A program made the translations under genes and the position numbers. Below, piece by piece: positions 1 to 64,000 of a stretch of 64,000 bases of DNA; positions within the stretch are counted from its first letter, which is position 1; each line of letters starts with the position of its first letter. The DNA is from Mobula hypostoma (Eukaryota). The stretch spans positions 2,666,001 through 2,730,000 of the forward strand of contig NC_086097.1 of NCBI RefSeq assembly GCF_963921235.1, in the 5' to 3' direction. The notes below the pieces were generated by a model. The model did not search any database. It saw only the letters and a program-made list of their open reading frames with translations, and had not been told where the DNA came from.

Positions 1-19
1 TTTTCTTCCTTCTCCCTTA

Positions 20-900
20 AATCCACTGGAGCCTCTCTAGTAAACCTACCTGCAAGAATATTTGTCCCCCTCCAGTTCAGATGTAAACTGCCCCACCGGA
101 ACAGGTCCCACCTTCCCTGGAAAACTGCCCAATTATCTATAAATCTGAAGCCCTCCCTCCTGCACCATGTCTTCAGCTACGTGTTGATCTGCGCTATCTT
201 ACTATTTCTAAATCCGCCTGCACGTGGCACTGGTAGCAATCCTGAGATTGCTATCCTGGAGGTTCTGTCCTTTACTTTGGCACCTAGCTCCCTAAACTCA
301 CCTTTCAGGACCTCCTCACTGTTCCTACCCACATCATTGGTCCCAACATGGACCACGACATCCGGCTGCTCACTCTCCCTCTTGAGAATACTGAGAACTC
401 GATCCGAGATATCGCGGACCTTGGCACCAGGGAGGCAACAGACCATCCGGGATTCTCAATCTCTTCCACAGAACCTCTCATCTGTCCCCCTAACTATCGA
501 ATCCCCTATCACTACTGCTCTCCTCTTTTCTCTCCTTCCCTTCTGAGCTGATGGTCCCGTCTCAGAGCCAGAGACGCAACCACTGCAATTTATCCCTGGT
601 AGGTCGTCCCCATCAACAGTATCCAAAATGATGTACTTATTGGTGGAACGGCCACAGGGGTGCTCTGCTCATTCTGTCTATTCCCCTTCCCTCTCCTGAC
701 AGTCACCTAGCTACCTGTCTCCTGACTTTTAGGGGTGACTATCTCCCTGTAACTCCTGTTTATTTCTGCTTCTGCCTCAGGAGTGATCTGAAGTTCATCC
801 AGCTCCAGTTCCAGTTCCCTAACTAGGTTTGTCAAGAGCTGCAGCTGGATGCACCTTTTACAGGTGTAGTCACATACTGCAAACGGAGCACTCAACTGCC
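20..900 (-). mobile_element. CR1 LINE ORF1 fragment (Cys-rich N-terminus plus SGNH esterase), decayed
   Basis: CKRCIQLQLL..VRELELELDEL; VIGDS; CLPGAKVRD; VVHVGTND. Homologous to the CR1 ORF1 at 27961-34820. Confidence 0.85.
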
Positions 901-939
901 CTAACTGTTGCCTCCATTACCTACTCCTAAGGTAATTAG

Positions 940-3720
940 ATTTATTAAAGGACTCATATTATGCCTGTCCAAATGTTCATAAATCCTGTGTCTCAGGATC
1001 TTCTCCATCAACTTATCAACTACTGAAGTAAGACTCACTGGTCCATAATTTCCTGGGCTATCTCTACTCCTTGTATAAAGGAACAACATCTGCGACCGTC
1101 CAATACTCCAGATCATTGCCAGAGGCTCAGCAATCTCCTCCCTCGCCTCCCACAGTAGCCAGGGGTACATCTCATCCCGTCCCGGAGACTTATCTAACTT
1201 GATGTCTTTCCAAAAGCTCCAGCTCATCCTCTTTCTTAACGTCTATATGCTCAAGCTTTTCAATCTGCTGCAAGTCATCCGTACCATCGCCAAGATCCTT
1301 TTCCATAGTGAATAATGAAGCAAAGAATTCATTAAGTATCTCCTCCGGTTCCATACACACTTTTCCACTGTCACACTTGATTGGTCCTTTTCTTTCACAT
1401 CTTATCCTCTTGCTCTTCACCTACCTGTAGAATGTCTTGACATTTTCTTTAATCCTGTTCACCAAGGCCTTCTCATGGCCCTTTCTGGCTCTCCCAATTT
1501 CATTCTTAAGCTCCTTCCTGCTAGCCTTATAATCTTCTAGATCTCTATCATTACCTAGTTTTTTCTGAATCTTTCGTAAGCTTTTCTTTTCTCCTTGACT
1601 AGATTTTCAATAGCCTTTGTACACCACGGTTCCTGTACCCTACCATCCTTTCCGTCTCACTGGAACGTACCTATGCAAAATGCCAGGCAAATATCTCCTG
1701 AACATCTGCCACATTTCTGCTGTACATTTCCCTGAGAACATCTGCTCCCAATTTATGCTTCCAAGTTCCTGCCTGATAGCTTCATATTTCCCCTTACTCC
1801 AATTAAACATTTTCCTAACTTGTCTGTTCCTGTCCCCCTCCAATACTATGGTAAAGGAGATAGAATTGTGATCACCATCTCCAAAATGCTCTCCCACTGA
1901 GAGATCTGACACCTGACCAGGTTCATTTCCCAATACCAGATCAGGTACAGCTGCTCCTCTTGTCCACTTATCTACATATTGTGTCAAGAAATCTTCCTGA
2001 ACACACCTAACAAACTCCACCCCATCTAAACCCCTTGCCCTAGGGAGTTGCCAATCAATACTTGGGAAATTAACATCACCCACCACGACAACCCTGTTAT
2101 TATTACACCTTTCCAGAATCCGTCTCCCTATCTGCTCCTTGATATCCCTGTTACTATTGGGTGGTCTATAAAAAACACCCAGTAGAGTTATTGACCCCTT
2201 CCTGTTTCTAACTTCCACCCAGAGACTCAATAGACAATCATTCCATGACTTCCTGTATTTCTGCAGCCGTGACACTATCTCTGATCAGCAGTGCCACGCC
2301 CCCACCTCTTTTGCCCACCCCCCACTTTCTAAAACATCTAAAACCTGGCACTCTAAGTAATCATTCCTGCCTCTGAGCCATCCAAGTCTCTGTAATAGCC
2401 ACAACATCATAGCTCAAAGTACTGATCCACGCTCTAAGCTCATCCGCTTTGTTCATGATGCTTTTTTCATTAAAGCAGACACATCTCAAACCATCGGTCT
2501 GACCGCATCCCTTCCCTATCACCTGCCTATCCTCCCTCTCGCACTGTCTACAAGCTTCCTCTATTTGTGAGCCAACCACCCCTTCCTTCCATCTCTTCAG
2601 TTAGGTTCCCACCCCCCCAGCGATTCTAATTTAAACTCTCTCTCCCCAACAGTCTTAGCAAAACTCCCTGCCAGGGTATTGGTCCCCCTCATATTCAAGT
2701 GCCAACTGTCCTTTTTGTACAGGTCACGCCTGCCCCAAAAGAGGTCCCAATGACCTAGAAATCTGAATACCTGCCTCCGCTCCAATCCCTCAGCCACGCA
2801 TTTATCCTCCACCTCACTCTATTCCTGTACCCATTATTGCGTAGCACAGGCAGTAATCAACTTTCTTCCTAACTAACCCTCTGTGGTCTGTTTTCAGGAC
2901 CTTCTCCCTTTTCCTACCTATGCCGTTGGTACCAATATGTACCATGACCTCTGGCTGTTCACTTTCCCACTTCAGGATGCGATCAGAAACATCCTGGACC
3001 CTGCACCTGGGAGGCAAACTACCATCCGTGTTCCTTTCCTGCATCCACAGAATCGCCTGTCTGACCCCCTAACTATAGAGTCCCCTATCACTACTGCCTT
3101 CTTCCTTTCCCTGCCCTTCTGAGCCACAGGGCCAGACTCTGTGCCAGAGGCACTGTGGCTTCCCCTCAGGGAGGCCGCCCCCTCCCCCCTCTCAACAGTA
3201 CTCAAGCAGGGGTACTTATTGTTAAGGGGGTCAGCCAGAGGGATACTCTCTAGTATCTGACTCTTGCCCTTCTCTCTCCTGTTACCCACTTATTTGTCTC
3301 CTGAGGCCCGATGAGGCCTATAGCTTCTCTCTTATCACCTCCTCACTTTCTCTGACCAGACGAAGGTCATCCAGCTGCATCTCCAGTTCCTTAATGCGGT
3401 CCCTAAGGAGCTGCAGCTTGACACACCTGGCACAGATGTGGCCATCCGGGAGGCTGGGAGTCTCCCGGACACCCCACATCTGACACCTAGTACAGAACAC
3501 CAGCCTCACAGACATACTTCCAGTTCTATTCTTCACAGGTAACTTACCTCGCTTCGACCCATTTATTGCCTAAGCCCTGTTGAGCCAAAGCCCTCCTACT
3601 CTGTCTCCCTATACTCTGTTGCCTGCTCTATAATGCTGTCTCCTTTTAAACTCTTCCCGTTGGTCTAACTTGCTGACATCCACATGCTTGCACAGTTGTG
3701 CCTCGATCAAACTGCTAAAG
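940..3720 (-). mobile_element. CR1 LINE 5' portion (ORF1, APE endonuclease, start of RT), frameshifted
   Basis: ORF fragments VVIGDSIVRG, VHIGTN, VAITETW, GVFYRPPNS, VVGDVNFP, DKSPGRD, NYGPVSLTSVV. Confidence 0.9.
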
Positions 3721-3744
3721 AAAAAATACTGACCTTCCAGATAC

Positions 3745-5641
3745 AGGTTAATTTTTACTACAATCAAGTAAGCACCTTGACTGCATGGTGATCTCCATTT
3801 AAAACCAGTTGGCTGCACCAGTGATAATTGGGTGTGTCATATTAAAGGGGATGATTACTTGTGCAATCAATTATTTTGTGTTTTATATTTGCAATTAGAT
3901 CACTTTGTAGAGATCTGTTTTCACTTTGACCCTCAAGTCTTTTTCTGATCAGTACCAAAAAAAGCCAAATTAAATCCACTGTGATTCAACACTGTACAGG
4001 TTTCCCCCGCCATCCGAAGGTAGAGCATTCCTATGAAACGGTTCGTAAGCCGGAATGTCGTAAAGTGAAGCAGCAATTACCATTTACTTATATGGGAAAA
4101 ATTTGTGAGCATTCACAGACCGAAAAGTAACCTACCAAATCATGCCAAATAACACATAAAACCTAAAATAACAGTAACATATAGTAAAAGCAGGAATGAT
4201 ATGATAAGTACACAGCCTATATAAAGTAGAAATACTTTTCTACAATCATTGCCTCACTGTTCTTCGTAGCGAAAATCTCACGCAAGCGCTCTCGGCAGAA
4301 ACACTCTCTCCAGTAACCTTTAAAGCTATGAAGCTGCCAAATCATACCAAATAATGCATAAAAATACACAGCCTATCTAAAGTAGAAATAATGTATGTAC
4401 AGTGTAGTATCACTTACCGGAATCGGGAAGACAGCGCCGAACACACTGATGATGGTGTGTTAGGCTGAGTCGTCGGAGGGTGGGGTGGTGCAGTGGATCA
4501 CAACCTCCAGGCCGCCGATCGATACCGATCCACGAAGCATGCAGGGGTACAGCAGTGGCTGGGACGCACCCGGCACATCATTAAGAAAAAAGCCGAAATA
4601 AACAAGCTAGTTAATTAGGTGCCGCCCAGCAATTGCCTCTGATCTGGGCCGATAAATACGTGCCGGGCAGCACCTAATTAATTAGCTTGTTTATTTCAGC
4701 TTTTTTTTCTTAATGATGTGCTGGATGTGTCCTGGCTACCGCTGCATTCTCCGCGGCAATGTATCGGTCCGCGGCCCGGGGGTTGGGATGGTGGGACACT
4801 GGGGTGTCATCTCATCGACGTCTATCTCCATCAGGGCAGGCAGGTCATTTTCTTCTGAGTCTGCTGCCTCGATATCGAAGGTCGAGGTTTGTCGTCTGCT
4901 GTGGCTGATGTGGAAGGCTTGAAAAACGACAGTATGCTTGACTGCTTAGCCTCGCGCATTTTTCTATCATACAGTTCTTTGTAAGCACTCGAACTATCCT
5001 GCAAATATGCCCTAAACCTATGTACCCTTTCAAAATTAAAGTGGTACTTTTCTGCAATCATCGAAGCAAAAATCTTACGCAGTTGCTTCACATTCAGTTC
5101 CTGGACGACTTCACTTTCGGTCTGTTCGCTACTGCATTCGGTTTCAATTGTTATCCTTTCCTCTTCCAATTGCATCAGCTCTTCATTTATCAGTTCTTGG
5201 TCATGGGATGCCAAAACCTCTTCAATATCATCTTCGTCAACTTCCACAAGCCAAGCTCAGTTTGTCCTTACTTCCTTCACCACGATCGAAACGCTTAATT
5301 ATGCCTAGTTTTACGCTATGTGTAACACCCTTACGAGCTCTTTTAGGCTTTTCCGATACCTTAGAAATCATCTTGCTAACGGCTGCTCACAGGCACGTGT
5401 TTAAGCAATGCCGGCTAGAATGCAGTTCCGGGGAGGAGCTTGGCTGCTCGGGGCGCGCGCTGCCTTTTTTCATAACAGTGAAAACACCTTCTGTTAGTGA
5501 AAACAGGTAACTAATGTAGGTTTTTCGTAACAGCGAGGTTTCGTAAAGCGAATGTTCGAAAAGTGGGGGACACCTGTAAAACAATAAAACATGAAAACTT
5601 CTGGGGTGGGGGGAGGTGATGAATATTTTTTATAGGCACTG
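3745..5641. mobile_element. Tc1-like terminal inverted repeat remnant, split by a Tigger insertion
   Basis: Removing 3997-5578 rejoins aatccactgtgattcaacactgta-aaacaataaaacatgaaaac...gaatattttttataggcactg-TA, a typical Tc1 end. Confidence 0.7.
3997..5576 (-). mobile_element. Tigger-like (pogo group) DNA transposon, internally deleted
   Basis: TA duplication at 3995-96 and 5577-78. Imperfect TIRs CAGGTTTCCCCCGCCATCCGAA / CAGGTGTCCCCCACTTTTCGAA. ORF 4831-5247 resembles a Tigger transposase acidic C-terminus (DIEEVLASH..EELMQLEEE..YKELY..KQSSILSFFKP). Confidence 0.85.
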
Positions 5642-5644
5642 TAT

Positions 5645-6377
5645 ACAAGCAAAACATTGGGTGAAGAATGTTCTCAGTTTCCCTGCATGGAAAGTATGAC
5701 ACTTGCTTTCACAGACAATAATTTGGAAGAGTACTGCTTATAGTCACTGAAGAAGGATTTTCAGAATCGACTCAAGGATTTGAAACAATATAGAAATTCT
5801 GAATTGGGCAGGTAACCTATTTCTTTGCAAGGTGAAGCTTGCAAAAATAAATTATTGGAATTCAGAATGATAAAGAAGCAAAAAATGCTTCTCAAAAATA
5901 TTGGCTTTTGTGGTATTTGGCTACCATGACATACAAAGTTTCCTGGTCTTTGGAGAAGAGCCAAACTGCTCATCGTTGTATTTCCATCCTGCTACCTTGT
6001 TGAAAGAAGTTTTAGTGCAGTGAACCACAAACTCACAAAAACCGCTTGGACATTTTTTACACGTGGAGATGCAGAGCTTTTGCTGTCAAAACTTGAACCA
6101 GATATTTCAACTCTTACTAAAAGCCATCAAGCTCAAATATCACTTTGATATTGAAGCTGCTGTAAAGTGCGCAGGTACTGTGTAAGTTCGGTTTAAAGAC
6201 AAGTAAAAATTTAAAGCAGAATAATTTTTCTCATGTTAGCATACGGTAGATACTGTGCCTAAGAGGGGTGCTGGCAAGGTTGAAGATCCTTTAGGAGCGA
6301 GTTGGCAAATATGAAACTGGTTTGGGTGTGGGGGGGGAGGGGAGTGTTGGGCTAAAAGAAAAGGTTGGGAAACACTG
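5645..6377 (+). mobile_element. hAT Charlie/Buster-like transposon 3' remnant
   Basis: Translates FPGLWRRAKLLIVVFPSCYLVERSFSAV...LDIFTRGD..LLLSKLEPDI (hAT dimerisation region). Ends aggttgggaaacactg followed by gtctag, a Charlie-type target. Confidence 0.75.
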
Positions 6378-6680
6378 GTCTAGGACAAGAGACACACCCT
6401 CAGGATAGAGGGACATCTAATTAAAACAGAGATGAGATGGAATTTCTTTAGTCAGAGAGTAGTGAATCTGTGAATTTATTGTCACAGATGGTTGTGGAAA
6501 TCAAGTCATCGGGCATATTTAAAGCAGAAGCTGATAAGTTTTTGATTAGCCTGGATGTCAAAGGTTATGGGGAGAAGGCTAGATAATGAGATTGAGAGAC
6601 ATAATAATTGGCCATGATGGAATGGCGGAGCAGACTTGATGGACTGAACGGCCTAATTCTACTCCTATGTCTTATGTTCC
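6378..6680 (+). mobile_element. CR1 3' end fragment
   Basis: ttctttagtcagagagtagtgaatct and terminal ggcctaattctactcctatgtcttatg, shared with other CR1 3' ends here. Confidence 0.75.
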
Positions 6681-6970
6681 ATTACATCCACATCCGATAG
6701 AATGGAAAGTCTGTGCAGTCCTCGGTGTGCAGGACTAATGGAGTTGTACTATACTGTACCAACACACATTAATGATACTTAACATGATCTCGTTGTTGGT
6801 GATCTGCCAGGTATACCGGTGGTTGTGAGTCTGATGTTGAGTGACTGAGAGCACTGATTGCTTTTCAGCATCTCAGTACCGTTTCCCCCTCCCCCATTCT
6901 GCTCCAATGTCTTATGTTCTTATGGTGTTAAACCTGAGCAAAATTAAGAGACAAAATGAAATCAACCTAC

Positions 6971-7131
6971 AGCATCATTAAGAACCTCACTGTTAGTCGG
7001 AAGGATGTGATCTATGCGAATATGAGGCAGAACTGGAGACAAAATCTCTTTTAGTTCTTCTATGTCCAGATCACGTCGTTTTACACCTCTTTTGTTGACA
7101 CTGTGTGCAGTTCCACTCAGCAGGTTCGGCT
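6971..7131 (-). CDS. BTBD7: BTBD7 exon (EPNLLSGTAHSVNKRGVKRRDLD...NSEVLNDA)
   Basis: Matches BTBD7. Acceptor tttcag, donor GCT|GTAGGT. 161 nt, phase 1-0. The next exon was not found in the window. Confidence 0.96.
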
Positions 7132-7339
7132 CTGAAACAAAACACAAACTAATACAAAATCATGCAACATTATGCTCTTGGATGAGCAGAGTGAGAAAGC
7201 CTTACATTTACATAACTGTTTCTTTTATATCAGAGTAAAGATGTCCTGAGACACATTCAGGTAGCATTGTCAGGTATCGAGTCAATAAAGGAAGCTTTAA
7301 GACAAGTGACCAAAAGCCCTTTCAAAGAGATTGGTTTTT

Positions 7340-7840
7340 AAGATTCAAGATTGTTTAATGTCACCTCCAGCACACAAGTGTAAAGGAGAACAAAATACTT
7401 GTTACCCCAGATCAGATGCAGCACAAAAAAGACAATAAGGTAAAGAATACAATAAAAAAACACAATAAATATAAATACATAAGATAGCTTATATACACAG
7501 ATTGATTGTATGTCCATAAAGTGATGCTAGGGAGAGGAGCGTCTGTATGTAAGTGGACTGACACTAAACGACACAGTAATGGCGGAGGGGTGGGTTAATG
7601 GGTAGAGGTGTTGATCAGCCTTACTGCTCGGGGAAAGGAACTGTTTTCGCATCTGGTGGTCCTGGTGTGGATGCTACGTAACCTCCTCTCTGTTGGCAGT
7701 GGGACTGACAGTAATGAGTAGGATGGGTGGGGTGCTTCCTTATGTTATTGTACCTTTCTGTATACATGCCTTTGATGATGAATAGGCTGGTGCCAGTGAT
7801 GTGCTGGGCAGTGTTAACTACCTGCTGTAGAGTCCTCATT
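7340..7840 (-). mobile_element. Rex1/Babar-like LINE 3' fragment
   Basis: LQQVVNTAQHITG..HPTHP motif and short-repeat tail (tcttgaa). Confidence 0.7.
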
Positions 7841-7887
7841 GGTGGAGTGACTAAGGCTATTGTCATACTGATGAGCCAAGATACAGA

Positions 7888-8285
7888 TACATGAACGTCG
7901 ATTTCTCGAGCTTCTAGTAATGGCCTTCTCCATTTCCCATTCCCCCTTTCCCTCTCATCTTATCCCTTTGCCTGCCCATCACCTCCCTCTGGTGCTCCTC
8001 CCCCCCACCCCCCCTTTCTTCCATGCCATTCTGTCCTCTCCTATCAGACAGCCCCTCTCCAGCCCTGTACCTCTTTCAGCAATCAACTTCCCAGCTCTTT
8101 ACTTCATCCCTCCCCCTCCCGGTTTCACCTGTCACCTGTTCCTCTGTCCCCTCCCCCAACCTTTTAACTCTGCTCATCTTTGTCTCTCCAGTCCTGCCAA
8201 AGGGTCTCGGCCCGAAACGCTGACTGTACTCTTTTCCATAGATGCTGCCTGGCCTGCTGAGTTCCTCTAGCATTGTGTGTGTGCA
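7888..8285 (+). mobile_element. Penelope-like element 3' end and pseudo-LTR with decayed hammerhead (8189-8226)
   Basis: atgaacgtcgatttctc (MNVDFS, ORF end), pyrimidine-rich tract, then cagtc-ctgccaa-agggtctcggccc-gaaac-gct-gactg. Confidence 0.75.
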
Positions 8286-9177
8286 CTGCCAGGCTCACCA
8301 TCTTTATTCTTTTCTCTCTTCTTTACTCTTAGCCACTGGACCTCAACTTCTTCCTATTTCTAATTCTCTTTGTTCTATTAACACTTAATAAAACGATTGT
8401 GAAGCAACGAGTTCTGTGCCTCTTCACTTCTGAAAGAAGCTTGGATCAAAAGCATCAGAATCCAACAATTGTCATTCAGTAAGTTTACGGATGACCTTGT
8501 ACCACGCTGCCACCTTTCCGCACGAACATCACAACCTTACTGTAAGTAAAACAGCCTGCTCCGTCACTGGTCTGTGAGCATACTGATTTAGAAAGCCATC
8601 TCCAAACGCTCATACTCTGCACTACTGCTAGTTGTGTGCTCAATAAGTTCAATGTGGTAGCTTCAATCCAAATTATACAAATTACAAATGTGCTGATTAA
8701 AAATAAACTCCATAAAAAATTCTTATAGGATTTGTCAGGTCTGTATAAGTGCATCAAGGATGTGAGATTCATATTAGGAAAATCCTTATATAAATACCAT
8801 CTCAAAACAAGAGCTACATGTTGGTAGAGATGAAAATTTGCATCAAAAGGTATTGTAGGATGTTGTGAATAAAACATGCAAGATTCGTTTTATGTGCTTA
8901 ACAAAAGCTCTAGCTCTTTACTTACATTACAAACTAAAAGCATGTCAGACACCACCTCTTAAAGTGAACACAACAACTCAATGGTGGTGTTTGTGAATTA
9001 TATAGAACAGTTTCTATTATGAACAATGTGTCATCTGTCAATCATTACCCTACAGTATGAAATAAAACAGCAACATTCATTTTCAATTCGGTTACTTCAG
9101 GAGGTCTGTTGTAACCTGTGTTGAACCAGAGACCACAATTTAAAAAGTAGTGTAACATTTAACTAGGAATTCCTCAC

Positions 9178-9253
9178 CTCTCTCTGCCATCTGTTTAATG
9201 AGCTGATGTTCTCCCCACTTGTTCATGTATTTCAGGATATCTTGCTCACTAGC
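9178..9253 (-). CDS. BTBD7: BTBD7 exon (ASEQDILKYMNKWGEHQLIKQMAER-E)
   Basis: Absent from the ORF track. Manual translation matches BTBD7 ASEQDILKYLIKWGEHQLMKRIADRE. Acceptor tttaag, donor G|GTGAG. 76 nt, phase 0-1. Confidence 0.95.
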
Positions 9254-9865
9254 CTTAAATAAATAAATTGTTAATTTATTTAGCGAAGGGTAAAAAAAAA
9301 TGAAAATGAAATTGATATTGTTTTGAAGATTTAAACTATATCAACTATTGTTTAAGTTAACCCTTTCCTTCCCATCTAAAGCATGCATTAACAAAAAAAA
9401 AGAATCAATTAATATTACCATTTCCTTCACCCCAATTACCTTGTTCAGAATCTCAGTCCTGGATTTTTGCTTGCTGGATGCATAATCAGACGATATGTTT
9501 ACTTTGGACATTTATATAATCGTCTGTTTCTATGGATTATGAAGCACAAATATCAACCAATTTGTGCACAAACTGCATAAAAAAGAATGGTATTTACACT
9601 GACCACACACATTCAATGAGCTTAAGTTCTACTTTCTCCTCCAAGGATGGACAATTTTTAAAAAATAAAATAGGAAACTAGAGAACAAATAAGGTAGTTA
9701 GCCAGCACCACCTTGGCAAGAAAATGAATCTCTGGGTGGAATATGGTGATATATATGTAATTTGATAATAAATTTACATTGAACTTTGAGCTATATGTTA
9801 TATTTCAACTCCTGACCCAAAAATTTGTCAGAGAATGTAAAGACAAACTATCAGAATTAATTCTT

Positions 9866-9996
9866 AAACATGAGAAATTCTGCAGATGTTGGAAATCCAG
9901 AGCAACCCACACAAAATGCTGGATGAACTCAGGTCAGGCATCATCTGAAATGAATAAACACTCAATGTGTTGGGCCGAGGCCCTGCATCAGGACTC
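9866..9996 (-). mobile_element. Penelope-like pLTR fragment
   Basis: Reverse strand gagtc-ctgatgc-agggcctcggccc...ccagcattttgtgtggg...ccaacatctgcag. Confidence 0.7.
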
Positions 9997-10224
9997 AATT
10001 CATTAATTGAAACAAATTATTCTTTCTCTGCCGTGTTCCAATCTAGAATCCTTCCCCACTGAAAAGTATCTGCTTATGATTTTACAGTCTGAATGAATCC
10101 TTCCATAAAGAACCATTCCAAACAAGCTTGTGTTAATCTCATGAAACTGCACATATATTAAAAAAAATTAGGATTCTAATATTTGATATTGAAATTTTCA
10201 GGAAGCATATTCAAATTTCTTTGA

Positions 10225-10350
10225 GCACAGGTGAGCACATTCTACAGACATCCTAATAAAGGGTCTCAGCCCAAAACATCGACTGTTTATTCATTTCGAT
10301 AGATGCTATCTGACCTGCTGAGTTCCTCCAGCATTTTGCGTGCAAGTTGC
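10225..10350 (+). mobile_element. Penelope-like pLTR fragment with 14 bp TSD
   Basis: TSD tcaaatttctttga at 10211-10224 and 10351-10364. Contains ctaataa-agggtctcagccc-aaaac-atc-gactg. Confidence 0.75.
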
Positions 10351-10830
10351 TCAAATTTCTTTGAAATAATTCACCATTTAAGCTGCTTAAGCAATTTTTC
10401 ACTTAAAATATTACAAGTGCTTTGAATATCACCTGCACTTGAAGACATCTTCCCTCTGTTAAATGTGGGACAATGATAAGTAGAGATATTCCTGAAAATA
10501 TCATTAATTTATTAACGTTTGCTCAAGATGAGATGCATCAATTCTAGCAAGCAAAATTCAGCTCCACATTTGACAGAGACGTGGGATCTGACTGTTTAAT
10601 TCTTAGATTAAACTGTTCAATTGTAATTTTCTTTGCCGTTTAACAATTAATTATCTGTTTGTATTTTATGCAAGTTTAATCTGCCTCTAGTGGCGATACA
10701 AAGTATAATTCCAGAAAGCTCTGGAAACATTTTTCTGCATTAAGATAGTAAGTGCTTTCTCACTGGTTAACTTGGTACTGCAGTATTTGAATGAGTACTT
10801 TCTAATTAGTTGTCCCTCATCTACAGATGT

Positions 10831-11067
10831 TGGGCAAGTGGCCAAGTGGTTAAGGTGTTCGTCTAGTGATCTGAAGGTCGCTAGTTCGAGCCTCAGCTGT
10901 GGCAGCGTGTTTGTGTCCTTGAGCAAGGCACTTAACCACACATTGCTCTAGTGTCTGTGTGAGGAGTGGCGCCCCACACAGACTTCCAATCTGCAGCTTG
11001 TAAGGCATGAAAATGCCCGACGCAGGCCTCTCATGGTCTGAGTCAACGTTCTCTCCCTTCCCTCCCT
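10831..11067 (+). mobile_element. Full-length tRNA-derived CORE-type SINE
   Basis: A box TGGCCAAGTGG, B box GTTCGAGCC, CORE-like tgtgtccttgagcaaggcacttaacc. 12 bp TSD atctacagatgt (10819-30 / 11068-79). Confidence 0.85.
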
Positions 11068-11440
11068 ATCTACAGATGTGAATGGAATTTTTCTTATCAC
11101 GGCAGTATAAAAATAGCTGTTTTTTACTAGGTGCCATCTGTCTGTTTCAATTTCTCTTTGTTCTATCAACTCTTAATAAAACAAACACGAAGCAACAGGT
11201 TATGTGCCTCTTTCCTGGCTGCTAAAAGAACCTTGGATCAAAACATCAAGAACTAAATTTTCTACTTTCTATACCACCATTTCTATACCCAAAGTTGTAA
11301 ATTTATTTTCAGATTTCATGAATTTGTTACACTTTTTCTACTCCATTAGCTCTGTACAACTATCTTTGCTGAATTATGACTCCACTGAAAAACCAGATTA
11401 TCTCAGCTTGTGTCAAAATACAGTAAATGAAAACTAATAC

Positions 11441-11649
11441 CTGCAAATAGTCTGACTGAAGTACGGCAGACAAGTAGTCCATGCTGAGCTCAAAGAACAC
11501 ATCAGAGATCATGACTGAAGTGAATTCCTCACACAGAAAATTAATTGCCTGTCGGTAAACCCATTTAGAGCCGTAAGGCTGCGAACTCCAGCTCAGAATG
11601 GAAATCAGCGTGTCGAGGGAGATGCTCTCCGCCACAATATCTTCACATC
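11441..11649 (-). CDS. BTBD7: BTBD7 exon (BACK domain region)
   Basis: GCEDIVAESISLDTLISILSWSSQPYGSKWVYRQAINFLCEEF...QSDYLQ. Acceptor tttgcag, donor CAG|GTATTA. 209 nt, phase 1-0. Confidence 0.96.
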
Positions 11650-12050
11650 CTGCAAATATTTATGTTTTCATATGTATTTAGAGCTACACAGAGCACCAGA
11701 CTCAAAAACAGTTACTTTCCCCAAGTAGTAACCTCACCCATTAACCCACCCCTCCACAACCCCAACCACCACCACTCTATCATCTCCTGTCAGAGCCACC
11801 TTATGTCGTCACTCCTGCACCCAGCTTCACTTTATGGGCATACAATTAATCCATGTACAGTACTGTGCAAAGGTCCTGGACACATATATTACTATAACTA
11901 GAGTGTCCAAGGCTTTTGCACAGTATTATAGAAATTTTATGTATTGCACTGTACTGTTGCAGACAAAAAAAAAATCATGATTTATGTGAGTGATGATAAA
12001 CCTGATTCCGATATGGGTCTCTGTTGTGGACTGAGAGTGGGAAGGGGGCA

Positions 12051-14330
12051 GGAATCAGAATTAGGTTTAATACCACAGGCAAATGTCATGATATTTGTTA
12101 ACCTAGTGACAACAGTACAATGCAGTACATGATAAATAAGTAAACTGAAGTCAGTAAATACAGTATATGTATATTAAACAGTTAAATTAAGAACAGTAGT
12201 GCAAAAACAGAAATAATAAAAGTGAGGTAGTGTCCAAGGGTTCAATGTCCATTCAGAAATCAGATGGCAGAGGGGAAGAAGCTGTTCCTGAATCACTGAG
12301 TGTGTGCCTTCAGGCTTCTATACCTCCTACCTGATGGTAACAGTAAGAAGAAGGCATGCCCTGGGTGGTGGGGGTCCGTAATGATGGACGTCGCCTTTCT
12401 GAGGCACTGCTCCTTGAAGGTGTCTTGGATACTATGGAGGCTAGTACCCATGATGGGAGCTGACTAATTTTACAACTCTCTGTAGCTTCTTTCGATCTTG
12501 TACAGCAACAACCACTCCCCTCCCCATACCAGATGGTGATGCAGCCAGTAAGAATGTTCTACAGAGTACATCTGTAGAAGTTTGAGAGTTTTAGATAACA
12601 AACTAAATCTCCTCAAACTCCTGATGAAATATAGCTGTTGTCTTGCTTTCTGCATCGATATGTTGGGACCAGGTTAAATCCTCAGAGATCTTGACCCCAG
12701 GAACTTGAAACCGTAAACTCTCTCCACATCTGATCCCTCTATGAGGATTGGCATGTGTTCCTTCGTCTTACCTTTCCTGAAGTTCACAATCACCTCTTTC
12801 TTCTTACTGACACTGAGTGTAAGGTTGTTCCTATGACCCTCAGCTAGCTGGTATACCTTGCTCCTGCACGCCCTCTCATCTCCACCTGAGATTCTACCAG
12901 CAATGGTTGTATCAACAGCAAATTTATAGATGGTATTTGAGCTATGTCTAGCCACACAGTTATGTGTATATAGAGAGTAGAGCAGTGGCTAAGCACACTC
13001 CCGAGATGTACCAGTGTTGACCGTCAGTGAGGAGGAGATATCATTACCAATCTACACAGATTGTGGTCTTCTGGTCATGAAGCCGAGGATCCAATTGCAG
13101 AGGGAAGTACAGAGGTCCAGGTTCTGTAGCTTTTCAATCAAGACTGTAGGAATGATGGTGTTTAACACTGAGCTATAGTCAACAAATAGCATTCTGACAT
13201 ACACACAAGAAATGCTGGAGGAACTCAGCAGGCCAGGCAGCACCTATGGAAAAAATTACAGTCAACGTTTTGGGCCGAAACCCTTCTCCAGTATGCTGAA
13301 GGGTTTTGGCCCGAAACATCGACTGTACCTATTTTCCCCATAGATGCTGCCGGGCCTGCTGAGTTACCCCAGCATTTTGTGTGTGTTGCTCATATTTCCA
13401 GCATCTGCAGATTTTTTCTTGTTTGTGAGCATTCTAACATAAGTGTTTGTATTGTCCAGATGGTCTAAGGCCGTGAGAAGAGCTATTGAGATTGCATCTG
13501 CTGTAGACGTATTGTGTCGATAGCAGACTGAAGTGGGTCCAGGTCCTTGCTGAGGCAGGGATTCATTCGAGCCGTGACCAGCCTCTCAAAGCATTTCATC
13601 ACCGCAGCTGTGAGTGCTACTGGATGACAGTTTGTCAGGCAGCTCACAATGCTCTTCTTGAGCACTGGTGTAATGGTTGCCCTTTTGAAGCAGGTAGGAA
13701 ATTCCAGCTGTAGCAGTGAGAGATTGAAAATGTCTTTGAGTACACCTGACAGCTGGTTAGCACAAGTTTTCAGATTGTTACCAGGTACTCCATCAGGGCC
13801 AGCCATCTTGCGAGGGTTCACCCTCCTAAAAGAAAGCCTGATATCGGCCTCAGAGACAGAGCTTTTTGGTTTGGGAATGTACAGTAAGTCTTTGTAGGCA
13901 CATACTCATCCACAAAGGTTTTAATGAAGTCAGTAACAACTGCGGCCTACTCAGACTTGAAGATGAATCTCTGAATACAGTCCAGATCGGTGATTCAAAG
14001 CAGTCCTGTAAGTGCTCCTGTGCTTCCCTTGTCCATATCTTCTTGGTCCTCACTACTGGTGCTGCAGTCTTCAGTCTCTGCCTATACTCAGGGCGTAGAA
14101 ATACAGCCAGATGATCAAACTTTCCAAAGTGTGGGTGTGGAATAGCACGGTAAGTGCACTTGATGGTGGTGTAACAGTGCTCCAATGTGTTGTTTCCTCT
14201 GTTACTACATGATGATAATTTATTTAGTGACTTTTTCAAGCTAGCCTGGTTAAAATTCCCCAAAATAGTGGGGACGACATCAGGGTGTGCTGTTTGATGC
14301 CTGTTGATCACATCGCTCAAATAGTCTACG
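12051..14330 (-). mobile_element. Rex1/Babar-clade LINE (APE end plus RT), decayed
   Basis: [63 protein letters not shown]. Confidence 0.88.
13202..13427. mobile_element. Inverted pair of Penelope-like pLTR ends inserted in Rex1
   Basis: Palindrome centred near 13292. 14 bp TSD agcattct(g/a)acata at 13188-13201 and 13428-13441. Confidence 0.8.
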
Positions 14331-14779
14331 GCCCAAGGGGCTCATGGTTTGGGAAACATGACTGGGAAGAGGGGAAGGAAGAGGAGAAGGAGCGGGAAGC
14401 ACCAGAAAGGCATCTTGTAATGATCAATAAACCAATTGTTTGGAATCAAATGAGCTTGTCTGATGTCTCAGGGCTGGGTGTGTCTACACATGCACCACCC
14501 CTGCCCATGCCAATCCTCCTCTGACACCTTTCCCAAACCCGTTCTGTGGCGCTCCACCCTTGCCATTCGCAACATCTTTTGCTCATGCCAGATTTACAAA
14601 CTTGCTCTCTGCTCCACGTTGACAAATACATTACTGTGCAAAAGGTTTGGCATCCAAGCTTTATGTGCCTATGACCTTTGCACAGTACTGTATATATAAT
14701 TCTTATGTATTCACTGAGTTTTTTTTTATTGTGTTCTTTATCTTACTGTGTTTCTTTGTCCTGCAGTACATTCTGAATA

Positions 14780-15030
14780 ACCTTCCTTTCTCCTACGGTC
14801 CACTCTCCTCTCTCATCAGATTCTTTCTTCTCCAGTCCTTTCCCACCCACCTGGCTTCACCTATCACTTTCCAGCTAGCCTCCTTCCCTTTTGTCCACCT
14901 TTTTGTTTTGGCATCTTCCCCCTTTCCTTCTCAGTCCTGAAGGGTCTCAGCCCGAAACGTCAACTGCTTACTTTTTCCCCATGGATGCTGTCTGACCTGC
15001 TGAGTTCCTCCAGCATCGTGTGTGTGTTGA
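14780..15030 (+). mobile_element. Penelope-like pLTR fragment
   Basis: Pyrimidine-rich tract then cagtc-ctga-agggtctcagccc-gaaac-gtc-aactg (14932-14966). Confidence 0.75.
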
Positions 15031-15494
15031 TTCGGAGTAACAATCATTTTGTTCTCCTTTACATTTGTGTACGAGAAATAACATTAAACAATGAATCTAC
15101 AAAACTATTTTTTGATAAAAGCCATGGCTATCTAAGATCATGATCAGCTACTCATAAACACTATGCACCAGGGACCATTTGGATGTGGAAGAGCTATTTA
15201 TTCTTCTGCTCTTTCCCATAGCCATGTACTGGTAGTTCCATCAAAAGTTTGTCCAAATCTCCAAACTGCTGCTGAATCTGCTTCCAATACCCTTTCTGGC
15301 AGAACATTCTTGATTTTGAAAGACATTAAGTCTCTATTCTCCACCTGTCATTCCCTCTGCGACTTAAAATGCTTTTTATTGAGATAAACTACACTGATGC
15401 TGAACATCTGCAAATCTCTCAGCCTTGTTCTCACTAGAATAACCATTCTTCTGTCAGTTTTCTTGATCATACCATATTAAATTTGCACCACAAA

Positions 15495-15835
15495 ACACAG
15501 GAGCAGAATTAGGCTATTCAGCCCATCGAATCTGCTCCACCTTTCCATCATGTTTGATTTATTAACCCTCTCAACCCCATTCTTCTGCCTTTGCCCTGTA
15601 ACCTTTGATACTCTGACCTATCAACCTCTGCTTTAAACATACTCAATGACTTGGCCTCCACAGCCATCTGTAGCAATGAGTTCCACAGATTCCCCACCGT
15701 TGGGCTGCAGAAATTCATCCTCATCTCTGTTCCCAAGGAACATCCTTCTATTCTGAGGCTGCGCCCTCTGGTCCTAGACACCCCAGCTGCAGGAAACATC
15801 CTCTCCACGTCTACTATCCAGGCTTTTCAATATAC
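15495..15835 (-). mobile_element. CR1 3' fragment
   Basis: RMFP..SRTRG.SLRI...NLWNSL..VEAKSL..FKAEVDR. Confidence 0.8.
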
Positions 15836-15989
15836 CACAGGTTTTAGTTACTATAAAGTACATGTTAAGTACATTAATGTCTTCAACAGTGCAGAGAAAA
15901 TTTCACATGGAATGATTGATCAAGAAAATTCAAGGTGGATCACAGCACTCCAAAGGCCTACACATTGATCAAAGATACAAATAGCTCCA

Positions 15990-16575
15990 CATTCTACAAC
16001 TCTCAAATTTCTACAGAAGTACCGTGAAAAACATTCTAATTGGTTGTGTCAATGTCTGGTATGGAGGGGCCACTGCACAGGATCCCAATATACTGAAGAA
16101 AGTTACAAACTCCGCCAGCTTCATCGTAAGTAGTAGCTCCCCCAGCATCCAGGACATCTTCAAAAGGTGATGCCTCAAAATGCCAGCACCCGTTATGAAA
16201 GACACCCTCCCCCCACCACCCAGGATATGCCCTCTTTGATACCATACCCTCCCCCCACCACCCAGGATATGCCCTCTTTGATACCATACCCTCCCCTCAC
16301 CACCCAGGATATGCCCTCTTTGATACCATCACAGCGGAGATACAGGAGCCTGAAGACACGCACTTAATAGTTTAGAAACAGCTTCTTCCCCTCCACATCA
16401 GATTTCTGAACGGATAATGAACCCACGAACATTGCCTCAGTATTTTTCCCCTCTCTTTTTGTACTACTTGTTTAATTTTCTTTTTTTTTAATGTGTATAT
16501 ACTCCTTATTGTGATTGATAGTATTATGTATTGCAATACACCTCATTTCACAGCATATTAAACCTGATTCTGATT
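15990..16575 (+). mobile_element. Rex1-like 3' fragment with internal tandem triplication
   Basis: ttctacagaagtaccgtgaaaaacattct...aacagcttcttcccc...aaacctgattctgattc tail. Confidence 0.75.
16204..16329. repeat. 42 bp tandem repeat, 3 copies
   Basis: accctccccccaccacccaggatatgccctctttgataccat at 16204, 16246 and 16288; one mismatch in copy 3. Confidence 0.95.
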
Positions 16576-16825
16576 CACGATATACTCCATGTGATATACT
16601 CACAGTGGATTAAAGTGGACAAATCAAAGCGCACAAATCAAAGCGCTTGTGACTGCCTATAAAAGTATTGATCAGTCTACCAAAATAAAGTAACAGCTCG
16701 CCCACTCTCTACCACGGTGAAATTTTACTAGATTTAATATTTCACACTTCTAATGTCAGCCTCAGATTAACAAATGAAATGATAGATATTGTCAGAGAAG
16801 TACACAGCAACTAGATTTATCATTA

Positions 16826-17404
16826 TGAACAGCTTTAAGTTCCTCGGCATCCACATCACCGAGGGCCTCACAGGGTCTGTACACACCAGCTGTGTGGTGA
16901 AAAAAGCACAACAGCACCTCTTTCACCTCAGACAGTTGTGGAAATTTAGTATGGGCCCCCAAATCCCAAGAACTCTCTACAAGGGCACAATTGAGAGCTT
17001 CCTGACTGGCTGCATCACTGCCTGGTATGGGAACTGTACCTCCCTCAATTGCAGGACTCTGCAGAGAGTGGTGCGGACAGCCCAGCGCATCTGTATTGAA
17101 TTGAATTGACTTTATTTCTTACATCCTTCACATACATGAGAAGTAAAAATCTTTGTTACGTCTCCATCTAAATGTGCCATGTGCAATCATAGTAATTTAT
17201 AATAAATAGAACAGTCAATGTAATATAGAGTACACTCAAATTAATGCGAGTTCATCAGTCTGATGGTCTGGTGGAAGAAGCCTGTTGGTCCTGGCTTTTA
17301 TGCTGCAGTACCGTTTCCCAGATGGTAGCCGCAGGAATAGATTGTGTTTGGGGTGACTGGGGTCCCCAGTGATCCTACGGGCCCTTTTTACACACCTGTC
17401 CTTG
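16826..17404. mobile_element. Rex1-like 3' portion with its distal part inverted
   Basis: 16826-17095 (+) matches about 62059-62319. 17096-17404 is the reverse complement of about 62351-62680. Confidence 0.8.
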
Positions 17405-18000
17405 TTGCTTTGGGGCAGCGGTATAGTGCAAAGAAATAATTATAAATTTAAAAATAAATAGAGCAAAGAAAGCAATATTCAGTCATGTTCATGGACTATC
17501 TAATGGAGGAAGGGAAAAAGCTGAGTGTCTTCAGGTTCCTGCACCTCCTCCCTGATGACTGTACAAGAAGAGGCCATGTCCTTTGTGATAGATGCTGTCT
17601 TGAGGTTATTTTCTAGACAGGGAGACGATTCAAAAATCAGAGGTACAAAGGGACTTAGGAGTCCTTATGCAGGATTCCCCGAAGGTTAACTTGCAGGCTG
17701 AGTCTGTAGTGAGGAAGGCAAGTGCAATGTTAACATTCATTTTGAGAGAACGGGAAGATAAGAGCAAGGATATAATGCTGAGGCTTTATAAGGCATGGTC
17801 AGACCACACTTGGAGTATTAAGTAGTTTTGGCCCCTTATCAAAGAAAAGACGTGCTGGCACTGGAAGGTGTCCAGGGGAGGTTCATAAGAATGATTCTGG
17901 AATGAAAGGGTGAGCTTATGAGGAACATTTGATGGCTTTGGGCACATACTCATTGGAGTTTAGAAGAATAAGCGGGAGATGTCAATGAAACCTATTGAAT

Positions 18001-19067
18001 CAAGTAAAGTTACTTTTTATTGTCATTTCGACCATAACTGCTGGTACAGTACACAGTAAAAACAAGAATGTTTTTCAGGAACATGGTGCTACATGAACAA
18101 TACAAAAACTACACTGAACTACGTAAAACAACACAAAACTACACGACACTACAGACCTACCCAGGACTGCATAAAGTGCACAAAACAGTGCAGGCATGAC
18201 AATAAATAATAAACAAGACAATAGGCACAGTAGAGGGCAGCAGGTTAGCGTCAGTCCAGGCTCTGGGTATTGAGGAGTCTGATGGCTTGGGGGAAGAAAC
18301 TGTTACATAGTCTGGTCGTGAGAGACCTAATGCTTCGGTGCCTTTTTCCAGATGGCAGGAGGGAGAAGAGTTTGTATGAGGGATGCATGGGGTCCTTCAT
18401 AATGCTGTTTGCTTTACGGATGCAGTGTGTTGAGTAAATGTCTGTAATGGCAGGAAGAGAGATCCCGATGATCTTCTCAGCTGACCTCACTATCCACTGC
18501 AGGGTCTTGCGATCTGAGATGGTGCAATTTCCGAACCAGGCAGTGATGCAGCTGCTCGGGATGTTCTCAATACAACCTCTGTAGAATGTGGTGAGGATGG
18601 GGGGTGGGGGGTGGACTTTTCTCAGCCTTCACAGAAAGTAGAGACGCTGCTGGGCTTTCTTTGCTATGGAGCTGGTGTTGAGGGACCAGGTGAGATTCTC
18701 CGCCAGGTGAACACCAAGAAATTTGGTGCTCTTAACGATCTGTACGGAGGGGATGTTGATGTTCAGCGGTGAGTGGTCGCTTGGTGTCCTCCTGAAGTCA
18801 ACAACCATCTCTTTTGTTTTGTTCACATTCAGAGACAGGTTGTTGGCTCTGCACCAGTCCGTTAGCCGCTGCATCTCCTCTCTGTATGCTGACTCACTGT
18901 TCTTGCTGATGAGACCCACCACGGTCGTGTCATCGGCAAACTTGATGATATGGTTCGAGCTGTGTGTTGCAGTAGTCGTGGGTCAGCAGAGTGAACAGCA
19001 GTGGACTGAGCACACAGCCCCGGGGAGCCCCCGTGCTCAATGTGATGGTGTTGGAGATGCTGCTTCC
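18001..19067 (-). mobile_element. Rex1/Babar LINE, RT C-terminus and 3' end
   Basis: [66 protein letters not shown]. Confidence 0.88.
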
Positions 19068-19307
19068 AATATTGAAAGAAAAAAATCCAAGCAACACTTA
19101 TGTCTCAGCCTGAAACTTGTGTACTTTTTCCCCCATAGATGCTGCCTGGCCTGCTGAGTTCCTCCAGCATTGTGTGTGTGTTGCTTGAATATTGAAAGAC
19201 CTAGATAGAGTGGATTTGGAGAGGATGTTTCCTACAGTGGGTCAGTCTAGGACCAGAGGGATGAGGAGGACTTTCTTCAGCCAGAGGGTAGAGAATCTCA
19301 AGAATTC

Positions 19308-20076
19308 TTGGAGGTGGAGCGGAGTGATGATGGCGCAAAACAGCGAATCCTTCGCTTGCATCTTCGGAAACAGCTCTATTTCCATGTTTAATACCTTATG
19401 TTTCCCTTTCAGGGATCTTTTGAAGACCCTGACCTGGAGTTACATACTGACTACGGTCCTTTGCGGGAATGGGACCCACTCTCAGGGTTTCAAAACTGGT
19501 CGTTGTTCGGCACGCCAAGGGCTCAGCCTAAGAGTTCAGCTCTGCTTTGGGGGCCTAGGATGTCGGGGCTCTGGATCAAGGTCGGTGTCATGGCAAGACA
19601 CCCATGTGTCGTCAGGGAGTTGGAATATCTACGGCTGTGTGCCCAGAGACTTGAGATCTTTGGGCACTGAGCTCTAAAAAAGCGACGTAACGGACTTTTA
19701 TCATAAACCAGCGAGTTGTTTGTTATGTCTCCCTGCTCACTGTGAAACGGAGACACCTCTTTCTCCCTTATTAGGGATAGAGAGAGCCTGTGGTATGTCA
19801 AATACTGGGTGAACACTGCAGTCTTTGGAGTACTGCAAGTCTGTGCCTTCACTGTTGCTTTGTTCACGCTTGAGTGCTCGGTGGCGGGTGCCGATGCTTT
19901 TTTTTTGCTGATGGGGGGGTGGAATGTTGTTTGCTGTCGCTTACGCACACGAGGGAGAGGGGAGCTAGAGTGGAACTTTGGGGCACTCCTCTGTTTTTGT
20001 GGATGGTTGCAAAGAAAAAGCATTCAGGATGTATACTGTATACATTTCTGACATTAAGTGTATCTTTGAAACCTTT
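19308..20076 (+). mobile_element. Unclassified 769 bp non-coding retroposon-like insertion
   Basis: Interrupts CR1 with TSD gaattc (19302-07 / 20077-82). GATGGCG near the 5' end; attaa plus (ctttga) tail at the 3' end. Confidence 0.6.
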
Positions 20077-20809
20077 GAATTCATTGCCACAGTCAGCTGT
20101 GGAGACCAAGTCATTGACCAAGTAAGGTTGAAGCTGTAGATCTTGGTGAGGCCTAGTTTGGAGTATTGTGTGCAGTTTTGGTCACCTACCTACAGGGAAG
20201 ATGTAAATAAGGTTGAAAAAGTACAGAGACAAGAAAATTTACAAGGATGTTGCCAGGACCGGAGGATTGAGATGTAAGGAAAGATTGAACAGGGTGGAAC
20301 CTTATTGCCTGGAATGTGAAGATTGAAACGTGACTTGATGGAGGTATACCCCTCATACATTTGTATACCTCTATCAAATCTCCTCTCAATCTTCTACAAT
20401 CTAACAAATAAAGTCCCTCTCTCAGCCAATGGCCATAGCACATTACTTCCACATACTGATCAATGCTCTAAATTTGCAACTTAGATTTTTATTATTTAAA
20501 ACAGAGAACAAATCCACAGCTAAGTTTGCTCCAATTGAAAGCAATATTTTAAAACCAATCAATTTTTTTATGCTTTAAAAAACCTGATATTTCAATCTTT
20601 ATCAAAAGATCTACTGCACAAATGCAAAGTTAGAGAAGAAAAATTGACAAATACATTATTGAAGTTCTTGAAAGATTAAAACTTAACTTTTGCTTTTTAT
20701 GGAACACACATTTACTTTAGCATTTAGCTACACTCAAGCTCCCTTATGCACTTGAAGTGTGAAAATAAATGATACACACACACACTTAACAGGTGTATCT
20801 CAGGCTTAG

Positions 20810-21207
20810 ACCACACAGGATCAGAAAAAGCTGCAGAAAGTTGTAAACTCAGTCAGCTCCATCTGGGCACTACCCTCCCAGCATTGAGAACAAAATGGCA
20901 GCATCCATCATTAAGGACCCCCATCATCCAGGGTATGCTCTCTTCTCATTGTTACCATCGAGAAGGGGTACAGGAGCCTGAAGAGACACACTCAATGTTT
21001 CAGGAACAGCTTCTTCCCCACCATCAGATTTCTGAATGGACTATGAACACACGTACACTACATCACTATTTTTGCATTGTATATTAATTTAATTTTTTTA
21101 AAAATATATTCCTTATTGTAATTTAAATTATTATGCATTATAATGTACTGCTACCTCAAAACAAATTTCATGAGATATGCATGTGATATTAAACCCGATT
21201 CTAATTA
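20810..21207 (+). mobile_element. Rex1-like 3' fragment abutting a BTBD7 donor site
   Basis: gcatccatcattaaggaccccc...ggaacagcttcttcccc...ttaaacccgattct tail. Confidence 0.75.
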
Positions 21208-21219
21208 TTGTAAACCTAC

Positions 21220-22302
21220 CTTGGGCGAGCATATTGAATTCCAGAAAGAGAGCTATGTGGTAAAGTTCCATCGCTTCTTCTGCTCTCGACATGTTGCCTT
21301 TCCCTGCTACCATTGCTTGGACTTCACTTAGGCTCCCCACAGATGGATTGCAGTGCAATACAAGAGACAAGTCCACAAGATCAGTATACATACAATGTAA
21401 AATTACTTTTGCATATTTCTTTGGAATGATAGACTCATCAAGTATGATTCTAGTTGGTGTCTGCAGAGTTCGATCTGTTATTTCTTCACCAGTCCTTATA
21501 CGTCTTTGGAGAAGATTCCTGAAAAATGGCGAACGTGCAGATAGAACAGCCTTATGCCCACGGAGTTCCTCACCCAAATAACCTGAACCTCTTCCAAATG
21601 CTTCCACAAATCCTGAATCGGATGAAAAGCCAAGAATAGCATCATAGTAACACATGTTATCGAAAAGTTCTCGCATATCCACATCCAGAGAATTCGGTGT
21701 TCCAAATTCTTCAGTGAGCTGTAACAGGATGTCAACACTTTGGAACCTGGAGTCCTCTATTCCAAACTCTCCAGTGTACAGGTAGTGTAACAGTGCTGAA
21801 AACATAGGCAAATCTATGCCAGCTGTGTTTATGTCCATCATAATCTCAGCACCATATTCAGGTGATGATGAAAGCAACGTCTTAAAAAAGGGACATCGCG
21901 CTGCAAGAATGGCACGATGTACTGGAAAGCAAGTGTCTTGGAATATTAAATCTACATCAGTGCAGTACTTGTATTCATAAAGATCTGCTAGATCTCTTTG
22001 CAAGGTCCGTGCGTCTGGTCGCGCCAAAATTCCTTGCAATGAAAGTTCCTTTAAAGCTGCAGTGCCTTCATATTCTTCCACTAAAGCATTCACATCCCTT
22101 ACATCCCACCCAGAAAGAAGCTCACGCATCTGCTTTGCGTGATCGGCAGAGCGATTAGATTTGCGCCTTTTTATAAATTTCTTCTTCAGTGTCGCAAGGC
22201 CAGAACTCTTTTTCTTTTTGTCTTGTGGTTTCTCGTGGCTATGTTCAAGGCTATATAATTTCGAATCACATCCATATCCGTGATGTAGGTAGGAAGATGT
22301 TC
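21220..22302 (-). CDS. BTBD7: BTBD7 large exon with basic NLS-like stretch and tandem BTB/POZ domains
   Basis: GTSSYLHHGYGCDSKLYSL...KKKFIKRRKSNRSADHAKQMRELLSGWDVRDVNALVEEYEG...FPVHRAILAARCPFF...ALFLEFNMLAQ. Acceptor ctcag, donor G|GTAGGT. 1083 nt, phase 1-1. Confidence 0.97.
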
Positions 22303-22789
22303 CTGAGCAATGAAAACAAAAATGTGTTTAGTGTGCCTGATACCAACAATCTCTTCCTTTAAATTAGTAAGTTACTTTGTAATCTGCTAAACACATGAAA
22401 ACAGAGTACTTGCTGATAAAAATCAAAGTTGATTTCACTGTAGCTTTCTTTACAGTTAATTGAGAAATGACACATCTCCACATTGTATTACGATTCCCTC
22501 TACCTATTTCTCAGGACTTGCAGATCCTGAATTGTTTCTTCGTGAGACATACTTCAAGATAATTGGTTCAGCACAACATTATGGGCCGAAGGGCTGGCTC
22601 CTGTGCTGTACTGTTCTACCCCATTGCAGTCTGCTGTCTCACCCTCTGTAGTGTATTCTTAGACAGCATTTTAAACCAGTAGGCTTTTCAAGCTGTGCCA
22701 AGTACCTTTCACACACATACCTTCAAATACTTCCATTCTTTTGTCAAAAGGTGACCAATCCAGGAATGCCTCTTATAATGCCTCTCACA

Positions 22790-23355
22790 ATACCTGGAGT
22801 ATTGTGTGCAGTTTTGGTCCCCTAATCTGAGTAAAGACATTCTTGCCATAGAGGGAGAACAAAGAAGGTTCACCAGATTAATTCCTGGGATGGCAGGACT
22901 TTCATATGATGAAAGACTGGATCAACTAGGCTTATACTCGCTGGAATTTAGAACACAGAGGGGGGGATCTTATTGAAACGTATAAAATTCTCAACGGATT
23001 GGACAGGCTCGATGCAGGAAGATTGTTCCCGATGTTGGGGAAGTCCAGAACGAGGGGTCACAGTTTAAGGATGAAGGAGAAGCCTTTTAGGACTGAGATG
23101 AGGAAAAACTTCTTCACACAGAGAATGGTGAATCTGTGGAATTCTCTGCCACAGGAAACAGTTGAGGCCAGTTCATTGGCTATATTTAAGAGGGAGTTAG
23201 ATAAGGCCCTTGTGGCTACGGGGATCAGGGGGTATGGAGGGAAGGCAGGTACAGGGTTCTGAGTTGGATGATAAGCCATGATCATACTAAATGGCAGTGC
23301 AGGCTCGAAGGGCCAAATGGCCTACTCTTGCACCTATTTTCTATGTTTCTATGTT
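22790..23355 (+). mobile_element. Young CR1 3' fragment
   Basis: Closely similar to the reverse complement of 24857-25418. Ends in tttctatg repeats. Confidence 0.9.
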
Positions 23356-24954
23356 TATTTCCATAGTTGACTGAAACATCCTAGTCATTTAACCATAATC
23401 TTCCCATTTCCAAGATACCATAAATTCCGGTGAATACGCCGAGAATCTGGCCCTAAATTTTGGTCCTAAAATAGGGGGTTGGCTTATACAGAGGGTGCCA
23501 ACTCTGTAAAAACGAATACATGGAAGACAGGTCGTATTTATTGGCTGTTTTTAAGTCAAATACAAAAGAAAGTACAAACGCATATGAAATCTACACAAAA
23601 GAAAAGATCTACAAAATACATTGTTTCTCAATTTACTTGCACACACTGTTGTCGTCAAACGTTCAGAGATTGAAACTCTCACACTCTTCATTATCTGACT
23701 CTCCGAAAATCGCGTCCCATTCTTCAGCAGTCACCATATCATCGTAAGGATTGTTAATTTCTGCTTCGACATCGTCATTTGCAGCTTTACTGGCTGCCAA
23801 ATCTCCATTGTCTTCTTCCCAAAGCAAGTGATCTTCAGTGCCATCCAAAGCATTGCCGATGCTGCACTTCCTGAAGGCCTTCACAAAGCACTCAGCGTTC
23901 ATTTCCTCCCACGACTGCGCTACCCACTCGCAAACTGTAGCTAGAGATGCGGCCCTCGTATTTCCCACTGGAGTGAATGACGGATTTCCAGGCATCATCC
24001 ATTCGTCCCACTGTCGAAGCATGAACTCTTTGAATGGTTTGTTTAAACTCACATCTAGTGGCTGGAGCATAGACGCCAAACCGCCGGGGATGATGCAATG
24101 TCCGTATTTTCAGCTTTCAGTGTTGTTTTTGTCTCACCTGACAAGTGTACTTTGAACGTGTCCCAGACAAGTAGCGACTTTTCCTTCCTGAAACCTTCTG
24201 GACGTTGACGCCACACCTCTTTAACCCACTTCAAGCAACCCGCTTCGTCCATCCAGCTGCGTTCTTGAACGTAAACAACAACACCCCGTGGGAATTTTTC
24301 TTTCTTTGGGAATGTTTTCCTCTTAAAAATCAGCATCGGTGGTAGTTTGGTCCCATCAGCCATACACGTTAACACAACAGTAAAATGTTGCTTCTCAAGT
24401 CCAGTTGGTTTGACAAGGACTGTTTTCTCCTCCTTCTGATTGACAGTGCGGTTGCCGGCAAAATCAAAGAACATTGGTGTCTCGTCCATGTTACCAATCA
24501 GTGAGAGCAGGTAAGAATGTGCCTTTCTATGCTTGATTACAAATGATTGGAAGGCCATAATCTTATTCTCAAAGTCGCTTAGCAACTTCTGAGCAATCTT
24601 TGTTTTTTGTCTCAACACAAGATCACGTCTATTCACAAATCGGGTGCACCAACTTCACGTAGCTTTGAAATTTTCGCTGACCTCACGGTGCTTTTCGGCC
24701 CATTTCAACTCTTGATCTCGAATCTTCTCTGGTAGCAACGTATCCAGACGGTCGCTGGTGATTCACCCACTCTAAAACTTTTTCTTCCAGTTCTGGCCAC
24801 TGGCATGTTTTCCTGCAGTTTGCACATTTCGTCTTTGGCATTTCCCTCAGCGTGTCATAGAAACATAGAAACATAGAAAATAGGTGCAGGAGTAGGCCAT
24901 TTGGCCCTTCGAGCCTGCACCGCCATTTATTATGATCATGGCTGATCATCCAAC

Positions 24955-27900
24955 TCAGAACCCAGCCTTCCCTCCATACCCCCTGACCCCTGTAGCCACA
25001 AGGGCCATATCTAACTTCCTTTTAAACATAGCTAATGAACTGGCCTCAACAGTTTGCTGTGGCAGAGAATTCCACAGATTCACCACTCTCTGTGTGAAGA
25101 AGTTTTTCCTAATCTCGGTCCTAAAAGGCTTCCCCTCTATCCTCAAACTATGACCCCTCGTTCTGGACCTCCCCAACATCGGGAACAATCTTCCCACATC
25201 TAGCCTGTCCAATCCCTTTAGGATCTTATACGTTTCAATCAGATCCCCCCTCAATCTTCTAAATTCCAACGAGTACAAGCCCAGTTCATCCAGTCTTTCT
25301 TCATATGAAAGACCTGCCATCCCAGGAATCAATCTGGTGAACCTTCTTTGTACTCCCTCTATGGCAAAGATGTCTTTCCTCAGATTAGGGGACCAAAACT
25401 GCACACAATACTCCAGGTGTGGTCTCACCAAGGCCTTGTACAACTGCAGTAGTACCTCCCTGCTCCTGTACTCGAATCCTCTCGCTATAAATGCCAGCAT
25501 ACCGTTCGCCTTTTTCACCGCCTGCTGTACCTGCATGCCCACTTTCAATGACTGGTGTATAATGACACCCAGGTCTCGTTGCACCTCCCCTTTTCCTAAT
25601 CGGCCACCATTCAGATAATAATCTGTTTTCCTATTTTTGCCACCAAAGTGGATAACTTCACATTTATCCACATTAAATTGCATCTGCCATGAGTTTGCCC
25701 ACTCACCCAACCTATCCAAGTCACCCTGCATCCTCTTAGCATCCTCCTCACTGCTAACACTGCCACCCAGCTTCGTGTCATCCGCAAACTTGGAGATGCT
25801 GCATTTAATTCCCTCATCCAAGTCATTAATATATATTGTAAACAACTGGGGTCCCAGCACTGAGCCTTGCGGTACCCCACTAGTCACCGCCTGCCATTCT
25901 GAAAAGGTCCCGTTTATTCCCACTCTTTGCTTCCTGTCTGCTAACCAATTCTCCACCCACACCAATACCTTACCCCCAATACCGTGTGCTTTAAGTTTGC
26001 ACACTAATCTCCTGTGTGGGACCTTGTCAAAAGCCTTTTGAAAATCCAAATATACCACATCCACTGGTTCTCCCCTATCCACTCTACTAGTTACATCCTC
26101 AAAAAAATTCTATGAGATTCGTCAGACATGATTTTCCTTTCACAAATCCATGCTGACTTTGTCCGATCATTTCACCGCTTTCCAAATGTGCTGTTATCAC
26201 ATCCTTGATAACTGACTCCAGCAGTTTCCCCACCACCGACGTTAGGCTAACCGGCCTATAATTCCCCGGTTTCTCTCTCCCTCCTTTTTTAAAAATTGAG
26301 GTTACATTAGCCACCCTCCAATCCTCAGGAACTAGTCCAGAATCTAACGAGTTTTGAAAAATTATCACTAATGCATCCACTATTTCTTGGGCTACTTCCT
26401 TAAGCACTCTGGGATGCAGACCATCTGGCCCTGGGGATTTATCTGCCTTCAATCCCTTCAATTTACCTAACACCACTTCCCTACTAACATGTATTTCACT
26501 CAGTTCCTCCATCTCACTGGACCCTCTGTCCCTTACTATTTCTGGAAGATTATTTATGTCCTCCTTAGTGAAGACAGAACCAAAGTAATTATTCAATTGG
26601 TCTGCCATGTCCTTGCTCCCCATAATCAATTCACCTGTTTCTGTCTGCAGGGGACCTACATTTGTCTTTACCAGTCTTTTCCTTTTTACATATCTATAAA
26701 AGCTTTTACAGTCAGTTTTTTTGTTCCCTGCCAGTTTTCTCTCATAATCTTGTTTCCCCTTCCTAATTAAGCCCTTTGTCCTCCTCTGCTGAACTCTGAA
26801 TTCCTCCCAGTCCTCAGGTGAGCCACTTTCTCTGGCTAATTTGTATGCTACTTCTTTGGAATTGATACTATCCCTAATTTCTCTTGTCAGCCACGGGTGC
26901 ACTACCTTCCTTGATTTATTCTTTTGCCAAACTGGGATGAACAATTGTTGTAGTTCATCCATGCAACCTTTAAATGCCTGCCATTGCATATCCACCGTCA
27001 ATCCTTTAAGTGTCATTTGCCAGTCTATCTTAGCTAATTCACGACTCATACCTTCAAAGTTACCCCTCTTTAAGTTCAGAACCTTTGTTTCTGAATTAAC
27101 TATGTCACTCTCCATGTTAATGAAGAATTCCACCATATTATGGTCACTCTTACCCAAGGGGCCTCTCACGACAAGATTGCTAATTAACCCTTCCTCATTG
27201 CTCAAAACCCAGTCCAGAATAGCCTGCTCTCCAGTCGGTTCCTCGACATGTTGGTTCAAAAAACCATCCCGCATACATTCCAAGAAATCCTCTTCCTCAG
27301 CACCTTTACCAATTTGGTTCACCCAATCTACATGTAGATTGAAGTCACCCATTATAACTGCTGTTCCTTTATTGCACACATTTCTAATTTCCTGTTTAAT
27401 ACCATCTCCGACTTCACTACTACTGTTAGGTGGCCTGTACACAACTCCCACCAGCGTCTTCTGCCCCTTAGTGTTACGCAGCTCTACCCATATCGATTCC
27501 ACATCTTCCCGGCTTATGTCCTTCCTTTCTATTGCGTTAATCTCTTTTTTAACCAGCAACGCCACCCCACCTCCCCTTCCTTCATGTCTATCCCTCCTGA
27601 ATATTGAATATCCCTGAACGTTGAGCTCCCATCCCTGGTCACCCTGGAGCCATGTCTCTGTGATCCCAACTATATCATAATCATTAATAACAATCTGCAC
27701 TTTCAATTCATCCACCTTATTACGAATGCTCCTTGCATTGACACATAAAGCCTTCAGGCGCTCTTTTACAACTCTCTTAGCCCTTTTTAATGCTTGCCCT
27801 GGATTTGTCGGCCTGCCACTTTTACTTTTCCCCTTTGTACTTTTTGCTTCTACGCTCACTTTACACCCCTCTGTCTCTCTGCACTGGTTCCCATCCCTCT

Positions 27901-27970
27901 GTTGTGAACTAACCTCCTCACACCTAGCCTCTTTAATTTGATTCCCACCCCCCAACCATTCTAGTTTAAA
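24955..27970 (-). pseudogene. CR1 ORF2 (APE endonuclease plus reverse transcriptase), one +1 frameshift
   Basis: NARSIRNK, GITETW, VIMGDFN, SDH, NYRPVSLTSV, YLDFQKAFDKVPH, GVPQGSVLGP, KFADD. The only lesion seen is a T7 run at 26101-26107. Confidence 0.93.
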
Positions 27971-28802
27971 GTCACCTCAGTAGCCCCTGCTAATCTCCCT
28001 GCCAGGATATTGGTCCCCCTAGGATTTAAGTGTAACCCGTCCTTTTTGTACAGGTCACGCCTGCACCAATAGAGGTCCCAATGATCCAAAAACTTGAATC
28101 CCTGCCCCCTGCTCCAATCCCTCAGCCACGCATTTATCCTCCACCTCATCGCATTCCTACTCTCACTGTCGCGTGGCACAGGCAGTAATCCTGAGATTAC
28201 TACCTTTGCGGTCCTTTTTCTCAACTCCCTTCCTAGCTCCCTACATTCTTCTTTCAGGACCTCATCCCTTTTCCTACCTATGTCATTGGTACCTATATGT
28301 ACCAGGACCTCTGGCTCTTCACCCTCCCACTTCAGGATATCTTGGACACGATCAGAAATATCCCGGACCCTGGCACCAGGGAGGCAAACTACCATCCGAG
28401 TCTCTGGACTGCGTCCACAGAATCGCCTATCTGACCCCCTTACTATCTTTCTTTTTAAATCTTTTTATTGAGTAAGTATACAAAAAAGGTAAGCCATATA
28501 AACATTAATACAATGTTAAAGTATAATAAAATTCCAAAAGATAACAATACCAAAAAGAAAATACTACAAACAATGTAATTTAAGCATAAGAAACCAAGAT
28601 AACATAATAGTATACTACATTTTATATATATCAATGGAAAAAAAAGAAAAAAAAACCCCCCAAAAAAAAACCCACCGTGCAACTAACTAAAAGCAAAGCA
28701 AAGCAATGAGCTAACTTGAAACCAAACAGAGTTAAACTTAAAATCACGTCCTCAATCCCGACCTCCATTAAAAACAGTGAAAAAAAACAAGAAGGGTAAA
28801 TA

Positions 28803-31800
28803 TTACATTAAATGAAAATATCGAATAAAAGGTCCCCAAATCTGTTCAAATTTAAATGAAGAATCATAAAGGTTACTTCTAATTTTCTCCAAATTCAAAC
28901 ATAAAATCGTCTGAGAAAACCAAAAAAAGGTAGTTGGAGCATTAAGCTCTTTCCAATGTTGTAAAATACATCTTTTCGCCATTAAAGTAAGAAATGCAAT
29001 CATTCTACGGGCTGAAGGGGAAAGATTACTAGAAATTTTAGGTAGTCCAAAGATAGCAGTAATAGGGTGAGGAGAGATATCTATATTTAATACCTTAGAA
29101 ATAATATTGAAAATATCTCTCCAAAAAGTTTCCAAAGTAGGGCAAGACCAAAACATATGAGTTAAAGAGGCTATCTGCCCCGAACATCTATCACAGAAAG
29201 GATTAATATGCGAGTAAAAACGCGCTAACTTATCTTTGGACATATGTGCTCTATGAACCACTTTAAATTGAATTAGGGAATGTTTAGCACAAATAGAGGA
29301 AGTATTAACTAATTGTAAAATCTGCCCCCAATCATCCACAGAAATGGTAAGCCCCAATTCCTGTTCCCAATCTACCCTAATCTTATCAAATGGAGCTTTC
29401 CTAAGTTTCATAATAATATTATAAATCATAGCCGATGCACCGTTCTGACATGGATTAAGGTTAATTATCGAATCTAAAATATATGTAGGAGGAAGCATTG
29501 GAAAGGAAGAAAGTATAGTACTTAGGAAATTTCTAACTTGTAAATATCTAAAAAAATGTATTCTTGATAAGTTATATTTATTAGATAATTGTTCAAAAGA
29601 CATAAGGGAACCATCTAAAAATAAATCCAAAAACTGTAAAATACCCTTAGTCTTCCAAGTTTGAAAAGCACGATCCGTAAAAGAGGGAGGAAAAAATATG
29701 TTACCTAAAATAGGAATCGCTAACCCGAATTGATTAAGATCAAAAAATTTTCTGAATTGAAACCAAATGCGCAAAGCATATTTAACTATCGGGTTAGAGA
29801 CCTGCTTAAGACGTTTCGAATCAAAAGGAAGAGAGGAGCCTAAAATAGAACCAAGTGTATAACCCTGAACAGATTGTAATTCCAATGCTACCCATTTAGG
29901 AATAGATAGTATGTCCTGGTCAAGTAACCAAAATTTCATATGACGAATATTAATAGCCCAATAATAAAATCTAAAATTAGGTAATGCTAAACCTCCATCT
30001 CTCTTAGCTTTCTGTAAATGTATTTTACCCAGTCTCGGATTCTTATTCTGCCAAATAAATGAAGAAATTTTAGAGTCAACTTTATCAAAAAAAGATTTAG
30101 GAACGAAAATTGGTAATGCCTGAAACACATATAAAAATTTTGGCAAAAAAAACATCTTAACTGCATTAATACGACCAATCAAAGTTAAATATAAGGGAAA
30201 CCATTTAGATGAAAGTTGAGTAATATGGTCTATTAATGGTAAAAAGTTAGTCTTAAATAAATCTTTGTGTTTACAAGTAATTTTAATCCCAAGATATGAA
30301 AAGTAATTATTAATCAATTTAAATGGAAATTTATAATATAAGGGAAGATGTTTATTAATCGGAAAAAGTTCACTCTTACTAAGATTTAATTTATAACCTG
30401 AGAAAAGACCAAATTGTGCTAATAACTCTAAAACAGCAGAAATGGATCTCTCAGGATTAGAAATATATAAAAGTAAATCATCAGCATAGAGTGATAATTT
30501 ATGGGACTTTAATCCCCGAGTTATCCCAGTAATATTTGAAGATTCTCGAATAGCAATTGCAAGAGGTTCTAATGCAATATCAAATAATAGGGGACTAAGA
30601 GGACAGCCTTGTCGAGTACCACGAAAGAGAGGAAAAAAAGGTGAGTTTAAAGAGTTAGTACGAACCGAGGCCACAGGGGAGTGATATAACAGTTTAATCC
30701 AGGATATAAATTTCAAGCTAAAATTAAACATTTCAAGCACCTTAAATAAATAAGGCCATTCTACTCTATCAAAAGCTTTCTCGGCATCTAAAGAAATAAC
30801 ACACTCAGGAACATTTTGTGAGGGAGTATAAACGATATTTAACAATGTACGAATATTATAAAAAGAGTAACGACCTTTAATAAAACCCGTTTGGTCTTCC
30901 GAAATAATAGAAGGAAGTACTTTTTCTAGTCTATTTGCTAATAACTTAGAAAAAACTTTAGAGTCAACATGTAATAAAGATATTGGTCTATAAGATGCAC
31001 ATTGAGCAGGGTCTTTATCCTTCTTTAGTATTAGAGAAATTGATGCTCTATTAAAAGATTCAGGAAGTTTACCAAGTTTCAAAGAAGCCTCAAAAACCTT
31101 ACAGAGCTAAGGAATCAATAAAGAAGCAAAACATTTATAAAATTCAACGGTAAACCCATCAGGGCCAGGAGCTTTCCCCAGATTCATAGAAAAAATAACA
31201 TTCTTAATCTCATCCATTGTAATGGAAGTATCTAATAAAGAAGACATATCCTGTGAAATCTGAGGGAAGTCTAACTTATCTAAAAAATCATTCATATATT
31301 TAGAATCTCGAGGAGACTCTGATTGATATAAAGAAGAATAAAAATCACAAAAGGTTTGATTAATCCCCACATGATCCAATATCAATCGATCATTTTGGTT
31401 ATAAATCTGATTGATTTGAGATTTAACATAATTAGATTTCAATTGATTAGCCAGCAGCTTGCCAATTTTGTCACTGTGAACATAAAAGTCACTTCTTGTT
31501 TTCTTTAATTGGTTTACAATCGAGGACGAGAGTAGTAAACTGTGTTCCATTTGAAGTTCAGTTCTTTGTTTGTATAACTCCTCAGAAGGAGCCATAACAT
31601 ATTTCTTATCAATTTCTTTAATCTTGTCCACAATTGCCATCTCCTCCTGCTTCTGTTTCTTCCTCAAAGCAACGGAATACGAAATAATCTGACCCCGAAT
31701 ATAGGCTTTAAAAGTGTCCCAAAGAGTGTTAACCGAAATATCTTCTGTATGGTTAATTGTAAAAAAAAGCTCAATCTGTTCATTCATAAAATTAACAAAG

Positions 31801-32579
31801 TCCGAGTCCTGAAGCAACAGCGAATTAAAACGCCATTGTCTATTATTTGGTATATTGGCCATAATTTTAATAGAAAGCTTAAGTGGATCATGATCCGAAA
31901 TGGTTATAGAATCATAATCACATTTAATCACTGAAGGAATGAGACAAGAATCAATGAAAAAATAATCAATTCTTGAATAGGAATGATGAACATGTGAAAA
32001 GAAGGAAAAATCTTTTTCCTGAGGATGCAGAAAACGCCAAATGTCCGTCGACCCAGAATCAGAAAGGAAAAAATTAATCAGATTTGCAGATTTATTAGGT
32101 AAAGTCCGTAAAGGAGCCGAACGGTCCAAAGCTGGAGACAAACAGGTATTAAGATCTCCGCCCCAAATCAATGAAAACTCGTTCAAATTTGGAAACTGAT
32201 CAAACAATGATTTATAAAATTCCGGACAATCCATATTAGGAGCATAAACATTAACCAAAACTACTTTTTTTTTAAATAGTAAACCACTAACCAATAAAAA
32301 TCTACCATTCGGATCAGAGATAATATCCTGTTGTGTAAAAGTAACTGAGGAATCTATAAAAATAGAGACGCCTCGAATCTTAGCATTGGAGTTCGAATGA
32401 AATTGTTGGCCCTTCCAGAATTTGAAAAAACGTAGTCTGTCCCCCCTCCGTACATGGGTCTCTTGTAAAAATAAAATTTGTGCTTTAAGTCTCCGGAACA
32501 CTTTAAAAACTTTTTTTCTTTTAATAGGATGATTAAGACCATTAGTATTCCAGGAGACAAAATTAATAATAGACTCCAT
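28803..32579 (-). pseudogene. L1 ORF2p (APE, RT, CCHC), about 1258 codons with one in-frame TAG
   Basis: SWNTNGL, LQETH, SRIDY, SDH, KAPGPDGF, YRPISLL, LDAEKAFDRV, GTRQGCPLSP, LYADD, CDRC..LTHMFWSC. The two track ORFs share a frame and are separated only by TAG at 31109-31107. Confidence 0.95.
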
Positions 32580-33299
32580 AAATCCTAAAGTCAACCCACA
32601 ACAAGGAGGATTGACGATAGGCGCGACCCACAAACCCGGAGAGGAAACAGAACATACAAAAGATACCGGGGAAAAGGACGCAACCAGTACTTCAATAATG
32701 TATATAGCCCAAAGAAAAACAAACTAAAAGGTGAAGCCCCTCCCACCACCCGCCGCCCCAAGACCCCAAGGCAAAATCTAAAGCAGACCCGCCAGAAAGA
32801 AGCAAGCGCTAAAACTACCCCCATGACTTCCGGTATACGCTCCCTAAAAAAAAGGTATAAATATGAAAAAGATCAGCTAGTTGTAAAACAGTAAAAAAGT
32901 AAGTAAAAAAAAAAGTTAGCTCAATTAAAATACACACAGAACAGAACAAAAGCCGGAAATATATTAAAAAAAACCACAATAAACCTCAAACCCATGAATA
33001 GACACAGCAACAAGAAAAAATAGGATTATTAACATAAAGTGGTTATAAAAAGCAAAACAGAATAAAATTTAAAAAAAAACTACAAAATTTAAGGCCACAC
33101 AGGAAATACGCAAGATGACAAAAGGGAAGTAACCACCCAGAATCCCCTGGGAAAAGAAAGAAATGACGCAGTTAAGAAGAAAGTTTAGCAACCATATTAA
33201 GAAATCAAAAATAAACTTTTCTGCCCAGATAGGGCACGAAAAAGTTAAAACCAACCAATTCACAGCCTCCAATCAACGGAGATAATTAAAAAAAGGCAA

Positions 33300-34199
33300 T
33301 TAAGATGTTGAAGATGAAAGTTGATCCAGATAACTCTGGGCATCCGATGGAGAATCAAAAAAACGAAGGGCTCCATCTAACATGCGAATCCTTAGACGTG
33401 CAGGGTACAGCAGCGCTGGTCTTAAATCCATCTTATAGAATTCCGACATCACGGATCTGTAACGAACCCGTTGGTCCCAGATTGGTTTACTGAAATCTTC
33501 CACGAATCGGAACTTAAGATCCGAAAAATCAATGAAACCTTTAGATCGAGCGAATCGAAACAGTCTCTCCTTGTCTTGAAAATAATGAAAACGTAAAATA
33601 ACATGTCCAGGTCTATCTGACCTAGACGAGTATGATGGGATTCTGTGAACACGATCCAGAAGCGGTGGTTGGTCAGGAAATACAGTAGGGAATGCATCTT
33701 TTAAAAGTTGAGAAAAATATTTCATGGGGTTGTTGGATTCAACAGCTTCCCTCACCCCGATCATTCGTAAATTCTGCCGTCGCATTCTAGATTCCAAGTC
33801 AGAGTTTTTAAAAGTCAAAAAGTCAAGTTTCTTCTTCATTACATTAATTGTTTCTTCGATTTTCCCCATCTTAAGCTCACTTTGTTGCGCGAATTTTTGA
33901 AGATCAGATATAGCCGACTGATGTTCCGCAATAAATGTTTGCATCTTATCCATTGAATCGGCAATTTTCTGGAGATTAGTTGAGATTTCCGTATGAATCA
34001 GGTCTTTAACAGAGCCTGCAATTTCCGTACGAATCATCTCCCTAACAGAGGTTGAAATTTCCCTCTGAATTAACTCCGATATCGCTTTCAAAGTCACCGG
34101 TGATTCAGTCGGGGGGAAATCCGTAGCTTTCGGTTTAACCGGAGGTTTACCATCCTTGCCGTTTTTCCCGTTCTTAGACATAGCAGATCTAAGTATCAT
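33300..34199 (-). CDS. L1 ORF1p (coiled coil, RRM, CTD), intact, 299 aa
   Basis: DLESRMRRQNLRMIGVRE, LDRVHR, VILRFH, EDFS, LLYPARLRI are typical L1 ORF1 motifs. Confidence 0.92.
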   Translation of the reverse strand: MILRSAMSKNGKNGKDGKPPVKPKATDFPPTESPVTLKAISELIQREISTSVREMIRTEIAGSVKDLIHTEISTNLQKIADSMDKMQTFIAEHQSAISDLQKFAQQSELKMGKIEETINVMKKKLDFLTFKNSDLESRMRRQNLRMIGVREAVESNNPMKYFSQLLKDAFPTVFPDQPPLLDRVHRIPSYSSRSDRPGHVILRFHYFQDKERLFRFARSKGFIDFSDLKFRFVEDFSKPIWDQRVRYRSVMSEFYKMDLRPALLYPARLRIRMLDGALRFFDSPSDAQSYLDQLSSSTS

Positions 34200-35784
34200 C
34201 CAATTGTCGGAGAATTCAGTTTAATTCAAAGTATTGTAAGAATTGATGCCTTAATGGTTAATTAAAGTATAGCTGACCATAGAGAAAAAAAAACTCAGAG
34301 GTAATGGAGCGAGTCAAGAACGCGACTTCACTCCATGAGCGCTACCGGAAGTCCCAGAGACCCCCTTACTATCGAGTCCCCTATCACAACTGCCCTCCTC
34401 TTCCTTGCCCTACCCTTCTGAGCTACAGGGCCAGACTGTGCCGTAGGCAGGGCCACTGTCGCTTCCCCCGGGTAAGCTGACCCCTCCAACAGTACTCAAA
34501 CAGGAGTACCTGTTGTTAAGGGGCACAGCCACCAGGGTACTCCCCATCACCTGCCTTTTCCCCTTCCCCCTCCTAACCGTGACCCACTTGTCTGCCTCCC
34601 GTGGCCCCGGCGTGACCACCTGCCTTCCACTCCTCTCTATCACCTCCTCGCTCTCCCTGACCAGACGAAGGTCATCGAGCTGCAGCTCCAGTTCCGTAAC
34701 GCGGTCCCTTAGGAGCTGCATCTCGATGCACTTGGCGCAGATGTAGACGTCCGGGAGGCTTGGAGACTCCTGGGCCTCCCACATCCGACACCGAGAACAG
34801 CAAACTGCCCTCACAGTCATAATGCCCCGCTCCTCAAATAGCAACAGAAAATGAATGTGTCCTCTGCCTTTCTCCACTCTCTCACTTGCTTCTCACTTAC
34901 ACTAAACTTCTTAGCAGCTGCACAATTATTCGTTCCTTTAGCAAAATCAACAACCTTCAGCTTGAAGCCAGCATCATATCACATTCGTTTTAATCTTTTG
35001 TACATGGTGGTCACAAACTCAATACTGAGTACATGTACTGATTCCATCACCCTGTGTAATGTTTTAACGAGATTACGATGGGCACTAAATGGTTTCACGG
35101 GGGTTACATTTCAGAGGATTCTTTACCATTGGAGACCTCATCCAAAACTTCCCTCTCTGATTTATTTATTAAGAATTTGCTTATAATGCTCTGCAATGTG
35201 TAGGCCTATTTTCTTAGCGGGTACTGGTACACAAAATTTCCAGGTTCTGGATCCGGCGGAGCTGAGTACCGGCATGTGAGATCTTGTGATCTTTTCTGGT
35301 TAAATCAAAAACCTCTACAAAAGGGGTCGGCTTATACAAAGGTAACATGAAAAAGTCACTTTTTTAACCTTGAAAATGGGGCGGGGGGGGTTTGACTTGT
35401 ACACCGGAATTTATGGGATGTTTTTAAATTAACTTATCACAAATACATAACGGTATACTAAAACTTCCTGACTTCCATTATTATAAAGAGCAAAATAACC
35501 ACCAAATATAACTCATAGGAGTAGAATTAGGCCACCATGGCTTTAAATTTTCCCAATGACCTGGTCTCCACAGCTGCCCTTGGAAAAGAACTCCAGGTTC
35601 GCTTCCCTCTGACACAGAAATTCTTCCTCAAATCTGTTCTAAATGGTTGTCCCTCTGAAGTAGCTCAAAGGGATGGCCAAAATATTTAAGGTAACTGGGA
35701 ATAGGGAACACTTTATGCTTAGCACTACACTCTACATCTCCAGCATCAAACCGTCATTCAGACACCACAAGACAGAAATCAGAA

Positions 35785-36047
35785 CAGTTAGTGTGACGCT
35801 TTTACAGCTTGGGGCGTTGGAGTTCACAGTTCAATACCGTTGAACTCTGTAAAGAGTTTGTGCGCCCTCCCCGTGGAATGCCCACGTGCTCCAGTTTCCT
35901 CCCACAGTCCAAAACCGTACAGGTTAGCAGGTTATTTTGGTCATTGTAAATTGTCCTGTGATTAAGCTAGGGTTAAATCGAGGGTTGCTGGGCAGTGCGG
36001 CTCGAATGGCCTATTTCATGCTCTACCTCTAAATAAATAAAAATAAA
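35785..36047 (+). mobile_element. V-SINE (HE1-like); related copies near 40320-40535, 41430-41640 and 44340-44650
   Basis: V-domain-like tgctccagtttcctcccacagtccaaa...ggtcattgtaaattgtcc and a taaa-repeat tail. Confidence 0.7.
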
Positions 36048-36125
36048 CGTCAACCAAATCTACAGTACATGCTAAACTCATAAAGATCACAAATCAGCAC
36101 CTTGGATCAAGAAAGCACAACTTAC

Positions 36126-36207
36126 CAATGAATGTCTGCTGAGCCTGTGAGTTTCCTCCTACCCTCTGAGAGAAAGAGTGAGGGTAGTTCGAAGCATTAA
36201 CGCCCAT
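36126..36207 (-). CDS. BTBD7: BTBD7 first coding exon (MGVNASNYPHSFSQRVGGNSQAQQTFI-G); whole exon 36321-36126
   Basis: Manual translation matches the vertebrate BTBD7 N-terminus (MGANASNYPHSCSPRVGGNSQAQQTFIG). Donor G|GTAAG after 36126, acceptor ttttcag before 36321. 82 coding nt, phase 1. Confidence 0.95.
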
Positions 36208-36321
36208 TTTCAGGTCAAACCATGCGGCATGCTGGCAGCCAAGTCATCCGCTACAATCTCCAACAGTGGATGCTGGACATCACTTTTAGATCTGCCCTCT
36301 TTGAATTTTGTTCAGCCATTT
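36208..36321 (-). promoter_or_regulatory. BTBD7 5'UTR segment with five upstream AUGs and three uORFs
   Basis: uORFs at 36319-36251 (22 aa), 36247-36215 (10 aa) and 36230-36210 (6 aa). Further internal AUGs at 36280 and 36223. Confidence 0.7.
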
Positions 36322-36499
36322 CTGAAAACAACCAAAACAAATTATTGGCAGCTGTTTAAACAAGATGAAAATTGATTGTTAAAAAGCAAAGTAACCCAGA
36401 AGACTCATACTGTGAAGGAACATCACAGAATCACTTTCGTTTTATAATCCTACTCAAGCTCTCAGGTCTTCTTCCACTGGTCTCTCAAATTTAAATCAT

Positions 36500-36850
36500 T
36501 ATCTTCATGATCATCTCTATGTGCCGTGTCATATAACGTGGGCATCACGGTCCCATGATCAAGATTGTTCTCGGCAAATTTTTTTGCAGAAGTGGTTTGC
36601 CATTGCCTTCTTCTGGGCAGTGTCTTTACAAGATGGGAAACCCCAGCCATTATCAATACTCTTCAGAGATTATCTGCCTGGCATCATAATCAGGACTTGT
36701 GATATATGCCACCATCTGCTCCCATGGCTTCACGTGACCCTGATCAGGGGCTAAGTGGGTGCTACACCCTGCCTAAGGGTGCCCTGCAGGCTAGCAAACG
36801 GAAGAAGCATCTTACATCTCATTTGGTAGAGACGCATCTCCACATGCCAC
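36500..36850 (-). mobile_element. RTE-related 3' end or RTE-derived SINE
   Basis: gaagtggtttgccattgccttct, a motif typical of RTE/BovB-type 3' regions. Confidence 0.5.
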
Positions 36851-36964
36851 TCTAAAATTTAAATCATCTCCCTCAAAAGATAATTGGTAAAACTATAAGG
36901 GATGCAGACTCAATTGACACTTAAATGACAGCTCAAAACCTATTTATTTAACCTTGCTTTCAAC

Positions 36965-37941
36965 TGTAACGCCCTGGGAAAGTTTTCACTGCTAATGTAA
37001 TGGTTTTTCTATAGCAGTAGTGTTTGGGTAATGGCTAGAGATAACGGGGGCTTTGGAATGTGTGCCGTCCAATGAAGGGAGTGTTTTTATCTTGTGGTGT
37101 GCCTGACAACGAGGTAATCTGGGTCTTTTGTTCGGTGAGAGATGGAGAGAAGACGCCAGAGAGGAGAGGTCATAGACAGCAGGACGGAGTGGAATTGGGG
37201 TGGGCTGGGAGTCGACGAAGCCCAGGGAAATCAATGGAGATCTTCCGTCCGTGGACTCACTTTACACCGCACGCTGTCGGAGCAGTGCTGCCAGGATAAT
37301 CAAGGACACGACCCACCCGGCCAACACACTTTTCACCCCTCTTCCCTCCGGGAGAAGGCTCAGGAGCTTGAAGACTCGTATGACCAGATTTGGGAACAGC
37401 TTCTTTGCAACTGTGATAAGACTGCTGAACGGATCCTGACCCAGATCTGGGCCGTACCCTTCAAATATCCGGACATGCATCTCGGTTTTTTTGCACTACC
37501 TTACTTCCCATTTTTCTATTTTCTATTTATGATTTATAATTTAAATTTTAATTTTTACTAATTTTAATATTTTTAATCCAGGGAGTGTGAAGTGCAGAAT
37601 CAAATATCGTTGTGATGATTGTACGTTCTAGTACCAATTGTTTGGCGACAATAAAGTATAAAGTGAGCTCCAACTTGCACATTGGACTGTTTCATTAAAA
37701 TGGGCCCTTTTCTTTTTGTTTTTCTTTACTAAACCTTTAGTCAAATTAAGAATTAAAGAGCTAAATTGTTTAATTGCAAATGGTATACTTTGTTATTTCG
37801 TGGTACTGATTTGTATCGGGGGAAACAGATCACACAGCATCCACACAAACAAGAGGTTTTGCACCTCAGATTTCACACATTTGGCGGGGCTAGAGATCAT
37901 CTTCCCTAGACTAATGCCGCCCGCCGAACCTGAGGGTTACA
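36965..37941 (+). mobile_element. Solo LTR (TGTAAC...GTTACA) carrying a Rex1 3' fragment (about 37240-37661)
   Basis: 4 bp TSD caac on both sides; inverted termini. Insert encodes RIIKDTTHP..LPSGRR..NSFF and has an aataaagtataaa tail. Orientation is tentative. Confidence 0.75.
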
Positions 37942-39227
37942 CAACTAACATCTTTTTATCTTATATTTTCATGTTTGTACTTTATCCCATTGTAAAGCAC
38001 TTTGAACTACGTCGTCTGTATGAAAAGTGCTCTATAAGTAAGATATTGTTATTAACTCAGATGAAATGCATACAGATGGCAATCTCAGAAATCAGAAGAG
38101 CAGTGGGATCTGTGATGCTTGAGGCTTGTTTCTCCATTCAATACTGAATATTCTGATCTTACATTCAACTCCACTTTTGTGTCATCTCTTTAACCACAAT
38201 GTCCTCCAAAGTTGAAAAATCTATATTGGCATTGAGTGTACTTAATGAATCCGTGTCCACAACTCATTGGCAGAGACCAGTTACAAACATTTTACAGCCC
38301 TTTCTTGCACTGAAATGGACACCGCTTTCCCTGAAAAAAAGAAATACTAATATTTCCGATGCTTCACTGTACACTCCATCCATTCCAGTTTTATTTTCCC
38401 CCTTTTAAAATATCCAAGGTAGATGTCAGAAAGATTTAAGGTGAACACTTGATCACATTAACTCAACCAGGGCAGCAGTGAACTCAGACACTGAACAAGG
38501 CCTAGGATCAAATTTATAAATCCAAAAATTAAACAATGTAGCATTATAAAAAATGACCAATGTTCCCTTCATTTGCCTGGATTTGAGCACTTTAGTCGTG
38601 GGATAGGAAAACTACCAAGAGGATCACCAGGGTCTCCCTTCCCCCACACCCCCCATACTATCATTTACTGGGACCACTGTATAGGAAGGGGCGGAAACAT
38701 TGTTCAGAATCCCCACAATCTCTTCAATCCGTCCAGGTACAGGAGTACCAGGCCTACGACTGCCACTCTGGGTAACAGCTTCTTCCCTCAAGCAGGGGGA
38801 ATTGCAGTTAGTCACCTTTTGCACATTGGTTGCTTGTCTGTCTTGTGTGCAGCTTTACATTGATTCTATTGAGTTTGCTTGTATTTACAGTGAATGAAAA
38901 TGAATTTCAGGGAGCATCCACACTTTACGTCTTCCAATGCAGGCAGTGATGGATGAAGTATCTGAATCCTGCCCCAGAGAAATCCTGTAGCCATGTTCCA
39001 GGGTTCAGATACTTGTTCTCCAACAATCACAGCCATCTTCTGTTGCATAAAGTATGCCTGGCCATGGGGAATTTTCCCTTGCTTCCCTTTATCTGTACAT
39101 TTCAGAAAGGTGTTGTAATCCAGAACGTTCTTATTTTGATCTAATGCTACATTCAGATCTGGAACCTAGCAGTACTGGCAAAATACAATCATAATTAAGT
39201 TTAATATCACTGGTATATGTCATGTTG

Positions 39228-39612
39228 TTGAGCAGCTCCATTCCATCTGCCTAAATCAGAACCTCCCAGTGGCCAAACGTTTTAATTCCAATTCCCATTC
39301 TGACATGTGTCAAGATGAGGCCACCATCAAGGTGGAGGAACAACATCTTATATGCTGTCTGGATAGCCTCCAACTTAATGGCACGAATACTAATTTCTCC
39401 TTCTGGTAAAAAAAAAATCTTTCCCCCCTACCCTCTTCATCTATTCCCTACTCTGGCCTCTTGTTTCTTCTCACCTGGCCATCACCTCCCACTGGGTCCT
39501 CCCCTCCTTTCCTTTCTCCTTTGGTGATCTCTCCTCTCCCATCAGATTCCTTCTTCTCCAACCCTTTACCTTTCCTATCCACCTGGTTTCAGCTTTCACC
39601 TTATAGCTACCC
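39228..39612 (+). mobile_element. Penelope-like element, GIY-YIG C-terminal remnant plus pyrimidine-rich pLTR
   Basis: Translates NLPVAKRFNS..HS...DEATIKVEEQHLI..L.SLQLNGTNTNFS. Confidence 0.7.
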
Positions 39613-40731
39613 TCCATACCAGACGGTGATGTAACCAATTGGAATTCTCCCCACAGTACATCTGTAGAAATTTGCAAGTCAGAATAGTGGTAAGTGTTGT
39701 ACCATCAAGAACATCTTCCATATCAGAGTAAACCGAATGAGTAGCATTTCACCCAGTTTAAATAGTCCTGCCTTTTGTGACTATGATGTAGCTGGGAAAC
39801 TTCACATTTTTTAAATCAATGCCAGTGCAATAATTTTACTTGAACTGTAACTGCTCTGAGTGCACTTTCATCATTATCAGGGTGTTCCTTGGTCCCATTT
39901 TAAGACCAGAAGACACAGAAATAGAAGTAGGCCATTCAATTTATTGAATCTGCACCATTTCATCATGGCTAATTTATTATCCCTCTCAATCCCATTCTCC
40001 TGCCTTCTCCCCACAACATTTGACACCCTGACTAATCAAGAATCTATCAACCTCCACTTTAGCCATCTGCAACAATGAATTCCACAGATTCACCACTCTC
40101 TGCCTAAAGAAATTCATCCTCATCTACTCTAAAGGGAAGTTCCTCTATTCTGAAGCTGTGCGCTCTGGTCCTAGACACTCCTTTGTTATATTCAGAGCTT
40201 TCATACATGTCTTGATACCAGGTCATCTCAGGGACCACAGAGAAGTAAAGATGGGTTATTTGCAATCCTGATAAGAGTTTTGCAAATTCTTCAGCCTTAT
40301 GGGCCACTGCAGTGGGGAACGACTGTACCATCGTGGTTCTTACGACACTATCACAGCACAGGGCATCCTCTGTAAACAAGTTTGTACGTTCCTGCCCACG
40401 TGCATGTGGGTTTCCTTCGTTAGTAGGTTAAGTGATCATTGTGATTCGGTTAGGGTTAAATAGGCGTGCTGCTGGGGGGCACGGCAGGGTGGGCCAGAAG
40501 GGTCTGTTCCATGCTGTATCTCGGAATAAAATAATTATGCTTGGGACTTGCATGATTGTGGAGGATGGGATCTCAGTGCCTCTTCTTCCCAACGTCCAGC
40601 ACCATTCCTCACCAAGTATAGGAGATCTGTCGATTGTGATATTATCTAATTGTATTTACTGCAGACTGTCTTGTATGTTGAGCATTTCAGTCCTGTGCTG
40701 CAGCTTTACCGGGTTGCGACTCATTTCTAGG

Positions 40732-41175
40732 TACAAACAAGTGAAAATCTGCAGATGCTGGAAATCCAAGCAACACACACAAAATGCTGGAGGAACTCAG
40801 CAGGCCAGGCAGCTTCTATGGAAAAGAGTACAGTCGACATTTTGGCCTGAAACCCTTATGCAGGACTGGAGAAAAAAAGATGAGTAGATTGAAAAGGTGG
40901 GCAAGGGAGAGAGAAACAAAAGGTGATAGGTGAAACCGGGAAGGGGGGGGGGGGGAAGGCAAAGTAAAGCTCTGTGAAGTTGATTGGTGAAAGAAATACA
41001 GGGCTGGAGAAAGGGGAATCTAATAGAAGGCAGAAGGCCATGGAAGAAAGGGGGAAGGATCACCGCAGGGAGGCAATGGGTAGGCAAGGAGATAAGGTGA
41101 GAGGGAAAAGGGGATGGGCCAGGGCAAGAAGGGGTATGGGGAGAGGGGAGGGGAAAGGGAAAAGGGGAAAATGGA
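40732..41175 (-). mobile_element. Penelope-like pLTR
   Basis: Same family as 7888-8285. Reverse strand cagtc-ctgcata-agggtttcaggcc-aaaat-gtc-gactg. Confidence 0.75.
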
Positions 41176-41639
41176 TCAGTCATGATGAAATAATGGAACA
41201 GACTTGATGGCCTAATTCTGCTTCTATATCTTATGGCATTGTATGCTCTTCTGTACCTGCTGACGAGATTCTGCCCAACATACTCTCACTTGAGCAGGCC
41301 CCAACAATCACAGACTGTCTGCTGCTGCTCATGACCCAGTGCCTCAACTGTGAATTGGAGTACTTGCTCTCAGTAACTATTTTGCATATTCGTAATTACA
41401 AACATAATGGAGGATTTTGTCTCTTATAATAGGGCAGCACCTTAGCATTGCTTTTTAATCTCCAAGTTCAGTTCCCGCAGTTCTCCCGTCACCGCATAGG
41501 CTTCCTCTGGGCGTTCCAGTTCCTCCCACAATCCAAAGGTGTACTGGCCAGGAGATTCACTTAGGTAAAATCCGGGAGAGTAGGTTCATTGGGCCAGAAG
41601 GGCCTGTTACTTACTTGTACCTCTAAATTAAATTAAATA

Positions 41640-42200
41640 TTAATTTATGGAGCACTTTTCATACAGATGATGTAGTTTAAAGTGCTTTACAACGGGATAA
41701 AGTACAAAGTAAAACAAAAAATGAATATGAAAGTGAGAGGCAAAATATCACTTAAAAGCAAGGTTAAATAAATAGGTTTTGAGCTGATGTTTAAAAGAGT
41801 CAACTGAGTCTGCATCCCTTATAGTTTTAGGTTTTGAATTCCACAGTTTAGGAGCATAGTTCAAAAAAAATCTGACCTTCCAATTTTATTTTGAGGGAGA
41901 TTGTTTAAATACAAGAGACCAGCAGATGAAGAGCTGACAGCCCAAGCAGGATTATAAAACAAGAGTGATTCTGTGAGGTATTCTGGTGCCGCACCATTGT
42001 GAACTTTAAAAACAAGTGAACTTTAAAAAATCAATTCTAAAACATACAGGAAGCCAATGCAGAGTAGCTAGGATGGGAGTGATAGGTTCCTGCATCCTGG
42101 TTTTAGCAGCAGCAGCATGCTGAATGAGTTGAAGTTTGTCAACAGATTGCTTCAGAAGGCCAGTAGAAAGTGCACTGCAGTAATCTAAGCTATTCAATAT
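41640..42200 (-). mobile_element. L2-clade LINE 3' fragment
   Basis: LDYCSAL..KLQLIQHAAA..PITPILATLHWLPVCFRIDF. Confidence 0.8.
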
Positions 42201-44054
42201 AACTGTTCAATATCAATACTGTTACAGAGAGATGCATTTTTACCAGAGATCTCATCACAGATGGTCCAGTAGGTTTATATTGTGTGTTGGTTCTTTCACC
42301 ACCTGCTACAGGCTTAATCTGATAGACGTCTCCTACAAGTCGTGAATTAATCACTCTTAATTACAGACACCCAGAGTATTATTCAATGCCCAAAATACTG
42401 ATTCATCACATGGAGAATTAGTGGGTGGGGATCAGCAGTCTTCCTTTCTCAATAAAAGATCTGGTATGTGGAGATTTCATGGCAGCCACAGACAACGCCA
42501 TGAGGTACAAGAGCAGAATTAGGTCATTTGGCCATCAAATTGCTCCACCATTTTGTCATGGCTGATCCATTTTTCCTTTCAGCCCCAATCTCCTGCCTTT
42601 GCCCCATATCCCCTCAGGTCCTGACCAATGAAGAGAATATCAAGCTCTGCCTTAAATATACATACAGACTTGTCTCCACAGCTGCTTGTGGCAAAAAATT
42701 CCACAGACTCACCACTTTACTTAGACTCTCCCACCATAGATGAGAGAACACTGCCTCCGAATAGAGGGGCTTCTTTTTAGACGGAGATGAAGGAGGAATG
42801 TCTTCAGCCAGCGTGGCAAATCTATGAAATTCTTTGCTATAGGATCACTATCTGTGGTGGATATGTCTGGTCACTGAAACAGGAAACATACAAATAAAAC
42901 CAAGTTCAAAAAACACTCCTCCCTCCAGTTCCAGGCTTCATTTACTTATAAAACCCCCTTTTCATCTCACCTCATACCTTTTGCATATTCACTTGGTCCA
43001 GGAGATCACAGGTTTTTTAGAACCATTTCAAACAATCTGTGGACCATGTCATCCTGAGGCCGCCATTCAACCAGTTACTGTAAAAACCAGGTCAGAGTAG
43101 TAGAGCACAGAAGCAGGCCCTTCAACCCGTCTCATTCATGCCAAGCTATTAACCTGCCTAGTCCCATTGACCTAACCCTAACCCAGACCACAGCCCTCCA
43201 TGCCCCTCCCAGGCATGTTTTCCATTCTGTGAATAAAACAGGCAAGAGTCGCTTTCTGTGCTTAATAGTAGTCGCAGCTCTTTACTTCCATTACCAACAA
43301 ACCAAAAGCAGTCGCCTTATACTGCCATTATTATGTCAGACATTATCTCTCAAAGTGAACACAACAACTCAATGACGGTGTTTGTGTACACAGAACAGTT
43401 TCTATCATCAACAATTTGTCATCCGTCACCCTTTACACTACTCTACACAGGCCCGTGCAGAATTAACCAACACCAGCATTGTGAAGCTGTCTTGTCCAGG
43501 CAAGGGTGTGCTGACATGCACATGGTCATGTCGTGATGCAGTGAGTACAGTAGTGGAACAATCCAGGTCTTGGTGGGTCAGTTTAAGGCAATAAACATGT
43601 AATACCCTGATTTAAAACCATACTTTATTGTATTAATAGTTATGTTATTTTAGTTTCTGCAGATTTTCTCAAAATGCAATGTGTTCCTTCAATTACATTA
43701 TACAATTGTTTTTTTCCATCTTTTTTGCTGTTTAAAATAATAATGCAGTTGGTTAAGTTAGGCTTGTTGTAATGGGGAGGGAGGGCAAAGGTGCCAAGGG
43801 GGCCCCACCTCCAGCTTTCTTGGTCTTGAGGCCACATGCTTTGATCATAGCCTCCAGGCCTCCTGGAATGCCCTTAGATACTATATGCCAGAACGCTCAA
43901 ACTGCCGGATTAACACACCATCAAACTGTAGATTACAGGCTTCAACAGTGGCAGAATCAAACTTGAAAGAAAACAATGTAAAATAGTGAAATATATAGTT
44001 TCATGACCTGCCTGGAGAATGTCACTCTTGGTCACGTTGTTCGCTGGTACCATT

Positions 44055-44340
44055 GTCACCTACCCTCCACGGTATATTGGTAGTAATTTGCAAAAGTCTT
44101 TGATGCCATACCAATTTCCCTCAAACTCCAAATGAAATCCAACTGTTGCCGTGACTTCTTTGTAATTGCATCAATATGTTGGGACCACGAAAGATCTTCA
44201 GAGAGGTTGACAATTAGGAACTTGCAACTGTTCACTCTTTCCACTGCTGATTCCTCGATGAGAACTGCTGTGTTCCTCCTCAACAACTCACTCCTGAAGT
44301 CCTCAATCAATTTCTTGGTCTTACTGACATTGAGCGCAAG
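44055..44340 (-). mobile_element. Rex1-like RT fragment
   Basis: VERVNSCKFL..SEDLSWSQHIDAITKKSRQQL. Confidence 0.75.
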
Positions 44341-44825
44341 GTGCCCAGGAGCGTCTGCGCAGCATCACTGTACAGGTAATAGCACTATGGCTGGTAGTCT
44401 CCATCTCCAATGACCCAGGTTCAATACCGACCTCTGGTCCTCTGAATGGGCTTTGCATCTTTGTGATATGACCAAGTGGGCTTCTTCCAAATTCTCCAAT
44501 GACCTCCTGTATCAAAGGTGTCCTTGTTGATTGGTTAACTGTCAAGAGCAAGTTGTCACACATGTCCAGGAGCCTGATAGAATCTGGGAATTTGGTGGAA
44601 ATGAGGGAGAATAAATTGCAAGGTGTATAGAATTAGCACAGAAGTTGATTAATAGTCAGTAGAAATCTCATCAGCTGTTTTCTTCAGTCCTGCCAAAGGG
44701 TTTCCGCTGGAAATGTCAACTGTACCCTTTTCCGAGATGCTGCCTAGCCTGCTGAGTTCCTCCAGCTTTGTGTGGTGCGTGCCTCTGTGAGTGCGTGGCA
44801 TGCGTGTTCTGTGTGTGTGCGCAGT

Positions 44826-47800
44826 ATGCGTGCTGTGGGTGTTGAATGTTACAATAGTCATGGGGGACTTCAATATGCAGGTAGATTGGGAAAATCTGTC
44901 TGATGGTGGATTATACGATGGGGAATTTCTAGAGTGCTTAGGAGATTGCTTTTTAGAGCAGCTTGTGGTTGAGCCCACTAGAGGATCAGCTATTCTGAAT
45001 TGGGTGCTGCACAATGAACCAGATTTGATTAGAGACCTTAAGGTAAAAGAACCCTTATGAGCAAGTGATCATATGATCGAATTCACCCTGAAATTGAGAA
45101 GGAGAAGCTAGTTAAATGTATCAGTATTACAGTGGAGTAAAGAGAATTTCAGTGACCCAATTTCCCTCAGGATCAATAAAGTATATCTATCTATGAGAGA
45201 GGAGTTGGCCAGAATTAATTGGAAAAGAACACTGGCAGGGATGAGAGCAGAGCAGCAATGGCTGGAATTTTTGGAAGCAATTCAGAAGGCACAGGATACA
45301 TACATCACAAAGAGGAAGTAGTATTCTTTAGGAAAGCTGATACAACCATGGCTAATAAAAGAAGAAAAAGCCAACATAAAAGCCAAAGAGAGAACATATA
45401 ATAGAGCAAAAAGTCTATCAGAAGTTAGAGAATTGGGAAGCTTTTAAGTACCAACAGAAGGCAACTAAAAAAGTTATGAAGGTGGTAAAGATGGAATACA
45501 AAAGTAAACTAGACAATAATATTAAAGAGGAGACCAAAAGTTTTTTCAGATACATAAAGTGTAAAGAGAAACCCCAGAAAACGATGCTGGGGAGGTTGTT
45601 GTTTTGTAAGGCAGGTATTTTTCTCTTCACACCTCTAATTGTTTTTTGTCATGCCACTCCTCCAGTTCTGACCGCGGCAAGGCCGTCCTAGATCTTGGTG
45701 AGAGGGCATCTTTGGACCAGATGGAAGACGTCCTGGGTTGAGGCACCACAGAGGCAAGCTGGGGTTTGTCAGGCACCCCATTGGTACAGTGTCTGCTCTG
45801 TTTTTGCATGTCAACATCCGAGTCTATTTGTGGTTGCCCAGTTTTTTCTGGGAGCTGTAGTATAGCCCGGGAGGAGCGAGATGGGGGTTGTCGATCAGAT
45901 CTCCGACAGGGAATGGGGAAAAGGGTCTTGGTGTACTTGTATTGGCGCCATTTAGTGTGTCCGTCACAGGAGTTCAGCTTTTTCAAGTTGTAGAAAGGTT
46001 TTTGAGATTTGAGTCGGGAAGTTGAAACGGCATTTTCAATGAGTTTACAAACTGGTATGTTGTTGAGCATATTTTGGTTACACATGTAGAATTTTGCTGG
46101 AGCTGCTCTTCTACGGATCTCCGGGGTGCTGCTACTCCACTCATTGCTGGGAACCACTGGATAGGTGTGGATTTTAGGGCTCCCGAGATTATTCTCAAAG
46201 TAGTATGGAGCTGTGCATTGATGATGTTTGTGTGAGCACTCTCTCCTAGGTGGGTGCTCAATATTCAGCAACTGAGAAATATAGTGCCAGGCTAGATGTT
46301 CATAGGACTGACTGGTTAGCACCCATTTAGTTCCCGCAATCTTACTGATTGTGGCTGCTCTGGATTTTAACATTTTCAAAATGGATCTTCTATGAGAGCG
46401 CTTGATCAAGTGTGGCTCCCAAGTACTTTGGGTGTGGATCGTTGAGTAGCTGTTTGTAATTTAGTTTGATATTAAGTTTAAGTTTGGTTAGTTGGTTGTC
46501 CAGATGAAATATGGAAGTTACTGTTTTATTGACATTCATATTTAGGTACCACTTTCAGAAGTAGTTGGATAGGGAGTTGGGAGTTGATATCTTGGGCAAG
46601 GTTCCCCGCACCCCCCCCCCCCCCACCGCCAATGGATTTGACATTGTTCGATTAGAAGGCTACGGCTCATTAATCAGCGTATCCAAATTTAGCGGATTTG
46701 GTCTCAGGGAGTTCACTGAGGTACACACTGACCAAAGTTGGAGACAGACTGACGGTTGGGGGACACCATTATGGAATTTCATAATGTGACTAGTGCCACT
46801 AGCAGGTGAAGAAAGAACAGGTGCCTGTCATTCTGTGGAGGAGACAAGAGATCTTTTTTACATGGGATAATTCGGGTTAGTTTTAACATTAACCATTGGT
46901 TTCAAACAATGTCGTACCCATTGGACAAATCAATAAAAATTGCTCCGGTTTTCTGATTTGATGTACAATGTGAGTACGTGAACTTGTTCACTGGTATTGT
47001 GGTGTTGTCTGAAGTCTGTTCGATTGGTATGCAAGGATCTATCAGAGCTGATACTCGGGTTAAGATAATGTGCTCAAGAAGTTTGCAGGTACAACAGAGG
47101 AGAGAAGTTGGACAGCAACTTGCTGGATCCTCCATGACCTGGATCAACACGTGTGGAGGGTTGCATGCTTCAAGGACTCTATCAGGCGATGCCAACTCAG
47201 AGCCACTCATGTTGGGACGGTTGTGGCTGAGATGCCAGATGAAGATTGATCCAACCCGGCTCCCGAACGGACAGATACGCATCTACCCCTCCTAGGCTAC
47301 ACTTCATCATAAATCAAGCTGGGGAGGTAGTAATAGGGGGACAACAAAATGACAGATGAACTAAGTATTTTGCATCAGTCTTCATGGTGGAAGTTCCAAG
47401 TTTCAGGGGCATGAAGTGTGTGAAATTAACATAACTAAGGAGAAGGTTCTTGAGAAACTGAAAGGTCTGAAGGTAGATAACTCACCTGGGCCAGATAGTG
47501 TACACCCCAGAATTCTAAAAGAGGTGGCTGAAGATATAATGGAGGCATTAGTAATGACCTTTCAAGAATCACTAGATTTTGGAATGGCTCCGGAAGACTG
47601 GAAAATTGCAAATGTCATTCCACTCTTCAAGAAGGAAGAGAGGGAGAAGAAAGGAAACTATAGACTAGTTAGTCTGACCTCAGTGGTCGGGAAGATGTCG
47701 GAGTTCATTATTAAGGATGAGATCTCAGGGTACTTGGAGGCACATGATAAAATTGGCCGTAGTCAGCATGGTTTCCTCAAGGGAAAATCTTGCCTGACAA

Positions 47801-48665
47801 ATCTATTGGAATTCTTTGAATAAATAACAAGCAGGATAGACAAAGGAGAATTGGTTGATGTTGTGTAATTGGATTTTCAGAAGGACTTTGTCGAGGTGCC
47901 ACACGAGGCTGCTAAGAGCCCATGGTATTACAGGAAATATTCTAGCATAAAGAAAGCAGTGGCTGATTAGCAGGAGGAAAAGAGTGGGTTGGTTGCCGGT
48001 GACTAGAGGTGTTTCACAGGGGGACTGTGTTGGAAGTGATTCTTTTTACGTTACATGTCAACGATCTGGATGATGGAATTGATGGCTTTGTTGAAAAGTT
48101 TGCAGATGATTTGAAGATGGGTGGAAAGATAGGTAATTTTGAGAAAGAAGAGGGGCTACAAAAGGACTTAGATTAGGAGAATGGATAAAGAAATGGCAGA
48201 TGGAACACAGTGGTGGGAAGTGTATGGTCATGCACTCTGGTAGAAGAAATTAATGGGTTGACTATTGTCTAAATGGCAATACAAAAAGAGCTGAGTTGCA
48301 AAGGGACTTGGGAGTCCTTGTGGAGGATTCCCTTAAAGTTAATTTTCAGATTGCATCTGTGATGAGGAAGGCAAATGCAATGTAATTCATTCCAAGAGGA
48401 CTAGAATATAAAAGCAAGGATGTAAAATTGAAACTTTATAAAAGGTGAGGCCTTACCTGGAGTATTCTCAGCAGTTTTGGGCCCTTATCTCAGTAAGGAT
48501 GCGCTGAAAGTGCATAGGGTTGAAAGGAGATTCACAAAAATGATTCCAGGATTGAATGGCTTGCCATATGAAGAGCATTTGATGGCCTGTCCTATATTTG
48601 CGGGAATTCAGAAGAATGAGGGGTGACTTCATTTAAACCTATTGAATGGTGAAAGGTCTTGACAG
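44826..48665 (+). mobile_element. CR1 ORF2 remnant interrupted by a Vingi-like element
   Basis: IVMGDFN, FLEQLVVEPTRG, SPGPD, NYRLVSLTSVVGK, SQHGFLKGKSCLTNLLEFF; many stops. Confidence 0.88.
45597..47317 (-). mobile_element. Vingi/Ingi-like (I-group) LINE, internally deleted
   Basis: 11 bp TSD gctggggaggt (45586-96 / 47318-28). PTSLLCCTCKLLEHIIL, GAIFIDLS..YDIV, SAHT..LRIISGALKSTPIQWFPAMSG; caa-type tail. Confidence 0.75.
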
Positions 48666-48809
48666 AATGGATGTGGAAAATTAGATCAGACATGATAAAA
48701 TGGTAGAGCAGACTTGATGGGCCAAATGGCCCGATTTTGCTCCTGTATCTTATGGTCTTATTTTGGCCTCAACACAAAGAGGTATAGGTGGCATAAGTCT
48801 ATACTACAC

Positions 48810-51375
48810 ATCTGTGAAGATAGGAATAGAATGAGGTGGCAGATAAATGCATGGCTGAAGAATTGGAGTAGGGGACAGGGATTCAGATTTCTGGATAATT
48901 GGGACCAATTCTGGGGCAGGTGGGACCTGTACAAAAAGAGACTTTTGCGGGTAGAGTTACAAGAGCTGCTGGGAGTGGTATAAACTAATATGGCAGGGGG
49001 ATGGGAACCAGAATAATAGAGCTGAGGATGAGCCAGCAGGTTTGCAAGCAGATGTTGGGTAGAACATGAATGGTCAGGAAGGACAAGCCAATGACTGGGT
49101 CATTGCAGACAGAGGCAAAATTCAAAAGGGCGAAAATGGAGGACTGGAGATGCTGTATTTAAAATGTGCGTAGCATTTGGAATAAGGTGGACAAACTACT
49201 GGCGTAATTAGAGACTGGTTGGTATGACGTTGTGGGGGGCATCACTGAGTCGAGGCTGAAAGAAGGCCATTGTTGGGAGTTCAACATCAAAGGATATACT
49301 TTGATGTTAGGACAGGCAGGAAGGCATAGGTGGTGGTGTGGCTCTGTTGACACGAGATAGAATTACATCTTTTAGAAAGAGGTGATGTAGGGTCAGGGAA
49401 CGTTGAATTTTTGTGGGTGGAGTTTAGAGTAATGTCACAAATGATGTAATGGGGGACTTCAATATGGGAAGGTATTGGGAAAATCAGATTGATGTCAGAT
49501 CACAAGAGAGAGAATTTGTTGAATGCCCATGAGATGGCTTTTTAGAGGAGCTTATGGTTGAGCCTACTTGGGGAAAGGCCATCTTGAACTGGCTATTTGG
49601 AACCAGCTTGAAACCCTGAAGAGGCAGTGATCAGAATATATTGAATTCGTACTGCAAGTTGAGAGGGAGAAGCACAAATCACATCAGTATTGCAAAGGAA
49701 TAAAGGAATTAGAGGCATGAGAGAGGAGTTTGCCCAGGTGGATTGAAGGAGGGTACTGGCGGGGATGATTGCACAGCAGAGATAGCTGAAGTTTCTGGGG
49801 ATAGTTCAGAAGGTGCAGGATAGATATGTCTCACAGATGAAGTAGTTCTCAAAAGGCAGAGGTAGGCAACCATGGCAGACTCGGGAAGGTGAGGACTGCA
49901 TAAAAGCCAAGGAAAGGGCATATGAGGTAGCAAAAGTGAGCGGAAAGTTGGATAATTGGGAAGTTTTTAAAATCCAACAAAAGCCAACTTTAAAAAAAAA
50001 GCTCTTAAGAAGGAAAGAGATGAAATAAGAGGGCAAACCTGCCAATATTATAAAGCAGGATACTAAAAGATTTTTCAGTTTGTATAAAGAATAAAAAGGA
50101 AGTGGGTATTGATATTGAGCCACTGCAAAATGATGCTGGTGAGGTAGGAATGGGTACCAAAGAAATGGCAGGTAAATTTAGTGGGTACTTTGCATCAGTC
50201 TTCACAGTGGAAGATACTAGCAGTGCGCCAGAGGTCCCTGAGTGTCAAGGAGCAGTGAGTGCCATTGCTATTACAAAAGAAGTGCTAGGCAAACTCAAAG
50301 GTCTTAAAGAGGGTGTGGGATATGTCACCTGGACAAGATGAACTGCATCCCAGAGTCCCGAGAGAGGTTGCTGAAGAGGTAACAGATGCACTGGTCATGA
50401 TCTTTTAAGAATCACTTGATCCCAGAGGACTGGAAAATTGCAAATCACTCCACTTTTTAAGAAGGGAGAAAGGCAAAAGAAAGGAAATTATAGGCCAGTT
50501 AGCCTAATCTCATAGGTTGGGAAAGTGTTGGAGTTTATTATGAAGGATGAGGTTTTGGGGTACTTGGAGACTAATGATAAAATAAGTCAAAGTCAACATG
50601 GTTTCTATCAAGGGAAATCTTGCCTGACAAACCTGTTCAGTTCTTCAAGGAAGTAACAAGCAGGATGGACAAAGGAGAGGCAGTGGATGTCATTTACGTG
50701 GATTTTCAGAAGGCATTTGATAAGGTGCCACTCAAGGCTGTTTAACAAGTAAAAAGTCCTATGGCATTACGGAATAGATACTGGCATGGATAGAGGAATG
50801 GCTGAAAGGCAGGAGGCAGTGAGTGAAAATAAAGGGGGCCTTTTCTGGTTGGCTGTCAGTGACTAGTGGTGTTCCTCAGGGGTCGGTATTGGGACCAATA
50901 CTTTTCACATTGTTTGTCACTGATTTAGATAATGGAATTGATGGCTTTGTGGCAAAGTCTGCGGATGATATTATGATGGGTGGAGGGGTAGGTAATGCTG
51001 AGGAAGCAATGTGATTGCAGCAGGACTTAGACAAATTGGAAGAACGGGCAAAAAAAGTGGCAGATGGAATAGTGGTGGGAAATGTATGATAATGCATTTT
51101 GATAAAAAGAACAATAGTGAAGACTTCCCTAAATGGGGAGAAAATTCAAATATCAGAGGTGCAGAGAGACTTAACAGTCCTCGTGCAAGGCTCCCAGAAG
51201 GTTAATTTACAGGTCGAGTCTATGGTAAAGAATGCAAACACAATGTTGGCATTATTTCAAGGGGATTAGAATATAAAAACAAGGAGATAATGCTGAGCCT
51301 TTAAGACAATACTCAGGCCGCACTTGTCAACACTTTACTGCCCCATATCTCAGAAAGGATGTGTTGTCAGTAGAG
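48810..51375 (+). mobile_element. CR1 LINE (ORF1 end through RT), decayed
   Basis: INAWLKNWSRGQGFRFLDNWD, YFASVFT, GVPQGSVLGP. Confidence 0.88.
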
Positions 51376-51379
51376 AGAC

Positions 51380-51846
51380 GTACAACCATGGAGTGGCTTC
51401 TAATGAAGAAAACTGATGTTCTTGAACTGCCCAGCAGTTTGACCTTAATCCAATTGCACATTTCCGGTGAGACCTCAAGATTCCTGTCCACCACTGCTCC
51501 CCAAATAACCTGGCACAGCTCAAGCCATTTTGCAAGGAGGATGAGGCAAATCTAGCTCCATCATATTATGCAAAGATAATGGAAACTTATCCAAAAAGAC
51601 CAATGGCAGCTGCAAGAGGTGGTTCAACTAAGTACTGAGGAAAGGGGGATGAACTGATGACTTTCAATTTTCAAATTTTAGTTTTTCATGCTTTACAATT
51701 CTGTTTTTTTTTGGACTCTACTGTGAAAAAAAGGAGCATGTGATTCACAAGTAAAAATTCTCAGTTAAATTGATCGAAATCCCTGGTTGTAATACTTGCT
51801 CATATGAACAATGGTCTGGGGGCTGAATCATTTTTCAAGGCACTAT
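51380..51846 (+). mobile_element. Tc1 transposase C-terminal remnant plus TIR
   Basis: EWL..DVLELPS, DLNPI, METYPKR, ARGGSTKY*. End ggggctgaatcatttttcaaggcact. Confidence 0.75.
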
Positions 51847-53389
51847 CAACTGACTGTATGTCCATAAAGTGATACTAGGCACAGGAGTGTCTGTAAATAA
51901 ACTGACTGACAGGAAATATTAAAGTAGTGGTGGTTGGGGATGTGGAGGGGTGAGTTAGTGGGTGGAGGTGTTGATCCCCCTTACTGCTTGGGGAAAGTAA
52001 CTGTTTTTGAGTCTGATGATTCTGGTGTGGAAGTTATGTAGCCTCTTTACTGATGGGAGTGGGACAAAAAGTCCATGATTAGGAACTCCATATTTGATTC
52101 CACCAACTCCAGCAACACAATTTAGCAACGTACCCATCAAAACTCCTGTTGAACTCCTTAAATACATGCTCTCTTGAATTTGATATTCTCGTTACCTGCA
52201 AAAACAGTTCACTTATCTACCCGATCTCTGCCTCACATAATATTAACCATAAAAATGCAGTAACGTGGGTACTTTGTTTTTTGCAACTTGGGAAAAACAC
52301 CGATTTAAATATGTTAATTATCTGTAGATCAGCCAACAAATGCATGTACAATTGTATTTACTGTAGTTTTTGGTCCTGATGGAAAAAATTTACATATTTT
52401 TCCCCTCAGTGACATAATGGAATTAATTATTTTAGTATTATTCAAGCCACAAAAACAAGCAGCTGTACCACAGTTTAACAAAATAGCAAAGACCTTTAAG
52501 AATACAAGCTGGCTGAAAATTTTCCATTGTCAAAAAAAAAAGCAGCTTACCTAATCTTTTTTCAGCCATTCATGGATCAGATAAAGCAGTTATAAAATCA
52601 CCAAGAGGTTCCAGGAAGAAATCATACAGCAAGAGCTGAACACTACTTCACCAAATGGAATTGCTGCCTTGAGAGACATCTTCAAAATTATTGCAACAAT
52701 ATGCCTCCTTATAACACTGGGGGAAAATTCAGCTGGATGATAGGATTATCTATCTTGATTTTTTTTAAATAAAGAAGAATGAACCTCGTATCCTTTTCCC
52801 CATCTATGTACTTGACAAAGACACTGTCAGCCACCTGACTGCTCTGGGAATTGAAGAGGCAGTGCAGAAAGTAAGCAGGTAAAGGACAGTTGAGAGAGCA
52901 AACTAGCTTTAGTCCAGATCAGATTTTCACACCTGAAGTAGCACTCCAACCCACTACAGATTCCGATGTGCCCACAGGTACCTTTGCTCTCTCAAACCAT
53001 GCTTCATCTCCTCTCTTGGGCAGCTGCAATAAGTGATCACGTAGCACAAGGGCCACACAAGTCCCCTGCTGTCAGTCTCACCAGCGAACCAGGCTGCAAG
53101 TATCCAACATCACCAATGTCTAACAGGGTCTTGAAATTACAATTAAACCGTCCAAGACAATAATTTGCACCTTTTGTTGGATTGTGCCCTAGCTGTGCGC
53201 CTTATGCAACGATCCAGGTAACAACACGGTACACAGTTTCATCACTATCGAGCTACTCAGTGAAGGGGTAGACCCACATTACACCTGATGTTTTTAATAT
53301 CCAGCCACGTCTTGCCATCACAAAGACAATGGATGATCAATCACACCTTTGGTTGGACCTGGAGAGGCCGCTGTGCCTGTGCACACCAC

Positions 53390-53870
53390 CATAAGACCAC
53401 AAGACAAAGGAGCAGAATGAGGCCATTCAGCCCATTGAGTCTGCTCTGCCAATCCATCATGGCTGATCCCGGATCTCACTCAACCCCATACACCTGCCTT
53501 CCTGCCTTATCCTTTGATGACCTGACTGATCAGGAAAAAAATAATTTCCTTCTTAAATATACCCACGGACTTGGCCTCCACCACAGTCTGTAGCACAGCA
53601 TTCCACAGATTCACTAGTCTCCGGCAAAAAAAAATTCCTCCTTACTTCTGCTCTAAAAGGTCGCCCCTCAGTTTGAGGCTGTGCCCTCTGGATACCCCCA
53701 CCATAGAAAACATCCTTTCCACATCCATCCTATCTAGTCCTTTCCACATTTAGTAGGTTTCAATGAGATCACCTAGCATTCTTCTAAATTCCAGTGAGAA
53801 CAGGCCCAAAGCTGCCAAACGTTCCTCACATGTTAACCCCATTAACTCCTGGAATTATCCTTGTGAACCT
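53390..53870 (-). mobile_element. CR1 3' fragment
   Basis: Shared CR1 3' end (ggagcagaatgaggccattcagccc; ttccacagattcac). Confidence 0.78.
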
Positions 53871-54569
53871 CATTCTATTTCACAGAATTTTCACACCAGG
53901 AATAGAATGTTGGAGAAGCTATAGCTACCCGTCTCACTATACAAATTGTTAAATCAGATCCACAGTACACACATGCTCTCTAACACGATTATGATAATTC
54001 TGCAGCCACCCAAGGGCAAACATTTCCAAATACAAGCTGCAAACCATCTACACCTTGCACAAATTCACATCAACAAAACACGCTAAAAACTGGAGGAACT
54101 CAGCAGGTCAGGAGGGAAGGGGAATAAACTGTCATGTTTCCGGCCGAGACAAATTCACATCACCATGTTACAGTGACGGAAGAACAACACACATGTAACA
54201 CACAGGACTTTGACTTCCTATTTACTATTATAGTCAAAACATTTTGATAAATAGACCTTGCAGGTAAACCTTTTAAATACAAAACTAACACACGATTACT
54301 GTAAATAGTTAGATTTCAGCACAGTTGTTAAGGTACCAGACCAGGTTTGTGTATGCCAAAATTATCATTGTGTCATTTTGTTGATTCTTTTGTCTTCACC
54401 CAAGAGTCCCAATAGATTTCTGAGGTGAAGAGCCAGTCAACATAACCCTTTTATTATGACCACAAAACTGAAATTCTTACAAGTCTTACAGTGACCCTCA
54501 AAAATTTACTTCAGATTATTCAGAAACTTTGTTTGATATTGTTCACCAATATATGGCCAGTTTATTTTA

Positions 54570-55082
54570 GAAACATAGAAAACCTACAGCACAATACAGG
54601 CCCTTCGGCCCACAAAGCTGTGCCAAACATGTCCTTACCTCAGAAATTACCTAGGGTTACCCATAGCCCTCTATTTTTCTAAGCTCCATGTACCTATCCA
54701 AAAGTCTCTTAAAAGACCCTATCGTATCCTCCTCCACCACTGTCGCTAGCAGCCCATTCCACGCACTCACCACTCTGCGTAAAAAAACTTACTCCTGACA
54801 TCTCCTCTGTACCACTTCCAAGCACATTAAAAATGGGTCCTCTCGTGTTAGCCATTTCAGCCCTGGGGAAAAGCCTTTGACTATCTACACGATCAATGCT
54901 TCTCATCTTATACACCTCGATCAGCTCACCTCTCATCCTCCACTGCTCCAAGGAGAAAAGGCTGAGTTCACTCAATCTGTTTGCATAAGGCATGCTCCCC
55001 AATCCAAGCAACATCCTTGTAAATCTCCTCTGCACTCTCTCTATAGTACCACATCCTTCCTGTAGTGAGGTGACCAGAACTG
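54570..55082 (-). mobile_element. CR1 3' fragment
   Basis: QRRFTRML..LFSLEQWRMRGELIEVYK; tttctatg tail. Confidence 0.8.
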
Positions 55083-55355
55083 AATTTTATGTCAAGATAC
55101 AGCATGGAACAGGCCCTCCCAGCCCAATGAGCTGCACCGCACAGCACAGCAATCCACTTCATCTAACCCAAGCCTAATCACAGGACAATTTACAACGACC
55201 AATTAACCTACAAACTGGTATGTCTTTGGGCTGAGAGGGGGAAACCGGGGCACCTGGAGGAAACCCACATGATCACAGGGAAAACACACAAACTCCTTAC
55301 AATTGGCACTGGAATTGAAATCAAACTGCAAGCTTTTTAGTAAAGTTGTGCTACT
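55083..55355 (-). mobile_element. V-SINE (HE1-like)
   Basis: Reverse complement of the V-domain (ggacaatttacaacgacc...ggaaaccggggcacctggaggaaaccca). Confidence 0.7.
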
Positions 55356-56463
55356 GTGGCATTATTTATATCACAGTAATGATTGTGATCAACAGTGAAC
55401 AGCACAGACTATAAAATGCAGAAGATAAATATGAAACTATGACTTTTGACCTGAAGTTAAATATTCAATGGGATAATCTTAAAACAATCATCCCTTTATG
55501 GGTCAAATGATCACACCCTTCAGACTGTACTATATTTACCAAGGATAACAGTATCCAATATGTAGTGAAAACAAATTGGTGTGCAAGCACAAATATCTGT
55601 GCAAGAGAATGAAGTATGATAAACACACTGTCTCAAAAATAACATTAGGGACTTAAAATTCCTGTACACAAACGACAGGGAAGAAAAACACTGATTTGAT
55701 GGTAATTATGGCAGGAGGAAGAAGATGTCCAAGACACCAAATACAGACCCAATTTGGTGAGAGTTAAACATTTTTTTTTCACTGAATACTGAGATGATAA
55801 AGGAGAAACCCAAAAGAGAAAGAACAGGAATTGTAGAGTGAATAAATGCTCCTTTGTTAACACAAATGGCAAAACAAAGTTTGCTAACTAATCACGGTAA
55901 AAAGCTTCAGACACAAGGATAATAACTTCAGTGCAAGAACAGCAAGGCAACAGACCCCGATGGAGTACCTAAGACGACTCTGGAAATCTGTGCCAACCAA
56001 TTGGGGTGAGTGCTCGAAGATATTTTCAATCTCTCATTGCTATAATTGGAAGTTCCCATTTGCTTCAAAAGGGCAACAATTAAACTAGTGCCCAAGAGCA
56101 GGGTGAGCTACCTTAATGACTATTGTCTGGTTGTACTCACACGTACTGTGATGAAGTGCTTTGAGAGGTTGGTTACAGTAAGAATCAACTCCTGCCTCAG
56201 CAAGGTTCTGGATCCACCGCAATTTGTCTATCATTTTAGAGCTCCAAAACCTGGTCCTCGGCAACAGGATCCTCGACTTCCTCCCCATAAGACCACTGTC
56301 TGTGCAGATCAGAAGTAGCATCTCCTTCTCGCTGATAATCAACATTGGCACACCTCAAGGATATATGCTTAGCCCTGCTCTCTCAACACCCATGAGTGTG
56401 TGGCAAGGCACAGCTCAAATGCCATCTATAAATTTACTGATGACACAACTATTATTGGCAGAA

Positions 56464-56670
56464 TCACAAACAAGGGAAAATCTGTAGATGCTGGAAAACC
56501 AAGCAACACACACAAAATGCTGAAGGAACAAGCAGCATCGATGAAAAAGAATAAACTGTGGACATTTGGGGCCGAAACCCTTTATCAGGACTCAGCCCGA
56601 AACATGGACAGTTTACTCTTTTCCATAGATATCCACTGGCCTTCTGAATTCCTCCAGCGGTTGTGTGTTG
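56464..56670. mobile_element. Inverted pair of Penelope-like pLTR ends
   Basis: TSD ctattattgg(c/t)agaa at 56449-63 and 56671-85. Palindromic around 56590. Confidence 0.78.
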
Positions 56671-57092
56671 CTATTATTGGTAGAACTTCAGATGGCAATG
56701 AGAAGGTGTAGCGGAGTGAGACTGATCAGCTGGTTGAGTGGTTTCGTAACAGCAACCTTGCACTCAACGTTAGTAAGATCAAAGAACGGATTGTGGCCTG
56801 CAGAAAAGGTAGACTAGAGAACACACACCAATCCTCAGAGGGATCAGAAGTGCAAAGGGTGAGCAATTTCACGTTCCTGGCTGTCAATATCGAAGGATCT
56901 ATCCTGGGCCCAACATATTGATGTAGTTGTAAAGGCAGCACAACAGCAGCTATATTTCTTAAGGAGTTTGAGGAGATTTGGTACATCACCAAAGACCCTT
57001 GCAAGTTCCTACAGATGTACCGTGGAGAGCATTCTAACTGACGATGCCTCAAAAACATGTCATCCATCACTAAGGATCCCCATCACCCAGGA

Positions 57093-57794
57093 TGATAAAG
57101 TTTGAGGGAATGGGGGATTCTCAGATTCCTGTAAACAATGGATCAGTACTGACTATGTCTGTGACTGCAGTGTGTTCGAATAATGTCTCACAGCTGCTTT
57201 CTTTGGAGCAAGACAAGGATTAAAGTTCGCCCAGATCCACATAAGATGCCACATAAGATGACAAAAAGCAAGCACCTAATGGAAATTAGACAGAACATTC
57301 CTTTCTTAATTAAAGCATAAATTTGATGGATGTTCTAATCTTTGTAATTAAGTTGTGGCTCCAGCAAACCAGGTAGGACATTTCTTTCTTTAATTAAGGT
57401 GGCTGGAGTGTCTAACAAATTGGTGGTACTTTTGTATCAATAGTCCATTGACTTGGCTGGAATAGTTATCAAACTGATTGTTCTTTGTATCAATAGTCTA
57501 TTGACTTGGCTGGAATGGTTATCAAACTGATTGTTCTTTGTATCAATAGTCTCTTGACTTGGCTGGAATGCTTATCAAATTGATTGTTCTTTTGTATCCG
57601 TGGCCTTATAACTTCTGACAATTCTGACATCAGGCAGTGAACTTGTTGAACCGCTGGGGAGATGAGAAAGATTCTCTCCCTGATGTCGGGTCCAAGTTCA
57701 CTTGCCGGCTGAGCTCGAAGAAATAAACGGATGGAAAGATAAGTAACGATCTTTTTGTACCGTCGTTATTTGATCCAGCATACTTACGTTTACA
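57093..57794 (+). mobile_element. Solo LTR (702 bp; retroviral or Gypsy type)
   Basis: TG...CA termini, 4 bp TSD agga, tandem repeats, TATA-like ttataa near 57606, AATAAA at 57722. Removal restores Rex1 catcacccagga-catgccctcttc. Confidence 0.85.
57431..57598. repeat. 53 bp tandem repeat, 3 copies, in LTR U3
   Basis: tttgtatcaatagtc..ttgacttggctggaat.gttatcaaa.tgattgttc at 57431, 57484 and 57537. Confidence 0.95.
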
Positions 57795-58177
57795 AGGACA
57801 TGCCCTCTTCTGATTGTTGCCATCAGGGAGGAGGTACAAAAAGATAAAGGGACACACAATGATGCCAGGTAAAGATTCTTTCCCTCTGCCATCAGACATC
57901 TGAATGAACAATGAACCCATGAACACGACCTCACTGCTTTCCCCTCCACTGTTTAGTTTTTATTAATGTACTGCAATGTACTACCGCCACAGAACAGATT
58001 TCATGACAGATGCCAGTGATGTTAAACCCGCTTCTGAGTTCGTTGGTTTTATGTTAATGAACCACAACCTCAGTATAAAATGGACACACAAGCCCAGCCT
58101 TGCCCAAATCGCTGACTGTAACTCCACTTTAGGACAAGAGTACAAGCAGAAATCACTGAAGCATAGGATCACTGTAA

Positions 58178-60175
58178 TAAGAAGATATAGAAATAGGAGC
58201 AGAAGTAGGCCATCCGGCCCATCGAGCCTGCCCGCCATTCAATAAGATCATGGCTGATCTGTCCATAACCTCAGCTCCAACTACCTGCCTTTTCCCCATA
58301 ACCCTTGATTTCCTTACTATGTAAAAATCTGTCTAACTGTTTGTTAAATGTATTTAGAGAGGAAGCCACAACTGCTTCCCTGGGCAGAGAATTCCACAGA
58401 TTCGCCATTCTCTGGGAAAAACAGTTTCTCCTCATCTCCGTCCTAAATCTTCTCCCCTGAATCTTGAGGCAATGTCGCCTAGTTCTAGTCTCACCTACCA
58501 ATGGAAACAACTTTCCTGCCTCTATCTTATCTACACCTTGCAAAATTTTGTATGTTTCTATAAGATCCCCTCTCATTCTTCTGAATTCCAGAGAGTATAG
58601 TCCCAGGTGACTCAATCTCTCCTCACCTTCACCTCTGAAATCAACCTGCTGAACCTCCTCTGCACTGCCTCCAAAGCCAGTATATCCTTCCTCAAGTGTG
58701 GAGACCAGAACTGCACAACGTACTCCAGGTGCGACCTCACCAGTACCCTGTATAGTTGCAGCATGACCTCCCTGCTCTTGAATTCAATCCCTCTAGCAAT
58801 GAAGGCCAACATTCCATTTGCCTTCTTAATAACCTGTTGTACCTGCAAGCCAACTCTTTGCGATTCATGAACAAGTCCCTCTGCACAACAGCATGCTGCA
58901 ATCTTTCACCATTTAAATAATAATCTGCTCTTCTTATATTCCTTCCAAAGTGGATGATCTCGCATTTACCAACATTGTATTCCATCTGCCAGACCTTGGC
59001 CCACTCACTTAACCTATCTATATCCCTCTGTAGACTCTACACATCCTCTGTACAATTTGCTTTTCGTTTAGTGTCATCAGCAAATTTTGCTACGCTACAC
59101 TCAGTCCCCTCTTCCAAATCATCAATGTAAATAGTAAACAGCTGCAGGCCCAGCACCGACCCCTGCAGCACCCCACTCACCACTGACTGCCAACCGGAGA
59201 AACACCCATTTACCCTAACTCTCTGCCTTCTATTGATTAACCAATCCACTATCCATGCCAATACACTTCCTCCGACTCCATGCATTCGTATCTTATTTAA
59301 GTCTCCTGTGCGGCACCTTACAGATAGATAGATAGATATACTTTATTGATCCCGAGGGAAATTTGGTTTCGTTACAGCCGCACCAACTAAGAATAGAGCA
59401 TAAATATAGCAATACAAAAACCCCATTGAACACCTTCTGGAAATCCAAGTATATGACACCCACCTGTTCCCCTCTATCCACTGCACCCATTATGTCCTCA
59501 AAGAACTCCGGTAAGTTTGTCAAACAGGACCTGCCCTTTCTGAATCCATGCTGTGTCTGTCTAATGGAACCACTCCTTTCTAAATGTTTCGCTATTTCTT
59601 CCTTAATGACAGCTTCAGGCATTTTCCTGACGTGGCGTAACATTTGCTCTCTTTCAATCCATTGAGATCTGCCCAGAGTCTAGATAAATGATTACCAAAT
59701 TGTCTACTATAACCTCCACCAATTCCCTCAGCACCCTGGGATGCATCCCATCAGGACCAGGGGACTTATCTACCTTCAGGCTCTCTAGTTTGCTCATCAC
59801 TATCTCTTTAGTGACAGTGATTTTAATCGAGGTCCTCACTTCCCATTTAATCCATAACATCCTTCTTTGGCGTATTAAATGTGTCCTCCACTGCGAAGAC
59901 TGACACAAAATAGTTGTTCAATGCCTCAGCCATTTCCTTATCACCCAATATCAATCTCCCTTTCTCGTCTTCCAGGGGACCTACGTTGACTTTAGCCACC
60001 CTCTTCCGCTTTATATATTTATAAAAACTTTTGCTTTATCTGTTTTTATATTTTGTGCTAATTTACTTTCATACTCTATCTTCCCTTTCCTTATTTCTTG
60101 TTTAGTTGTTCATTGTTGCTTTTTAAAGTTTTCTCAATCCTCCAGTCTCCCACTGCTCTTTACGACTTTGTACAC
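58178..60175 (-). mobile_element. CR1 RT and 3' end, with a small (ctat)n-tailed insert at about 59321-59425
   Basis: [59 protein letters not shown]. Confidence 0.9.
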
Positions 60176-60264
60176 ATCTCCAAGTTGCAATATTTCTAAC
60201 CGGGTCACAAACCAACATTCATCCCAACTGGCACCATTTGACAATTCTGTCAAACGATCCTCCT

Positions 60265-62690
60265 TGTGCTGCTGTGCAGACCCCACTGGCTGCCTAGGGA
60301 GTTCACAGCGGTGTACATTCTGCCACAGGCTGACACTGACCTGGCTCTCAAGGAACTGTACGAGTCCATCAACACACTGGAGACTGCACACCCAGAGGCT
60401 ACCTTCATCGTCACTAGTGAACTTAATCAAGCGTTGCTGATGAAGGACTCTCTGAAGTTTTGTCACACATCCAGGTGGGCACTAGTGGAGATAACATACT
60501 TGACCACTGCTACACTCCCTTCCACAACGCTTACAAAGCTCTCCTTCGCCCAGCTTCTGGAAAATCGAATCACTCTTCGATCCTGCTTTTGCCAACGTAC
60601 AGGCAGAAGCTGAAACAATTGGTGGCCATAGTTAAAACCGTCCACTGTTGGCCTGACCAATCGGCCTCCATGCTGCAGGACTGCTTCAATGATGTCGACT
60701 GGAATGTCTACCATGATGAGGATGTCTCCGAGTTCACTGATGGAGTCACATGCTTCATCCGGAAGTGCTTCAATGCTGTTGTCCCCCAGAAGTCGGTCAG
60801 GATCTTCCCAAACTGGAACCCTGGATCAATAGTTCCATACAAGCAGCACTTACAGCGTGACATTGAGCTCACATCGCTGGCAATCAACTAGAGCTCAAGA
60901 AAAGCAGCTATGATCTGCACAAAGCTATTAAGGCTGTGACACAACAATATAGGGACAAGATTAAGTCAAGATTCACAACGAATAGCACACGTGACTTGTG
61001 GCGAGGGCTGCATACCATCGCAGACTTCAAAGTCAAACGTTGTGGTGCCGCCAACATCACGGCCTCTCTCCCAGATGAGCTCAATCACTTGTATGTTGCT
61101 AACTCCGAGCCTGCAAGGAAAGCCACAGCTACAACCTGGTCATCGCTGAGGCACACAGATGTTTCCAACGAGTGGACAGTCGCAAGGCTGTGGGACCAGA
61201 CAGCATCCCAGAGCGAGTTCTCAGGATGTGCGTAGCACAACTGGCAGGTGTGTTTACTGACAATTTTAATCTTTCTCCTTCTCCTCCCACCCCAATGTAG
61301 AGTGTCCCCCACTTCAAATTATCCACCATTGTCCCTGTACCCAAAAAAGACCAAAGTAACATGCCTGAATGACTGACATTCTGTCGCACTCACCTCAATA
61401 ATAAGCAAATGCTTTGAGAGGCTGGTCAGGGATTACATCTGCAGCTTGTTACCACCCAAACTGGACCCCCTACAATTCACCCACCGACACAACCGATCGA
61501 CAGATGATGCAATAGCCACTGCTCTACATACCGTCCTTACACATCTGGAGAAGGATGCTTATGTGAGAATGCTGTTCTTGGACTACAGTTCAGCATTCAA
61601 CACCATAGTTCCATCCAGGCTCAACAAGAAGCTCAGAGACGTTGGCCTTGACCCTGCCTTGCGGACATCGAGCCTCGGGACTTCAGCCTCCAACCTGTCA
61701 GATCGCCAGCAGGTTGTAAGAGTGGGCTCCCTCACCTCCAACCCTCTGACTCTCAATACAGGAGCCCCTCAGGACTGCATACCGAGTCCCCTCCTTTACT
61801 CACTGTATACCCATGACTGTATTGCCACCCACAGCTCTAATCTGCTGATTAAATTTGCTGACAACACTACATTCATTGGCATAATCTCAAACAATAATGA
61901 GGAGGCCTGCAGGGAAGAAGTCATCTTTCTGACAGAGGTTATCAAGAAAACAACCTCGCCCCCTGTCGCGAAAACAAAGGAGATGGTTGTGGATTACAGG
62001 AGGAATGGAGACAGGCTATACTCTATTGCCATCAATGGATCTGGGGTGAGAGGGGAAACAGCTTTAAGTTCCTCGGCATCCACATCACCGAGGACCTCAC
62101 ATGGTCTGTACACACCAGCTGTGTGGTGAAAAAGGCACAACAGTGCCTCTTTCACCTCAGGCAGTTGAGGAAGTTTGGTATGGGCCCCCAAATCCTAAGA
62201 AATTTCTATAGGGGCACAATTGAGAGCATCCTGACTAGCTGTATCACTGCCTGGGAACTGTATTTCCCTCAATCGCAGGACTCTGCAGAGAGTGGTGCGG
62301 ACAGCCCAGCACATCTATAGTTGTGAACTTCCCATGATTCAGGTCATTTACAAAGACAGGTGAGTAAAAAGGGCCTGTAGGATCATTGGGGACCCGAGTC
62401 ACCCCAAACACAATCTATTCCAGCTGCTACCATCCGGGAAATGGTACTGCAGCATAAAAGCCAGGACCAACAGGCTCCGGGACAGCTTCTTCCACCAGGC
62501 CATCAGACTGACGAACTCACACTGATTTGAGTGTACTCTATATTACATTGACTGTCCTATTTACCATAAATTATAAATTACTATAATTGCACATTGCACA
62601 TTTAGACAGAGATGTAACGTGAAGATTTTTTTTTACACCTCATATGTGAAGGATGTAAGAAATAAAGTCAATTCAATTCATATTCATTGA
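60265..62690 (+). mobile_element. Rex1/Babar LINE (APE to 3' tail), decayed
   Basis: ILDHCYT, LDPLQF, YVRMLFLDYSSAFNTI, GAPQ, KFADNTT, KKAQQCLF; aataaagtcaattcaattca tail. Confidence 0.9.
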
Positions 62691-62789
62691 TCCTTTATCT
62701 GATTTGACTTTTGGTACTTGACAAACAATTCTGAACCTCATTTGGTTACACCCAAGGATCCGGTTCCAGGACCATCCACAACCACGTCA

Positions 62790-64000
62790 TACAGAAGTAC
62801 AGCACAGAAACAGGCTCTTTGGTGCATCGAGTCCACGCTGAAACCATTTAAACTGCCTACTCCCAATGACCCGAACCATAGCCTCCATATCCTCGCTATC
62901 CATGTACCTATCCAAACTTCTCTTAAACGTTGAAATCAAGTTCGCGTGCCCCACTTGAGTTGGCAGCTCATTCCACACTGTCATGACCCTCTGAGTGAAG
63001 AGGTTCCCCTCATGTTCCCCTTAAACTTTTCATCTTTCACCCAAAACCTCCAGTTAGTGTTCTACCCAATCTCAGTGGAAAAAGCATTTACCCCATCTAT
63101 ACCCTCACAATTTTGTATACCGCTATCAAATCTCCTCTCAATCTTCTTCATTCTACCAAATACAGTTCTAACCTATAGAATCTTTCCTTATAACCCAGGT
63201 CTTCCAGACCCAGCAACAACCTTGTCAATTTTCTCTGCACCCCTTAACCTTGTTTACATCTTTACTGTAGGCTGGTGACCAAAATTGCACACAATACTCC
63301 AAATTAAGCCTCACCAGCATCTTATACAACTTCAATATAACATCTGTAATTAACACATTGACTTACGAAGGCCAATGTGCCAAAAGCTTTCTTTATGATC
63401 CTATCTACCTGTGACACCACTTTCAATGAAATGTACAAACGTACTTGTATTCTCAGAACCCTTTGTTCAACCACATGCCTTTCTGCCCTATCGTTCACTG
63501 ATTGGTCCTACCAAAGTGCAAAACCTCACACTTGTTTACATTAAATTCCATCTGCCATTTTCAGCCCATTTTTCCAGCTGATGCAGATCCTTCTGCAAGC
63601 CATGATAGCCTTCCTCACTGTCTACCACATCCCCAATCTTGGTGTCATCAGTAAATTTGCCGATCCAGTTAACCACGTTATCATCCAGATCATTGATATA
63701 AATGACAAATAACAAAGAACAGAGCTACAAACCCTGAAGCACACCACTAGTCACAGGCCTCCAGTCAGAAAGGCAACCTCCCCACTACCACTGTCTGGCC
63801 TCTTCCACAGAGCCAATGACAAATCCAATTTAAATGCTGAGCGACTGAACCTTCTTGACCAGCCTCCCATGCGGCAATTGTCAAAGGCCTTGCTGAAGTC
63901 CATTTAGACACCATCTAATGCCTTGCCTTCACCAAATTTCCAGGTAACTTCCTTGAAAAACTATAAAATTGGTTAAACATGACCTACTATGCATGAAGCC
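62790..64000 (-). mobile_element. CR1 RT and 3' fragment, runs off the window end
   Basis: Reverse strand gacttcagcaaggcctttgac (DFSKAFD), aaatttactgatgacacc, ggagtattgtgtgcaatttt. Confidence 0.85.

Follow-up and report, generated by a model that had tools for sequence, protein, structure and literature searches.

The stretch of Mobula hypostoma DNA analysed here, 64,000 nucleotides in length (the window), contains on its minus strand a 5′-truncated, dead copy of a CR1-like LINE. We use the term CR1-like broadly, for the CR1/L2 esterase-type elements that correspond to type IV in the available text of PMC4120745. The 3′ part of ORF1 (27964–28464, minus strand) encodes the C-terminal 167 residues of the protein and includes the GDSL/SGNH esterase domain characteristic of type IV (Pfam PF13472, E = 8.8e-15); in the accessible part of the same source, esterase ORF1 proteins occur in subgroup 7 of CR1 and subgroup 9 of L2 (PMC4120745). 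The best solved relative, found with the ORF1 protein profile A2, is an esterase, the 'ORF1-encoded protein' of PDB 4c1b (E = 3.9e-39), and elasmobranchs provide the nearest named ORF1 proteins, with 96% identity for the best of them (P0175, 311 aa, Mobula hypostoma). In close relatives the full-length ORF1p has about 305–315 aa; here ORF1 is cut at approximately 28464, at which point another retroelement's tail is found. A distant relative, the metagenome contig L001, has an ORF1 that shows the Cys-rich and coiled-coil parts of the N terminus. As in CR1-clade LINEs, ORF2 encodes an apurinic-type endonuclease and then a reverse transcriptase (RT): its N-terminal part, with a linker, the endonuclease and the start of the RT, occupies 26099–27976 (minus strand; Pfam PF03372, PF14529 and PF00078), and the remainder, the rest of the RT and the C-terminal part, lies in another frame at 24955–26109 (minus strand), ORF2 of the ray copy being broken near 26100–26109. 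Instead of poly(A), the 3′ UTR (24856–24954, minus strand), read directly, displays an inverted repeat, GGTGCAGG...CCTGCACC, and then three TTTCTATG units at its end, the whole arrangement lying at about 24921–24856. A 3′ hairpin followed by short tandem octamer units is a combination that we take to be typical of CR1.

On the minus strand, the junction between the two reading frames reads ...GAG GTG ACT TTA AAC TAG AATGGTT GGGGGG TGGG AATC.... In the preliminary description of this DNA, the heptamer T_TTA_AAC at 27970–27964 was proposed as a programmed −1 frameshift site joining ORF1 to an ORF2 devoid of AUG, and direct reading of both frames bears out the anatomy on which that proposal was built. 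The heptamer (27964–27970, minus strand) stands in the X_XXY_YYZ phase of ORF1 that is characteristic of programmed −1 ribosomal frameshifting (PRF), the ORF1 stop TAG (27961–27963, minus strand) lies directly 3′ of it, and a slip of one base leads into the frame of ORF2; the ORF1 frame runs from 28464 to 27961 and the ORF2 frame from 27976 to 26099, one base back, that is, at −1. This second frame opens just 6 nt before the heptamer. Since a TGA at 27979–27977 (minus strand) closes the −1 frame upstream, a shift from ORF1 to ORF2 is possible only within 13 nt, and inside this interval, of which the TGA forms the 5′ limit, the heptamer is the sole slippery sequence. ORF2 indeed has no early start of its own: counted from the heptamer, the first ATG in its frame is codon 206, within the endonuclease and past the first conserved endonuclease motifs. 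The ATG seen just after the stop (27959–27957) belongs to the third frame and, as had been stated, opens a mini-ORF of 8 codons (27933–27959, minus strand), found in the ray family only. Thus, an overlapping downstream ORF at −1 without a usable start, another hallmark of PRF, is observed in the ray copy and also in its relatives. The G-rich tract begins 6 nt past the heptamer, where it had been placed; its core, a run of six G (G6; 27948–27953, minus strand), sets in at exactly 10 nt and is a candidate stimulator.

The window also holds the two diverged copies that had been said to share this layout, both decayed. The junction of the second copy (2635–2612, minus strand; 76% identical) reads TTTAAAT TAG, then 7 nt and G7; given the several frame breaks of this copy, the phase of its heptamer cannot be read from it alone. 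In the third (48979–49000, plus strand) the heptamer is mutated, with T ATA AAC TAA followed by 7 nt and G5, and the G-run is again found 10 nt past the heptamer position. An additional copy at 500–18, with 57% ORF1 identity, reads TTTAAG and reaches the end of the window before any stop, and was set aside as uninformative.

To explore variation within the close family, contigs of four publicly available runs were aligned on 27800–28120 at a likeness of at least 80%, with variants taken at a share of at least 5%; two of these are DNA runs, from two organisms, another comes from a third organism and the last may be RNA. The alignment comprised 8818 contigs from X1, 9696 from X5, 12 from X13 and 578 from X9, about 19,000 in total, with word depths of about 9 × 10^5 in the variant test; as the RNA label of X9 is a guess and contigs cannot show expression level, we draw no evidence of transcription from this run. 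Between 27929 and 27985, no base variant or indel at a share of at least 5% occurs in X1, X5, X13 or X9 among the variants listed, and the flanks show, among those listed, 11 variable places in 27800–27928 and 24 in 27986–28120. At the density of the flanks (35 places in 264 nt), these 57 nt should contain approximately 7.6 variable places, against the zero listed, sites not being independent of one another. Indels are listed only at 28021 and 28027. Thus, the heptamer, the TAG, the out-of-frame ATG and the run of six G represent the majority state of the family. Two outcomes that the preliminary description had regarded as fatal to its proposal, a family consensus with one G fewer and a heptamer that is not conserved, did not materialize: the G-run shows no indel at a share of at least 5% among the variants listed, and the heptamer is conserved while its neighbours vary. 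Other subfamilies present in the same runs leave the alignment within the ORF1 tail, at place 27995 in X1 and X5 and, with a different tail, in X13; the consensus of these loose ends finishes in TTTAAA, in the same register.

Beyond the ray family, the profile A2 recovered three metagenome contigs (L001–L003) and ten contigs (L005–L014) from assemblies labelled as bacterial MAGs; both sets evidently carry host DNA. A weak esterase-like match without the motif (L004) was left out. The ORF1 of these distant loci is 31–36% identical to that of the window and falls into two subfamilies, 64% identical to each other, such that the distant DNA relatives correspond to two related families only. All 13 loci end ORF1 with xxT TTA AAC TAG, and 12 of the 13 have G6 exactly 10 nt after the heptamer. 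ORF2 lies at −1 in eight of the 11 assessable loci; in the other three it is found at 0, 0 and +1, which we read as decay, that is, copies with indels. Ten columns of the alignment, TTTAAACTAG, are invariant, and those directly on either side vary, also between the two subfamilies; the heptamer is conserved beyond its neighbouring sites, synonymous ones included, a further feature of PRF. When the same three assemblies were searched more widely, heptamer and TAG were retained in 16 of 16 distinct G001 contigs with a readable junction, four of which have a decayed G-run and still keep the heptamer, and TAG occupies the junction in all 21 readable loci of that wider search. No ATG occurs between the stop and the endonuclease in the distant relatives, which read TAG ATTCG, TAG TTTCG or TAG TTGGG; the post-stop ATG of the ray family is therefore lineage-specific. 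Their first ATG in the ORF2 frame is found at codon 53–58, after a conserved CLNARS-type motif. Searches of viral contigs with ORF2, with alignment A3 and with alignment A2 yielded no relative. Invariant in thousands of related contigs and again in distant relatives, the junction motif is more than chance.

An in-phase heptamer followed by the stop obliges ORF1p to end in Leu-Asn, and this footprint is visible in protein sequences. We collected 174 ORF1 homologues, 126 of them reaching the end of the esterase profile, which together with 34 further, longer ones amount to 208. Among the 126, 78 terminate in -LN and 10 in -GN (nine as -QGN), the last residue being N in 94; the longer homologues show -LN in 28 of 34 cases. 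Overall, -LN closes 108 of the 208 ORF1p, distributed over 32 clusters with otherwise different tails and differing lengths, although ORF1p share ancestry, so these counts are not independent, and it is on these termini that the wider breadth of the signal rests. A truncation artefact accounts for one of the 108, and in 107 of them the residue preceding LN has a codon able to end in U. A free C-terminus would not be expected to keep its final two residues while the rest of the tail is wholly changed. In fact, in every lineage seen at the DNA level the Leu is encoded by TTA with a T before it. In these ORFs, TTA accounts for 12–56% of Leu codons and T for 19–28% of third positions; with TTA and a third-position T in the minority, constraint at the protein level alone would not keep xxT TTA AAC in each lineage. 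The -QGN ends, on their side, would fit CAG GGA AAC, that is, G_GGA_AAC, another canonical heptamer, and the -EN end found in two of the 126 proteins is compatible with G_GAA_AAC. Looking for the DNA of the -QGN group, a search of genome contigs with the smaller alignment A4 found no relative, and one of assemblies G001–G003 with alignment A3 gave only L001-type copies plus L033, a different element running off its contig. Finally, four of the collected proteins, either mutated copies or gene models, read through the junction with ...FKL... in the ORF2 frame; since FKL corresponds to TTT AAA CTN, the heptamer in its −1 frame is present in these read-through copies too. By these comparisons, the signal is far older than the ray family.

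What would stimulate slippage at this site is less conventional. The usual spacer between a slippery heptamer and its stimulator is 5–9 nt, and the G-run, at 10 nt, falls slightly beyond it; at some frameshift sites, slippage is also helped by a slowly decoded stop. In three lineages, folding about 130 nt starting at the heptamer gave minimum free energy (MFE) z-scores of −0.54, −0.09 and +0.41 against shuffles, with no stable hairpin; a stable 3′ structure starting 5–9 nt downstream, as commonly sought in PRF, was thus not found by MFE folding. Similarly, a search for a pairing partner of the G-run in five sequences, covering 250 nt downstream and 200 nt upstream, returned none above shuffles (z from −1.74 to +1.47). 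The G-quadruplex or pseudoknot initially envisaged as stimulator is, on these results, not supported. A conserved G-quadruplex was rejected because the flanking G-tracts are family-specific: the arrangement GG-TT-G6-T-GGG, which could fold into a two-tier quadruplex, exists in the ray family only, and the L001 and L008 families keep G6 with no fourth G-tract nearby, L008 and L009 having a GGG two bases before G6. What is conserved downstream of the heptamer is a bare G6 at a fixed 10 nt, the sole such feature past the stop, together with the abutting UAG.

The phase of the heptamer, its fixation in the close family, its persistence in distant relatives and the ORF1p C-termini all support the candidate −1 frameshift at U_UUA_AAC between ORF1 and the AUG-less ORF2, and we assign a probability of about 0.7 to programmed −1 frameshifting yielding an ORF1p-ORF2p fusion. 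We suggest a model where ORF1, in the bicistronic RNA of the CR1-like LINE, closes with a programmed −1 site. The majority of ribosomes would read ...ACU UUA AAC and stop at UAG, giving free ORF1p (coiled-coil/zinc-finger plus esterase). A minority, on the other hand, would slip one base back on U_UUA_AAC, with the P-site tRNA moving from UUA to UUU and the A-site tRNA from AAC to AAA, and would then read UUU AAA CUA G... in the ORF2 frame. The product would be a minor ORF1p-ORF2p fusion with endonuclease and reverse transcriptase, similar in logic to Gag-Pol. The adjacent UAG and the G6 at a fixed 10 nt probably help the slip; these roles, like slippage itself and the fusion product, we infer from the conserved sequence of the junction.

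Other explanations can be put forward for the same junction. Translation of ORF2 could depend on termination-dependent reinitiation, demonstrated for SART1 (UAAUG) and proposed for human L1, or on another form of AUG-independent initiation after the UAG, with UUUAAAC-UAG-N7-G6 serving as a reinitiation or tethering signal and the slippery phase being incidental. A stop conserved right at the junction, with a conserved G-rich element just after it, is what such a signal might look like, and the MFE folds and the pairing-partner search found no stimulatory structure; moreover, reviews, in their available portions, treat LINE ORF2 initiation as unresolved, with reinitiation cited for SART1 and for L1 (PMC3708506, PMC3894237). 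Yet no lineage has an ORF2-frame ATG near the stop, the one ATG of the ray family is out of frame and not conserved, and the SART1-type configuration, an ORF2-frame AUG overlapping or adjoining the ORF1 stop, is absent from the window and from the relatives. Reinitiation also leaves unexplained why an in-phase heptamer, that is, the last two ORF1 codons and the base before them, is fixed across 32 tail contexts, and why the -QGN end of a second group fits another canonical heptamer. We thus consider it unlikely.

Slippage could also involve a single tRNA: with UAG slow to be decoded in the A site, the P-site tRNA-Asn would move from AAC to AAA, the stop being the main stimulator and the UUU of lesser importance. 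In its favour, all intact copies observed have UAG immediately after the heptamer, the searches for a 3′ structure found none, and N closes 94 of the 126 ORF1p whatever precedes it, including -EN, -SN and -KN. However, the strong preference for L (UUA) or G (GGA) ahead of N, and for a U- or G-compatible residue one position earlier, is better accommodated by tandem slippage, so we regard the single-tRNA version as rather improbable; it is, in any case, a sub-mechanism of −1 frameshifting and not a true alternative to it. The junction might, at the extreme, be the accident of a decayed copy, in which the ATG that normally opens ORF2 was displaced by a G-run indel and the heptamer arose by chance. 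The ray copy is certainly dead, 5′-truncated and broken in ORF2 near 26100–26109, and one G less would bring the ATG into the ORF2 frame; nevertheless, the four runs show no G-run indel at a share of at least 5% among the variants listed, and distant relatives share G6 and heptamer without any ATG, which makes such an accident scarcely credible.

Programmed −1 frameshifting at X_XXY_YYZ is textbook matter for retroviruses, LTR elements and coronaviruses, and in shift sites of the plant luteovirus/dianthovirus type the 0-frame stop comes immediately after the heptamer. The −1 classes described in the available text of PMC5009743 are those of Gag-Pol, LTR retrotransposons, derived genes (PEG10, G_GGA_AAC) and coronavirus ORF1a/1b (U_UUA_AAC). 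With Gag-Pol and coronaviruses the CR1-like junction shares a canonical heptamer at the end of the upstream ORF, a start-less polymerase ORF at −1 and the expectation of a minor fusion product, and its heptamer is identical to that of coronavirus ORF1a/1b. It differs from them in residing in a non-LTR LINE and in having an esterase-type ORF1p, not Gag, as its upstream protein; no hairpin was found, a bare G6 stands at 10 nt and the stop abuts the heptamer. The stop directly 3′ of the heptamer recalls the plant luteovirus/dianthovirus-type sites, and a short linear motif at about 10 nt recalls arterivirus and cardiovirus sites, where unstructured, protein-dependent stimulators lie 10–15 nt downstream; some stimulators 12–15 nt downstream act with trans-factors, according to the consulted part of PMC5009743. 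The motifs of arteriviruses, cardioviruses and plant viruses, however, are C-rich, or consist of protein-bound stem-loops or long-range pairing, whereas that of the CR1-like element is a G6 without known partner.

Among LINEs, a −1 shift between ORFs is not unprecedented, since the Dictyostelium elements TRE5-A and TRE3-A, of the APE type, are stated to need −1 frameshifting for ORF2; the available text contains no statement on a conserved heptamer or on host breadth (PMC5911963). They differ from the CR1-like element in clade, host and ORF1 type. LINEs evidently have other options: in the portions available of PMC3708506 and PMC3894237, SART1 uses UAAUG stop-start coupling, and human L1 relies on unconventional ORF2 translation, reportedly without frameshifting (PMC3708506). 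The CR1-like element resembles both in having a bicistronic RNA with ORF2 expression tied to events at the ORF1 stop. Nonetheless, SART1 and L1 give a separate ORF2p, and in SART1 an in-frame AUG overlaps the stop; in the CR1-like junction there is no AUG and the frames overlap on the heptamer. Our literature search retrieved no report of a frameshift site in CR1/L2 esterase LINEs, although Kapitonov and Jurka 2003 or Albalat 2003 could mention the ORF overlap. In its available text, a large recoding review names only HeT-A, TART and L1 among non-LTR elements (PMC5009743). The word 'frameshift' does not occur in the accessible text of four sources on LINE translation and esterase ORF1 (PMC3894237, PMC3905857, PMC4120745, PMC2881922), and a CR1 frameshift site is also absent from the parts seen of PMC1947958, PMC4255032, PMC5408684, PMC4700185 and PMC11835228.

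A wider proposition can be advanced more tentatively, and we hold it with some doubt: esterase-type CR1-like LINEs in general may make an ORF1p-ORF2p fusion, with the slippery site having been swapped between clades while the ...A_AAC-stop core was kept (U_UUA_AAC, G_GGA_AAC, possibly G_GAA_AAC or A_AAA_AAC). The stimulator would then be a new, non-structural signal, the abutting UAG plus an unstructured G6 at a fixed 10 nt, acting via the ribosome or a bound factor.

The translation of LINE ORF2 was described as a question of both interest and importance in the text available of a 2013 review (PMC3894237). Our findings add a strong candidate for a canonical recoding signal, with an apparently unusual stimulator, in a LINE class whose ORF2 translation is an open question. 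If programmed −1 frameshifting does operate here, it would offer, for one large group of LINEs, an answer that is concrete and easy to test, and would add a natural eukaryotic frameshift site seemingly working without obvious RNA structure. Annotation should treat the ORF2 of such elements as a −1 fusion, and not start it at an internal ATG. The esterase ORF1p would arrive covalently joined to ORF2p, a point relevant to cis-preference and RNP assembly, and frameshift efficiency would set the ORF1p:ORF2p ratio, as it does in retroviruses. Many vertebrates have esterase-type CR1-like LINEs among their most abundant transposons, and such elements are also found in invertebrate-like hosts.

In four decayed copies among the distant relatives (loci L035 on G001:C645, L010/L022, L029, and L032) the G-run has drifted to G11, to G4, or to a T-interrupted tract, despite which the heptamer and the TAG that follows it are unchanged; homopolymer instability is visible in the dead copies. 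Another esterase-bearing locus, L033 (G001:C129), belongs to a different element: its frame runs more than 60 codons beyond the esterase domain without the terminal Leu-Asn and stop. L033, which runs off the end of its contig, may be a single-ORF or otherwise organized relative.

In the Mobula CR1 copy, the 3' UTR contains a perfect 8-bp inverted repeat, GGTGCAGG ... CCTGCACC (24883–24921, minus strand), immediately preceding the TTTCTATG units; this repeat is a candidate RT-recognition hairpin of the kind described for stringent LINEs. Directly upstream of this copy is a different LINE (28803–31106, minus strand, and 28470–28800), whose long open frame of 767 aa (28803–31106) includes an RT and shares ~23% identity with CR1 ORF2. 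Its AT-rich tail stops at the start of the CR1 copy, which suggests that the two are nested or adjacent insertions. Just 3' of the copy, two adjoining open frames of 148 and 199 aa (23663–24654, minus strand) look like the DDE transposase of a DNA transposon, and these separate the copy from another CR1 3' fragment (22791–23262, plus strand).

P0016, a 122-aa protein that UniRef lists as a Proteus mirabilis SGNH/GDSL hydrolase, shares 63% identity with the ray LINE ORF1 and reads past ORF1 into the FKL... of ORF2; it is probably elasmobranch DNA contaminating a bacterial record. LINE ORF1 segments further occur inside annotated ray and sawfish gene models (P0015, P0017, P0185, P0200, and P0205), which bear the names transmembrane protein 204, 40S ribosomal protein S24 isoform X2, hydroxyacid oxidase 2 isoform X1, and V-set and immunoglobulin domain-containing protein 10-like 2; these are likely chimeric gene predictions. 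A eukaryotic LINE is present in many copies (L005–L014, L015–L037) in three assemblies filed as bacterial MAGs (G001–G003): a 17.8-Mb "Metamycoplasmataceae" assembly with 21 profile-search matches (E ≤ 1e-5), one Gammaproteobacteria, and one Methylococcales. Their LINE-bearing contigs look like host DNA that was binned together with bacteria.
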